Source: Clostridiales bacterium DTU064
Lineage (GTDB): Bacteria; Bacillota; Clostridia; Oscillospirales; CAG-272
Assembly: GCA_001513385.1 (NCBI GenBank)
Contig: LFTK01000058.1
Span: forward strand, 300 to 51,451
Length of the DNA: 51,152 nucleotides
Direction of reading: 5' to 3'
Program-made: the position numbers and the translations under genes
Notes under the pieces: generated by a model
The model's input: the letters and a program-made list of their open reading frames with translations, nothing else
Databases searched by the model: none
Told to the model about the DNA's origin: nothing
Part shown: in pieces, positions 1 to 51,152 of the stretch
Position numbering within the stretch: position 1 is the first letter of the stretch
Layout: each line of letters starts with the position of its first letter

Positions 1-42
1 TATGCCAAGCGTACCCGCCAGCTCTTCCAGCATCTTTGTCAT
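1..42 (-). CDS. 5' end of an unidentified gene running off the window (MTKMLEELAGTLGI...)
   Basis: ATG at 40-42 on the minus strand with a GGGGG run 7 nt upstream. Only 14 codons are visible. Confidence 0.25.
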   Translation of the reverse strand, partial: MTKMLEELAGTLGI

Positions 43-208
43 ATGGTAACCCCCGATTACAATAATTTTATATATTTATATTCTCATTCCCCCTCACTCA
101 TGCACATATAACAAATTGCGTGTTTTTAGACGTTTTTTATAAAAAATTTGATAAAACATATCAATAATAAAAAATTGTTAATTAAGTGTGAATTATGCTT
201 ATGACCGC

Positions 209-237
209 TTGATTTTTCTATGGGTATTATATACAAT
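209..237 (+). promoter_or_regulatory. sigma-A type promoter of groESL (TTGATT-17 nt-TACAAT)
   Basis: -35 TTGATT at 209-214 and -10 TACAAT at 232-237, with 17-nt spacing, immediately upstream of the CIRCE element. Confidence 0.6.
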
Positions 238-249
238 AATAATCGTTCG

Positions 250-276
250 TTAGCACTCGCGTTGCAAGAGTGCCAA
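250..276 (+). promoter_or_regulatory. CIRCE operator (HrcA binding site)
   Basis: TTAGCACTC-N9-GAGTGCCAA matches the CIRCE consensus TTAGCACTC-N9-GAGTGCTAA with one mismatch. It lies 55 nt upstream of groES. Confidence 0.9.
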
Positions 277-330
277 CACAGCAGAATTTATTAAGTAACA
301 GCAATAAAAAATTAAGGAGGAGCTTCAAGC

Positions 331-615
331 ATGACTATCAAACCGCTTTTTGACCGTGTTGTTGTCAAGCAGGTAGAGGTAGAGGAAACAACAAAAGCGG
401 GAATCATCCTTCCCGGCTCAGCGAAGGAAAAGCCTCAGCTTTTTGAGGTTATTGCCGTTGGCCCCGGCGGAGAAATTGAAGGAAAATCCACACAGATGAC
501 AAGCCAACCCGGCGATAAGGTCATCATCAGCAAGTACGCCGGTACGGAAGTTAAGATTGACGGCGTCGAATACAGCATAGTTCGCCAGGGCGATATTCTC
601 GCCAAAGTCGAATAA
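331..615 (+). CDS. groES: co-chaperonin GroES (10 kDa)
   Basis: 94 aa, MTIKPLFDRVVVK...AGIILP, typical Cpn10. AGGAGG RBS. Directly upstream of groEL. Confidence 0.97.
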   Translation: MTIKPLFDRVVVKQVEVEETTKAGIILPGSAKEKPQLFEVIAVGPGGEIEGKSTQMTSQPGDKVIISKYAGTEVKIDGVEYSIVRQGDILAKVE

Positions 616-619
616 TTGA

Positions 620-2278
<1,659 letters not shown>

Positions 2279-2329
2279 TAAACAACAAAACTTAAGCAAA
2301 ACAAATTATAAGCGAGAGCTTTTCAAAAA

Positions 2330-2364
2330 ATCGGGGTGCCGTCATAAAATGGCGGTGCCCCGAT
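2330..2364 (+). terminator. possible groESL terminator hairpin (no clear U-tract)
   Basis: atcggggtgcc...ggtgccccgat forms a stem of about 11 bp including two G-U pairs. It is not followed by a T-run. Confidence 0.35.
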
Positions 2365-2464
2365 TAAGAACTCGCTTTGTGTATTAAGCTACCGGCGATA
2401 CTCTAAGGTATCACATTTGCTACATCGCACAACAAAAATATGATATGACTGTCTTATTTTTGAC

Positions 2465-2493
2465 TTGACAAACACATCATACGGTGATATAAT
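2465..2493 (+). promoter_or_regulatory. consensus sigma-A promoter for the tRNA pair (TTGACA-17 nt-TATAAT with TG extension)
   Basis: TTGACA at 2465-2470 and TATAAT at 2488-2493, with TGA preceding the -10. tRNA-Leu starts 20 nt downstream. Confidence 0.8.
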
Positions 2494-2512
2494 GTCACGT
2501 GTAGCGGAAAAC

Positions 2513-2596
2513 GCCGCTGTGGCGTAATCGGCAGACGCAGCGGACTTAAAATCCGCCGGAGTAAAATCCGTACCGGTTCAAGTCCGGTCAGCGGCA
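2513..2596 (+). tRNA. tRNA-Leu (anticodon UAA), type II with long variable arm
   Basis: Acceptor GCCGCTG/CAGCGGC, anticodon stem GCGGA/TCCGC with loop CTTAAAA, variable arm CGGAGTAAAATCCGT, T arm ACCGG-TTCAAGT-CCGGT. No encoded CCA. Confidence 0.9.
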
Positions 2597-2604
2597 TCAT
2601 ATAG

Positions 2605-2678
2605 CGCGGAGTGGAGCAGTCTGGTAGCTCGTTGGGCTCATAACCCGAAGGTCGGAGGTTCAAATCCTCCCTCCGCAA
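2605..2678 (+). tRNA. initiator tRNA-fMet (anticodon CAU)
   Basis: CGCGGAGTGGAGCAG...GGGCTCATAACCC...TTCAAATCC closely resembles E. coli tRNA-fMet. It has the C1-A72 mismatch and three G-C pairs closing the anticodon stem. Confidence 0.92.
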
Positions 2679-2688
2679 TCTTCAAAAA

Positions 2689-2727
2689 CCCCTGTAATTA
2701 CTATAAAAATTACAGGGGTTTGTTTTT
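2689..2727 (+). terminator. rho-independent terminator after the tRNA pair
   Basis: cccctgtaatt / aattacagggg is an 11-bp perfect stem, followed by tttgttttt. Confidence 0.9.
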
Positions 2728-3081
2728 GTGTTAGTGAGGTGTTTTACGTGACAGTCGTCCATCAGTCGTCCGTTTGTTTAATATAGCTGAATCGTAATCG
2801 CGTACAAAACGAAATAGTACAAATTTCATTAAGGAAGACAACTATGTATAATAAGCACAAATGAGTATTTTAAATTAGCATATTAATCTTCTGACACTGC
2901 CATTGATAACTTTATAAATAATATAGTATAATAACATAAACGTAACTCGTTTATTGAGGAATTAATTTTTTAGATTAATTTCAAAATAAACGTTTCATCA
3001 AAATAACTTGAAAAGAAACAGCCATTAGTTTTTAATATTGCATATACTATTATATTTTGTCTCCTTTGAGGTTTTTTATAA

Positions 3082-3585
3082 ATGGAAAACACAAAGAACA
3101 CAGAAAACAAAGAACTTCCCGGTAAAAGAGTTGCAGATTCTTATACGGAGAACGTGCAGATTCTTCTTCAGAGCACGATGAACGGCTATAACCGCCTTTA
3201 TGGCGGTAAGCTTCTTGAGTGGATTGATATGCTTGCCGCTGTCGTTGCGCGCAGGCACTGTGGCATGAATGTAACGACAGCCGCTATTGACAACCTACAG
3301 TTCAAAGAACCGGCTTATTTGAACGATATAATCATTATGTCAGGCCGTATCACGTACACAGGCAATACATCAATGGAGATTCGCGTTGATACTGTCGCCG
3401 AAAGCCTTGACGGCACGCGCCGCCTTATCAACAGAGCGTACCTCGTGATTGTTGCTATTGATGAAAACGGACACCCTGTTAAAGTTCCGCCTCTCATCAT
3501 TGAAACAGAAGAAGAACGCGCTGAATATGAAGCGGCGAAAAAGCGCCGCGAATACCGTCAGAAACGGCGGCTTGAGAATTTTTAA
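3082..3585 (+). CDS. acyl-CoA thioesterase (hotdog fold, YciA/BFIT-like)
   Basis: 167 aa. The pattern N..G.L.GG.LL.W.D...A..A is typical of acyl-CoA hydrolase hotdog proteins. Confidence 0.75.
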   Translation: MENTKNTENKELPGKRVADSYTENVQILLQSTMNGYNRLYGGKLLEWIDMLAAVVARRHCGMNVTTAAIDNLQFKEPAYLNDIIIMSGRITYTGNTSMEIRVDTVAESLDGTRRLINRAYLVIVAIDENGHPVKVPPLIIETEEERAEYEAAKKRREYRQKRRLENF

Positions 3586-3597
3586 TATAAAAACGTG

Positions 3598-3632
3598 AAA
3601 GCGTCAAGCTACATATGGCTTGACGCTTTTGC
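3598..3632. terminator. bidirectional terminator shared by the convergent thioesterase and HAD genes
   Basis: aaagcgtcaagc / gcttgacgcttt is a 12-bp stem with an 8-nt loop, flanked by an A-run on the left and a T-run on the right. Confidence 0.85.
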
Positions 3633-3661
3633 ATTATATTTTTATATCTTCCCTTCTTTAC

Positions 3662-4468
3662 TTATGCAAATAATGCTTCATCGGCATCAGCAAGCGAGGG
3701 GATAATAAGGTCTGGGCGGTTGTCTTCTTTTGCTGCTTCTACATCGCTTATTTTTGTTTCGCCTGTCAGGACAAGAACTGATGTTATACCAGCGCGCCGC
3801 CCTGTTGCAATATCCGTATAAAGCCTGTCTCCGAAAATACAGATTTCGTGAGTTTTCGCTCCCGTGACCTCTTTTATCATATCGACCGTTTCCGGGTACG
3901 GCTTTCCGAAATACCGCGGCACAACGCCCGTTGAAGCTGTGACAAAAGCAGCTATTGCTCCGCTGTCCGGTATGAATCCGTCCTCTGTCGGGCAGTTAAA
4001 GTCCGGATGTGTAGAAAGATATTCGGCACCACCACGGACCAGCTTACATGCTACTGATAGCTTTTCGTATGTAAGCGATGTATCGAAGCTCGTGACAACG
4101 ATTTCAGCGCCCTCCCCGTTTCTTGACAGCTTAACACCCTTTGCCGCCCAGTCATCGTATAATTCATCCGTGCCCACAAGATAAACAGTTTTACCCGCAC
4201 GATGTCTTAGGAGAAATTCAGCCGTCACATCCCCTGACGTCAGTATTTCATCTTTACGGGGTGAGAAGCCGAGACGCTCAAGCTTTTTAAAATAGTATGG
4301 GGATGTATGTGATGCATTATTTGTAAAAAAAAGAACTCGCCTGCCGGATAATCTGAGTTTATTTATAAATGAAACGGCGAAGGAAAACGGTTGCTCCCCT
4401 AAATAAATTGTGCCGTCCATATCAAAAATAAAAAGTTTTTTATCGTAAAGCAACTCCCTCACCGTCAC
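3662..4468 (-). CDS. HAD-superfamily hydrolase, subfamily IIA (NagD/sugar-phosphatase-like)
   Basis: 268 aa with DMDGTIY (motif I), FFTNNAS, and GDRLYTDI (motif IV). GTG start preceded by GGGAGG 9 nt upstream. Confidence 0.8.
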   Translation of the reverse strand: MTVRELLYDKKLFIFDMDGTIYLGEQPFSFAVSFINKLRLSGRRVLFFTNNASHTSPYYFKKLERLGFSPRKDEILTSGDVTAEFLLRHRAGKTVYLVGTDELYDDWAAKGVKLSRNGEGAEIVVTSFDTSLTYEKLSVACKLVRGGAEYLSTHPDFNCPTEDGFIPDSGAIAAFVTASTGVVPRYFGKPYPETVDMIKEVTGAKTHEICIFGDRLYTDIATGRRAGITSVLVLTGETKISDVEAAKEDNRPDLIIPSLADADEALFA

Positions 4469-4527
4469 TATATTGTACCTCCCGTTCGTGATAATTGCTC
4501 AGGTTTTCACTTAATTATATCATTATA

Positions 4528-4556
4528 TTGCAAAAGCGACAAGGTTGTGGTATATT
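4528..4556 (+). promoter_or_regulatory. candidate sigma-A promoter for the pantothenate kinase gene (TTGCAA-17 nt-TATATT)
   Basis: -35 at 4528-4533 and -10 at 4551-4556, with TGG preceding the -10. Confidence 0.5.
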
Positions 4557-4615
4557 TTATATAAGCGCGGTTTATCGCGCATTATAATTATAAGGATAAT
4601 TTTTGGAGGCATCTT

Positions 4616-5458
4616 TTGGGCGTAATTATTGGAATTGATGTTGGTGGCAGTACAACAAAAATTGTTGGTTTTAAAAATGCAAAAGAAATGAACGCGTCAA
4701 CCCTTATAGAGCCGATTTTTGTGCGTGCTAACGATCCGTTGACTTCTTTATATGGTGCATTTGGAAAATTCACTGACCAAAACGGCCTTTCCCTGTCTGA
4801 CATTGAGCGCGTCATGATAACCGGCGTCGGGTCGACCTATACTTCAAAACCAATTTATTCTCTACCATGCACTCATGTACCCGAGTTTACCTGCATTGGT
4901 CTTGGCGGCATTTATCTTTCATCACTACCGCGCGCTATAGTCGCCAGCATGGGAACCGGAACTGCCATAATTTATGCCGAAGCAGGAGCAAAACCAAAGT
5001 ATCTCGGTGGTACCGGTGTGGGAGGTGGCACTTTACTTGGTCTTTCAAAGAAAATACTTGGAATTGACACAATTGAGGACCTTGAAGCACTTGCCCGCGA
5101 CGGAGATCTTAAAAATGTCGACTTGCTTGTCGGCAATATGACGGCAAAGCAGATTGACGGTATGTCGGAATCACTCACGGCTGCGAATTTCGGCAACATC
5201 GGCGGATTTGCAACTAACAGTGACTTTGCACTCGGGCTTTTCAACATGGTATATGAAACAGTAGCGATGATGACAATATTCGCATCGCGCAGTTACGGAA
5301 CGCGTGACATTGTGCTTACAGGCAATTTAACGACGCCGTCTCCGGCATCTGTAATTTTCTCTAAGCTTGCAGGATATTTTGACGTTAATTTTATAATTCC
5401 ACCTCGTGCACAATTTGCTACTGTTATAGGTGCCGCACTTTCATATGCCCATATTTAA
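4616..5458 (+). CDS. coaW: type II pantothenate kinase (Fumble/CoaW-like, ASKHA fold)
   Basis: 280 aa with GIDVGGSTTKIV, MGTGTAI, GGTGVGGGTLLGL and LTAANFG, which parallel the S. aureus CoaW motifs. TTG start with GGAGG 6 nt upstream. Confidence 0.7.
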   Translation: MGVIIGIDVGGSTTKIVGFKNAKEMNASTLIEPIFVRANDPLTSLYGAFGKFTDQNGLSLSDIERVMITGVGSTYTSKPIYSLPCTHVPEFTCIGLGGIYLSSLPRAIVASMGTGTAIIYAEAGAKPKYLGGTGVGGGTLLGLSKKILGIDTIEDLEALARDGDLKNVDLLVGNMTAKQIDGMSESLTAANFGNIGGFATNSDFALGLFNMVYETVAMMTIFASRSYGTRDIVLTGNLTTPSPASVIFSKLAGYFDVNFIIPPRAQFATVIGAALSYAHI

Positions 5459-5607
5459 TTATTACATCGACACAGTGGGGTCATAATTTTTTGATATATT
5501 AAAATACAACCTGTAATATATTAATAATCGTGGCATAATGTGTGCCATGACGAATATGTCTTATACTTCTGTTCATAATCATATAAAAAGATCTAAAGGG
5601 GCTTTCG

Positions 5608-8247
5608 ATGAATTATTACTTAAAGAGCAAAGATGAGGTTTTTACTCAACTCGAAACAGGAGCTGGTGGTCTTTCCTCATCAGAGGCTGAATCGCGACTT
5701 ATATTAAACGGGAAAAACAAGCTTGTTGAGGGCAAAAAGACAAGCCTTCTCAAGCGGTTTGCGAAACAGCTTGCCGATCCGATGATAATCGTGCTCCTTG
5801 CGGCTGCTATATTGTCAGCAATTACAGCAATTTATGAACATGAGTCTCCGACTGATGTCATAATAATTCTTGTTGTTGTCCTGATAAACTCTATTCTTGG
5901 CGTCGTACAGGAAACTAAAGCCGAAGAAGCAATAGAAGCGTTAAAATCAATGACCGCTTCGACGACAAAGGTACTTCGCGACGGAAAGCTACTGATTATG
6001 AAAAGCGAAGACCTCGTACCCGGCGACATCATTCACCTTGATGCCGGAGACGCCGTACCTGCCGATGCGCGTATCATTGAGTGCGCGTCAATGAAAGTCG
6101 AAGAAGCCGCACTGACCGGAGAGTCGGTTCCGGTTGAAAAAACGTCAGATACATTAACCGCAAAGAATGGTGACATCGCTCTTGGTGACCGTCGCAACAT
6201 GGTATATATGGGCAGTACGGTCGTATACGGCCGTGGTGTCGCTGTCGTCACAGCTACCGGTATGTCAACCGAGATGGGCAAGATAGCAGATGCCTTAACA
6301 AAAGCCGAAGATGAAGCAACACCGCTTCAGATGAAGCTTGCCGGGCTTTCAAAGCTGCTCACATGGGGCGTTCTCATAATCAGCGTCATTATATTTGCTA
6401 TCGGTATGTTGCGGGCAGGCACAATAAATGTCGATTCAATGCTCGATACCTTTATGCTTGCCGTTAGCCTTGCTGTCGCCGCGATTCCTGAAGGACTCGT
6501 TGCCGTTGTAACGATTGTCTTATCGATTGGCGTAACGAAAATGGCAAGGCGAAACGCCATTATACGGCGTCTTACTGCCGTTGAAACGCTTGGCAGCGCT
6601 CAGATTATTTGCTCGGATAAAACCGGAACGCTAACGCAGAATAAAATGACTGTCGTCGACACATACGGCGATGAACAGGAAATGCTCGCGGCAGCTATGG
6701 CGCTCTGCACCGATGCCGAATACGACGACGAAACATGTATATCCACCGGCGAGCCGACACAATGCGCGCTTGTCAACTATGCCGCAAAGATTGGATTGAA
6801 TAAAAACGTATTAAAGAAAGAATTCCCGCGTGTTGGAGAGATTCCTTTCGATTCAATGCGCAAAATGATGTCAACTTTCCATCCAATCGATGGAGGTAGA
6901 TACGTACAGTACACAACCGGTGCACCGGATGTTATCTTTTCCCGCTGCACACATGTCTTGACTGAATCCGGTGTCGTTCCGATGACGGATAAATTACTCA
7001 ACAACATACGCCTTGCGAACAAATCGATGGCTGACCGCGCTCTGCGCGTTATCGCCGCCGCATACCGTGAGTATGATTCACTACCGGAAAAATACGATTC
7101 CGATGTGCTTGAGGACAATATGATATTCCTCGGACTCTACGGTATGATTGACCCGATAAGGCCGGAAGTAAAAGCCGCCGTTGATTTGTGCCATGACGCA
7201 GGTATTCGTGTCATCATGATAACGGGCGACCATATCGACACAGCCGTTGCTATCGCACGTGAGCTTGGAATACTTACAGATCCTTCGCAAGCAATTCTCG
7301 GGCAGGCGCTTGATTCCTTCACTGACGAGGAGCTTGATGCCACGATTGATAAATACAGCGTCTACGCCCGCGTTCAGCCTGAGCATAAGGTTCGCATTGT
7401 TGAATCATGGCGCAGGCGCGGCATGATAACAGCGATGACAGGCGACGGTGTAAACGACGCACCAAGCATTAAATCCGCTGACATTGGCGTTGGCATGGGA
7501 ATAACGGGCACCGACGTTACGAAAAACGTTGCTGACATGATTCTCGCTGACGACAACTTTGCAACGATCGTCGCTGCAGTTGAAGAAGGGCGCAAAATAT
7601 ATTCTAACATCAGAAAAGCAATTCAGTTCCTGCTCTCATCGAACCTGAGCGAGGTTATCAGCATATTTATGGCTACAATGCTTGGCTTTACGCTGCTCAA
7701 GCCAGTCCATATTCTATGGATCAACCTGATAACGGACAGCTTACCGGCGCTTTCATTTGGCATGGAACCGGGTGAACCTGACGCAATGAAAAAGCCACCG
7801 CGTGATCCTAAAGCAGGAATCTTCTCCGGTGGCGTAGGCTTTGACACTATTTATCAGGGTGTGCTCATTGCTTTCCTCACGTTAATAGCATATTTGGTCG
7901 GACACCGCATCGAAGCAGGTGCATGGGAGCTGACGAACAGCGCTGACGGAACAACGATGGCGTTCCTTACAATGTCTATGGCGGAGATATTCCATTCTTT
8001 CAATATGCGCTCGCGCCGTGAATCAGTCTTTACACTGAAAAAGCAAAATGTCTGGTTGTGGGTTGCATGCGCACTTGCTTTTGTTCTGACAGCTGTCGTT
8101 ATATACGTTCCTTTCATGTCAAATGCTTTCGGTTTCACCTCTATATCGTTTACCGAGTATGTCATTGCAATAGGTTTAGCCATTACCGTTATACCGATTG
8201 TCGAGCTCGTCAAGTTCTTCCAGCGCCGCCGTGGTTCTGTTGACTGA
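5608..8247 (+). CDS. P-type ATPase, Ca2+-transporting type (P2A-like)
   Basis: 879 aa with TGES, DKTGTLTQNKM, MITGD and TGDGVNDAPS motifs, and about 10 predicted TM segments. Confidence 0.9.
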   Translation: MNYYLKSKDEVFTQLETGAGGLSSSEAESRLILNGKNKLVEGKKTSLLKRFAKQLADPMIIVLLAAAILSAITAIYEHESPTDVIIILVVVLINSILGVVQETKAEEAIEALKSMTASTTKVLRDGKLLIMKSEDLVPGDIIHLDAGDAVPADARIIECASMKVEEAALTGESVPVEKTSDTLTAKNGDIALGDRRNMVYMGSTVVYGRGVAVVTATGMSTEMGKIADALTKAEDEATPLQMKLAGLSKLLTWGVLIISVIIFAIGMLRAGTINVDSMLDTFMLAVSLAVAAIPEGLVAVVTIVLSIGVTKMARRNAIIRRLTAVETLGSAQIICSDKTGTLTQNKMTVVDTYGDEQEMLAAAMALCTDAEYDDETCISTGEPTQCALVNYAAKIGLNKNVLKKEFPRVGEIPFDSMRKMMSTFHPIDGGRYVQYTTGAPDVIFSRCTHVLTESGVVPMTDKLLNNIRLANKSMADRALRVIAAAYREYDSLPEKYDSDVLEDNMIFLGLYGMIDPIRPEVKAAVDLCHDAGIRVIMITGDHIDTAVAIARELGILTDPSQAILGQALDSFTDEELDATIDKYSVYARVQPEHKVRIVESWRRRGMITAMTGDGVNDAPSIKSADIGVGMGITGTDVTKNVADMILADDNFATIVAAVEEGRKIYSNIRKAIQFLLSSNLSEVISIFMATMLGFTLLKPVHILWINLITDSLPALSFGMEPGEPDAMKKPPRDPKAGIFSGGVGFDTIYQGVLIAFLTLIAYLVGHRIEAGAWELTNSADGTTMAFLTMSMAEIFHSFNMRSRRESVFTLKKQNVWLWVACALAFVLTAVVIYVPFMSNAFGFTSISFTEYVIAIGLAITVIPIVELVKFFQRRRGSVD

Positions 8248-8286
8248 TTTATTATTTAACTATCTATATCATATCATTGCACAGAT

Positions 8287-8320
8287 AAAACCGCCTATCA
8301 AACAGGCGGTTTTATTATTT
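8287..8320 (+). terminator. rho-independent terminator of the ATPase gene
   Basis: aaaaccgcct / aggcggtttt stem followed by a T-rich run. Confidence 0.85.
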
Positions 8321-8446
8321 CTGTTTGTTCTCTCTGCTTTATTCCTTTTATAATACTATCATCACACGTTCTATCTTCAATATTCGATTGTTATACCGCA
8401 AGTTATACTTAGAATACACATTATAAATGTGGCTATGTAAACATAA

Positions 8447-8486
8447 AGCCTTCGGTAGAATTTCTCTTACCGAAGGCTCATTTTTT
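8447..8486. terminator. hairpin terminator downstream of rplQ (end of the ribosomal superoperon); bidirectional shape
   Basis: agccttcggta / taccgaaggct is an 11-bp stem. There is a T-run on the plus side and tttatgttt on the minus side. Confidence 0.7.
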
Positions 8487-8593
8487 AATAATGACGGTAT
8501 ACCAACTGACGGCTCATCAATTTTTGTGTAAGCACTTTTATTTATATGTCAACGATAAATATTTACCGCGTAATATAAATATGTTGCTGCTTA

Positions 8594-8938
8594 TTAGTCG
8601 ACAAGCTTTATAAGCGCCATTTCGGCGGCGTCGCCGCGGCGAGGGCCAAGCTTGTATATCTGTGTATAACCACCCTGTCTGTTTTCATACTTCGGGGCAA
8701 TTTCATTGAACAGCTTAGACACAACGTCTTCTTTTGTTATATATGCAAGAGCGGCACGGCGGCTTGCAAGTGTGTTTTCCTTGCCGAGAGTTATCATCTT
8801 CTCAGCGAGAGCACGTACTTCCTTTGCACGCGCCAGCGTCGTCTCGATGGAACCTTTCTCAAGCAGATACGTTACCATGCCACGCAGCATAGCTTTTCTG
8901 TGGTCGGTCGGTCTGCCGAGCTTTCTTGTCCCGGGCAT
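8594..8938 (-). CDS. rplQ: 50S ribosomal protein L17
   Basis: 114 aa, [19 protein letters not shown]..., in the conserved position after rpoA. Confidence 0.97.
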
Positions 8939-8959
8939 ATCAAGTTACCTCCTGTCGAA

Positions 8960-9934
8960 TTAATCCTCTTCCCGTTTTAGATCGAGGCCAAGTGAATGCA
9001 ATTTCTGGATGACTTCTTCAAGCGATTTCTTTCCTAAGTTCCGAACCTTGATCATTTCTTCTTCGGTCTTATTTATTAAATCTTCGACTGTGTTTATCCC
9101 TGCGCGCTTCAAGCAGTTGAAGCTGCGAACGGACAGGTCAAGCTCCTCAATGGTCATCTCAAGAACTTTTTCTTTTTTGGTTTCCTCGCGTTCAACCATG
9201 ATTTCGGCCTTCTTCGCTTCATCAGAAAGATTGACGAAGAGGTTGAGATGCTCGTTGAGTATCTTGGCTCCGAGTGAAACCGCTTCCTTTGCTGAAATCG
9301 TTCCGTTTGTCTTAACTTCAAGCGTTAGTTTGTCATAGTCAGTAATGTTACCGACACGTGTATTTTCGACTGTATAGCTTACGTTGTATACAGGCGTATA
9401 TATAGAGTCGGTATATATTATTCCAATCGGTGCTGATGTCCCTGACGGATAATTGGACGAGTATATCTGCTTGTTTTTTTCCTGAGATACATAACCACGT
9501 CCGTAATCAAACGTCAGTTCCATGTAAAAGCGTGTGTTTTCGCAAAGTGTTGCGATATGATGATCAAGATTTAGTATCTCAATGTCAACATCCTGCTTAA
9601 TATCGCCTGCAGTAACTTCACACGGCCCCGTAACATCAATAATTGCTGTTTTCGGAGTCGCACCGTGCAGTTTTGCAATAATGCCCTTTACATTGAGAAC
9701 TATTTCGGTAACATCTTCTTTAACACCATTTATAGTGGAAATCTCATGCTGCACGCCGTCGATTTTGATCGACGTGACGGCATAGCCGGGCAGACTGGAA
9801 AGAAGCACTCTGCGGAGAGAGTTTCCGAGCGTGATTCCATAGCCGCGCTCAAGCGGCTCCACGACGAATTTGCCGGTTTTACCGTCATCACTAATGCTTT
9901 CGGTAATAATGTTCGGCTTTTCTATCTCTATCAT
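8960..9934 (-). CDS. rpoA: DNA-directed RNA polymerase alpha subunit
   Basis: 324 aa with N-terminal MIEIEKP...LERGYG.TLGN.LRR and the C-terminal domain motif [17 protein letters not shown]. Confidence 0.97.
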
Positions 9935-10118
9935 TCAATAACCCTCCATAATACTCAATTTTATGCAAATCGCTTTCCAGAGCCGGCGCGCCTATCTGCG
10001 CGTCGCGTGATTTCCATTAAATTGATAATTACCGATAATATTTTTAAGCCAATATACTCCACGGAAAGCGTCCGATATGGTATATGGCTGGCATATACGG
10101 TAATATCGGAGCATGTTA

Positions 10119-10745
10119 TTACTTGGAGTAAAGCTCGACAATAAGCTGCTCGTTGAAGTCAAAGTCAATATCATCGCGTGTAGGCATTGCAATGACACGT
10201 GCGACAATATTATTACGGTCAACTTCAAGCCACTTTGGAACAAGAGCTGTCTGACAACGTTCAATTAGCTCCTTGATCTTAACAGAATCGCGTTTACCTT
10301 CTTTAAGCGAAATGACATCGCCTGGCTTCACAAGAATGGAGGGGATATCAACCTTCTTACCATTGAGTCTAAAGTGACCGTGAAGCACGAGCTGACGGGC
10401 CTCTTTACGGCTCGATGCCATGCCCATTCTGTAAACGACGTTATCAAGTCTTGTTTCGAGCATGGTCAGAAGATTTTCACCTGTTATTCCAGGCTTCTTC
10501 TCAGCTTTAATATAATACTGTTTAAACTGCTTTTCCTGAAGGCCATAATAGCGTTTTGCTGTCTGTTTTTCACGCAGCTGAATGCCGTATTCCTTAACCT
10601 TTATGCGCGATGCCCCGTGCTGTCCTGGAGCGTTAGGACGTCTGCTGACGGCACACTTTTCGCTCAGGCAGCGGTCGCCTTTAAGATAAAGCTTTTTGCC
10701 TTCTCTGCGGCATAAACGGCACGAAGGTCCTGTATATCTTGCCAT
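10119..10745 (-). CDS. rpsD: 30S ribosomal protein S4
   Basis: 208 aa, [16 protein letters not shown]..., with an S4 RNA-binding domain. Confidence 0.97.
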
Positions 10746-10776
10746 ATCTGTTGCTAATCCTTTCTATGGTTTTCAA

Positions 10777-11172
10777 TCAGACGCGTCTACGTTTCGGGGG
10801 TCTGCACCCGTTATGCGGAATCGGAGTCACGTCTCTGATGAGTGTAATTTGAAGTCCAGCTGCCGCAAGAGCACGAATTGCAGCTTCACGTCCTGAACCG
10901 GGTCCACGTACATATACTTCAACAGACTTGAGTCCCTGATCCATTGCAAGCTTTGCTGCATGCTCTGCTGCTGTCTGTGCTGCATATGGAGTTGATTTTC
11001 TCGAGCCCTTGAAGCCAAGTTCGCCCGAAGACGCCCATGCAATAGTATTGCCCTTTACATCTGTCATCGTGACGATAGTATTATTGAAGGTGGAGTTGAT
11101 ATGTGCTACGCCGACTTCAATATTTTTACGCTCGCGGCGTTTCATAATAGCTTTCTTTGCTGTTGCTGCCAT
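10777..11172 (-). CDS. rpsK: 30S ribosomal protein S11
   Basis: 131 aa, ...[19 protein letters not shown]...W.S.G... Confidence 0.97.
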
Positions 11173-11189
11173 TGTTTATCGTTACTCCT

Positions 11190-11558
11190 TTACTTCTTCT
11201 TGTTAGCGATCGTCTTCGCCGGACCTTTTCTTGTCCTCGCATTTGTCTTTGTGCGCTGACCGCGTACCGGCAGACCTTTTCTGTGACGGATGCCGCGGTA
11301 GCAGTTAATCTCAACGAGGCGCTTGATGTTCATTGCGACTTCCCTGCGAAGATCGCCTTCAACACGATAGTTCTTTTCGATCTCGTCACGAAGTTTAGCA
11401 ATTTCTTCTTCTGTCAAATCCTTCGCGCGCGTATCGGGATTTACACCCGTCTTTGCGCATATATCACGTGCGCTCTTTAAGCCCAAGCCATAAATATAAG
11501 TCAGGGCAATCTCAATGCGCTTGTTATTCGGTATGTCGACACCTGCTATACGAGCCAT
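11190..11558 (-). CDS. rpsM: 30S ribosomal protein S13
   Basis: 122 aa, [14 protein letters not shown]... Confidence 0.97.
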
Positions 11559-11584
11559 TTAGTTTTACCTCTCTTATTCAGCCT

Positions 11585-11698
11585 TTATCCTTGTCTCTGC
11601 TTATGCTTGGGGTTCTCGCAGATGACCATGACTCGGCCTTTTCTTTTGATGATTTTGCATTTATCGCAAATCTTTTTAACGGAAGGTCTTACTTTCAT
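11585..11698 (-). CDS. rpmJ: 50S ribosomal protein L36 (Cys3-His, zinc-binding form)
   Basis: Not in the ORF track because it is under 60 aa. Manual translation gives [37 protein letters not shown] plus a stop. It sits in the canonical slot between infA and rpsM. Confidence 0.93.
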
Positions 11699-11722
11699 TT
11701 CTGTACCGTCCCCTTGTCTGTT

Positions 11723-11941
11723 TTATTTCAGGCGGCGGGTTATGCGTCCCTTCGTCAGGTCATAGACCGAAACTTCGACGGTCACCTTGTCGCCCGGTAG
11801 TATTCTAATGTAGTTCATGCGCAATTTTCCAGATATAACTGCTGTAACGATATGTCCGTTCGGGAGTTGTACGCGAAAGGTTGCGTTTGGCAGCGCTTCC
11901 GTCACTGTTCCCTCGAACTTTATTACATCATCCTTCGGCAT
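11723..11941 (-). CDS. infA: translation initiation factor IF-1
   Basis: 72 aa, ...[21 protein letters not shown]...A.ISGK.R...IRILPGD.V.VE.S.YDL.KGRI..R. Confidence 0.97.
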
Positions 11942-11994
11942 TCATGCCCTCCTTGATTAGACATTAAACTCTTCAAAAATAAATTCGCTACATC

Positions 11995-12366
11995 CTATTG
12001 CGTATCAACAAAATTGGTACTGTCAGAGTCAGTGGAAATGCTGCGTATATATCTCCACAGCTTCTTGTTTGTAATCGAGCCACAACGGATGGCGTCTACA
12101 ATCTCAGGAGTTGCCATTCCTTCCGTCAGAAGATGTTTACGCTTCTTTTTCTTTGGCGATTCGACTTTACGCAGCCTTCCGTCGGCAATATATACATAAC
12201 CTTCGTCTGCAGCAGCACCGATTATAACGAATCTGCGCTTTGCGTCCCGACCGCGGAGTGAAATAACTACTTCACCAACACACTCGGCCGAAACATTAAT
12301 GATTGTACTGTTGTTCGTTTCAACTCTTGCGTTATTTTTACTTTTGGGAGTCGACTTTTTAGTCAT
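11995..12366 (-). CDS. KOW-domain small RNA-binding protein (map-infA spacer gene of Clostridia), extended form
   Basis: 123 aa. The core GEVVISLRGRDAKRRFVII...VYIADG..R....PKKKK.KHL is KOW-like. The ATGA overlap with the map stop suggests translational coupling. Confidence 0.65.
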   Translation of the reverse strand: MTKKSTPKSKNNARVETNNSTIINVSAECVGEVVISLRGRDAKRRFVIIGAAADEGYVYIADGRLRKVESPKKKKRKHLLTEGMATPEIVDAIRCGSITNKKLWRYIRSISTDSDSTNFVDTQ

Positions 12367-13115
12367 ACCTGTGTTAGCAATATTATACCTTCTTCGGTGA
12401 TAGCCACGGTATGCTCGTAGTGCGCCGAAAGGCCGCCGTCGGCTGTTTTAACTGTCCAACCATCAGGCATTTCCCTGACAGCTCCTGTGCCGGTGTTCAC
12501 CATCGGTTCAATTGCTATGGTCATACCCGCACACAAGCGAAGTCCGTGTCCCGCACGCCCGAAATTGGGCACCTCGGGATCTTCGTGAAGCTCTTCACCA
12601 ACACCGTGTCCGACATATCTTCGGACAACGGAATATCCGTGTTCAGCGCAATACGACTCGACCGCGTGTCCTATGTCGCCAATACGCGCACCTTCTTTTT
12701 TTATTGCTTCAAGGGCGCGGTAGAATGACGCTTCTGTCACCTCAATTAGTCGTTTCGCTTCATTTGACACAGCTCCGACCGGGAAAGTCCTCGCATTGTC
12801 GCCATGATAGCCGCGGAATTTTGCGCCGACATCAATCTTCACGATATCACCCTCCTCAAGGACACGCCCTTCGGAGGGGATTCCGTGAATGACCTCGTCG
12901 TTAATACTTATGCACGCGGATGCTGGAAAACCTGCGTAACCAAGGAAGGACGGCACGGCTCCACAACGCTCGATGTGGTTTCTGATGATATCATCGAGCT
13001 TTTTTGTTGTGACACCCGGACGTACATTTTCACCGGCGAGAAGTAAAGCCTCGCCAGCTATCCGTCCCGCACGTTTCATTAATTTAAGCTGTTCCGCGTT
13101 TTTTAAATGAATCAT
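12363..13115 (-). CDS. map: methionine aminopeptidase type I
   Basis: 250 aa with the metal-ligand pattern D..D...H...E...E and the HGIP motif context VIHGIP. Confidence 0.95.
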   Translation of the reverse strand: MIHLKNAEQLKLMKRAGRIAGEALLLAGENVRPGVTTKKLDDIIRNHIERCGAVPSFLGYAGFPASACISINDEVIHGIPSEGRVLEEGDIVKIDVGAKFRGYHGDNARTFPVGAVSNEAKRLIEVTEASFYRALEAIKKEGARIGDIGHAVESYCAEHGYSVVRRYVGHGVGEELHEDPEVPNFGRAGHGLRLCAGMTIAIEPMVNTGTGAVREMPDGWTVKTADGGLSAHYEHTVAITEEGIILLTQV

Positions 13116-13123
13116 AATAATTT

Positions 13124-13792
13124 TTAACCCTTTAAGTAATTTTCAATCACATTAAGGGTGAGTGCTGTTGTATCTTCAAGCTTTTCCTGACCGATTACTG
13201 TCCGCAAGATGCCCTTTTCCTCGTAGTATTTGATAAGAGGCTCAGTTTGTTCGTGATAAACTTTGAGTCTGCTTTCAACTACCGAGGGTTCATCATCCTT
13301 GCGGCAGGCAAGCGGGCCACCGCAACGCGGGCATGTCTTATTATCCTCAGTCGGGTTATACTCGATATGGTAAGTCGCGCCGCATGTACAACAAACGCGT
13401 CTTCCACTCATCCTTCGAATTATAACATCATCATCAACAGCAAGATTAATTACAAGCGATATTTCCGCACCGGACTCATCGAGTGCAATAGCCTGAGCCG
13501 TGGTACGCGGGAATCCATCGAGAATGTATCCGTTTTTACAATCATCCTCGGCAAGGCGTTCTTTCATGATTCCAATGATTATATCATCGGGAACGAGTTC
13601 GCCTGCTTCCACGTACTTAGCTGCTGTTTTGCCAAGTTCGGTCTGGTTTTTTATTGCAGATCGAAGAATGGCACCGGTTGATATTGCTGGTATTGAATAC
13701 TTTTCAGATATTATTTCCGTTTGCGTCCCTTTTCCGGCTCCGGGAGGGCCGAGAAAGATCAGCTTAATTTGTTTATTGTTATTGTAGTGCAT
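13124..13792 (-). CDS. adk: adenylate kinase (Cys4 zinc LID form)
   Basis: 222 aa with P-loop GPPGAGKGTQ and LID segment CCTCGATYH...CPRCGGPL. Confidence 0.96.
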   Translation of the reverse strand: MHYNNNKQIKLIFLGPPGAGKGTQTEIISEKYSIPAISTGAILRSAIKNQTELGKTAAKYVEAGELVPDDIIIGIMKERLAEDDCKNGYILDGFPRTTAQAIALDESGAEISLVINLAVDDDVIIRRMSGRRVCCTCGATYHIEYNPTEDNKTCPRCGGPLACRKDDEPSVVESRLKVYHEQTEPLIKYYEEKGILRTVIGQEKLEDTTALTLNVIENYLKG

Positions 13793-13810
13793 TTACTTCT
13801 CCGTTAAATA

Positions 13811-15118
13811 TTACTGCAAAAAGCCGCGATAACCGCGAATCGACATCTGCGCAGCAAGATCCCTTGCGGTCTCAAGTGCAACGCCAACAACGATAAGAAG
13901 CGATGTACCACCAAAAGCAATACCGGAAATAGCGTGGTCAGTAATTATATTAGCTATAATCGGTGCTATTGCAACGACTGACAGGAAAAGAGAACCGATA
14001 AGTGTTATCTTGTTCAGAACTCTTGTAATATATTCCGCTGTCGGACGTCCCGGACGGATACCAGGAATGGAACCACCGTTATTCTTTAAGTTGTTCGCAA
14101 CTTCAATCGGGTTGAAGGATATTGTGATGTAGAAATATCCGAACGCGATGATTAAAACGAACAGTATGAACGGATAGAACCAAGAGTTGCTTGATAAGAA
14201 ATTAACGGTTTTATCCCAGAACGATCCATCCTTTGGCGTGATGATCATAGCCAGAGTAGCCGGAATCGCTAAAATGGAGTTCGCAAAGATAACAGGCATA
14301 ACGCCAGACATATTCAACTTTATCGGAAGGTTTGAATTCTGTCCGCCATACATTTTACGGCCTATAACACGCTTTGCGTAAACAATAGGGAGACGACGCT
14401 CACTTTCTGTAATGAATACAATAAAGTATATCATCGCTATCCCGATTATTATAGCGATAATAGGCGTCAGATAGCCCATAAGCGTATGTTTGCCGAAATA
14501 ATTGCGGATAGTCGTCACAGCATCAAAGCTACCGGAAACGATATTCGCAAAAAGTATTATTGAAATACCATTGCCGATACCCTTTTCATTGATTCTTTCA
14601 CCGAACCACATAACAATAGCCGAACCTGCGCAGTAGCAGGTGACTATGATAATGGCCGGGAAGAATCCTTCTACGGTTAAAAGACCGTATTTGCTGAGCA
14701 TCATGTAATAACCGTAGCTTGTGATAAGCGCGAGAGCAACAGTAACATAACGTGTAATCTGCGCTATCTTTTTCTGTCCCTCAGGCCCTTCTTTTTGCAA
14801 GCGCTCAAGTGCAGGAATAGCAACTGTGAGCAGCTGCATTACGATTGATGATGTGATGTATGGCGAAATACCGAGCGCAAACAGCGTCGCCATAGAGAAG
14901 GCGCTGCCTGAGAGCAGGTTCAGGTATTCAAACATGCTCCCGGCGTTTGACTCCAGTATGCCGGAGAAGTTGTATGCGTCGATATACGGAACAGGAATTG
15001 CTACGCCAATTCTATATATAAGAAGAATGAAGAATGTGTATAAAATTTTCTTTCTGAGATCGGGTGTTTTAAACGCGTTTATTATGGGCTGAAACCAGCT
15101 AAAAAACGTCGTAAACAT
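13811..15118 (-). CDS. secY: preprotein translocase subunit SecY
   Basis: 435 aa with 10 TM segments, in the conserved position after rplO. Confidence 0.96.
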   Translation of the reverse strand: MFTTFFSWFQPIINAFKTPDLRKKILYTFFILLIYRIGVAIPVPYIDAYNFSGILESNAGSMFEYLNLLSGSAFSMATLFALGISPYITSSIVMQLLTVAIPALERLQKEGPEGQKKIAQITRYVTVALALITSYGYYMMLSKYGLLTVEGFFPAIIIVTCYCAGSAIVMWFGERINEKGIGNGISIILFANIVSGSFDAVTTIRNYFGKHTLMGYLTPIIAIIIGIAMIYFIVFITESERRLPIVYAKRVIGRKMYGGQNSNLPIKLNMSGVMPVIFANSILAIPATLAMIITPKDGSFWDKTVNFLSSNSWFYPFILFVLIIAFGYFYITISFNPIEVANNLKNNGGSIPGIRPGRPTAEYITRVLNKITLIGSLFLSVVAIAPIIANIITDHAISGIAFGGTSLLIVVGVALETARDLAAQMSIRGYRGFLQ

Positions 15119-15119
15119 C

Positions 15120-15560
15120 TCAGATTACCTCGACTGTTCCGCCTGCGGCTTCAATCTTTTCCTTAGCCGTGGCCGAAAATACCGTTGCTCGTACATTAAG
15201 CTTCCGGTTAAGTTCGCCGTTACCGAGAACCTTTAGTCCGTCATAAGGCTTGCGAATAATTTTCTTTTCAAGCAGAGTTTCGATTGTTACTGTATCGCCA
15301 TCGTTGAAAATATCAAGATCAGATACATTAACTATCGCATACTGCTTGCTGAACATATTATTAAAACCTCTTTTAGGCAGCTTCCTGTAAAGCGGGAGCT
15401 GTCCACCCTCAAATCCGGGCCTTACACCGCCACCAGAGCGAGCATTCTGACCTTTATGACCTCTGCCGGCTGTTTTACCGTTACCGGAGCCGATGCCTCT
15501 GCCCTTACGCCACGCTTTTTTTGCGGAGCCGGGAGCGGGTGAAAGTTCATGGAGCTTCAT
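15120..15560 (-). CDS. rplO: 50S ribosomal protein L15
   Basis: [12 protein letters not shown]... The start is set at the second in-frame ATG (15560) because AAGGAGG lies 6 nt upstream. The ORF-track start at 15578 lacks an RBS. Confidence 0.94.
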
Positions 15561-15602
15561 GGTTTTCCTCCTTAACAAGTAGTGCTGCGCCGCACACGAC
15601 GC

Positions 15603-15800
15603 TTACGCCTCTTTCTTTTCCACCTTTACAAGATGGGAGAGGACTTTAACCTTGCCGGCCGTAACCGCGTCGTCTTCAACAACGGCGCTGTCGCCTATCT
15701 TGCGCAGCCCAAGTGAATATGCTGTTGCTTTCTGCTTAGGCTTACAGGCTATCAGACTCTTTACAAGAGTTACTTTAAGCATTGCTGTATCCTTACTCAT
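15603..15800 (-). CDS. rpmD: 50S ribosomal protein L30
   Basis: 65 aa, ...LKVTLVKSLI....QKATAYSLGLRKIG.... Confidence 0.93.
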   Translation of the reverse strand: MSKDTAMLKVTLVKSLIACKPKQKATAYSLGLRKIGDSAVVEDDAVTAGKVKVLSHLVKVEKKEA

Positions 15801-15814
15801 TGCCAGCGCCTCCT

Positions 15815-16324
15815 TTAACCCTTGATAGCATCGACTGGAATTCCGCGGCTCTTAGCCACTTCTTCCGCCGTGCGCAGGGCTTTCAGACCCTCGAACGTAG
15901 CTTTTACAACGTTCACGGGGTTACGGCTGCGCAGGCACTTTGCTCTTATGTTGCGTATTCCGGCAAGTTCAAGAATTGCACGGACGGTTTTTCCTGCGAT
16001 AATTCCCGTACCGGGTGCGGCAGGCTTTAGAAGCACCTTACCTGCACCATATTCCCCTATGACTTCATGAGGAATTGTCGTATCCTTTAAAGATACTGTG
16101 ATCATATTCTTCTTTGCATCCTCAATGGCCTTGCGTACGGCTTCCTGTACTTCAGTTGCCTTACCAAGTCCGTAACCTACATGACCGTTGCCATCGCCGA
16201 CAACCATAATTGCTGCGAATCTTGTAACACGGCCGCCCTTAACAGTTTTGCTTACACGGTTGAGGGATATTTGCTTATCTTGAAGATCAAGCGTTGCGGC
16301 ATTGATTCTTTCTTTCACTGCCAT
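15815..16324 (-). CDS. rpsE: 30S ribosomal protein S5
   Basis: 169 aa, ...[32 protein letters not shown]. Confidence 0.97.
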
Positions 16325-16400
16325 TGTGTAGTATTCCTCCTGATTTTTAACCTGAAAAGCTCAGATTATACGGCTTTTCAAGGTTGTGTACAAACCGAAG

Positions 16401-16760
16401 TCAGAACTGCAGGCCGCCCTCGCGGGCACCCTCAGCCAGCTCCGATACACGCCCGTGATAAAGGTAGCCGCCGCGATCAAATACAACCGCTTTGATTCCC
16501 TTGTCAAGCGCTCTTTTTGCTATTATACCGCCGATTTTTCTTGCGGCTTCCTTGTTCGAGCCACTTCCCTCGAACGTTTTTTCAAGTGTTGATGCTGAAA
16601 CAAGCGTTACTCCGTTTACATCGTCAATTATCTGGGCAGAGATATGCTTGTTGGAGCGGTACACGCAGAGGCGCGGGCACTCCGGCGTGCCGCTTATTTT
16701 CGCCCTTACGCGAGCGTGCCTTTTTAGGCGGGCCTTATTTTTATCCTTAATTGTGACCAT
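16401..16760 (-). CDS. rplR: 50S ribosomal protein L18
   Basis: 119 aa, ...[17 protein letters not shown]....[22 protein letters not shown]. Confidence 0.97.
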
Positions 16761-16777
16761 TACGCTCAGCTCCTTTC

Positions 16778-17317
16778 TTACTTACCAGCCTTACCGGCTT
16801 TGCGGCGTATCTTTTCGCCCTCATATCTTATTCCTTTACCGTGATACGGTTCAGGCGGACGCTTTGAACGGATCTCCGCTGCTACCTGTCCGACTCTCTG
16901 TTTGTCGATACCACGAACAGTTATATTTGTTGCCGTCGGAGTTTCAAATGTAATGTTCTCCTCAGGAACGATTGTGATAGAGTGCGAATATCCAACGTTA
17001 AGAACTAAATTCTTTCCGTTCATCGAAGCTCTGTAACCGCTTCCTACGATTTCGAGCTTTTTCTCATAGCCTTGTGTAACACCGATTATCATGTTATTGA
17101 TAAGCGTTCTTGAAAGGCCATGAAGTGATTTATCAAGGTTTTCATCTGTGGAGCGAGAAACCTTAATTGTAGAGCCGTCTTTTTCAACCTTGATTCTTGG
17201 ATGAATCGTCATTGAAAGCGTGCCCTTAGGTCCTTTTACCGTTATAGCGTTGTTCTTTGCGATATCTACTGTAACGCCGGACGGTATTGTAATTTCTTTT
17301 CTTCCTATTCTTGACAT
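16778..17317 (-). CDS. rplF: 50S ribosomal protein L6
   Basis: 179 aa, [14 protein letters not shown]......V.VKGPKG.L. Confidence 0.97.
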
Positions 17318-17332
17318 ACTATCCTCGCCTCC

Positions 17333-17731
17333 TTACCAGATGAACGCAAGGACTTCGCCGCCGATATGCTCTGCACGAGCCTGACGGTCGGTCATAATGC
17401 CCTTGGATGTTGATACGATAGCGATGCCAAGGCCGTTCATTACACGCGGCATGTTTTCGTAGCTCGAATATATACGAAGACCGGGCTTCGATACACGGCG
17501 CAAGCCACGGATTACGCGCTGCTTGCCATGCTCATATTTAAGTGAAATGCGAATTATCCCCTGTTTGCCGTCCTCTATGATCTGATAGCTCTTGATATAG
17601 CCTTCTGTCATAAGAATTTCGGCAATGGATTTCTTTAAATTAGACGCCGGAATATCAACCGTATCGTGACGAGCATCATTGGCGTTCCTGATACGGGTTA
17701 GCATATCGGCTATAACGTCTGAAATCTGCAT
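17333..17731 (-). CDS. rpsH: 30S ribosomal protein S8
   Basis: 132 aa, M...[12 protein letters not shown].......V..P.S.LK..I..IL..EGYI. Confidence 0.97.
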
Positions 17732-17860
17732 TTATTTGCTTCCTCCTGTGCAAGTCTCTTTATCTTGCTGCCGCTTATCTTCGCGGCTGTCCCACCCGGG
17801 GTTAAAGAATGTTTTCTTTCCTTTCGGGCAGCGGATATTTTTGTTCTTACGAACCCGCCC

Positions 17861-18046
17861 TTACCAGGACGCTTTCTTAATTCCGGGAATTTGACCCTTG
17901 TATGCGAGTTCGCGGAAGCAGATACGGCAAATACCGTATTTGCGCAGATAAGCGTGGGGACGGCCACAGATCTTGCAGCGATTATATTTTCTTGTTGAAA
18001 AGCGCTGCTCTCTTTTCTGTTTGTAAATCAATGAGGTTTTAGCCAT
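17861..18046 (-). CDS. rpsN: 30S ribosomal protein S14, short zinc-binding type (type Z)
   Basis: 61 aa, [61 protein letters not shown]. Confidence 0.96.
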
Positions 18047-18063
18047 TATCTGTTATCCCCCGA

Positions 18064-18612
18064 TTATTGTTTCTCAAACGGAGCGCCCAAGAGTCTGAGA
18101 AGCTCGCGCGCTTCTTCGTCTGTTTTTGCTGTCGTAACGAATACAATACTCATTCCGCGTATTTTATCAACTTTATCGAACTCGATTTCCGGGAATACAA
18201 GCTGTTCCTTAAGACCAAGCGAATAGTTTCCGCGGCCATCAAATGAATTTGCGCTTATACCTTTGAAGTCGCGTGCTCGCGGCAGCGCAAACATAAACAG
18301 CTTATCTACAAATTCGTACATTCTGTCGCCGCGTAATGTAACCTTCGCACCTATTTTCATTCCTGCACGAACTTTGAAGTTCGCAATAGACTTTTTAGCG
18401 AGCGTTGGTACCGCACGCTGGCCTGTAATCATCGTAAGCTCTGATATTACGTTTTCAAGAGCCTTTGGATTGTCCTTCGCATCGCCGCAGCCGACGTTAA
18501 CGACTACTTTAACGAGCTTAGGAATCTGCATTGGGCTTTTATACTCGAAGCGCTTCATTAAAGCTGGAGCAGCTTCGTTTTTATATATTTCCTTAAGTCT
18601 TACTACTGCCAT
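18064..18612 (-). CDS. rplE: 50S ribosomal protein L5
   Basis: The start is set at [11 protein letters not shown] (18612) because GGAGG lies 7 nt upstream. The ORF-track start at 18630 would overlap the rplX stop. Confidence 0.95.
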
Positions 18613-18626
18613 TACACTGCCTCCGA

Positions 18627-18959
18627 TCAAAGCTTAGAGCCGCATTTTGCACAAACACGGTACTTTACGGACTTGCCATCCTTGCCTTCTTCGATCTTGT
18701 GCTTTATTCTGACACCGCGTTCACATTTCGGGCAGTATAATTGCACTTTAGACGCATAAATAGCGCCTTCAACTTCAACAATACCGCCTGTATCGCCCTG
18801 CTTCTTCGGCTTCAGGTGCTTATGAACAATGTGAACACCTGAAACAATGACTTTGCCTTCCTTCGGAGAGACTGCTGTCACTTTACCGCGCTTGCCTTTA
18901 TCATTTCCGGAGATAACGACGACGGTGTCATCCTTTTTTATATCTAAACTATGTTTCAT
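18627..18959 (-). CDS. rplX: 50S ribosomal protein L24 with a C-terminal CxxC...CxxC pattern
   Basis: The start is set at [27 protein letters not shown] (18959) because GGAGG lies 8 nt upstream. KOW motif present. C-terminal CPKC...CAKC. Confidence 0.95.
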
Positions 18960-18972
18960 TATTGCACCTCCG

Positions 18973-19341
18973 TCATAGCACTTCCGGAGCAAGCGACAAA
19001 ATCTTTAAAAATTTCTTGTCGCGAAGCTCACGGGCAACCGGTCCAAATATACGTGTGCCCTTTGGGTTTTTATCTTCATTAATTATTACGGCTGCATTTT
19101 CATCAAAGCGTATCGTTGTGCCATCACGGCGTTTCAAACCATGAACTGTTCTAACGATAACAGCTTTTACAACGTCGCCTTTCTTGACGTCGCCACCCGG
19201 TGTAGCCTTCTTAACGCTACAGACAACGACATCACCTATATTGGCATAACGTCTACCAGTACCGCCAAGAACTCGAATGCAAAGCAGCTCTTTGGCACCG
19301 GTGTTATCGGCAACCTTTAAATATGACTCTTGTTGAATCAA
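18973..19341 (-). CDS. rplN: 50S ribosomal protein L14
   Basis: 122 aa, [27 protein letters not shown]. Confidence 0.98.
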
Positions 19342-19362
19342 TTTATAGCACCTTCCCTGTCC

Positions 19363-19635
19363 TTATTTCGCTTTTTCAATGATTTCGACAACCCGCCATC
19401 TCTTTGTCTTAGAAAGGGGTCTTGTCTCCATCACAACTACGCGATCACCGATGCCGCATTCGTTATTTTCGTCGTGTACATGGAGCTTTTTCGTGCGCTT
19501 CACTATCTTACCGTACAAGGGAGAGCGTACGTTGTCCTTGATCGCGACGACGACCGTCTTATCCATCTTGTTTGATACAACGACGCCGGTGCGCGTTTTA
19601 CGCATTCCGCGTGTTTTATTTTCTGTATTGGCCAT
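19363..19635 (-). CDS. rpsQ: 30S ribosomal protein S17
   Basis: 90 aa, ...[19 protein letters not shown].... Confidence 0.96.
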
Positions 19636-19650
19636 TTTGTCGCGTCCTCC

Positions 19651-19839
19651 TTATGCGTTTTTCTCGTGAAGCACGGTCATTACACGCGCGATATCGCGCT
19701 TGACATCCACGATTCTATGTGTATTTTCAAGCTGGTTAATCGCGTGTTGGAAACGGAGGTTGAATAGCTCGCTTTTAAGCTCCGCGAGCTTGTTTTCAAG
19801 CTCCTCGGAGGTCATTGCTCTGAGTTCGCTTGCTTTCAT
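19651..19839 (-). CDS. rpmC: 50S ribosomal protein L29
   Basis: 62 aa, MKASELRAMTSEELENKLAELKSELFNLRFQ. Confidence 0.96.
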   Translation of the reverse strand: MKASELRAMTSEELENKLAELKSELFNLRFQHAINQLENTHRIVDVKRDIARVMTVLHEKNA

Positions 19840-19842
19840 CGA

Positions 19843-20274
19843 TTATACCTCCCCTTCACTTTCGAGCTGCTGCCGCGTCATAAACTTACATTTTATCGGA
19901 AGCTTATACGAGGCCAGACGCATTGCCTCCCGTGCTATGTCTTCCGTAACGTCGCCCATCTCGAATAATACTCTGCCCGGTTTAACGACAGCTACCCAGT
20001 ACTCTGGGGAACCTTTACCGGAACCCATTCGTGTTTCAGCTGGTTTTACTGTAATCGGTTTATCCGGGAATATCTTTATCCAAACCTTACCGCCGCGGCG
20101 TGTATAACGTGTCATAGCAATACGTGCGGCTTCGATCTGGTTACTTGTTATCCAGGCTGGCTCAAGTGCAACAAGACCATACTCACCGTTTGTAATCTTG
20201 TTGCCGCGCTGAGCTCTACCCTTCATACGTCCGCGCTGTACGCGTCTGTACTTTACTCTTTTCGGCATCAACAT
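19843..20274 (-). CDS. rplP: 50S ribosomal protein L16
   Basis: 143 aa, [22 protein letters not shown]. Confidence 0.98.
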
Positions 20275-20277
20275 GAT

Positions 20278-21060
20278 TTATTTTCTGCCTCCCTCTTTCG
20301 CACCTTTGTTCCCGGCATTACCTGCGCCCTTGTTTCCACCGCGTGAGCCACGTCTACCTCCCTCACGGCGATCGCCTTCATGCTTCTGGCGATGGGATGC
20401 TGCAGGTGTTTCAGATACAGTGCGCTGGATTTCGGGAAGAACTTCGCCTTTGTATATCCAGACCTTAACACCTATCTTACCGTATGTTGTATGAGCTTCC
20501 CAAAAACCATAGTCAATGTCTGCGCGCAGTGTCTGAAGCGGGATAGTGCCCTCGTGATAATGCTCGGTGCGAGCAATCTCGGCACCGCCGAGACGGCCGC
20601 TGCAGGATACTTTAATTCCTTTAGCGCCGCATTTCATCGCTCTTGCTATTGCCTGCTTCATTGCACGGCGGAATGAAATTCTGCGTTCAAGCTGGCTTGC
20701 AATATTCTCAGCGACGAGCTGAGCATTTAAATCGATTGGTTTTACCTCGATTACGTTAACTGAAGCAGGCATGCCAGCTATCTTTTCAATATCAATTTTT
20801 AATTTGTCTATTTCTGCACCGCCGCGGCCAATCACCATGCCGGGCTTTGCGCAGTGAATGAATACTTTGATTCTTCCGTTAGCGCGCTCAATTTCAATCT
20901 TAGGAATGCCAGCAAGCTTAAGCTTTTCTTTCAAGTATTTCCTAAGGTTGTAGTCGGAAACGAGAATGTCGCCGAATTTCTCGTCGGAGGCGTACCATCT
21001 CGAGTCCCAATCTCTAATAATACCCACGCGCATGCCGTGAGGATTTACTTTTTGACCCAT
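20278..21060 (-). CDS. rpsC: 30S ribosomal protein S3 with an Arg/Gly/Lys-rich C-terminal tail
   Basis: 260 aa, [24 protein letters not shown]... The last roughly 45 aa are low-complexity ([27 protein letters not shown]). Confidence 0.96.
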
Positions 21061-21082
21061 ACTTTAGTTGTTTGCCTCCTTC

Positions 21083-21418
21083 TTATTCTCTTTCCTTAAC
21101 TTTCACTGTGATATGACAGGTGCGCTTCAGAATTACGTCAGCGCTGCCCTTTGCACGCGGCATAAGGCGCTTCATTGTCGGGCCGGGGCAAACGTAGCAT
21201 TCAGAAATATAAAGTTTTCCACCGTCCATCTCGTGGTTGTTTTCGGCATTAGCGCGTGCGCTTTTAAGCAACTTAATAAGGTCAGGGCAAATAGCTTTCC
21301 TCGTGTTCTTGAGGATGCCCATCGCTACATCTATGTCTTTACCACGTATAAGTTTTAAAACATTTACAACCTTTCGTGGTGACACGCGTATATATTTGAG
21401 GTGTGCTACAGCTTCCAT
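21083..21418 (-). CDS. rplV: 50S ribosomal protein L22
   Basis: 111 aa, MEAVAHLKYIRVSPRKV..V..LIRGK....A..IL. Confidence 0.96.
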   Translation of the reverse strand: MEAVAHLKYIRVSPRKVVNVLKLIRGKDIDVAMGILKNTRKAICPDLIKLLKSARANAENNHEMDGGKLYISECYVCPGPTMKRLMPRAKGSADVILKRTCHITVKVKERE

Positions 21419-21468
21419 TTATCTATTTTTGACCTCCGTATGTTCTATTTGTTTTAATTGTTCTGCGC

Positions 21469-21750
21469 TTAAGAGCCTGTGTTGGAGGTCTTAGAGCCTG
21501 AATGCCCTCTGAAGGTGCGTGTTGGCGCAAACTCACCGAGCTTGTGGCTTACCATCTCCTCCGTGATATACACCGGAACATGCTTTCTGCCGTCGTGAAC
21601 GGCTATTGTGTGGCCGACAAACTCGGGATATATTGTCGAGTCACGGCTCCACGTCTTGAGGACCTTCTTCTCGCCTTTTTCGTTCATGGCGCATATCCTT
21701 GCATACAGCTTAGGTTCGACATAAGGCGCTTTCTTTAAGCTTCTGCTCAT
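21469..21750 (-). CDS. rpsS: 30S ribosomal protein S19
   Basis: 93 aa, [11 protein letters not shown]...L........[26 protein letters not shown]. Confidence 0.97.
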
Positions 21751-21766
21751 TTATCGTTCGTCCTCC

Positions 21767-22597
21767 TTATTTGCCGTTTCTGCGCTTTATAATGAATTTA
21801 TTCGTGCGCGCGTTCTGCTTTCTTGTCTTATAACCGAGAGCAGGCTTGCCCCACGGTGTAAGCGGACCGGGATGTCCGATCGGAGCTTTACCTTCACCAC
21901 CACCATGCGGGTGATCGACCGGGTTCATGACTGAACCGCGAACTGTCGGGCGTATTCCCATATGACGCTTTCTACCGGCTTTGCCTATCTTAACGTTCTG
22001 ATGATCGATATTACCGACCTGACCGATCGTAGCGCGGCAATCAAGGCGTATATATCTCATCTCACCGGAGGGGAGACGTATTGCTGCATAGCCGTTCTCT
22101 TTCGAGAGAAGCTGGGCCTGGGAGCCTGCAGCGCGTACAAGCTGTGCTCCCTTACCGGGGTAAATTTCGATGTTGTGGATATACGTACCGTCCGGTATGT
22201 TTGCCATCGGGAGTGTATTGCCCGGTTTGATATCAATATTTGCGCCGGAATAGAGAACGTCTCCATCCTTAACGCCAACAGGAGCTATGATATAGCTCTT
22301 CGTACCGTCTTCATACTTAAGAAGGGCGATATATGCACTGCGGTTAGGATCATATTCGATACCGATAACCGTTGCAGGACCTTCCTTCTGACGCTTGAAG
22401 TCTATTATGCGGTATTTAACCTTATTACCGCCGCCCTTATGACGTACTGTTATCTTACCGGCGTTGTTGCGTCCGGCTTTCTTCTTCTTTATGACAACAA
22501 GCGTCTTTTCAGGTGTAAATTTCGTGATCTCCTCAAATGACGCAACTGTCATATTGCGTCTACCGGGAGTTATCGGCCTATATTTTATCGTTGCCAC
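21767..22597 (-). CDS. rplB: 50S ribosomal protein L2
   Basis: 276 aa, ...RHKGGG.K..YR.IDFKR......[13 protein letters not shown]... Confidence 0.98.
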
Positions 22598-22616
22598 TTT
22601 TCAATTCCTCCCGTCA

Positions 22617-22910
22617 TCAATATAGCCCTTCAAAGAACTCTATCGGCTTTGAGTCCTTCTTGAGCGTTACAATTGCTTTCTTCCACGCAGAGGTGTAGCT
22701 ATAATGCTGACCGTATCTCTTCGGCTTTCTCTTCATTGAGACAGTGTTGACACTTTCAACCTCAACACCGAAAAGTTTTTCAACGGCAGTCGCGATCTCC
22801 GGCTTTGTAGCTTTTCTCGCAACTTTAAATGTGTATTTCTTATCGCTCATCCTCGCCATGCTTGCTTCTGTAATAACAGGAGCAAGGATAATATCTTCTG
22901 CGTACTTCAT
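22617..22910 (-). CDS. rplW: 50S ribosomal protein L23
   Basis: 97 aa, in the conserved position, with ...YTFKV...A.K.EI..AVE.LF.V.V..VNT pattern. Confidence 0.95.
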   Translation of the reverse strand: MKYAEDIILAPVITEASMARMSDKKYTFKVARKATKPEIATAVEKLFGVEVESVNTVSMKRKPKRYGQHYSYTSAWKKAIVTLKKDSKPIEFFEGLY

Positions 22911-23533
22911 TATGCGTAAACCTCCTCAATTTTTTCGACCGCGCCGCGCGTCACAATGAAGGAGTCGCAATTGATGATGTCAAAAGCGTTGAGAGTGTTG
23001 TATGAAGCTGTTTTAACATTCGGGATGTTTGCGAATGACTTAAGTGTCATCTTATCAGCTTCATCAAGAACGACAAGAGCTTTCTTCTTTGCGCCGACAG
23101 CAGCAAGCATATTGGCCATCGTCTTTGTCTTGTAATCCTCGGACACAATCTTGTCAACAACAATCATGTCGCCGTCAGCAACTTTTGAGGAAAGTGCACT
23201 GTACAACGCAATACGCTTTACCTTTTTATTAATGGTGACACGGTAGCTACGAGGCTTCGGCGCGAACACTATGCCACCGTGAGTAAACTGGGGAGCACGG
23301 CGAGAACCTTGTCTTGCACGTCCTGTACCCTTCTGTCTCCAGGGCTTTCTGCCGCCACCCGAAACTTCCGAGCGAGTCAGCGCGGACTGCGTACCCTGCC
23401 TTTGGTTGAGCAGATACGCTCTAACGTATGAATGGAGGACCGCGCCGTTTACCTCGGCAGCGAATATTTTATCGGACAGGGCGATTTCACCGACTTCACG
23501 GCCCGCCATGTCTACGACTTTTAAGTTTGGCAT
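22910..23533 (-). CDS. rplD: 50S ribosomal protein L4
   Basis: 207 aa, ...RQGT...TR.EVSGGGRKPWRQKGTGRARQGS.R.PQ...GG.VF.P.PR. Confidence 0.97.
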   Translation of the reverse strand: MPNLKVVDMAGREVGEIALSDKIFAAEVNGAVLHSYVRAYLLNQRQGTQSALTRSEVSGGGRKPWRQKGTGRARQGSRRAPQFTHGGIVFAPKPRSYRVTINKKVKRIALYSALSSKVADGDMIVVDKIVSEDYKTKTMANMLAAVGAKKKALVVLDEADKMTLKSFANIPNVKTASYNTLNAFDIINCDSFIVTRGAVEKIEEVYA

Positions 23534-23552
23534 TTCTTATTCCTCCTCTTCC

Positions 23553-24185
23553 TCAGGCTTTAACGCTGTCGCGAATAAAAACGATTCCGCCCTTCGCACC
23601 GGGAACAGCTCCCTTGACGGCTATAAGGTTCTTCTCCGCGTCAACCTTTATAACGGTAAGGTTTTGAACGGTTACTCGTTCATTTCCGTACTGGCCTGCC
23701 ATCTTTTTGTTTTTAAATACTCTCGACGGTGTCGAGTTGGCACCCATAGAACCGACTTCGCGGTGTACAGGGCCTGTACCGTGTGACATTCTGATTATGT
23801 GATGTCCCCATCTCTTAACAGCGCCAGTAAATCCACGGCCTTTTGTTATGCCTGTAACATCAACTTTTTCACCAGGCGCAAATGTATCGACCGAAACCAC
23901 GTCGCCGACAGAATACTTGTCAGCGTCATCAAGTCTGAATTCTTTCAGATGGCGCTTGACTGTAACTCCGGCCTTCTTAAAGTGACCGGCCTTGGGTTTT
24001 GAGACTTTGCTTTCCTTCATATCAAGGAAGCCGAGCTGCACGGCACTATAACCGTCGTTTTCGGCAGTCTTCTTCTGAACTACAGGGCACGGTCCAGCTT
24101 CAATGACTGTTACCGGAATCATGTTGCCGGCTTCGTCGAAAATCTGGGTCATACCAAGCTTTTTACCGATAATGCCTTTTTTCAT
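23553..24185 (-). CDS. rplC: 50S ribosomal protein L3
   Basis: 210 aa, MKKGIIGKKLGMTQIFDE.G..IPVTVIEAGPC.V.Q.KT. Confidence 0.98.
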   Translation of the reverse strand: MKKGIIGKKLGMTQIFDEAGNMIPVTVIEAGPCPVVQKKTAENDGYSAVQLGFLDMKESKVSKPKAGHFKKAGVTVKRHLKEFRLDDADKYSVGDVVSVDTFAPGEKVDVTGITKGRGFTGAVKRWGHHIIRMSHGTGPVHREVGSMGANSTPSRVFKNKKMAGQYGNERVTVQNLTVIKVDAEKNLIAVKGAVPGAKGGIVFIRDSVKA

Positions 24186-24346
24186 TTTACCTGTATTTCC
24201 TCCGTCAGGTTATTGGTTGGCGCGTTAGTTTCGCAGGGCGCCACCCCGCACGCGTCAACATGACCTTTTCCAGCAAACGCTTACAATTTAATATAAGTAT
24301 TTGCTGATATTGGCTTATTTACAGCTTCTTCACCGAAATGTCGCGA

Positions 24347-24658
24347 TCAGAGCTTGAACTGAACATCAACACCAGCGGGAAGCTCGACCTTCATAAGCGC
24401 ATCAACCGTTTTCTGAGACGGTTTTTTGATTTCGATCAGGCGCTTGTGGGTTCTCTGCTCAAACTGCTCACGGGAGTCCTTATACTTATGGACAGCGCGC
24501 AGTATCGTTACGATTTCCTTTTCTGTGGGGAGCGGTATCGGTCCGGAAACCTCTGCGCCATTTCGCTTAGCCGCTTCAACTATCTTTGCAGCAGCTGCAT
24601 CCACAAGCGTGTGATCGTAACCTTTCACGCGAATTCTGATCTTGTCGCTTGCCGACAT
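24347..24658 (-). CDS. rpsJ: 30S ribosomal protein S10
   Basis: 103 aa, ...[31 protein letters not shown]. Confidence 0.98.
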
Positions 24659-24730
24659 GTTTCATCCTCCTTGCTATTTCGTTTCACGGAGGGCGATGCT
24701 GTACACGGCGCCGTGTGTATGTTTGCCACT

Positions 24731-24785
24731 CCAAAAAACGAATCCGCAGCTTACAGTCTATGGTGACCATAAGCACATCGGATGC
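24731..24785 (-). promoter_or_regulatory. hairpin plus U-tract inside the S10 operon leader (possible attenuator)
   Basis: On the minus-strand RNA, the segments AUCCG...GCUUA.UGGU.ACCA...UAAGC..CGGAU form an imperfect stem (24742-24783). It is followed by UCGUUUUUUGG (U-run at 24733-24738), about 75 nt before the rpsJ ATG. Confidence 0.3.
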
Positions 24786-24928
24786 ATCAAATACTAATTA
24801 AAGTGTCAGCGCATCACACACGTTCTGTGTAAACTCTGGTCCGCCCGGCTCAAGGCCGGACATACTCCGCGGAAATTCCCCGCCGAAACGGTGGCAACCT
24901 TCCGCATCATCGCACACCAAGCTCATCT

Positions 24929-24957
24929 ATTCTATCACGTGTTTCTTTGAATATCAA
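24929..24957 (-). promoter_or_regulatory. sigma-A promoter of the S10-spc-alpha superoperon (TTGATA-17 nt-TAGAAT with TG extension)
   Basis: On the minus strand, -35 TTGATA is at 24957-24952 and -10 TAGAAT at 24934-24929, preceded by GTGA. The predicted leader is about 260 nt. Confidence 0.65.
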
Positions 24958-25080
24958 GTTTTTTTTATATTTTTATCGTACAATATCAAATTTTATATGT
25001 AGAAATTTATTGGTTTCAGACGGTGCATTTTTGTATATTATGTACAATCCCGTCATATCGTCACGTGTACCATACACGAA

Positions 25081-25117
25081 AGTGCACCCGGGAGGTGGTT
25101 CCCCTCCCGGGTGCACT
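25081..25117 (-). terminator. strong hairpin downstream of the lipoprotein gene
   Basis: agtgcacccgggagg / cctcccgggtgcact is a 15-bp perfect stem with a 7-nt loop. The U-tract is weak (ttcgtgt on the minus strand). Confidence 0.6.
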
Positions 25118-25158
25118 GTATTCAAAACAACAGTATCTGATTTAATTGCTTATTTAAA

Positions 25159-26553
25159 TCAGCCTGTATAAACCTGCTTCAGAACACCATCGACATAGCC
25201 GTATACGGCGTTCGGCTTAACGATGAGGGTTACATGATACCATTGATTCATCTCGTACATATCGTCGATCTGTGTTCCGGTAGACTTAGATCCTTCGAAG
25301 ATTGTTTCGTAAGCCGTCTTGCTATTGCCCCAACCACCGATGTTCCACATGACGTAGTTCTTATCGTCTTTACCGTTGAAGAATACAAGCCATGCTTCGG
25401 CACCGCTGTCACGGCGTACGTCAACATCAATAGTGTAGTTCGTGTAATTTTGATTGCCTATACTGTCAGCAACCATGACAACGCAGCCGGAATATGCTGC
25501 AGTATTGAGCTTCAGAACCTTGCCATGCTCTTCATCATCATCCTCAATTACCCAGTAATCGGTCCAGGCATCGATAGTGCCCCAGCTACCGCCACTATAC
25601 TGCTTCGGAACGAAATCTCTTGTAAGAGACTCAGGATCGCTGAAGTCGTTCTGATAAAGGATTTCGCCAGTCTCATTGCTCTTAACAACGAGGTTATCCC
25701 AAGACTGAGCTGTCAGCCATGAACCGAGACCGACGCCGCCCCAGTATGCATCTTCCGGATCATACTCTTTGTAGAGCGAGAATATCAGCGTGCTGGCTAC
25801 ATAAATATCGATATCTTCGCGCTTCATGTTAATGCCTACCGCGAACCACTCATCAAGCTTTGCCTTGTACGGCATGGAATCAACAAGAGACTTGTTGCCA
25901 TTTTCAACACGATAGACATTTATTTTGGTGTTGTTTTCTGCACCAATCTCAAGTGCAAAGTAATTCTTCGAATCAACGTAACCGAAGTAAATTACAGCAC
26001 CGCCCTGGCCAATGTCACTGATCATGACTCTGACCGAATATTGCAGATAGTTCCACTTTGGATCGCCAAAGTAAACGAGCGATCCGACTGATGACGGATC
26101 TTCAAATGCCAAAACATAATCCGCCTCGGCACCTTCTGCCTCTTCAAGAGCTTTTACTGAAAAGTCATTTGTGTCCTTATCCCATGAATATCCGGAATAG
26201 ACATCGTAGTTCATGCCTTCAAGCGGATTTTCACCGGAAAAGTCGTTCTCGTAAAGTACTAACTTGTTTTTAATTGACGAAATCTTGATTTTGTCGAAAT
26301 AAACAGTAGCACCAAGCGATCCTACACCTGCAGCGCCCGGGAACTTAGCGTCCGGATCAGGTTCATATGTAGGTTCAGTTTCTTCTTCCGTATCCTTCTC
26401 GTCATCTGACGGTTGAGTATTGGAACCCGGAGCATCCGTGTCATCCGTCAAAGATTCGATCGGAGTTTTGTCACCATCACCACAGCCGTAAATAGCCAGT
26501 GGCATTACAAGCATCAGAATCGCAAGGAATAATGCTGTAATTTTTTTGTTCAT
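25159..26553 (-). CDS. secreted lipoprotein with an acidic linker and two jelly-roll (LamG/DUF1080-like) modules
   Basis: Signal peptide plus lipobox (MNKKITALFLAILMLVMPLAIYGC). D/E/T-rich linker. Two modules start with YENDFSG / YQNDFSD, and the first ends in WDNLVV. The start is set at 26553 (GGAGG 5 nt upstream). Confidence 0.6.
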   Translation of the reverse strand: MNKKITALFLAILMLVMPLAIYGCGDGDKTPIESLTDDTDAPGSNTQPSDDEKDTEEETEPTYEPDPDAKFPGAAGVGSLGATVYFDKIKISSIKNKLVLYENDFSGENPLEGMNYDVYSGYSWDKDTNDFSVKALEEAEGAEADYVLAFEDPSSVGSLVYFGDPKWNYLQYSVRVMISDIGQGGAVIYFGYVDSKNYFALEIGAENNTKINVYRVENGNKSLVDSMPYKAKLDEWFAVGINMKREDIDIYVASTLIFSLYKEYDPEDAYWGGVGLGSWLTAQSWDNLVVKSNETGEILYQNDFSDPESLTRDFVPKQYSGGSWGTIDAWTDYWVIEDDDEEHGKVLKLNTAAYSGCVVMVADSIGNQNYTNYTIDVDVRRDSGAEAWLVFFNGKDDKNYVMWNIGGWGNSKTAYETIFEGSKSTGTQIDDMYEMNQWYHVTLIVKPNAVYGYVDGVLKQVYTG

Positions 26554-26652
26554 TTTTACCTCCATGCAAATTAAAAAATTTCGTTATATAAGAATGGAGT
26601 CCATTATATAAGACTGTCCTCCAGTTCTTATTGTTCCATTTTGTGGACAAAT

Positions 26653-26726
26653 ATTGTTGTAAATGTAATTTTAATGCACACGATGATATTTACTTGTGCA
26701 TTTTTATAGTAAATGTTTACAACAAT
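26653..26726. repeat. nested inverted repeats in the AT-rich spacer
   Basis: Outer 11-bp arms attgttgtaaa (26653-26663) / tttacaacaat (26716-26726). Inner 7-bp arms atgcaca (26674-26680) / tgtgcat (26695-26701). Confidence 0.8.
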
Positions 26727-27219
26727 ACACAAAATGACAACTCGTTTTTGTATTATATATCATATCACACGCACTTTATAAAGTCAACAAGAATCAATCT
26801 GATTTATTAATACAATTTATATAAAATATGAATTAGATTTCTCAATAACCATTAATTTGTTCCAGTTTTATAAAAACAACACTAATATACATCTTTAATA
26901 TGTAGCATTAGTATAAAACATTGCCGATATTATTGTAACAATTCCTTTATAATTACTTCATTTTCATCACCGTATGATATGCATGACACCTTTGCGTGAA
27001 TTTATCTTACCTCTCACAAATGATAATGTTAGCGCATAAATAATCACTATCATTTATATTAGCAGAGTTTATGCCATTTTCACCCCTCTTAAAAATTATT
27101 CACTTAAATTTTAAATTATTTATAATTATTCATCCTTTTATACTTTTAGTTGAAATTCTATAAAATAATTTTCTTTGAAAGGCTTATATTGTCTGTTATT
27201 CCGAAATTGATAAAATGTG

Positions 27220-27248
27220 TTGATTTGAATATTTATTTGTGATATTCT
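27220..27248 (+). promoter_or_regulatory. candidate sigma-A promoter of the dap-lys operon (TTGATT-17 nt-TATTCT with TG extension)
   Basis: -35 at 27220-27225 and -10 at 27243-27248, preceded by GTGA. It lies 46 nt upstream of the dapA ATG. Confidence 0.55.
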
Positions 27249-27293
27249 TACTAAAAATTAAATTTAAAAAATGTTAGGAGGCTGCGAAAATCC

Positions 27294-28184
27294 ATGAAGA
27301 CAAAAAGCATTTTCACTGGTGTTGCAACTGCTTTAATTACACCAACAACGAAAGACGGTGTGGATTATAAAAAATGCGGCCTTCTAATTGACCGTCAAAT
27401 TGAAGCCGGAATAAATGCACTTGTTATATTAGGTACGACAGGCGAAAGCTCCACTCTTTCTGATGCCGAACGCCGCGAAGTCATGCGTTTCGCCGTCGAA
27501 CACACAGCAGGGCGCGTCCCTGTGATCTGCGGAACAGGCTGTAACAATATTCAAACGGCAATTAAGCAAACCGAGTATGCTTCAAGCATTGGCGCAGATG
27601 CCGTTCTCGTCGTCACCCCTTATTACAATAAAGCTACTCAACGCGGTCTTGTTGAAAGTTACTTTGCAATCGCTGACGCAAGCACAGTACCGGTCATTCT
27701 TTATAACGTACCGTCAAGAACCGGTGTTTCAATCGAACCGGAAACATACCTGAAGCTCGCGCAACACCCGCGCATTGTCGCTGTGAAGGAAGCATGTGGA
27801 AATATTTCACGTGTTGCTGATACTTTTGCCCTGGCCGGCGACATGCTTGATGTATATTCAGGGGAAGACGATCAAATCGTGCCGATACTTTCCCTTGGCG
27901 GCAAGGGTGTTATTTCTGTACTTTCAAATGTTGTTCCTGAAGTCGTTGTCGATATGTGCGACAGCTTTTTCGCCGGCAATATACAGCGGGCTTCTCAGCT
28001 TCAATTGAAGTACTTACCGCTCATAAGAGCTCTATTTTCAGAGGTAAATCCGATACCGGTAAAGGCAGCAATGTCAAAGCTTGGCTATTGCGAGAATTAT
28101 CTGCGCTTACCGCTCACTCCTATGGAAGACGGGGCGCGTGAAAAACTTTTCGCCTGCATGCGTAAACTTGGCATAATTGCTTGA
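27294..28184 (+). CDS. dapA: 4-hydroxy-tetrahydrodipicolinate synthase
   Basis: 296 aa, ...GV.TALITP.......D........ID.QI..G.NALV.LGTTGES.TLS..E. Active-site Lys context AVKEA. Confidence 0.95.
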   Translation: MKTKSIFTGVATALITPTTKDGVDYKKCGLLIDRQIEAGINALVILGTTGESSTLSDAERREVMRFAVEHTAGRVPVICGTGCNNIQTAIKQTEYASSIGADAVLVVTPYYNKATQRGLVESYFAIADASTVPVILYNVPSRTGVSIEPETYLKLAQHPRIVAVKEACGNISRVADTFALAGDMLDVYSGEDDQIVPILSLGGKGVISVLSNVVPEVVVDMCDSFFAGNIQRASQLQLKYLPLIRALFSEVNPIPVKAAMSKLGYCENYLRLPLTPMEDGAREKLFACMRKLGIIA

Positions 28185-28219
28185 TTTGTTATCATTTATT
28201 ATAATGCGGCAGGTGAAAA

Positions 28220-28957
28220 ATGAATATGAAGATTATTGTAAACGGCGCCGGCGGGCACATGGGACGTGAAGTTGTCCGCCTGATTCAAACAGGACATAGA
28301 GATGCTACTCTTGCGGCTGCTGTAGATCCGGTCGGCGGAGAAGGCTTTTACACGTCGCTTTTCGCTTATGAAGGAAACGCGGACTGTATAATAGACTTTT
28401 CACACCATACATCAGCCGGTGTTTTAACGGAGTATGCCACAAGACGTGGCATACCTCTCGTCATTGCAACGACAGGTCACACCGAAAGTGAAAAACGCTA
28501 CATCAATCAGGCTGCGCGTTATATTCCCGTATTTTATTCCGGGAACACATCGCTCGGCATTGCTGTCTTGCGCGGCCTTGTACGCCAAGCGGTTGAAATG
28601 TTCCCCGGCGCAGATATTGAAATAATCGAGCGCCATCATAACAGAAAGATTGACGTACCATCGGCAACAGCGCTGATGCTTGCTGATTCGGTGAAATCCG
28701 TACGGCATAATGCCGTACCGCTTGTCGGTCGTCACAATGATGGCGTGCGCAGCAGAAATGAAATTGGTATTCACTCGCTTCGCATGGGCAATACTGTCGG
28801 TATTCATGAAGTTATAATATCAACAGCTTACGAAACGCTGACACTGCGCCACGAAGCGCACGACCGTGCGCTTTATGCGGAGGGCGCTCTCACTGCCGCC
28901 GAGTTCATTATCGGCAAAAAGCCCGGTCTTTATAATATGAGCGATATTTTCGGTTAA
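28220..28957 (+). CDS. dapB: 4-hydroxy-tetrahydrodipicolinate reductase
   Basis: 245 aa with N-terminal GAGGHMGRE Rossmann motif and ERHHNRKIDVPSATA (E.HH..K.D.PSGTA motif). Confidence 0.93.
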   Translation: MNMKIIVNGAGGHMGREVVRLIQTGHRDATLAAAVDPVGGEGFYTSLFAYEGNADCIIDFSHHTSAGVLTEYATRRGIPLVIATTGHTESEKRYINQAARYIPVFYSGNTSLGIAVLRGLVRQAVEMFPGADIEIIERHHNRKIDVPSATALMLADSVKSVRHNAVPLVGRHNDGVRSRNEIGIHSLRMGNTVGIHEVIISTAYETLTLRHEAHDRALYAEGALTAAEFIIGKKPGLYNMSDIFG

Positions 28958-28983
28958 GATCGTGGAGGAGACGGCATTACCAT

Positions 28984-29868
28984 ATGGATGTACACACAAG
29001 CATGAACGCTAATCGTATAACAGAAATCCGCTTCACAAAGATGCACGGTATCGGGAACGATTATATATATATTGATTGTACAAACGGCGAGCCATCTGAC
29101 CCGCCCGCTCTTGCGCGGGCGATGTCCCCTCGCCGTTTTTCTGTCGGCTCCGACGGGCTTATTCTCATTTGCCCGTCAGACGTCGCCGACGCTAAAATGC
29201 GCATGTTTAACGCCGACGGTAGCGAGGGCAAGATGTGCGGCAACGGCATACGCTGTGTCGGCAAGTTCATTTACGATAAAGGGATAAAACGAAAACGTTC
29301 GCTTGATATCGAAACAAAAAGCGGTATCAAGCATCTCGAACTATCAATCGGAAAAGACGGACTCGTAGATTCCGTACGAGTCGACATGGGCAAATACTCA
29401 ATTCTGCCGGCAGATATACCGGTTTTAAGCGACAAACCGCTTATCTCATCGCCAATTGTTGTTGACGGGCGCGAATATCGTGTCACGGCTGTATCAATGG
29501 GCAACCCCCACGCTGTCATTTTTGTTGATGACACAGAAAATCTCCCCCTTTCGCAGATAGGACCGCTTTTTGAACATCACCATATTTTTCCGGAGCAGAC
29601 GAACACTGAATTTGTCCGGTTAATTGACGAAAAAACGCTTCTTATGCGAGTATGGGAGCGCGGCAGTGGGGAAACTTTTGCCTGCGGAACCGGTGCATGT
29701 GCCGTCGTTGCAGCATCAATTGAAAACGGCATATGCCGAGCTGGTGATGAGATAACTGTAAAACTGCTCGGTGGTGACCTTAAAATAACATGCCTTGACG
29801 ACCACACCGTTTTTATGACCGGTCCTGCGACAACAGTATATGAAGGAGTTTATTACTATGAGCATTAA
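28984..29868 (+). CDS. dapF: diaminopimelate epimerase
   Basis: 294 aa with FTKMHGIGNDYIYID, catalytic Cys contexts NADGSEGKMCGNG and GSGETFACGTG. The start is ambiguous (28984 or the ATG at 29002). Confidence 0.93.
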   Translation: MDVHTSMNANRITEIRFTKMHGIGNDYIYIDCTNGEPSDPPALARAMSPRRFSVGSDGLILICPSDVADAKMRMFNADGSEGKMCGNGIRCVGKFIYDKGIKRKRSLDIETKSGIKHLELSIGKDGLVDSVRVDMGKYSILPADIPVLSDKPLISSPIVVDGREYRVTAVSMGNPHAVIFVDDTENLPLSQIGPLFEHHHIFPEQTNTEFVRLIDEKTLLMRVWERGSGETFACGTGACAVVAASIENGICRAGDEITVKLLGGDLKITCLDDHTVFMTGPATTVYEGVYYYEH

Positions 29869-31039
29869 GCTTAATGATAATTATAATAATGCAAAGAAAA
29901 GTTACCTTTTTTCAGAAATCGGGCGGCGCGTGCGTACTTACCGCGAAGCTCATCCGGATTCAAACGTCATAAGTTTAGGGATTGGCGACGTTACGCTTCC
30001 GCTGACGCCGACAGTCATAGCTGCGCTTCATTCCGCAACAGATGAAATGTCAAAAAAAGAGACATTCCGCGGATATGCACCGGAGTATGGTTATGATTTC
30101 GCGCGCGATGCCATTGTGTCACATTACGCCGAATATGGCGTCACACTGTCGCCTGATGAAATATTCGTAAGCGACGGGGCAAAGAGCGACCTCGGCAACA
30201 TCGTCGAAATTTTCGGCGACAACGAAGTCTTGATCCCCGACCCTGTTTACCCTGTAAACTATGATTCGAACGTAATGAGCGGCCGCCGCATCTCTTTTAT
30301 AAACGCAACGAAAGAGAATAATTTTCTGCCGATGCCTGACGAGCTCCCTCGCCGCAGCATGATTATTTATATGTGCTCTCCAAACAACCCGACAGGCGCT
30401 GTATATTCAAAAGAACAGCTTAAAAAATGGGTTTCATTCGCTCGTGAGACAGAATCGGTCATCATTTTCGACTCAGCATATGAAGCGTACATCAGCGGCA
30501 ACTACCCGCACAGCATCTATGAGGTTGACGGTGCAAAATCATGCGCCATTGAGATATGCAGTTTATCAAAAACAGCCGGCTTTACCGGCGTCCGCTTCGC
30601 ATGGACTGTTATGCCGTCTGAACTGATAATAAACGGCGTACAACTTGCCCAGATGTGGGCGCGACGGCAGGCAACGAAATTCAACGGCGTATCATACATC
30701 ATACAGCGTGCCGCTGCAGCGGCTCTTTCACCTGAAGGTATGGCTGAATGCCGCGAGCTTGTAAGCTATTATATGAAAAACGCATCAATCCTCTCCTCCG
30801 TTTTGAAGGAAAAAGGCATCTGGTACACAGGCGGCGTCTCATCACCCTATCTGTGGCTCAAGTGTCCCGACGGTTATGATTCGTGGAGCTTTTTTGACTA
30901 CCTTTTGAACAATGCAGAAGTTGTCGGTACCCCCGGTTCCGGTTTTGGCGCACAGGGGGAAGGATATTTCCGTCTTACCTCATTTGGCAGCCGTGAAGCA
31001 ACGGAAGAAGCTGCTTCCCGGCTGAGGAGAGTGCTTTAA
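29858..31039 (+). CDS. dapL: LL-diaminopimelate aminotransferase (DapL type)
   Basis: N-terminus MSIKLNDNY....KSYLF.EI, class I/II aminotransferase, with SLSKTAGFTG as the PLP-lysine context. The start is set at 29858 (GAAGGAG 10 nt upstream) and overlaps the dapF end by 11 nt. Confidence 0.85.
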   Translation: MSIKLNDNYNNAKKSYLFSEIGRRVRTYREAHPDSNVISLGIGDVTLPLTPTVIAALHSATDEMSKKETFRGYAPEYGYDFARDAIVSHYAEYGVTLSPDEIFVSDGAKSDLGNIVEIFGDNEVLIPDPVYPVNYDSNVMSGRRISFINATKENNFLPMPDELPRRSMIIYMCSPNNPTGAVYSKEQLKKWVSFARETESVIIFDSAYEAYISGNYPHSIYEVDGAKSCAIEICSLSKTAGFTGVRFAWTVMPSELIINGVQLAQMWARRQATKFNGVSYIIQRAAAAALSPEGMAECRELVSYYMKNASILSSVLKEKGIWYTGGVSSPYLWLKCPDGYDSWSFFDYLLNNAEVVGTPGSGFGAQGEGYFRLTSFGSREATEEAASRLRRVL

Positions 31040-31067
31040 TATAGTATAATAAGGAAGAAAAAATAAA

Positions 31068-32360
31068 ATGATATGCAATAATATCTCAGTTAACGAAAAA
31101 GGACATCTCACCTTTGCAGGGCAAGACACTACCCTTCTTGCTGAGCGTTACGGAACGCCACTTTATCTGCTTGATGAAGACAGAGTTCGCGAAAACTGCC
31201 GTACTTACGTCCGTTCACTGAGCGAAAACTTCTCTGACTCCCTCCCGCTTTACGCAAGCAAAGCACTTTGCTTTAAGAAAATATATAATATAGTAGCCGA
31301 CGAGGGCATGGGCATTGATATCGTTTCATCAGGGGAACTTTATACTGCTGTAAAGGCAGGTTTCCCTATGGAGCGCGCTTATTTCCACGGCAATAATAAA
31401 ACTCCGTATGACGTTGCATTTGCAATGGAGCATGGCGTCGGATATTTTGTCTGTGATAACCCATCAGAGCTTAAACTAATCGATAACGAAGCAGCAAGGC
31501 GAGGAATCCGCCAGAAAATTCTTCTCCGCTTAACACCGGGAATAGATCCGCACACGCATAAAGCGATAACAACAGGCAATATTGACTCAAAATTCGGCGA
31601 AGCAATTGAAACAGGACAAGCTGAAGATTTCGTTGCCGCAGCACTTTTGTGTAAAAATATCGATGTACGCGGATATCACTGCCACATCGGCTCACAGATA
31701 TTTAATGACGGGCCATTTTCGGCGGCGGCTATAAAAATGCTGAGGTTTTCCGCTATAATAAAAAGAAAGTATGGCTTTGAAGCGCCGGAGCTTAACCTCG
31801 GCGGTGGATTTGGCGTGCGTTACATCGAACAGCACCCGAAAATCGACTGTGCGGCTGAAATTAAGAAGCTGGCTGTTACAATCAAAAATACATGTGCCAC
31901 GCTTGGTCTGCGCGAACCAAAGATACTGATGGAGCCAGGTCGGAGCATTGTTGCCGACGCAGGCATGACGCTTTACACCATCGGCTGTGTAAAAGAAATA
32001 CCGGGGTTTAAAAATTACGTATCAGTTGACGGTGGCATGGCGGACAACCCCCGGTACGCCCTTTACCAAGCTGAATATACTGCTTACATCGCCAACCGTG
32101 CGGCACAGAGAGGCAACTTTGTCTGCACGATTGCAGGCTGCTGCTGCGAAAGCGGCGATATAATCGGGGAGAATTTTGTTCTGCCGAAGCCCAGCCCCGG
32201 TGACATACTTGCCGTTTGTACCACGGGCGCATATAACTATTCGATGGCGTCAAATTATAACCGATTGCCACGCCCGCCGATTGTAATACTCCGTGGCGGT
32301 GAGTCTTATATCGGCGTCAAGCGTGAAACATTTGATGACCTAATCGCAAACGATGTATAA
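31068..32360 (+). CDS. lysA: diaminopimelate decarboxylase
   Basis: 430 aa with YASKA (PLP Lys), HCHIGSQ, EPGRS..A and CESGD motifs. Confidence 0.95.
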   Translation: MICNNISVNEKGHLTFAGQDTTLLAERYGTPLYLLDEDRVRENCRTYVRSLSENFSDSLPLYASKALCFKKIYNIVADEGMGIDIVSSGELYTAVKAGFPMERAYFHGNNKTPYDVAFAMEHGVGYFVCDNPSELKLIDNEAARRGIRQKILLRLTPGIDPHTHKAITTGNIDSKFGEAIETGQAEDFVAAALLCKNIDVRGYHCHIGSQIFNDGPFSAAAIKMLRFSAIIKRKYGFEAPELNLGGGFGVRYIEQHPKIDCAAEIKKLAVTIKNTCATLGLREPKILMEPGRSIVADAGMTLYTIGCVKEIPGFKNYVSVDGGMADNPRYALYQAEYTAYIANRAAQRGNFVCTIAGCCCESGDIIGENFVLPKPSPGDILAVCTTGAYNYSMASNYNRLPRPPIVILRGGESYIGVKRETFDDLIANDV

Positions 32361-32370
32361 AACAATGCAT

Positions 32371-32403
32371 AAAAAGACGCGGCGGTTCCGCGTCTTTTTT
32401 TTT
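32371..32403. terminator. bidirectional rho-independent terminator shared by the dap-lys operon and the convergent hydrogenase locus
   Basis: aaagacgcgg / ccgcgtcttt is a 10-bp stem with a 5-nt loop, an A-run on the left and a 9-T run on the right. Confidence 0.9.
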
Positions 32404-32417
32404 ACTTATTTGCTTTA

Positions 32418-32969
32418 TTAATCAGCCAGCTTATGCTCACGGCTCACACTTCCGTCGCATACCCGGCGCCATGTGAAGGTGCCGTCCTCGTATATGATAT
32501 AGCTGTTCTCAGAATCAGACTTTGGAATTGAGACAGAACCGGGGTTTATATAAAGTACCCCTTCTCTTTCGGTGCATTCCGGGACGTGTGTATGCCCAAA
32601 GAGAAGCACCGTTCCGGGTTGAGGCTCGGGCACAAGCGACGGGTCGTTTGCATGACCGTGCACCGCATACATGACACGCTTTCCATCATAGATGACAGCA
32701 TAGCTGGCCATTATGGGAAAGTGCAACATAAGAGTGTCAACTTCCGCATCACAATTACCGCGAACAGCGATTATTTTTGACGCTTCTTCGTTGAGAAGAC
32801 TGGCGACTTCTGCCGGTGCGTAGTCGCGCGGGAGCGCGTTACGCGGCCCGTGATAGAGTATATCGCCGAGAAGCAACATATGTGTTGCGCCTGACTCGCG
32901 AAAATGCTCAACTAAAAGCTTACAAAAGTACGCTGAACCATGCAGGTCAGAAGCTATAAACAGTTTCAT
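32418..32969 (-). CDS. YfcE/MJ0936-family metallophosphoesterase
   Basis: MKLFIASDLHGS...LLLGDILYHGPRN...RGNCD...HGH...GHTH are calcineurin-like phosphoesterase motifs. The start is set at 32969. Confidence 0.8.
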   Translation of the reverse strand: MKLFIASDLHGSAYFCKLLVEHFRESGATHMLLLGDILYHGPRNALPRDYAPAEVASLLNEEASKIIAVRGNCDAEVDTLMLHFPIMASYAVIYDGKRVMYAVHGHANDPSLVPEPQPGTVLLFGHTHVPECTEREGVLYINPGSVSIPKSDSENSYIIYEDGTFTWRRVCDGSVSREHKLAD

Positions 32970-32993
32970 GTCACACTCTCCCACCTTTTATTC

Positions 32994-33257
32994 TTACTTT
33001 ATTGCTTCGCAGGCCGGCAGAACCTTCTCACGGAAGAAATTGCGCGCTTTATCGGCTGTTATTGTGTACTTCGTACCGTTAAGCGACACAGAAACACCGG
33101 GCTTTGAGCAGTTTTTCATGCAGAAATCAGCGTGGAAATCGATCTTGTCGTGCAGGTTATACTCCTCGATCAAATGTGTAAATGACTGAACGACGTTATA
33201 TGCGCCGGCGAGGTGACAAACGCTACCTATGCATACCGAAAGATCAACCATTTCCAT
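32994..33257 (-). CDS. small thioredoxin-like [2Fe-2S] ferredoxin (HydD-like accessory subunit)
   Basis: About 87 aa with four Cys in the CIGSVCH...CMKNC pattern. The start is set just after the hydA stop (ATG 33257), since the longer track ORF would overlap hydA. Confidence 0.6.
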   Translation of the reverse strand: MEMVDLSVCIGSVCHLAGAYNVVQSFTHLIEEYNLHDKIDFHADFCMKNCSKPGVSVSLNGTKYTITADKARNFFREKVLPACEAIK

Positions 33258-33261
33258 TTTC

Positions 33262-34965
33262 TCAACCCTCATCCTTTCCATGTGAGCAGCAACCGTAATG
33301 AACGTGAAGCAGCTCGTGAACACGCCCCTTGAGTATGCCGCTGTAAAGCGACATCATGAGCGGGTTTTCCTCAGAACGTCTGATACCGGATACGCGGTCA
33401 GCAGCATAAAGGCCTTCCCCGCGCTCACGGCGGCCACGCATTGAAGCAAGCGGCTGTCCGGCTCCGTTTACACAACCGCCGGGGCAAGCCATAACCTCAA
33501 CAAGGTCAAAGTGTTCGCCATTTTTAACGCGCTCGATGATCTTTTCTGCATTATGAAGACCGCTGACAATAGCAATGCGAAGTGTTTTATCGCCATACGG
33601 GAGTTCTAATTCTTTGATTCCATCCATACCGCGAACGCCGGAAGCGGCAGTCGCCGTGAGCGACGCGCGTGACTTGTCAGTTGTAACGCGGCGAAGAACA
33701 GCTTCGGTTACGCCACCCGTTACACCAAATATAACACCGGCGCCGGACATAGTGCCAAACGGCATATCAACGGCCTCGGGTTCAATCTCATCAAAGATGA
33801 TACCGGATTCTTTTATCATTCTGACGAGCTCCTGCGTCGATATAACGGCGTCAACATCCGGTTTGCCATCACGCTTGAATTCAGGGCGTTCGGCTTCAAA
33901 CTTCTTTGCTGTACACGGCATGACAGCCACGTGGAAAAGATCTTTTGACGAATGTTTGCTTTCCTCTTTTAGTATTGATGCAAACATCTGCATCGGGGAG
34001 CGGCAAGTCGAAACATTCGGCATAAGCTCGGGATACTTTCTTTCTACAAAGTTTATCCATGCCGGGCAGCATGAAGTAAAGAGCGGGAGCTTTTCACCGG
34101 ATTCAAGCCTACCTATAAACTCTTCGGATTCTTCAAGAACCGTCAGGTCTGCAGCAGTCGATGTGTCATAAACCTCATCAAAACCGATTCTGTGCAGAGC
34201 GGCAACGATTTTACCCATCGCGTTGTCGCCTTCCTTCATGCCGAATTCACGGCCGAGAGCAACGCGGACAGCCGGTGCTATCTGCACGGAAACCTTTGTG
34301 TTGCCGGAACGCAGAGCAGCCCATACGCGGTCGGTATCGTTTCTTACAGTAATTGCTCCTGTCGGGCAAACAGCCGCACACTGACCGCAGCCAACGCAGG
34401 GAGATTCGGAAATCGGCTTATTAAACGCCGTGCTTATTCTCATCTTCGAGCCACGGTAAGCGTAATCTATTGCACCGACGTTTTGAATTTCGTTGCACAT
34501 GCGTACGCAGTCACCGCAAAGTATGCACTTGCTGGGGTCGCGCACGATGCAGGGTGATGAAGTGTCACGCTTTTGCTCAGGGGCAGTGTTCGGGAAGCGG
34601 ACACCCTCAATATTAAAGCGTATAGCAAGCTCCTGCAGTTTGCAGTTTCCGCTCTTTTCACATGTTGTGCAGTCACGGCAGTGGTTTGCAAGCAGAAGCT
34701 CAAGAATCATCTTGCGATATTTGCGAAGACGCTCGGAATTTGTCTTTATAGACATACCGGGACGGGGCGGCGTTGAGCAAGCAGCTTCAAGCACACCGCG
34801 TTCGTTTTCTACCATGCACATACGGCATGCGCCGTATACGGAAAGTTCGGAATAATAGCAGAATGTCGGCATGCTGATACCGACTTTACGGATCAGCTCA
34901 AGTAGATTCTTTTCGTTCCCGATTTCTACCGGGATGCCGTCAATAGTCATTGTTGCTCGGCTCAT
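33262..34965 (-). CDS. hydA: [FeFe]-hydrogenase catalytic subunit HydA (NADH-linked multimeric / bifurcating type)
   Basis: 567 aa with an N-terminal 2Fe-2S domain, a NuoG-like His-ligated cluster and two 4Fe-4S motifs. H-cluster motifs are FTSCCPAW, MPCTAKKFE and EVMACPGGCVNGAGQP. Confidence 0.93.
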   Translation of the reverse strand: MSRATMTIDGIPVEIGNEKNLLELIRKVGISMPTFCYYSELSVYGACRMCMVENERGVLEAACSTPPRPGMSIKTNSERLRKYRKMILELLLANHCRDCTTCEKSGNCKLQELAIRFNIEGVRFPNTAPEQKRDTSSPCIVRDPSKCILCGDCVRMCNEIQNVGAIDYAYRGSKMRISTAFNKPISESPCVGCGQCAAVCPTGAITVRNDTDRVWAALRSGNTKVSVQIAPAVRVALGREFGMKEGDNAMGKIVAALHRIGFDEVYDTSTAADLTVLEESEEFIGRLESGEKLPLFTSCCPAWINFVERKYPELMPNVSTCRSPMQMFASILKEESKHSSKDLFHVAVMPCTAKKFEAERPEFKRDGKPDVDAVISTQELVRMIKESGIIFDEIEPEAVDMPFGTMSGAGVIFGVTGGVTEAVLRRVTTDKSRASLTATAASGVRGMDGIKELELPYGDKTLRIAIVSGLHNAEKIIERVKNGEHFDLVEVMACPGGCVNGAGQPLASMRGRRERGEGLYAADRVSGIRRSEENPLMMSLYSGILKGRVHELLHVHYGCCSHGKDEG

Positions 34966-34967
34966 CG

Positions 34968-36851
34968 TCAGCCCTCCTTAATAGCATGGAACGGACATGA
35001 ATTGACACAAGCTTCGCATTTTATGCACTTGGACTGGTCAATCACAAATGGTTCCTTTATTTTACCTGATATTGCACCCACAGGGCATACACGCGAGCAC
35101 TTTGAACAGCCGCGGCAAAGCTCTGGGTTGATTGTTATCTTAATTAAGCTCTTGCACCTACCTGTCGGGCAAACGCCATTAACGTGTGCAACATATTCGT
35201 CGCGGAAGTACTGAAGCGTACTGCGGACAGGGTTCGGCGCTGTTTTGCCAAGACCGCAAAGCGCCGTCGAGATAATCATATCCGCAAGCTCGGAGAGTGT
35301 ATCAATGTCACTTTCCTCACCCTTACCTGCTACAATTCGCTCAAGTATTTCAAGCATACGCTTTGTACCTTCACGGCACGGCACGCACTTACCGCATGAC
35401 TCGTTTTGAGTGAAGTTCATAAAGAAGCGGGCAACTTCAACCATGCACGTATGCTCGTCCATAACGACAAGTCCGCCGGAGCCGATAATAGCCCCAACAT
35501 TTTTAAGCGAATCAAAGTCAAGCGGCAGGTCAAGATGTTCCTTTGTCAAGCATCCGCCTGACGGCCCGCCGATCTGAACAGCTTTAAATTCAGCGCCACC
35601 GCGGCAGCCGCCGCCGATGTCATATATAATTTCGCGGAGCGTCGTACCCATCGGAACTTCAATAAGTCCGGTGTTTTCAATATTTCCTGTCAGCGCGAAT
35701 GCCTTTGTACCTGTATTGTTCGGACTGCCGTATGATGAGAACCATGCGGCACCGCGGTTGATTATCTGCGCGACGTTTGCATACGTTTCTACGTTGTTCG
35801 GTACTGTCGGCTTGCCAAAAAGCCCGCGCTCAACAGTCAGCGGCGGACGCACACGCGGGAATCCGCGCTCGCCCTCGATGGAGCTTATAAGTGCTGTTTC
35901 TTCGCCGCATACAAACGCACCTGCGCCACGGTTGATGTGGATTTCAAAATCAAAGCCTGAACCTAAGATGTTTTTACCAAGCAAACCAATTTCTTTTGCC
36001 TGATTTATAGCATTTTTGAGTCTGTTAACCGCCATCGGATACTCGGCGCGAACATAAATATAGCCTTCAGTTGCACCTGTCGCAACGCCGGCAATGAGCA
36101 TACCCTCAATAACCCTATGCGGGTCGCCTTCCATAATGCTTCTGTCCATGAAGGCGCCGGGGTCGCCCTCGTCACCATTGCAAAGGATATATTTCTGATC
36201 AGCCTGCAGCTTGCGAACGGTTTCCCACTTGATACCAGCCGGGAAGCCGGCGCCGCCACGTCCGCGTAAACCGGACGCCTTGATTTCAGCGACGATTTCG
36301 TCACCGGTCATATCGAATAAAGCTTTTTCAAGAGCTGAATAACCGCCGACAGCTATGTATTCGGTTATAGATTCAGCATCTATATGGCCGCAGTGTTCAA
36401 GAACAACTCGCGTCTGCTTTTTGTAAAACGGGACATCTTCCTGACGCGGATATATCTGACCGTTTTTACGGTACGCAAGACGCTCGACAAATTCACCGCC
36501 TATAATTGTCTTGTCAATTATTTCTTCACAGTCCTCAATCTTTACTTTTGTATAAAGCCAGCCTTGAGGCTCTACCCTTACAAGCGGTCCCATTTCGCAG
36601 AAGCCGTGGCATCCGCATCTCTTAAGACCAACAGTCTCGTCATGTGCTTCAAGTTGAAGCTCGACTGAGTAAGGAAGCCCCTTTTCCTTCATGAGCTCGG
36701 AAAGTCTTTCATATATCTTGAGTGAGCCGCCGGCTACGCAACCTGTACCGGCACATACAAGCAATTTTCTTTTCTGTGCTTCGAGCGCGCTCATAGCAGC
36801 TTCGCGATATGAGTCAAGCTCGGCTCTCGTCTTAAGTATTTGCAAGTTCAA
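34968..36851 (-). CDS. hydB: hydrogenase NADH/FMN-binding subunit HydB (NuoF-like)
   Basis: 627 aa with an N-terminal thioredoxin-like 2Fe-2S domain, GRGGAGFP FMN/NADH motifs, ESCGKC.PCREG and two C-terminal CxxCxxCxxxCP motifs. The TTG start is ambiguous (36851 or 36845). Confidence 0.92.
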   Translation of the reverse strand: MNLQILKTRAELDSYREAAMSALEAQKRKLLVCAGTGCVAGGSLKIYERLSELMKEKGLPYSVELQLEAHDETVGLKRCGCHGFCEMGPLVRVEPQGWLYTKVKIEDCEEIIDKTIIGGEFVERLAYRKNGQIYPRQEDVPFYKKQTRVVLEHCGHIDAESITEYIAVGGYSALEKALFDMTGDEIVAEIKASGLRGRGGAGFPAGIKWETVRKLQADQKYILCNGDEGDPGAFMDRSIMEGDPHRVIEGMLIAGVATGATEGYIYVRAEYPMAVNRLKNAINQAKEIGLLGKNILGSGFDFEIHINRGAGAFVCGEETALISSIEGERGFPRVRPPLTVERGLFGKPTVPNNVETYANVAQIINRGAAWFSSYGSPNNTGTKAFALTGNIENTGLIEVPMGTTLREIIYDIGGGCRGGAEFKAVQIGGPSGGCLTKEHLDLPLDFDSLKNVGAIIGSGGLVVMDEHTCMVEVARFFMNFTQNESCGKCVPCREGTKRMLEILERIVAGKGEESDIDTLSELADMIISTALCGLGKTAPNPVRSTLQYFRDEYVAHVNGVCPTGRCKSLIKITINPELCRGCSKCSRVCPVGAISGKIKEPFVIDQSKCIKCEACVNSCPFHAIKEG

Positions 36852-37323
36852 GTTCCTCCCTCAGAGTTTTAATCAGTTCTGACGCTTTATCCGGCGTCAT
36901 CGCGGGATGGACGACATCATTTACCGTAATGACAGGTGCAAGCCCGCACGCGCCAAGGCATGATACAGTCTCAACTGTGAAATTGAGGTCATCTGTCGTC
37001 TTCTTAGAGGCCGAAAGGCCAAGCTCCGAGCGAAGTCTCTCAAGTATCGGGATTGAATTTCTCACGTGGCATGCTGTGCCGTCGCAAACCTTTATTACGT
37101 ATTTTCCCTTTGGTTCAAGAGAAAAGTTTTCATAAAACGTTGCAACGCTATATGCCTTCGCTTCGCTCACACCGAGCTTTTCTGCGATACGCGGAAACAC
37201 CTCCCTCGGTATATAGTGGTAGTGCTCCTGGATTTCCTGCAATATCGATATAATCGCACGCGGATTGTGTCCGTTTTGTTCGATTATTTTATCGACTACA
37301 GTGAAATCGAACTGTTTCGACAT
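36832..37323 (-). CDS. hydC: hydrogenase subunit HydC (NuoE-like [2Fe-2S])
   Basis: 163 aa, ...ISILQEIQ..Y.YIP......IA..LGV...K.Y.VATFY..F...PKGKY.I.VC.GTAC...CLGACGLAP. Confidence 0.92.
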   Translation of the reverse strand: MSKQFDFTVVDKIIEQNGHNPRAIISILQEIQEHYHYIPREVFPRIAEKLGVSEAKAYSVATFYENFSLEPKGKYVIKVCDGTACHVRNSIPILERLRSELGLSASKKTTDDLNFTVETVSCLGACGLAPVITVNDVVHPAMTPDKASELIKTLREELELANT

Positions 37324-37335
37324 ATAAATCCTCCA

Positions 37336-38562
37336 TTAAAAATAATTGACCTTAATTTTTTTACCCATTTCCTCAAGACATCCGATTAGCTCCTCGACAA
37401 GCTTCATTTTTATGCTGAATCCGATCGGAAGATCCGGGTTTTGATGAGCAGGGTTTACAGCAGTTCCGATAAAGAAATTTATATCTGTTGCATCTTCAAA
37501 GAGCATACGCGCTACAAGCGAAGCTCCGTCTTTTTTATAGCTCCATTTTTCATATGAGCTGTTATCTAAAAGGTAATTTTTCGCATATTCAAGCACACGG
37601 CTGATTGTTATAATTCCCTCGGTTACAAGGTCCACCCCTTCGATTTCCGCTGTCGGCGGTATATCAGGATCGTGGTAGACGAGCTTTGTTTTTATAGGCT
37701 TACCGAGGTATTCCGCAGCAATACTCGATGTCGTACCTCCGCATATGATGTGCTTGCCTTCACGCGAGAAAAACAAAGACATCATGCGCTCGCAGTCGTC
37801 CGGGTTTCTGGGCGGCCCGATACAGATATTTATCTGCAAACGCTCGCGGATTCTCACAGCGCACACCGTAGCATCATCGCCTACGTTGCCGTTATAAAGA
37901 CGCATCGTTTCCGCTGAAAGTATCGTTGCAAGTGTTTTTGCCGTAAAGTTGGCTTTTGTGTAAGGTGCCATAAACGCCGCTATGTCTTTGCGTCCCCAGC
38001 CGAAGTTGTACGACACACCGACACCGGCATGTTCGATTCCGTCGCTTATTAAAAGATAAACATCGTCTTTTTCAAGTGTCAGTTCGGAATAGCGTATCGA
38101 CTTACCGTCGATTATCCTTGTTTCATACGGGAATTCGACCATTTTGCCGCCGCGAAGAAGTATTACACCGGGATTATCGTACTGTATGATACGTGTTTTC
38201 CCGTCAGATGAAATATGCATTATTGTAAAAGTCGAGTATGCAATACCCCGGACAGAGCAGACCGGCAGTGTAGCCGTAATTGTCGAAACAGCCTCAGACA
38301 GCGGAAGCCCCGACGCTATCATTGTTGATATAATTCTCGAGGTCAGTGTCGATAAAATGTTTGCTTTTACTCCGCTGCCAAGTCCATCGGCTAAAACAAT
38401 CACGGTTGACGTGTCATCCGTGCTGCGTACAACCTCAACATTGTCTCCGCAAAGCTGCTCTCCGGTGTGACATAAGGATACGAAACCGACATCAGCAAAT
38501 AGCTGTGCTATTTTTTTGTCTTTATTTACTTGTGTCTTGATCGTATCCGTCCTTATGTTCAT
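37336..38562 (-). CDS. SpoIIE/PP2C-family serine phosphatase with an unassigned C-terminal domain of about 165 aa
   Basis: 408 aa with CGDNVEV, LADGLGSGVKANILS, ISDGIEHAG and GDDATVCAV (PP2C metal-binding Asp motifs). AAGGAGA RBS. The 5' end overlaps hydS by 41 nt. Confidence 0.85.
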   Translation of the reverse strand: MNIRTDTIKTQVNKDKKIAQLFADVGFVSLCHTGEQLCGDNVEVVRSTDDTSTVIVLADGLGSGVKANILSTLTSRIISTMIASGLPLSEAVSTITATLPVCSVRGIAYSTFTIMHISSDGKTRIIQYDNPGVILLRGGKMVEFPYETRIIDGKSIRYSELTLEKDDVYLLISDGIEHAGVGVSYNFGWGRKDIAAFMAPYTKANFTAKTLATILSAETMRLYNGNVGDDATVCAVRIRERLQINICIGPPRNPDDCERMMSLFFSREGKHIICGGTTSSIAAEYLGKPIKTKLVYHDPDIPPTAEIEGVDLVTEGIITISRVLEYAKNYLLDNSSYEKWSYKKDGASLVARMLFEDATDINFFIGTAVNPAHQNPDLPIGFSIKMKLVEELIGCLEEMGKKIKVNYF

Positions 38563-40237
38563 TAATAATCGTCTCCTTGAGCTTTGATAACGCTATTTTT
38601 GTCTCCGCTGCCGTTTCGCCAAGAAGAGATGCAATTTCATGGACTATCCGAAGCTGACGCTCGACGACTTCGTCAGCAACCTCAACAGTTTTTCTGCCAA
38701 GCTCCTCTTTTTTACGGCGCTCTTCCTCGGCATCGGTGACATCGCGCAAAATACCTATCAGTATACGCGATTTCTTGTCATGAACAACTGTAACCTCGAG
38801 ATATTTTTCGTATTCGGGATAATAATTGAGCTTATCACGAACAACGGCAGCCCCTGACAGTGTATCGGTAAATGGAAGCGGATCGAAAATGCGCACAATC
38901 AGCTCGCCTAAAACATCACTTTTCTGACGAACGCCAAGCATACGCATGGCAGCAGGATTGATATCCTGTATTTCCATGTCTTCATTTACGACAATGATGC
39001 CGTTCGGGTTGTTTCTTACAATCGTATCAGAAAACCTCTCCGCCTTTTCCATCAGATAAGGCAGGCACATGCTGATGTCAGCCTTACCTTCAAGGACAGC
39101 GATAGCCTTTTCACGGCACGTCGGATAACCGCATGAACCGCAGTTGAGTTCATCTTCCGGCTTTGTCTTACCGGTAAGTCGCAGAACGTCGAGAATTTCC
39201 GCTTCTGTCGGGGTATATTTTTCTCTTGATATGTTTGTATGTACGGTCAGGAGCCTTGCATTTGATATGTCGTCTGTCGGAAAATCATCTTTTCCGGCAT
39301 AATTGACGATATCGCGGTAGTGACGAACAGGTGCGTTTTTATATTTCTCCATTATAGGACCGCCAATACAGCTTCCTGAGCACGCCGACATTTCAATGAA
39401 GCACTTGCCAAGCCCACCGGCTTCAATATCGTGAATCGCCGCTATGCAGTTATCAATACCTGACACCGAAATCCGTGTATATTCACATTCAGCCGGAAAA
39501 TCCATAGTCTTTATAATGCCACCGTCCGTCGGGAAAATACGCGCACGGCTGTCAGGGCGTCTGTCGGTTTTCTTTTCCAGTGTAATTCCGGACGCCGCCA
39601 TCATTGACGACAGTTCTTCAAATGTCAAAACGGCGTCAGTGAGACTGTCCTCAGCTTCAGCTTTTTTAGAAAGGCACGGCCCGATGAAAACGACCTTACA
39701 TCCCGGCATCCGGTGTTTTATATCAATGGCGTGCGCCGCCATCGGGCTGACGACCGGTGCAAGGTATGGAATAACAGCGGGGTGATATTTACGTATCAAT
39801 AAATTAACGGAGGGGCAGCAGCTTGAAATGAGTATTTCATACTCACCCCTTGAAAGCAGTTCCTCATATTGTCGCTTGACGAGTGTTGCGCCGACAGCCG
39901 TTTCCTCTGCATAGCTGAACCCGAGAGCAAATAATGCATGTGACAATGCATCAAAACCGACGCCCTCAAAATAGGCAGCAAAGGATGGCGCCACGCTTGC
40001 CACTACCGGTGCATCACCGGCTAAAAGCACGCGTACATATTCTGTTGCATCGGCTATCTCTTTCGCATTTTGCGGGCAAACGACAAAACAATGACCGCAC
40101 AGTATGCATTCATCTTTAATGACATGAGCTTGCCCCGCAGAGAAACGTATAGCTTTAACCGGACAGTTGCGTATACATTTATAACAGTTTTTGCAGTTGG
40201 ATTTTTTAAATCTCAAATATTCCTGCACTGACGCCAT
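38522..40237 (-). CDS. hydS: putative sensory [FeFe] hydrogenase (HydS-like, group C) with C-terminal Cys motif, PAS domain and coiled-coil tail
   Basis: Two CxxCxxCxxxCP motifs. Variant H-cluster motifs SSCCPSV, GPCLSKKAE and EMSACSGSCIGGP. Then CGSCGYPTC and a PAS-like segment. The start is uncertain: ATG 40237 abuts AGGAGG, GTG 40228 has a 9-nt spacing, and the track TTG at 40291 has no RBS. Confidence 0.85.
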   Translation of the reverse strand: MASVQEYLRFKKSNCKNCYKCIRNCPVKAIRFSAGQAHVIKDECILCGHCFVVCPQNAKEIADATEYVRVLLAGDAPVVASVAPSFAAYFEGVGFDALSHALFALGFSYAEETAVGATLVKRQYEELLSRGEYEILISSCCPSVNLLIRKYHPAVIPYLAPVVSPMAAHAIDIKHRMPGCKVVFIGPCLSKKAEAEDSLTDAVLTFEELSSMMAASGITLEKKTDRRPDSRARIFPTDGGIIKTMDFPAECEYTRISVSGIDNCIAAIHDIEAGGLGKCFIEMSACSGSCIGGPIMEKYKNAPVRHYRDIVNYAGKDDFPTDDISNARLLTVHTNISREKYTPTEAEILDVLRLTGKTKPEDELNCGSCGYPTCREKAIAVLEGKADISMCLPYLMEKAERFSDTIVRNNPNGIIVVNEDMEIQDINPAAMRMLGVRQKSDVLGELIVRIFDPLPFTDTLSGAAVVRDKLNYYPEYEKYLEVTVVHDKKSRILIGILRDVTDAEEERRKKEELGRKTVEVADEVVERQLRIVHEIASLLGETAAETKIALSKLKETIINEHKDGYDQDTSK

Positions 40238-40426
40238 CCTCCTGCCATCAGGCTCTTGTCTTTTTATTCTGCATATCGATCCGATATACAACAGTCGTCA
40301 TATATAATGTTGACATGCTGTATTTTTATTTTTCCGTCTTGTTATTCTGCCGTTTTAATATCCCTATGTTACAGTTTTTTGTGCTTTATCGGTTGCTTTA
40401 AAAAACCCAAACAAAGCACTATTATA

Positions 40427-41182
40427 TCACTCATACTCGACGACGTCTACCCATCTGCGAAGAAGAGTTTCCTCTCCTTTTTTTCCCTTAACAGATTGCG
40501 ATGCAGCGACAATCGGTATCCATTTGTTGACGTATCTCCGATCTGTGCCGCTCATCTTGCAGAAAAGCTCAATATATTTCTCTGCAAGCTCCACCTTACC
40601 CTCAAGATTGAAAAGCAAGAACGTGCGCGCAACGTCGGCTGAGGCGTTTCCTTGCGTTGCATGAGCCCAGTCGATAATATACGGGGTGCCTTCGTCTGTG
40701 ATGATTATATTTGTTGGATTGAAGTCGCCATGGCAAAGCTTGTTATGCTTCGGCATACCATCAAGGCGTGTATGAAGCTCGTATTTTATTGTGTCACTGA
40801 ACGAGGTCAGATCTATTTTCCTGTGCATCTTTTCGGTCAGACGCCCGAGCATCGGGCAGGTTTTTGAATGAACCTCCATCTGAAGCGACACAAAAAGCTT
40901 TAAGTATTCGTCCTCGCGCTCAGGATGAAGTTGCATGAGTTCCGCAAGAGTTTTGCCGGGGATGTAGTCGAGAACAATCGCCCATCTCTCGCCGTCCTTA
41001 CGCACTTCACGTACTTTTGCAATGTTTAAGCCTGTTTCCTCAACACGCGCCTGATTCAGCGCTTCGTTGAGCACCATCGCCTTAGAGTAATCCTCATTAA
41101 ACGACTTGACTGTACAGTCTCCCTCTCGGTAGATAATTTTTGCCTCTTGTTTTGATATAATTTCTTTCCCTTCGAAGCTCAT
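40427..41182 (-). CDS. APH-fold (aminoglycoside/choline-kinase-like) phosphotransferase, small stand-alone kinase
   Basis: LCHGDFNPTNIII (Brenner motif HGDxxxxN) and YIIDWAHA (DxD-type metal site). The start is set at ATG 41182 (GAGG 7 nt upstream, inside the last adhE codons). The track GTG at 41188 is too close to the SD. Confidence 0.75.
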   Translation of the reverse strand: MSFEGKEIISKQEAKIIYREGDCTVKSFNEDYSKAMVLNEALNQARVEETGLNIAKVREVRKDGERWAIVLDYIPGKTLAELMQLHPEREDEYLKLFVSLQMEVHSKTCPMLGRLTEKMHRKIDLTSFSDTIKYELHTRLDGMPKHNKLCHGDFNPTNIIITDEGTPYIIDWAHATQGNASADVARTFLLFNLEGKVELAEKYIELFCKMSGTDRRYVNKWIPIVAASQSVKGKKGEETLLRRWVDVVEYE

Positions 41183-41191
41183 GGTCACGCC

Positions 41192-43816
41192 TCACTTTCC
41201 GTAATATGCATTTAAGTACATTTGCTTTATTTCCGAGATAAGCGGGTAACGCGGGTTTGCGCCTGTGCACTGGTCATCAAATGCCTGCTCAGACATTTCA
41301 TCAAGCCGTGCGAGGAAGTCCTCTTCATCCGGTACATAGTCGCGAATCGTCGGCTTAATACCAACGCGCTCTTTAAGTTCGTCAATCTTCTTAATGAGAG
41401 CCTCAAGTTTTTCCTCGTCTGTTTTTGCATTGCCGCCGACACCGAGGTAATCAGCTATCTCTGCATAACGGGCAAGAGCATGCGGGTGGTCGTACTGCGG
41501 GAATGTACCCATCTTTGTCGGCGCTTCAGCCGCATTGAAACGAATGACTTCATCTATCATGAGCGCGTTTGCAATACCATGCGGCAGGTGGTGGAAAGCG
41601 CCGAGCTTGTGAGCCATAGAATGGCATACACCGAGGAAAGCATTTGCAAATGCCATACCGGCGATTGTTGCAGCATTCGCCATTTTCTCGCGAGCGACAT
41701 TATCCGGCACTCCTGTGCATGCGCTGTCATATGCGCGTGGCAGATAATCAAATATCATACGCAAAGCGCGAAGCGCAAGACCGTCTGTATAGTCGGTTGC
41801 CATAATAGACGCATACGCTTCAAGCGCGTGTACCATTGCGTCAATGCCTGACGCCGCTGTCAGCCCGCGCGGCGCTGTCATCATAAGATCGGCGTCGACT
41901 ATCGCCATTTTCGGCAGAAGTTCATAGTCAGCAAGTGGGTATTTTATGCCCGTCGTCTGGTCTGTAATAACGGCAAACGGCGTCACTTCACTGCCTGTTC
42001 CTGCAGATGTAGGAATGGCGATGAAATAAGCTTTCTCACCCATCTTCGGGAATGTATAGACGCGTTTGCGAATGTCCATGAAGCGAAGGGCCATGTCGTG
42101 GAAGTCAACATCCGGATGCTCATAAAGCACCCACATGATTTTACCTGCGTCCATAGCGGAACCACCGCCGACAGCTATTATTACATCAGGCTCAAACGCT
42201 GTCATTTCAGCGGCACCGGCCTCGGCACATGCAAGCGTCGGGTCAGGCTCGACATTTGAAAATGTCTTAAATGTTATACCAAGCTCTGTCAGCTTTTTCT
42301 CAATCGGCTTTGTCGCACCGCTCTTATAAAGGAACGTGTCGGTAACAATGAAAGCGCGCTTTTTATTTAAAACTGTGCCAAGCTCATTGAGCGCCACGTC
42401 AAGGCAGCCCTTTTTGAAATAAACTTTTTCGGGTGCACGGAACCAGAGCATGTTTTCTCTCCTTTCGGCAACCGTTTTTATGTTAAGTAAGTGACGTACA
42501 CCGACGTTTTCTGATACGCTGTTCCCGCCCCAGCTTCCGCATCCGAGCGTGAGCGACGGTGCAAGACGGAAGTTGTATAAATCACCGATACCGCCCTGTG
42601 AGGATGGTGTGTTTACAAGTATGCGGCAGGTTTTCATGCGTGCCTCAAAGCGTGCAAGCTTATCGGCTGCTTTATTTACATCAAGATAAATAGACGCTGT
42701 GTGTCCGTAGCCACCGTCGGTTATCAGGCGCTCTGCTTTTGAGAATGCGTCGTCGATGTCGGTGGCACGGTACATAGCAAGAACAGGCGACAGCTTTTCG
42801 TGCGCAAATTCCTCCGAAAGCTCGACGCTCTCGACTTCGCCTATGAGTATTTTTGTCGTCTCAGGAACTTCAAATCCGGCAAGTGATGCAATTGTGTGAG
42901 CTGTCTGCCCGACGATTTTCGCATTGAGCGCGCCGTTTATGATAATCGTCTTTCTTACCTTTTCCGTTTCTTCAGGTGATAAGAAATAGCAGCCCCTGTA
43001 AGCGAACTCTTTCTTTACCTTATCATATATAGAATCAAGCACGATAACAGACTGCTCGGACGCGCATATCATGCCGTTGTCGAACGTTTTTGAGTGAATT
43101 ATAGAGTTGACAGCAAGGATTATATCAGCGCTGTCGTCAATTATCGCCGGTGTGTTGCCGGGTCCGACGCCAACTGCCGGTTTTCCGCTTGAATACGCAG
43201 CCTTTACAAGTCCCGGGCCGCCTGTGGCAAGTATTAAGTCGGACTCCTTCATGAGCAGATTTGTCAGATCAAGGCTTGGAACATCAATCCACGCAATTAT
43301 ATCTTCCGGTGCCCCTGCGGCAACTGCTGCTTCAAGTACTATTTTTGCAGCGGCGACAGTAGATTCCTTTGCGCGGGGGTGCGGGCTGATGATAATGCCG
43401 TTGCGTGTTTTCAGCGCAAGTAAAGTCTTGAATATTGTTGTCGACGTCGGGTTTGTTGTCGGTATAACAGCGGCAATCAACCCAACCGGCTCGGCTATTT
43501 TTTTGTAGCCGGCAGCCTTGTCTTCCTCGATTACACCGCACGTTTTGACATTTTTATAAGTGTTATATATATATTCAGACGCGTAATGATTCTTAATTAC
43601 TTTATCTTCGACGACACCCATCCCCGTTTCAGCAACTGCCTGCTTCGCGAGCGGAAGGCGCGCGCTGTTCGCGGCAAGCGCCGCGGCGCGGAATATTTCA
43701 TCAACCTTTTCCTGCGTGAAGTTCGCGTAAATTTGCTGTGCCGCACGTACGCGTGATATCGCCGATTCAAGCGTTTCCACATTGTTAACAATTTCATATG
43801 TTCTTACCGTTTTCAT
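41192..43816 (-). CDS. adhE: bifunctional acetaldehyde-CoA / alcohol dehydrogenase
   Basis: 874 aa with an N-terminal ALDH domain (catalytic Cys in NGMICASEQS) and a C-terminal Fe-ADH domain (GGGSAMDAGK, HSMAHKLG...H). Confidence 0.96.
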   Translation of the reverse strand: MKTVRTYEIVNNVETLESAISRVRAAQQIYANFTQEKVDEIFRAAALAANSARLPLAKQAVAETGMGVVEDKVIKNHYASEYIYNTYKNVKTCGVIEEDKAAGYKKIAEPVGLIAAVIPTTNPTSTTIFKTLLALKTRNGIIISPHPRAKESTVAAAKIVLEAAVAAGAPEDIIAWIDVPSLDLTNLLMKESDLILATGGPGLVKAAYSSGKPAVGVGPGNTPAIIDDSADIILAVNSIIHSKTFDNGMICASEQSVIVLDSIYDKVKKEFAYRGCYFLSPEETEKVRKTIIINGALNAKIVGQTAHTIASLAGFEVPETTKILIGEVESVELSEEFAHEKLSPVLAMYRATDIDDAFSKAERLITDGGYGHTASIYLDVNKAADKLARFEARMKTCRILVNTPSSQGGIGDLYNFRLAPSLTLGCGSWGGNSVSENVGVRHLLNIKTVAERRENMLWFRAPEKVYFKKGCLDVALNELGTVLNKKRAFIVTDTFLYKSGATKPIEKKLTELGITFKTFSNVEPDPTLACAEAGAAEMTAFEPDVIIAVGGGSAMDAGKIMWVLYEHPDVDFHDMALRFMDIRKRVYTFPKMGEKAYFIAIPTSAGTGSEVTPFAVITDQTTGIKYPLADYELLPKMAIVDADLMMTAPRGLTAASGIDAMVHALEAYASIMATDYTDGLALRALRMIFDYLPRAYDSACTGVPDNVAREKMANAATIAGMAFANAFLGVCHSMAHKLGAFHHLPHGIANALMIDEVIRFNAAEAPTKMGTFPQYDHPHALARYAEIADYLGVGGNAKTDEEKLEALIKKIDELKERVGIKPTIRDYVPDEEDFLARLDEMSEQAFDDQCTGANPRYPLISEIKQMYLNAYYGK

Positions 43817-43881
43817 AAAAACGAACCAACCCTTCTAAAGAAGCTTAAAATGATTTTACATATGATTATTTAATTAATGTT

Positions 43882-44565
43882 TTACTTGTCATCATCAACA
43901 GATGCAACATTTGATTCTCTTTCCAATACCTCACGGAGAGCCCGTGACAGTACGGCGAGTGACGCCGCCATATTTTCGTTTTGAATCAATATCCCCTCGG
44001 GAACATTCAGATGTACGGGAGAAAAATTCCATATAGCACGGACACCACCTTCAATTAAGAGATTGCATACCGATTGTGCTGCCGCTGCTGGAACAGTTAT
44101 TATCCCGATGTGAATATTCATCCTCTTACATAACTTAACAATTTCATCCGAATGAAACACCGGTATATTTTTTATTTTTGTCCCAACGACAGACTCGGCA
44201 ACATCAAATGCAGCAACAATATTTAACCCATAATCACGAAAACCCTCGTAGGATAACAGCGCATGGCCAAGAGACCCCGCACCTACAAGGACAGCATCCG
44301 TTGAATTGTTATAACCCAAAACAGATTCGATATCACTTATTAGAGTTTTAACGTCAAAGCCTTGTCTTGGCCTGCCGCTTGACGAGCATACGGCTGCAAA
44401 ATCTTTTCTGACCTGAATTTCTCCATATTTAAAATGCGCAGCTACTGTCGGTGCCGAAACTACTGTACACCCTTCGGCTTCAAGCTTTCTCAAATAGTCG
44501 AGATAATATGGCAGTCTCTGTATCGTCTGCACAGACAGCGTTGTCGCATCGCTTCTCCTTTGCAT
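43882..44565 (-). CDS. rex: redox-sensing transcriptional repressor Rex
   Basis: 227 aa with winged helix RLPYYLDYLRKL..EG...VSA......F, and a Rossmann motif VGAGSLGHAL. Confidence 0.93.
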   Translation of the reverse strand: MQRRSDATTLSVQTIQRLPYYLDYLRKLEAEGCTVVSAPTVAAHFKYGEIQVRKDFAAVCSSSGRPRQGFDVKTLISDIESVLGYNNSTDAVLVGAGSLGHALLSYEGFRDYGLNIVAAFDVAESVVGTKIKNIPVFHSDEIVKLCKRMNIHIGIITVPAAAAQSVCNLLIEGGVRAIWNFSPVHLNVPEGILIQNENMAASLAVLSRALREVLERESNVASVDDDK

Positions 44566-44604
44566 CGCACTCGCTCCTTTTTAAATAGATATCCTGTTAT
44601 CGAT

Positions 44605-44634
44605 ATTATATTATCTATATTGTATTTATGTCAA
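44605..44634 (-). promoter_or_regulatory. sigma-A promoter of rex (TTGACA-18 nt-TATAAT)
   Basis: On the minus strand, -35 TTGACA is at 44634-44629 and -10 TATAAT at 44610-44605, about 40 nt upstream of the rex ATG. Confidence 0.7.
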
Positions 44635-44729
44635 CATACAAAATGTAAAATCATATTGACGAAATATCCTTTAATTGTTGTACAAATCACTAACAAAAAG
44701 TGATGATAAGAGTTTCATTCAAAACAATG

Positions 44730-44769
44730 CTCCCTGCGTGAAATATTTCTCGCAGGGAGTGTTTTGTTT
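44730..44769. terminator. orphan 30-bp near-perfect palindrome with flanking T/A runs (intrinsic-terminator shape; alternatively a protein operator)
   Basis: ctccctgcgtgaaat | atttctcgcagggag has a single mismatch. It is followed by tgttttgttt and preceded by caaaacaatg. No gene converges on it from either side. Confidence 0.5.
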
Positions 44770-44933
44770 ATATAAAAAATGAGTTAAACAGTAAACAAAA
44801 TTTAAACTAAACTCAGGCACAGTGTAACATACCCAATTTTCGCGAAAAACACAGCATTTTTTCGCCATTTTGAATGGTAACCATAAACATGAGAGATAAT
44901 ATTTTAAACTAAAATATTATAGGTACGAAGTTT

Positions 44934-46241
44934 ATGGTTTCACTTTGGGAAAAAACATCAGCCATCCCGGGCTTTGATCGACTTGAGGGAGATATAAACA
45001 CCGATGTTTTAATCATCGGCGGTGGGCTTGCCGGCATTTTATGCGCATATAAGCTAAAGCAGGCAGGGGTTGACTATGTTCTGGTGGAAGCAAACAGGGT
45101 TTGCAGCGGCATAACAAAGAACACAACGGCAAAGATCACGTCACAACATGGTTTTATTTACGAAAAACTTATCCGCCAGTTCGGTGAGGATACGGCAAGG
45201 CTTTATCTGCGGGCAAATGAGGAAGCTGTTGACAGCTACCGCAAGCTATGCGAGAACATTGACTGTCATTTTGAAGAAAAAGACAATATCATCTACTCGA
45301 GAAAAAGTATCAGCAAAGTCAAAAAAGAAATCGACGCGCTCCATACTCTCGGCTACCCTGCCGAAATTATAGATAACTTGCCGCTCCCATTCCCTACATT
45401 CGGCGGGGTGAAATTTAAAAATCAGGCACAGTTTAATCCGCTTGAGTTTGTCACCGCTATTGTGCAGGGGCTTCGCATTTACGAACACACGACAGTTCGC
45501 GAGCTTATCGGCACAAAAGCCATAACAGACAACGGCAACATCAAAGCAAATAGAATAATTGTCGCAACACACTTCCCTTTCATAAACAAACACGGCGCGT
45601 ATTTTTTAAAGATGTTCCAGCACCGCTCTTATGTCATCGCACTTGAGGACGCACCACAACTTGATGGCATGTATGTCGATGAAGCGGCAAACGGTCTTTC
45701 TTTTCGCAATTACGAAAACCTGCTCTTAATAGGTGGCGGCGACCATCGGACGGGTAAAAAGGGCGGAGGTTGGGGTGAGCTTCGTAGCTTTGCTAAAAAG
45801 TACTTCCCCGGCGCGAGAGAAAAATACCACTGGGCGACGCAAGACTGCATAACGCTTGACGGCGTGCCGTATATCGGGCGGTATTCGTCCGGCACGGAAA
45901 ACTTATACGTTGCCACCGGCTTTAACAAATGGGGGATGACCTCCTCTATGGTCGCCGCAACGCTTCTCACCGATATGCTCTGCGGGAAGAGCAGTCCATA
46001 TGAAGATGTCTTTAATCCTTCGCGCACAATTTTGCGGCCGCAGCTTGCCAAAAACGCCGTTGAAGCTGTTGTCAACCTGCTGACTCCCACAGCCCCGCGC
46101 TGCCCCCACCTCGGATGCGCGCTCAAATGGAATCCTACGGAGCGCACATGGGATTGCCCATGCCACGGCTCACGCTTCGCTGCTAATGGAAAGCTCATCG
46201 ACAATCCTGCAACGGGAAATTTGAATATAAGAAAAGGTTAA
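44934..46241 (+). CDS. FAD-dependent oxidoreductase fused to a C-terminal Rieske [2Fe-2S] domain
   Basis: 435 aa with N-terminal DVLIIGGGLAG dinucleotide motif and C-terminal CPHLGC...CPCHGS Rieske motif. Confidence 0.8.
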   Translation: MVSLWEKTSAIPGFDRLEGDINTDVLIIGGGLAGILCAYKLKQAGVDYVLVEANRVCSGITKNTTAKITSQHGFIYEKLIRQFGEDTARLYLRANEEAVDSYRKLCENIDCHFEEKDNIIYSRKSISKVKKEIDALHTLGYPAEIIDNLPLPFPTFGGVKFKNQAQFNPLEFVTAIVQGLRIYEHTTVRELIGTKAITDNGNIKANRIIVATHFPFINKHGAYFLKMFQHRSYVIALEDAPQLDGMYVDEAANGLSFRNYENLLLIGGGDHRTGKKGGGWGELRSFAKKYFPGAREKYHWATQDCITLDGVPYIGRYSSGTENLYVATGFNKWGMTSSMVAATLLTDMLCGKSSPYEDVFNPSRTILRPQLAKNAVEAVVNLLTPTAPRCPHLGCALKWNPTERTWDCPCHGSRFAANGKLIDNPATGNLNIRKG

Positions 46242-46251
46242 AGCAAGTAAA

Positions 46252-46287
46252 AAACGCAAGCGACGTGTCAGCGCTTGCGTTTTTTTA
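46252..46287 (+). terminator. rho-independent terminator of the FAD-Rieske gene
   Basis: aaacgcaagcg / cgcttgcgttt stem followed by a T7 run. Confidence 0.9.
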
Positions 46288-46390
46288 ACAAACAATTGCT
46301 ATTCATTTTACAAGGGCCTGATAGCTCGCAGCTCAATGTATCCTCTCTCGCCACGAGGTTCAAGCTGGATGCGGGGATTTGATTACAATA

Positions 46391-46427
46391 AAAAGCATCT
46401 TATCTTCAGCAAAATAAGATGCTTTTC
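46391..46427. terminator. bidirectional hairpin terminator about 110 nt downstream of the XRE-family gene
   Basis: aaaagcatcttat / ataagatgctttt is a 13-bp stem. Confidence 0.75.
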
Positions 46428-46539
46428 GAAAGTGAAATCATGTTTGATATTATTCCCCTTCACGGGAGTATTTCAAAGGGTCATGATCTATAAGTAAATA
46501 CCGTATAAGCTGTCTATTAATGTGCGATTAGACTGAAGT

Positions 46540-47151
46540 TTATTCGCCTTTCTTTCCCCATTTTCTGAGATACAATGCCATAAGTATTCCTGCCACCATA
46601 GTCACAACTCCAATAGTAATAATAACACCCGTAAAGAATGAAGCGTTTGCCCATGCTTCCTGGTTAATCTCAAAAAAAGGATCTGTACCACCAAACGGAC
46701 CCCAGTACTTGTCCGATCCGGACTGAGTACCTGCCGTACCGCTTCCAAATATAGAACGATAAAATAATATGCGTGCAACTATACCCAAAGCAAAAAATAC
46801 CAGGCCTGAAATAGCTATACAAACACCATACAGCCATCCAAACTGCTTTACTGAATTCAGGATGAATTTCGGCAGATGATTCATCCAGTCGGGATAGGCA
46901 TTGATTGCATGCAGTTTTTGCTCCTGTTCTTCAGTTTCCGGAAAATCATCAGGAGCCGTGTCAGACAACAACCAGTCTACCGATACATTCAGTACTTTCG
47001 CCAACTGCGAAAGCTTTGTGATATCAGGGTAAGCTTCTCCCGTTTCCCACTTGGATACGGATTGCCTTGACACGCCCATAGCGTCCGCCAAATCAATTTG
47101 TGACATGCCGGCCTTCTTCCGGCTATACATTATCTTTTTACCTAAATTCAT
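46540..47151 (-). CDS. membrane-anchored XRE-family (HTH_3) transcriptional regulator
   Basis: 203 aa with N-terminal SQIDLADAMGVSRQSVSKWETG helix-turn-helix, an acidic linker and two hydrophobic segments (WLYGVCIAISGLVFFALGIVARI; FFTGVIITIGVVTMVAGILMALYL). Confidence 0.8.
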   Translation of the reverse strand: MNLGKKIMYSRKKAGMSQIDLADAMGVSRQSVSKWETGEAYPDITKLSQLAKVLNVSVDWLLSDTAPDDFPETEEQEQKLHAINAYPDWMNHLPKFILNSVKQFGWLYGVCIAISGLVFFALGIVARILFYRSIFGSGTAGTQSGSDKYWGPFGGTDPFFEINQEAWANASFFTGVIITIGVVTMVAGILMALYLRKWGKKGE

Positions 47152-47186
47152 GTTTTTACGCCTTCCGATATTTTAACTTTAAGCTT

Positions 47187-47216
47187 ATTATACCGATAAG
47201 GTGATTTGCATATCAA
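47187..47216 (-). promoter_or_regulatory. candidate sigma-A promoter of the XRE gene (TTGATA-18 nt-TATAAT)
   Basis: On the minus strand, -35 is at 47216-47211 and -10 at 47192-47187. Confidence 0.55.
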
Positions 47217-47344
47217 CCAACACCGTATTGGCAACGTGTCAACCGGTAGTTGCATATGCCTTTGAGGAAAATAAATTAATATAATATCCTATCAATATTA
47301 TGAATTCATTATAACAACTTCTCACGTCATCATCAATACCCGTA

Positions 47345-47387
47345 TAAAAAAGGCAGCAGATTTTTGCAAAATCTGCTGCCTTTTTTA
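47345..47387. terminator. bidirectional terminator downstream of tRNA-Ser
   Basis: aaaaaaggcagcagattt / aaatctgctgcctttttt is a perfect stem flanked by A6 and T6 runs. Confidence 0.9.
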
Positions 47388-47389
47388 TA

Positions 47390-47478
47390 CGGAGAGGGAG
47401 GGATTCGAACCCTCGGTCGGGTATTAGCCGACACACGATTTCCAGTCGTGCGCCTTAGACCAGCTCAGCCACCTCTCC
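47390..47478 (-). tRNA. tRNA-Ser (anticodon GGA), type II
   Basis: The minus strand reads GGAGAGGTGGCTGAGCTGGTCTAAGGC...CTGGAAA (anticodon loop)...long variable arm...GGGTTCGAATCCCTCCCTCTCCG. Confidence 0.92.
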
Positions 47479-47513
47479 GTGCGTGGTTTCGCTGCTCGTA
47501 AAACCGCTTTGTT

Positions 47514-47543
47514 ATTCTATCACACAGTCGAGCTTAAAGTCAA
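47514..47543 (-). promoter_or_regulatory. sigma-A promoter of tRNA-Ser (TTGACT-18 nt-TAGAAT with TG extension)
   Basis: On the minus strand, -35 is at 47543-47538 and -10 at 47519-47514. The extended -10 GTGATAGAAT is identical to that of the S10 operon promoter. Confidence 0.6.
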
Positions 47544-47595
47544 TACCGGATGATAAAATTATACTCGCGTATATTTTAACTAAATACCACTAAAA

Positions 47596-49473
47596 TCAAC
47601 CGTTTTTCCGTACGTAATATTCAATACATTTGAAGCGCGTAAGCATCTCTTCGCCTTCATCCGACAGTGTCTTCGTCAGCACACCGTCTTCACGGTAAAC
47701 GCCGGATGTGTTTATTATATCGATTTTACGCGAAAGCTCGCTTGTCACCTTCATATACTCGTTGCCACCCCATCCGCATAAGTCAAAAAGGCGATTCATT
47801 AAAAACATCGGGCTTATGCTGCCCCCATCGCCTTTTATCTCAGAACCAAGGGCGCTTTTAGCCGCGTCGTTTGCCCATATTACATACGGCGTCGAGTAAT
47901 AATTATAAAAGCCTTCGTCTGTATCAAGATTGAGATTTATTCCGGCTTCCTTATAAACGGCATAATCATTGCCCATCCACGGGTTGTGATCACCGAATAA
48001 TATGATAATTGTAGGATCATCCGACGCACGGAAGTACTCGAAAAATTCACGAAGCGCAGCGTCTGTCTTTGCTATGCCACCGAGATAATTATTGAGCATT
48101 ATGTATGAGGATTCGGAGAAGCCTGTATTCGCTGCGTACTCCGTTGTGTAATAAAGCTTCTTATCGTTATACGGCCCGTGGTTCTGGTAAGTGACCGAAA
48201 AATTAAAGTATGGCTTACCTGTTTCTTTGTTTTCTTCAAACAGCTCAATTATATCGGCAAGGAAAGGCTTGTCCGACATAATATTGCCGTTTGCCGTTGT
48301 ATACCGGTCCTCAAAGAAGTAATAATAGTCAAAACCGAGGTATTCGTTCACATTACGGCGGTTGTAAAACCACTCATAACTCGGATGGCACCCTTCAACC
48401 GTATAGCCCTGCTCCTTAAAATAATAAACATATGACGGAGTTTTGCTGCGGATTGTGTACGCATCAGAATATCCCGTTAAAAACGTACGCTCCGCGTTGA
48501 TTGTCCCCGCGCCAAATGTGTTTGTCACAAGAGTTCCGCTGTACCCTTCTGACTGTATCTGGTGAAAATACTTGTACGGGTCGTTTGTAAATTCAATATT
48601 GCCGATAGCGCTAAGGTCATTATAAGCTTCAAGCATTATCGCAATTATATTGACCTTTTCATCATCCGGTATGTCATCGTATGTATACTTAGCAAGCTCC
48701 GCTGCCGCTTCATCCTTATTATATCCTTCCGGCGCCGTATCACGGGCATTTTTAATGCTTCGTATAAACGAATAAATAAATCCGCGTGACATGTACTGGT
48801 CTGTATCCGACCACTTGTGTAAAAATGAAGCGTTATGCTCTGTTATATTTTCAGTTTTATTATAGAAACCGTTTTGATAATATAGCTTCGGGACAAAACA
48901 AACAAAGAGTACAGCTAATATAACAGGTATTGTCACCCGCAGCCATATGGGGAACCTCACAGGTCTCGGTAGGAAAAATACTGCTACCGCGATAGCAATC
49001 ACAGCAATAATTGTGACGACTATCTGCCATGTCAGGACGACTTTGTAGGACTTTTCCATCTCCGCCGCCTCTGTAATTAACGATACATCGATCGCCATAA
49101 ACGGGTCGGCGCGGAAAAGCATCTTATAATAATTGACCCATGTCGGTAAAAGTGTAAGCACACCGCTTACGAGAAATGTTATCCACGCGCGCCTTACAGT
49201 AAAATACACTATAAGTGATATAGCAAATACGGGCAGCCAGTTCAAAAATACTATATTGGGGTTTTTGAAGTACGATGAAAACAGATTGCTTTTGTTAGCA
49301 CCATATGTAAGGGCACTGAAATATAGAGATAATACCGAGAGAGCACATGAAAATAATAAAACAGCGATAATATTAATCGCTTCGTAAATTGCAGGTTTTA
49401 TACTCTTCGCACTGCTTTTAGCATCAGGTTTTATTGCTGCAGTGCGGGGTTTTGTCATGCTTAGAGAACGCAT
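47596..49473 (-). CDS. LTA-synthase/sulfatase-family membrane protein (LtaS-like, alkaline-phosphatase superfamily)
   Basis: 625 aa with about five N-terminal TM helices and an extracellular sulfatase-fold domain (FGDHNPW motif region). Confidence 0.7.
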   Translation of the reverse strand: MRSLSMTKPRTAAIKPDAKSSAKSIKPAIYEAINIIAVLLFSCALSVLSLYFSALTYGANKSNLFSSYFKNPNIVFLNWLPVFAISLIVYFTVRRAWITFLVSGVLTLLPTWVNYYKMLFRADPFMAIDVSLITEAAEMEKSYKVVLTWQIVVTIIAVIAIAVAVFFLPRPVRFPIWLRVTIPVILAVLFVCFVPKLYYQNGFYNKTENITEHNASFLHKWSDTDQYMSRGFIYSFIRSIKNARDTAPEGYNKDEAAAELAKYTYDDIPDDEKVNIIAIMLEAYNDLSAIGNIEFTNDPYKYFHQIQSEGYSGTLVTNTFGAGTINAERTFLTGYSDAYTIRSKTPSYVYYFKEQGYTVEGCHPSYEWFYNRRNVNEYLGFDYYYFFEDRYTTANGNIMSDKPFLADIIELFEENKETGKPYFNFSVTYQNHGPYNDKKLYYTTEYAANTGFSESSYIMLNNYLGGIAKTDAALREFFEYFRASDDPTIIILFGDHNPWMGNDYAVYKEAGINLNLDTDEGFYNYYSTPYVIWANDAAKSALGSEIKGDGGSISPMFLMNRLFDLCGWGGNEYMKVTSELSRKIDIINTSGVYREDGVLTKTLSDEGEEMLTRFKCIEYYVRKNG

Positions 49474-49647
49474 AATTTTTTATCTTTCACTTATATTTTT
49501 TAATACACGTCAAACTATAAGAATAATTATAACATATAATATAAAATTATTATGATAATTTCGTTAATTTGTCGTATTGTGACTTAAAATGCACATTTTT
49601 TGTTTAATATAGTTCTGTTGTTATTATAAAAACATCATCCTGTAATA

Positions 49648-49675
49648 AAGACAGCAGTTTTAAGACTGCTGTCTT
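49648..49675 (-). terminator. hairpin overlapping the malQ stop codon, followed by a U-rich tract on the minus strand
   Basis: aagacagcag / ctgctgtctt is a 10-bp stem. The minus strand continues tttattacagg. Confidence 0.6.
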
Positions 49676-51108
49676 CCGTATAAAATGTTCATACGACGCC
49701 AATATGCGGGGTCAAGCAGCGAAAGCTGCTCATCTGTCAGTCTGAATGCCCAGTTTTTCTCTGCAACCCCCGGCGTGTTCATGCGTGTGTCGGCGCCATA
49801 ACACAAAAGATCCTGCACAGGGAAAATAGCAAGCGCCGCCGATGATGCCATTACAGAAAGCAATGCGCGCCTGCACGCAAGGTTCCAGTCATAATCCGGG
49901 CAGCCGCAGTAATCGAATAGGTCGCGCCGACGCTCGGGCGGCATCTCCCAGATGTAGCCGAGAAGTGTGTTGTTGTCATGCGTACCTGTGTAAGCAACGC
50001 AGTTTACAGGGTAGTTATGCGGGCGGTGCGGCGAATCATCACCCGTCAAAAATCCAAACTGCAATACACGCATGCCGGGAAAACCCGAATACTCAAGCAG
50101 CTTTTCAACCTTTGGCGTTATATCGCCAAGATCCTCTGCAATAATGAGTTTTTCTCCGGCTATGTCACGTACCATATCGATAAAAGGCTTACCCGGCCCG
50201 GGCAGCCACTTCCCCTCCCGTGCGCTCTTTGCTTCCCTCGGGACTACATAATACGACTCAAACGCGCGGAAATGGTCAAGACGCACCCCATCAAATATTT
50301 CAAGCATGAAAGTGAGCCTGTCACGCCAGAATCTATATCCATCGGCGGCCGCCACATTCCAGTCATAGATAGGATTGCCCCATAGCTGCCCGTCTGCTGA
50401 GAAGTAATCAGGCGGAACACCGGCCAAAAGCCGCGGATATCCGTCAGAATCAAGAAGAAACTGCCCCCTGTCGCCCCAGACATCAGCGCTATCAAGCGAA
50501 ACATAAATCGGCACATCGCCTATCACACGTACACCGCGCTCATTTGCGTATGCTTTAAGCTCACGCCACTCTTCGAAAAATTCATACTGAGCAAATCTCC
50601 AAGCAAATTCTTCCTCTGAATCCGGACAAGTGTTGCTCCAAAGCTGCCACGGCACGCCATCGTTTGATTTTTTCAGTGCCATGAATCTGCAGAAACGTTC
50701 GATGTAGGGTCTTACCTCGACAAAGTCATTGATTTTGCGGCGTTCTTCCGCATCAACACGGGACGCTGCAAGGCGCAGTATGTCCATCCGTTGTGTTCTG
50801 AGCCTGTCAAACTCGCATAGATAGGGTGTCTTTTGCTTTGATGCATCAAGCTCATCTTGCGTCAGAAGCCCTCGAGCATAAAGACGCTCAAGGTCTATGA
50901 AATTAGGGTTTCCGGAAAAAGTTGAATAAGAGCAGTAAGGCGAGTTATACTCGTCCGGCACGCAAAACGAGAGCGTTTGCCAATAAGAAAATCCGGCAGA
51001 CGAAAGAAAATCCACCCATGCGCGCGCGCCATCCCCAAAGTCACCGCAACCATACTTTCCCGGCAGCGACGACACATGCATTAAAACCCCCGACGCTCTT
51101 TTCAACAT
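49660..51108 (-). CDS. malQ: 4-alpha-glucanotransferase (amylomaltase, GH77)
   Basis: 482 aa with SGVLMHVSSLPG..G.GDFG, RLDHFRAF and IAEDLG motifs. GGAGG lies 6 nt upstream of the ATG. Confidence 0.93.
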   Translation of the reverse strand: MLKRASGVLMHVSSLPGKYGCGDFGDGARAWVDFLSSAGFSYWQTLSFCVPDEYNSPYCSYSTFSGNPNFIDLERLYARGLLTQDELDASKQKTPYLCEFDRLRTQRMDILRLAASRVDAEERRKINDFVEVRPYIERFCRFMALKKSNDGVPWQLWSNTCPDSEEEFAWRFAQYEFFEEWRELKAYANERGVRVIGDVPIYVSLDSADVWGDRGQFLLDSDGYPRLLAGVPPDYFSADGQLWGNPIYDWNVAAADGYRFWRDRLTFMLEIFDGVRLDHFRAFESYYVVPREAKSAREGKWLPGPGKPFIDMVRDIAGEKLIIAEDLGDITPKVEKLLEYSGFPGMRVLQFGFLTGDDSPHRPHNYPVNCVAYTGTHDNNTLLGYIWEMPPERRRDLFDYCGCPDYDWNLACRRALLSVMASSAALAIFPVQDLLCYGADTRMNTPGVAEKNWAFRLTDEQLSLLDPAYWRRMNILYGRQQS

Positions 51109-51152
51109 AATAGACCTCCGAAAAACCAGAACTAAGCAAAATAATAGACAAT

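Follow-up and report, generated by a model that had tools for sequence, protein, structure and literature searches.

An uncultured-Clostridia copy of a gene cluster joining ethanol and H2 formation with Rex, a putative sensory hydrogenase, a PP2C phosphatase and an APH-fold kinase

The window, a stretch of 51,152 nucleotides from Clostridiales bacterium DTU064, carries the copy of a widespread fermentation-balancing gene cluster that belongs to an uncultured member of the Clostridia from a bioreactor metagenome. Ten co-directional genes lie on the minus strand in the order rex, adhE, APH-fold kinase, hydS, PP2C phosphatase, hydC, hydB, hydA, a small thioredoxin-like [2Fe-2S] protein and a YfcE-like phosphodiesterase (Table 1). 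The genes were identified by matches to Pfam and NCBIfam profiles, which bear out all ten identities and coordinates proposed in an earlier, sequence-only reading of the same DNA. One array thus joins two competing sinks for reducing equivalents, ethanol via AdhE and H2 via a HydABC-type hydrogenase, with two sensors, Rex for NADH/NAD+ and the putative HydS for H2. The same order recurs across many independent genomes and is therefore not due to chance; two bioreactor contigs that are independent of each other share this arrangement. The linkage pointed out in the sequence-only reading is not new: the locus type is already known from Clostridium (Acetivibrio) thermocellum (Cthe_0422-0432) and Ruminococcus albus 7 (pRUMAL01), where the same gene set is found.

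Table 1. Genes and signals of the cluster, by position in the window.
Feature	Position	Strand	Evidence or description
rex, redox-sensing (NADH/NAD+) transcriptional repressor, 227 aa	43882..44565	-	PF06971 + PF02629; NF003994, 278.8 bits (cutoff 130)
adhE, bifunctional acetaldehyde-CoA/alcohol dehydrogenase, 874 aa	41192..43816	-	NF010378, 1380.9 bits
APH/choline-kinase-fold phosphotransferase, 251 aa	40427..41182	-	Pfam/NCBIfam
hydS, putative sensory (group C-type) [FeFe]-hydrogenase	38522..40237	-	Fe_hyd_lg_C + PF04060 FeS + PAS
SpoIIE/RsbU-type PP2C phosphatase	37336..38562	-	PP2C part aa 20-238; C-terminal alpha/beta domain aa 240-408
hydC, NuoE-like [2Fe-2S] subunit	36832..37323	-	Pfam/NCBIfam
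hydB, NuoF-like FMN/NADH subunit	34968..36851	-	Closest solved structure 8a6t_B, E = 8e-242
hydA, catalytic [FeFe]-hydrogenase subunit	33262..34965	-	Closest solved structure 8a6t_A, E = 1e-170
Small thioredoxin-like [2Fe-2S] protein, ~85-87 aa	32994..33257	-	Four Cys, CxxxxxC...CxxxC
YfcE-family metallophosphoesterase, last gene of the array	32418..32984	-	NF006988, 210 bits
Promoter 5' of rex	44605..44634	-	TTGACA-18 nt-TATAAT, sigma-70, 12/12 match
Kinase-hydS spacer, AT-rich, 189 nt	40238..40426	-	12-bp hairpin without U tract
Bidirectional intrinsic terminator	32371..32408	.	12-bp stem flanked by A run and T run

The junctions are short, and the distances given previously (65 nt, 9 nt, about 190 nt, a 41-nt overlap and 12 nt, the remaining genes overlapping or abutting) agree with the sequence. 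Between rex and adhE there are 65 nt in which no structure was found, in agreement with the earlier remark that no terminator was seen there. The kinase gene follows adhE after 9 nt, its Shine-Dalgarno sequence GAGG overlapping the adhE stop codon, and is separated from hydS by 189 nt, or by approximately 198 nt if hydS starts at a GTG 9 nt downstream. The hydS and PP2C genes overlap by 41 nt, and hydC begins 12 nt after the latter. Further on, hydC and hydB overlap by 20 nt, hydB and hydA are 2 nt apart, and the small gene lies 4-10 nt from hydA and 9 nt from yfcE. The terminator, which the array has in common with the convergent lysA gene, is indeed the only strong one, its hairpin spanning 32371-32399 (32371-32403 in the earlier reading). 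An inverted repeat (ATAGATA-20-TATCTAT, 44585-44618) overlaps the -10 element of the promoter 5' of rex. A second, promoter-like site (TAGACG-17-TATAAT at 40449-40421, 10/12 match) lies by the kinase-hydS spacer, and together with the hairpin in this spacer it means that there may be two transcription units instead of one.

Rex contains the GxGxxG motif. Control of the cluster by Rex was assumed in the sequence-only reading. In its relatives, boxes matching at least 12 of 14 positions are found upstream of adhE in 20 of 56 related loci, as against 3% of background windows, and near-perfect boxes precede rex in several of them. In the window itself, however, no Rex operator is recognizable, the best match being 11/14, so that no operator speaks for Rex control of this particular locus.

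AdhE is approximately 75-82% identical to AdhE of related clusters. The catalytic residues of the kinase (K26, H151-G-D153-x4-N158 and D171) are invariant among 21 homologues. Its nearest solved structure is that of a small-molecule kinase, the choline kinase LicA (E = 4e-5), and the Hanks-type Pkinase model scored below its cutoff against this protein. HydB has an N-terminal thioredoxin-like [2Fe-2S] domain and two C-terminal [4Fe-4S] clusters, and among solved structures the electron-bifurcating HydABC 8a6t is the best match for both HydA and HydB. Judged by these similarities, the hydrogenase is a HydABC-type (electron-bifurcating-type) enzyme.

HydS comprises two [4Fe-4S] clusters, the H-cluster domain, a four-Cys FeS domain (PF04060), a PAS domain and a C-terminal helical tail; no group C HydS is found among the solved structures. 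The PP2C phosphatase has invariant metal-binding and catalytic motifs among its homologues, and the folds nearest to it are SpoIIE, RsbU and RsbX. It also contains a conserved C-terminal alpha/beta domain of 169 residues (nt 37336-37845), absent from the sequence-only reading, which has no Pfam match and only a weak resemblance to methylglyoxal synthase. This domain probably binds a ligand or a partner via an invariant GGTTS loop.

One of the closest known systems is that of C. thermocellum, where the locus tags run Rex, AdhE, "aminoglycoside phosphotransferase", a small hypothetical protein, Fe-S/HydS, SpoIIE, hydC (24 kDa), hydB, hydA and another small hypothetical protein, an order compared here by the gene tables of the papers, not by DNA (PMC3848806; PMC3990059). 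The metagenomic relatives L087 and L091 display this order at the sequence level. The Cthe_0422-0432 genes are co-regulated (PMC3848806; PMC3990059) and respond jointly to furfural (PMC3848806). The window differs from this region in lacking a recognizable Rex box and a small gene between kinase and hydS (the equivalent of Cthe_0425), the 189-nt spacer being found instead. The eight-gene cluster of R. albus (rex-adhE-phosphotransferase-two [2Fe-2S]-hydS-SpoIIE-hydA2) shares Rex, AdhE, the kinase (57% identity), HydS (55%) and PP2C (61%) in the same order, with hydS and the PP2C gene overlapping. However, the effector there is the monomeric ferredoxin-dependent hydrogenase HydA2, not HydABC, and the cluster has two small ferredoxin genes 5' of hydS as well as an upstream LysR regulator. 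When R. albus grows together with an H2 consumer, expression of the cluster drops 111-fold, an effect that the authors put down to the level of H2 (PMC6776011).

The hfsABCD operon of Thermoanaerobacterium similarly encodes a HydS-like HfsB, a PP2C-type HfsC and a hydrogenase, HfsD (PMC5707799; PMC11837493), but none of its four named genes is a kinase gene, rex or adhE (PMC11837493); adhE has a separate chromosomal location. Deletion of hfsB, the hydS homologue, increased both ethanol production and the adhE transcript (PMC5707799). ADH activity rose without ALDH activity, which according to the authors suggests post-transcriptional control (PMC5707799). In its logic the cluster is also reminiscent of HoxBC-HoxJ-HoxA of Ralstonia eutropha, where a low-activity [NiFe]-hydrogenase acts through a phospho-signalling protein on hydrogenase expression (PMC5707799); the Hox proteins ([NiFe] sensor, histidine kinase and response regulator) are unrelated, and none of them is found here.

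Within the PP2C enzymes, the phosphatase falls into the SpoIIE/RsbU branch that also includes those of the partner-switching modules RsbU/RsbV/RsbW and SpoIIE/SpoIIAA/SpoIIAB. Unlike these modules, the locus has no STAS antagonist, GHKL kinase or sigma factor, its kinase has an APH fold, and its phosphatase carries the C-terminal alpha/beta domain in place of an N-terminal regulatory domain. As noted previously, neither STAS proteins, GHKL/RsbW kinases, sigma factors nor response regulators are encoded by the ten locus genes or the ten flanking ORFs, the window beyond these being judged by ORF positions and N-terminal sequences only.

The reading that we prefer, with a probability of roughly 0.55, is that a HydS-PP2C sensor-transducer unit and the APH-fold kinase jointly shift electron flow between ethanol and H2. 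In all 63 assessable loci hydS comes directly before the PP2C gene and overlaps with it, and since the overlap is found in every relative, the two proteins are likely to be co-produced and to act as a single unit. The H-cluster of HydS would pass its redox state on via the C-terminal FeS/PAS/helical part and so set the activity of the phosphatase. The C-terminal cluster of one group D HydS keeps its redox state under H2 (PMC13104023), so the relay route within HydS is uncertain. The phosphatase would undo serine/threonine phosphorylation on a protein other than a STAS-type antagonist, and in this genome the most likely opposing kinase would be the small APH-fold enzyme translationally coupled to adhE. 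The output could be exerted at the level of AdhE activity, of transcription (by Rex or by an unlinked regulator) or of both. These phospho-relay steps are ones that we infer, for this organism as for every other. As the sequence-only reading held, the output to which HydS-type proteins signal is a current question in the literature, where identification of HydS interaction partners was still called for in 2026 (PMC13104023). By our estimate the best candidate phospho-targets are AdhE, put forward tentatively, and Rex, which is less probable and on a level with an unlinked protein. HydS, HydABC or the small ferredoxin are unlikelier targets, as is a small molecule instead of a protein as the substrate of the kinase.

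Comparison of 160 related loci shows that hydS-PP2C is their invariant core, while kinase and phosphatase are separable modules, and the "kinase/phosphatase pair" of the sequence-only reading was thus an assumption. It is possible, though doubtful, that two independent modules share the operon, the kinase being an AdhE accessory that has nothing to do with the phosphatase (a dedicated AdhE kinase, or a small-molecule kinase linked to the chemistry of AdhE, as the similarity to choline kinase might indicate) and HydS-PP2C acting on an unlinked phosphoprotein of an unlinked kinase. The adhE gene lies directly upstream of the kinase in 76 of 78 species loci, mostly 4-18 nt away. This pair occurs without hydS-PP2C in approximately 25% of the kinase loci and also in Collinsella, which belongs to a different phylum (Actinomycetota). 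Conversely, hydS-PP2C is found without the kinase in nine of 51 phosphatase loci, as well as in the hfs operon (PMC11837493), and in the window the promoter-like site and the hairpin part the two halves. Against this stands the synteny of the two modules whichever side is sampled: hydS and PP2C are found downstream of the kinase in 48 of 64 assessable loci (~75%), and the kinase upstream of the phosphatase in 42 of 51 (~82%). Moreover, there are loci without adhE (rex-kinase-small-hydS-PP2C-hydA2) where the kinase follows rex immediately and precedes hydS, which a purely AdhE-bound accessory can hardly explain.

Purely transcriptional and metabolic control is improbable. One long operon would then be run according to NADH/NAD+ by Rex, perhaps aided by an unlinked LysR-type regulator; HydS would be an accessory subunit or a hydrogenase of low activity, and phosphorylation would play no role in electron partitioning. 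The Rex boxes of the relatives and the co-regulation in C. thermocellum (PMC3848806) fit such a scheme, as do the LysR genes that adjoin the cluster in R. albus, L087, L089 and L091. HydS moreover retains the proton-relay Cys in its H-cluster motif (SSCCP), unlike TmHydS, which has A131 at this position (PMC10055695). However, no Rex box was found in the window, and the catalytic residues of both kinase and phosphatase are invariant over hundreds of species, indicating selection for enzymatic activity. Deletion of hfsB also had stronger effects than removal of the entire operon, a result that its authors interpreted as a sign of regulation (PMC5707799).

It is very improbable that the window holds a degenerating copy. 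In such a copy the sensor would have been uncoupled or inactivated by loss of the small [2Fe-2S] gene before hydS, so that adhE and the kinase, driven by Rex/sigma-70, would form one unit and the hydrogenase another. One or two such genes do lie between kinase and hydS in all 54 species loci that have both, the sensory hydrogenase of C. thermocellum is taken in the papers to comprise Cthe_0425-0426 (PMC3990059), and the non-coding spacer of the window holds no remnant of the gene. However, the remaining genes are all intact and their motifs conserved, a paralogue of the small [2Fe-2S] gene is kept 3' of hydA, the arrangement is the same on both bioreactor contigs, and locus L169 keeps rex-hydS-PP2C-hydCBA-small while likewise lacking the small gene before hydS.

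The small gene 3' of hydA is an orthologue of the post-hydA gene of the relatives, its product being 58% identical to the L091 copy. A 109-aa ORF overlapping hydA was rejected as an over-call of this gene, the homologues having 79-88 aa. The YfcE-family gene also recurs in related clusters.

The ten co-directional genes from rex to yfcE constitute a further member of the described rex-adhE-kinase-hydS-PP2C-hydrogenase cluster, of the C. thermocellum/R. albus type. The Ruminococcus albus 7 plasmid pRUMAL01 carries, in this order, genes for LysR, Rex, AdhE, a phosphotransferase, two (2Fe-2S) ferredoxin-domain proteins, a HydS-type hydrogenase, a SpoIIE phosphatase and a monomeric hydrogenase. 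Counted from rex through the hydrogenase these are eight genes, which we take to be the 'putative eight-gene cluster' found to be 111-fold lower when an H2 consumer was present in co-culture, a response that was ascribed to H2 sensing (Greening et al., PMC6776011). For C. thermocellum, a table of consecutive tags lists Rex (Cthe_0422), AdhE (Cthe_0423), an aminoglycoside phosphotransferase (Cthe_0424), a hypothetical protein (Cthe_0425), an Fe-S cluster domain protein (Cthe_0426), SpoIIE (Cthe_0427), a 24-kDa subunit (Cthe_0428), an Fe-only hydrogenase (Cthe_0430) and another hypothetical protein (Cthe_0431), and Cthe_0422-0432 was described as a co-regulated redox region (Wilson et al., PMC3848806). 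Cthe_0425-0426 has been assigned as a sensory hydrogenase and Cthe_0428-0430 as a bifurcating hydrogenase (PMC3990059). Co-regulation of the H2/redox type is known for the cluster only from these two organisms (PMC6776011; PMC3848806).

At the sequence level, the version with HydABC is also seen in metagenomic relatives (loci L087/L088 and L091/L092), and the conserved co-directional order with overlapping hydS and PP2C genes is present in the window as in related loci. The window kinase is identical to a protein annotated in a 'Clostridiales bacterium' MAG, and two bioreactor-metagenome contigs encode a 100% identical phosphatase. Since pRUMAL01, Cthe_0422-0432 and the metagenomic relatives match, the locus is an additional copy of a known type and by itself contributes little; what is useful is the comparison across genomes.

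Pfam and NCBIfam bear out the single-strand array proposed in the sequence-only reading, the junction lengths given there were right to within a few bases, and the bidirectional hairpin listed in the table is indeed the sole strong terminator. The spacer between rex and adhE is 65 nt long and unstructured. Only 9 nt separate adhE from the kinase gene, whose Shine-Dalgarno sequence overlaps the adhE stop codon. The hydS and PP2C genes overlap by 41 nt, PP2C and hydC are 12 nt apart, and all other junctions are overlapping or shorter than 10 nt, except for a kinase-hydS spacer of 189 nt. This spacer contains a 12-bp hairpin without a U tract, and a promoter-like site (10/12) is found at the kinase stop, so that the array could be one transcript or two. 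An Rfam scan of the locus returned no RNA families. A 109-aa ORF overlapping hydA is an over-call; homologues of the small four-Cys gene are only 79-88 aa long, and its start is therefore most likely at 33257 or 33251, directly past the hydA stop.

Features of the redox/H2 locus and its surroundings (window numbering)
Feature	Position	Strand	Basis or remark
Palindrome with 25-nt arms	44721-44768		between rex and the oxidoreductase gene
DAO/Rieske oxidoreductase gene	44934-46241	+	divergent from rex
Sigma-70 promoter	44634-44605	-	12/12 match, 5' of rex
Inverted repeat ATAGATA-20 nt-TATCTAT	44585-44618		overlaps -10 of the rex promoter
rex	43882-44565	-	NF003994, 279 bits
adhE	41192-43816	-	NF010378, 1381 bits
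APH-fold phosphotransferase (kinase), 251 aa	40427-41182	-	Pfam/NCBIfam
Kinase-hydS spacer	40238-40426		non-coding, AT-rich
hydS: two [4Fe-4S], H-cluster domain, PF04060 four-Cys site, PAS	38522-40237	-	Pfam/NCBIfam
SpoIIE/PP2C phosphatase, 408 aa	37336-38562	-	Pfam/NCBIfam
Phosphatase C-terminal domain, aa 240-408	37336-37845	-	alpha/beta fold
hydC	36832-37323	-	Pfam/NCBIfam
hydB	34968-36851	-	Pfam/NCBIfam
hydA	33262-34965	-	Pfam/NCBIfam
Small four-Cys protein	start 33257 or 33251 (most likely)	-	between hydA and yfcE
YfcE-family phosphodiesterase	32418-32984	-	last gene of the array
Terminator hairpin	32371-32399		bidirectional

Two samples of 80 loci each, both biased to close relatives, were compared. 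The kinase-side sample consists of 80 species-representative genomes drawn from at least 582 matching stretches, and the phosphatase-side sample of 80 metagenome loci, two of them being the window's own contigs. Among the kinase-side loci adhE lies immediately 5' of the kinase gene in 76 of the 78 assessable cases, mostly at a distance of 4-18 nt, while rex is directly 5' of adhE in 22/55. Downstream of the kinase hydS is found in 54/74 loci, in all 54 with one or two small thioredoxin-like [2Fe-2S] genes in between (two in 43 loci), and hydS together with PP2C in 48/64. The usual effector is a HydA2-like hydrogenase of about 473 aa; HydB or HydC was found in none of the 80 kinase-side loci. 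On the phosphatase side, hydS is 5' of and overlaps PP2C in 63 of 63 loci and the kinase is found in 42 of 51, the downstream effector being HydA2-like in 44/59 and HydCBA in 5/59.

The hydS-PP2C pair is the fixed core of the cluster. The kinase is a very widespread and highly conserved partner (at least 582 species-representative genomes), usually translationally coupled to adhE and detachable from either module. The adhE-kinase pair occurs without hydS-PP2C in locus L001, and also in Collinsella aerofaciens (locus L094; NZ_OY725717.1, 81062-84563), where the kinase is 45% identical to that of the window and hydS, PP2C and rex are all absent nearby. As Collinsella is an actinobacterium (phylum Actinomycetota), the adhE-kinase linkage crosses phyla. 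hydS-PP2C without the kinase is found in loci L121, L129, L169 and L179. A third arrangement, rex-kinase-small ferredoxin(s)-hydS-PP2C without adhE, is seen in L143, L151, L156, L157 and L167, with hydA2 next where the contig reaches and with kinases 43-54% identical to the window kinase. More distant homologues (about 30% identical) on C. estertheticum plasmids are without adhE linkage. The proposal that the kinase is a partner of hydS-PP2C thus stands as far as their frequent synteny in both samples is concerned, but the pairing is not obligate, each side being found without the other.

The YfcE-family gene is found in the cluster loci L016, L033, L035, L040, L067, L124, L125, L128, L132 and L143. 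It is placed 5' of rex, between PP2C and hydA2 or, as in the window, at the operon end, and its recurrence at three different positions suggests a functional tie to the cluster.

In structure the window locus is peculiar in one respect: it has lost the small ferredoxin gene before hydS. While the C. thermocellum/R. albus-type cluster has a small thioredoxin-like [2Fe-2S] gene, or two of them, directly 5' of hydS, as do all 54 species loci with both kinase and hydS (54/54) and most phosphatase-side loci, the window has the hairpin-containing 189-nt spacer instead, and tblastn of this spacer detected no remnant of the gene. A paralogue sits 3' of hydA.

HydS of the window is, as judged by its domains, a putative sensory [FeFe]-hydrogenase of the group C, HydS type. 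Fer4 models match aa 28-76 and the H-cluster domain (PF02906, E = 2e-44) aa 95-312, with the cysteine-ligand motifs SSCCPS, GPCLSKK and EMSACSGSC; the PF04060 four-Cys FeS site (aa 382-411) and PAS_8/PAS_9 (aa 423-520) follow in the C-terminus. The L1 motif of the H-cluster (aa about 145-155 in the 571-aa form) reads SSCCPS in the window and SSCCHS in most relatives. Compared with prototypical enzymes, the second sphere of TmHydS is changed from C299 to A, M353 to G and M497 to S (PMC10055695). The window protein has the Met to Gly and Met to Ser changes of the T. maritima protein, but keeps the proton-relay Cys where T. maritima has Ala131. A search of solved structures brought up no group C HydS. 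HydA, a NuoF-like HydB (FMN/NADH, extra FeS domains) and a NuoE-like HydC are all present. The electron-bifurcating HydABC 8a6t is the closest match to HydA and HydB (chain A, E = 1e-170; chain B, E = 8e-242), and by composition the window HydABC is predicted to be an [FeFe]-hydrogenase of the electron-bifurcating type.

The phosphatase is of the SpoIIE/RsbU type; PF07228 matches with E = 2.5e-15, the top Foldseek matches are SpoIIE, RsbU and RsbX, and the PP2C motifs are all invariant. Its C-terminal part forms a second, highly conserved domain, for which Pfam gave no match at E <= 10, and in a profile search of PDB sequences the matches were confined to the PP2C part. These searches give no support for a STAS or GHKL domain hidden there. 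A model of the C-terminal domain on its own is confident (pLDDT 89.7, pTM 0.86). In the PDB, methylglyoxal synthases come nearest to this domain (E about 0.01, TM 0.4-0.5), and hhalign against an E. coli MgsA sequence placed GGTTS opposite TGTTG at a non-significant probability of 0.08; on these values an MGS-like label was dropped. The family comprises about 1060 representatives at 50% identity, nearly all with the same two-domain architecture, and in other organisms some proteins of about 160-170 aa consist of this domain alone (proteins P0267, P0268, P0273 and P0301). The GGTTS loop past the second strand of the domain is invariant and resembles a loop that binds phosphate or a ligand.

The kinase belongs to a family of more than 8000 clusters at 90% identity, whose members have a fixed length of about 249 aa and share 60-68% identity with the window protein. 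The signature of APH/choline-kinase-like phosphotransferases is present, and the ATP-binding Lys (K26), the catalytic HGDFNPxN loop (H151-G-D153...N158) and the metal-binding Asp (D171) are invariant in 21 sequences, for which reason the protein is very probably an active phosphotransferase. The APH model (PF01636) scores 51.5 bits, above its cutoff of 23.2. With 20.6 bits, PF00069, the model for Hanks-type Ser/Thr protein kinases, stays below its cutoff of 31.7. Among PDB entries the choline kinase LicA comes closest, though with no more than E = 4e-5, and there is a weak match to the StkP N-lobe too; the substrate may be a protein or a small molecule.

The lack of a canonical phospho-acceptor, stated in the sequence-only reading, was also confirmed. 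Neither the ten locus genes nor ten flanking ORFs encode a STAS protein, a HATPase_c/GHKL protein, a sigma factor or a response regulator. The remaining window, covered by ORF positions and N-terminal sequences only, contains groESL, a ribosomal-protein operon, a dap/lysA block, the DAO/Rieske oxidoreductase, an XRE regulator, a sulfatase-family protein and a glucanotransferase, none of them suggestive of a phospho-acceptor. A partner-switching module consists of a PP2C phosphatase, a STAS protein, a GHKL kinase and a sigma factor. The locus shares with it the SpoIIE/RsbU-type PP2C, but its kinase has the APH fold, and the STAS protein, GHKL kinase and sigma factor are absent from the locus genes and the ten flanking ORFs.

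The question of the signalling output of HydS, raised in the sequence-only reading, is a real one that the field acknowledges (PMC13104023). Deletion of hfsB (hydS) increased both ethanol and the adhE transcript, and ADH but not ALDH activity was raised, which the authors took to suggest post-transcriptional control (PMC5707799). We propose that HydS and PP2C act as a single sensor-transducer unit, and that PP2C would strip a phosphate which in this genome is most likely added by the adhE-coupled kinase. The phospho-target would be AdhE or Rex; a hydrogenase component or an unlinked protein would be less likely, as would the absence of any protein target. This overall picture, with the HydS-PP2C unit opposing the adhE-coupled kinase and the target among those named, is given a probability of about 0.55. 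That AdhE specifically is the phospho-target is a tentative suggestion, more probably wrong than right. Still less probable is the most specific version, in which the kinase would be dedicated to phosphorylating AdhE (or Rex) and would be opposed by an H2-sensing HydS-PP2C complex whose novel C-terminal domain reads a phospho-ligand. If true, it would represent an uncharacterised phospho-switch without STAS or GHKL parts, through which ethanol flux is coupled directly to the partial pressure of H2, and gut, rumen and bioreactor Clostridia would carry it in at least several hundred species.

Comparison of 66 kinase-linked AdhE proteins (Collinsella included) with 6 unlinked ones gave 21 clade-specific columns. 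H241, S375, T502, Y597, T674, M769-G770 and Y827 are at least 95% conserved in the kinase-linked group, three of them invariant, and absent from the 6 unlinked proteins; the hydroxyl residues among the specific columns are S375, T502, Y597, T/S674 and Y827. These residues may be the signature of a clade, or a surface for docking or phosphorylation, and since the comparison is confounded by phylogeny they are a weak lead only. For these organisms, the literature searched contained nothing relevant on phosphorylation of AdhE or on a kinase acting on it.

The Rex operator was sought as TTGTTAAnnnnTTAACAA or TTGTGAAnnnnTTCACAA in promoter regions. Three consensus scans of the window and a scored scan of the regions 5' of rex, adhE and hydS found nothing better than poorly placed 11/14 sites, and Rex control is not claimed for this locus. 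Among 56 related loci, boxes of at least 12/14 lie upstream of adhE in 20, compared to 3% of random windows. Near-perfect boxes are found about 25-40 nt upstream of rex in the related loci L037, L078, L085, L010, L034 and L044. The boxes of the relatives, upstream of adhE or rex, are of the clostridial type and match 12-14 of 14 positions. Rex autoregulation is well supported for the cluster family, while the window copy has no recognisable operator. The inverted repeat overlapping the -10 of the rex promoter, itself a consensus promoter, is a candidate for an operator other than a Rex box. Within the divergent intergenic region 5' of rex, the palindrome CTCCCTGCG...CGCAGGGAG forms a hairpin flanked by an A run and a T run. 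It resembles a bidirectional terminator though no gene ends there, and Rfam gave no match for it.

The cluster is placed at the ethanol/H2 branch point of cellulolytic and gut Clostridia, which bears on biofuel strain engineering, interspecies hydrogen transfer and rumen methane. The comparative results narrow, without solving, the question of the HydS signalling target; a fixed hydS-PP2C core, a detachable kinase and a dedicated phosphatase domain cut it to a testable short list. Elsewhere, at 24837-24918 (minus strand), 2513-2678 (plus strand) and 47390-47478 (minus strand), the window contains an S10-Clostridia ribosomal-protein leader, located 5' of the ribosomal protein operon, and three tRNA genes, all of them ordinary.
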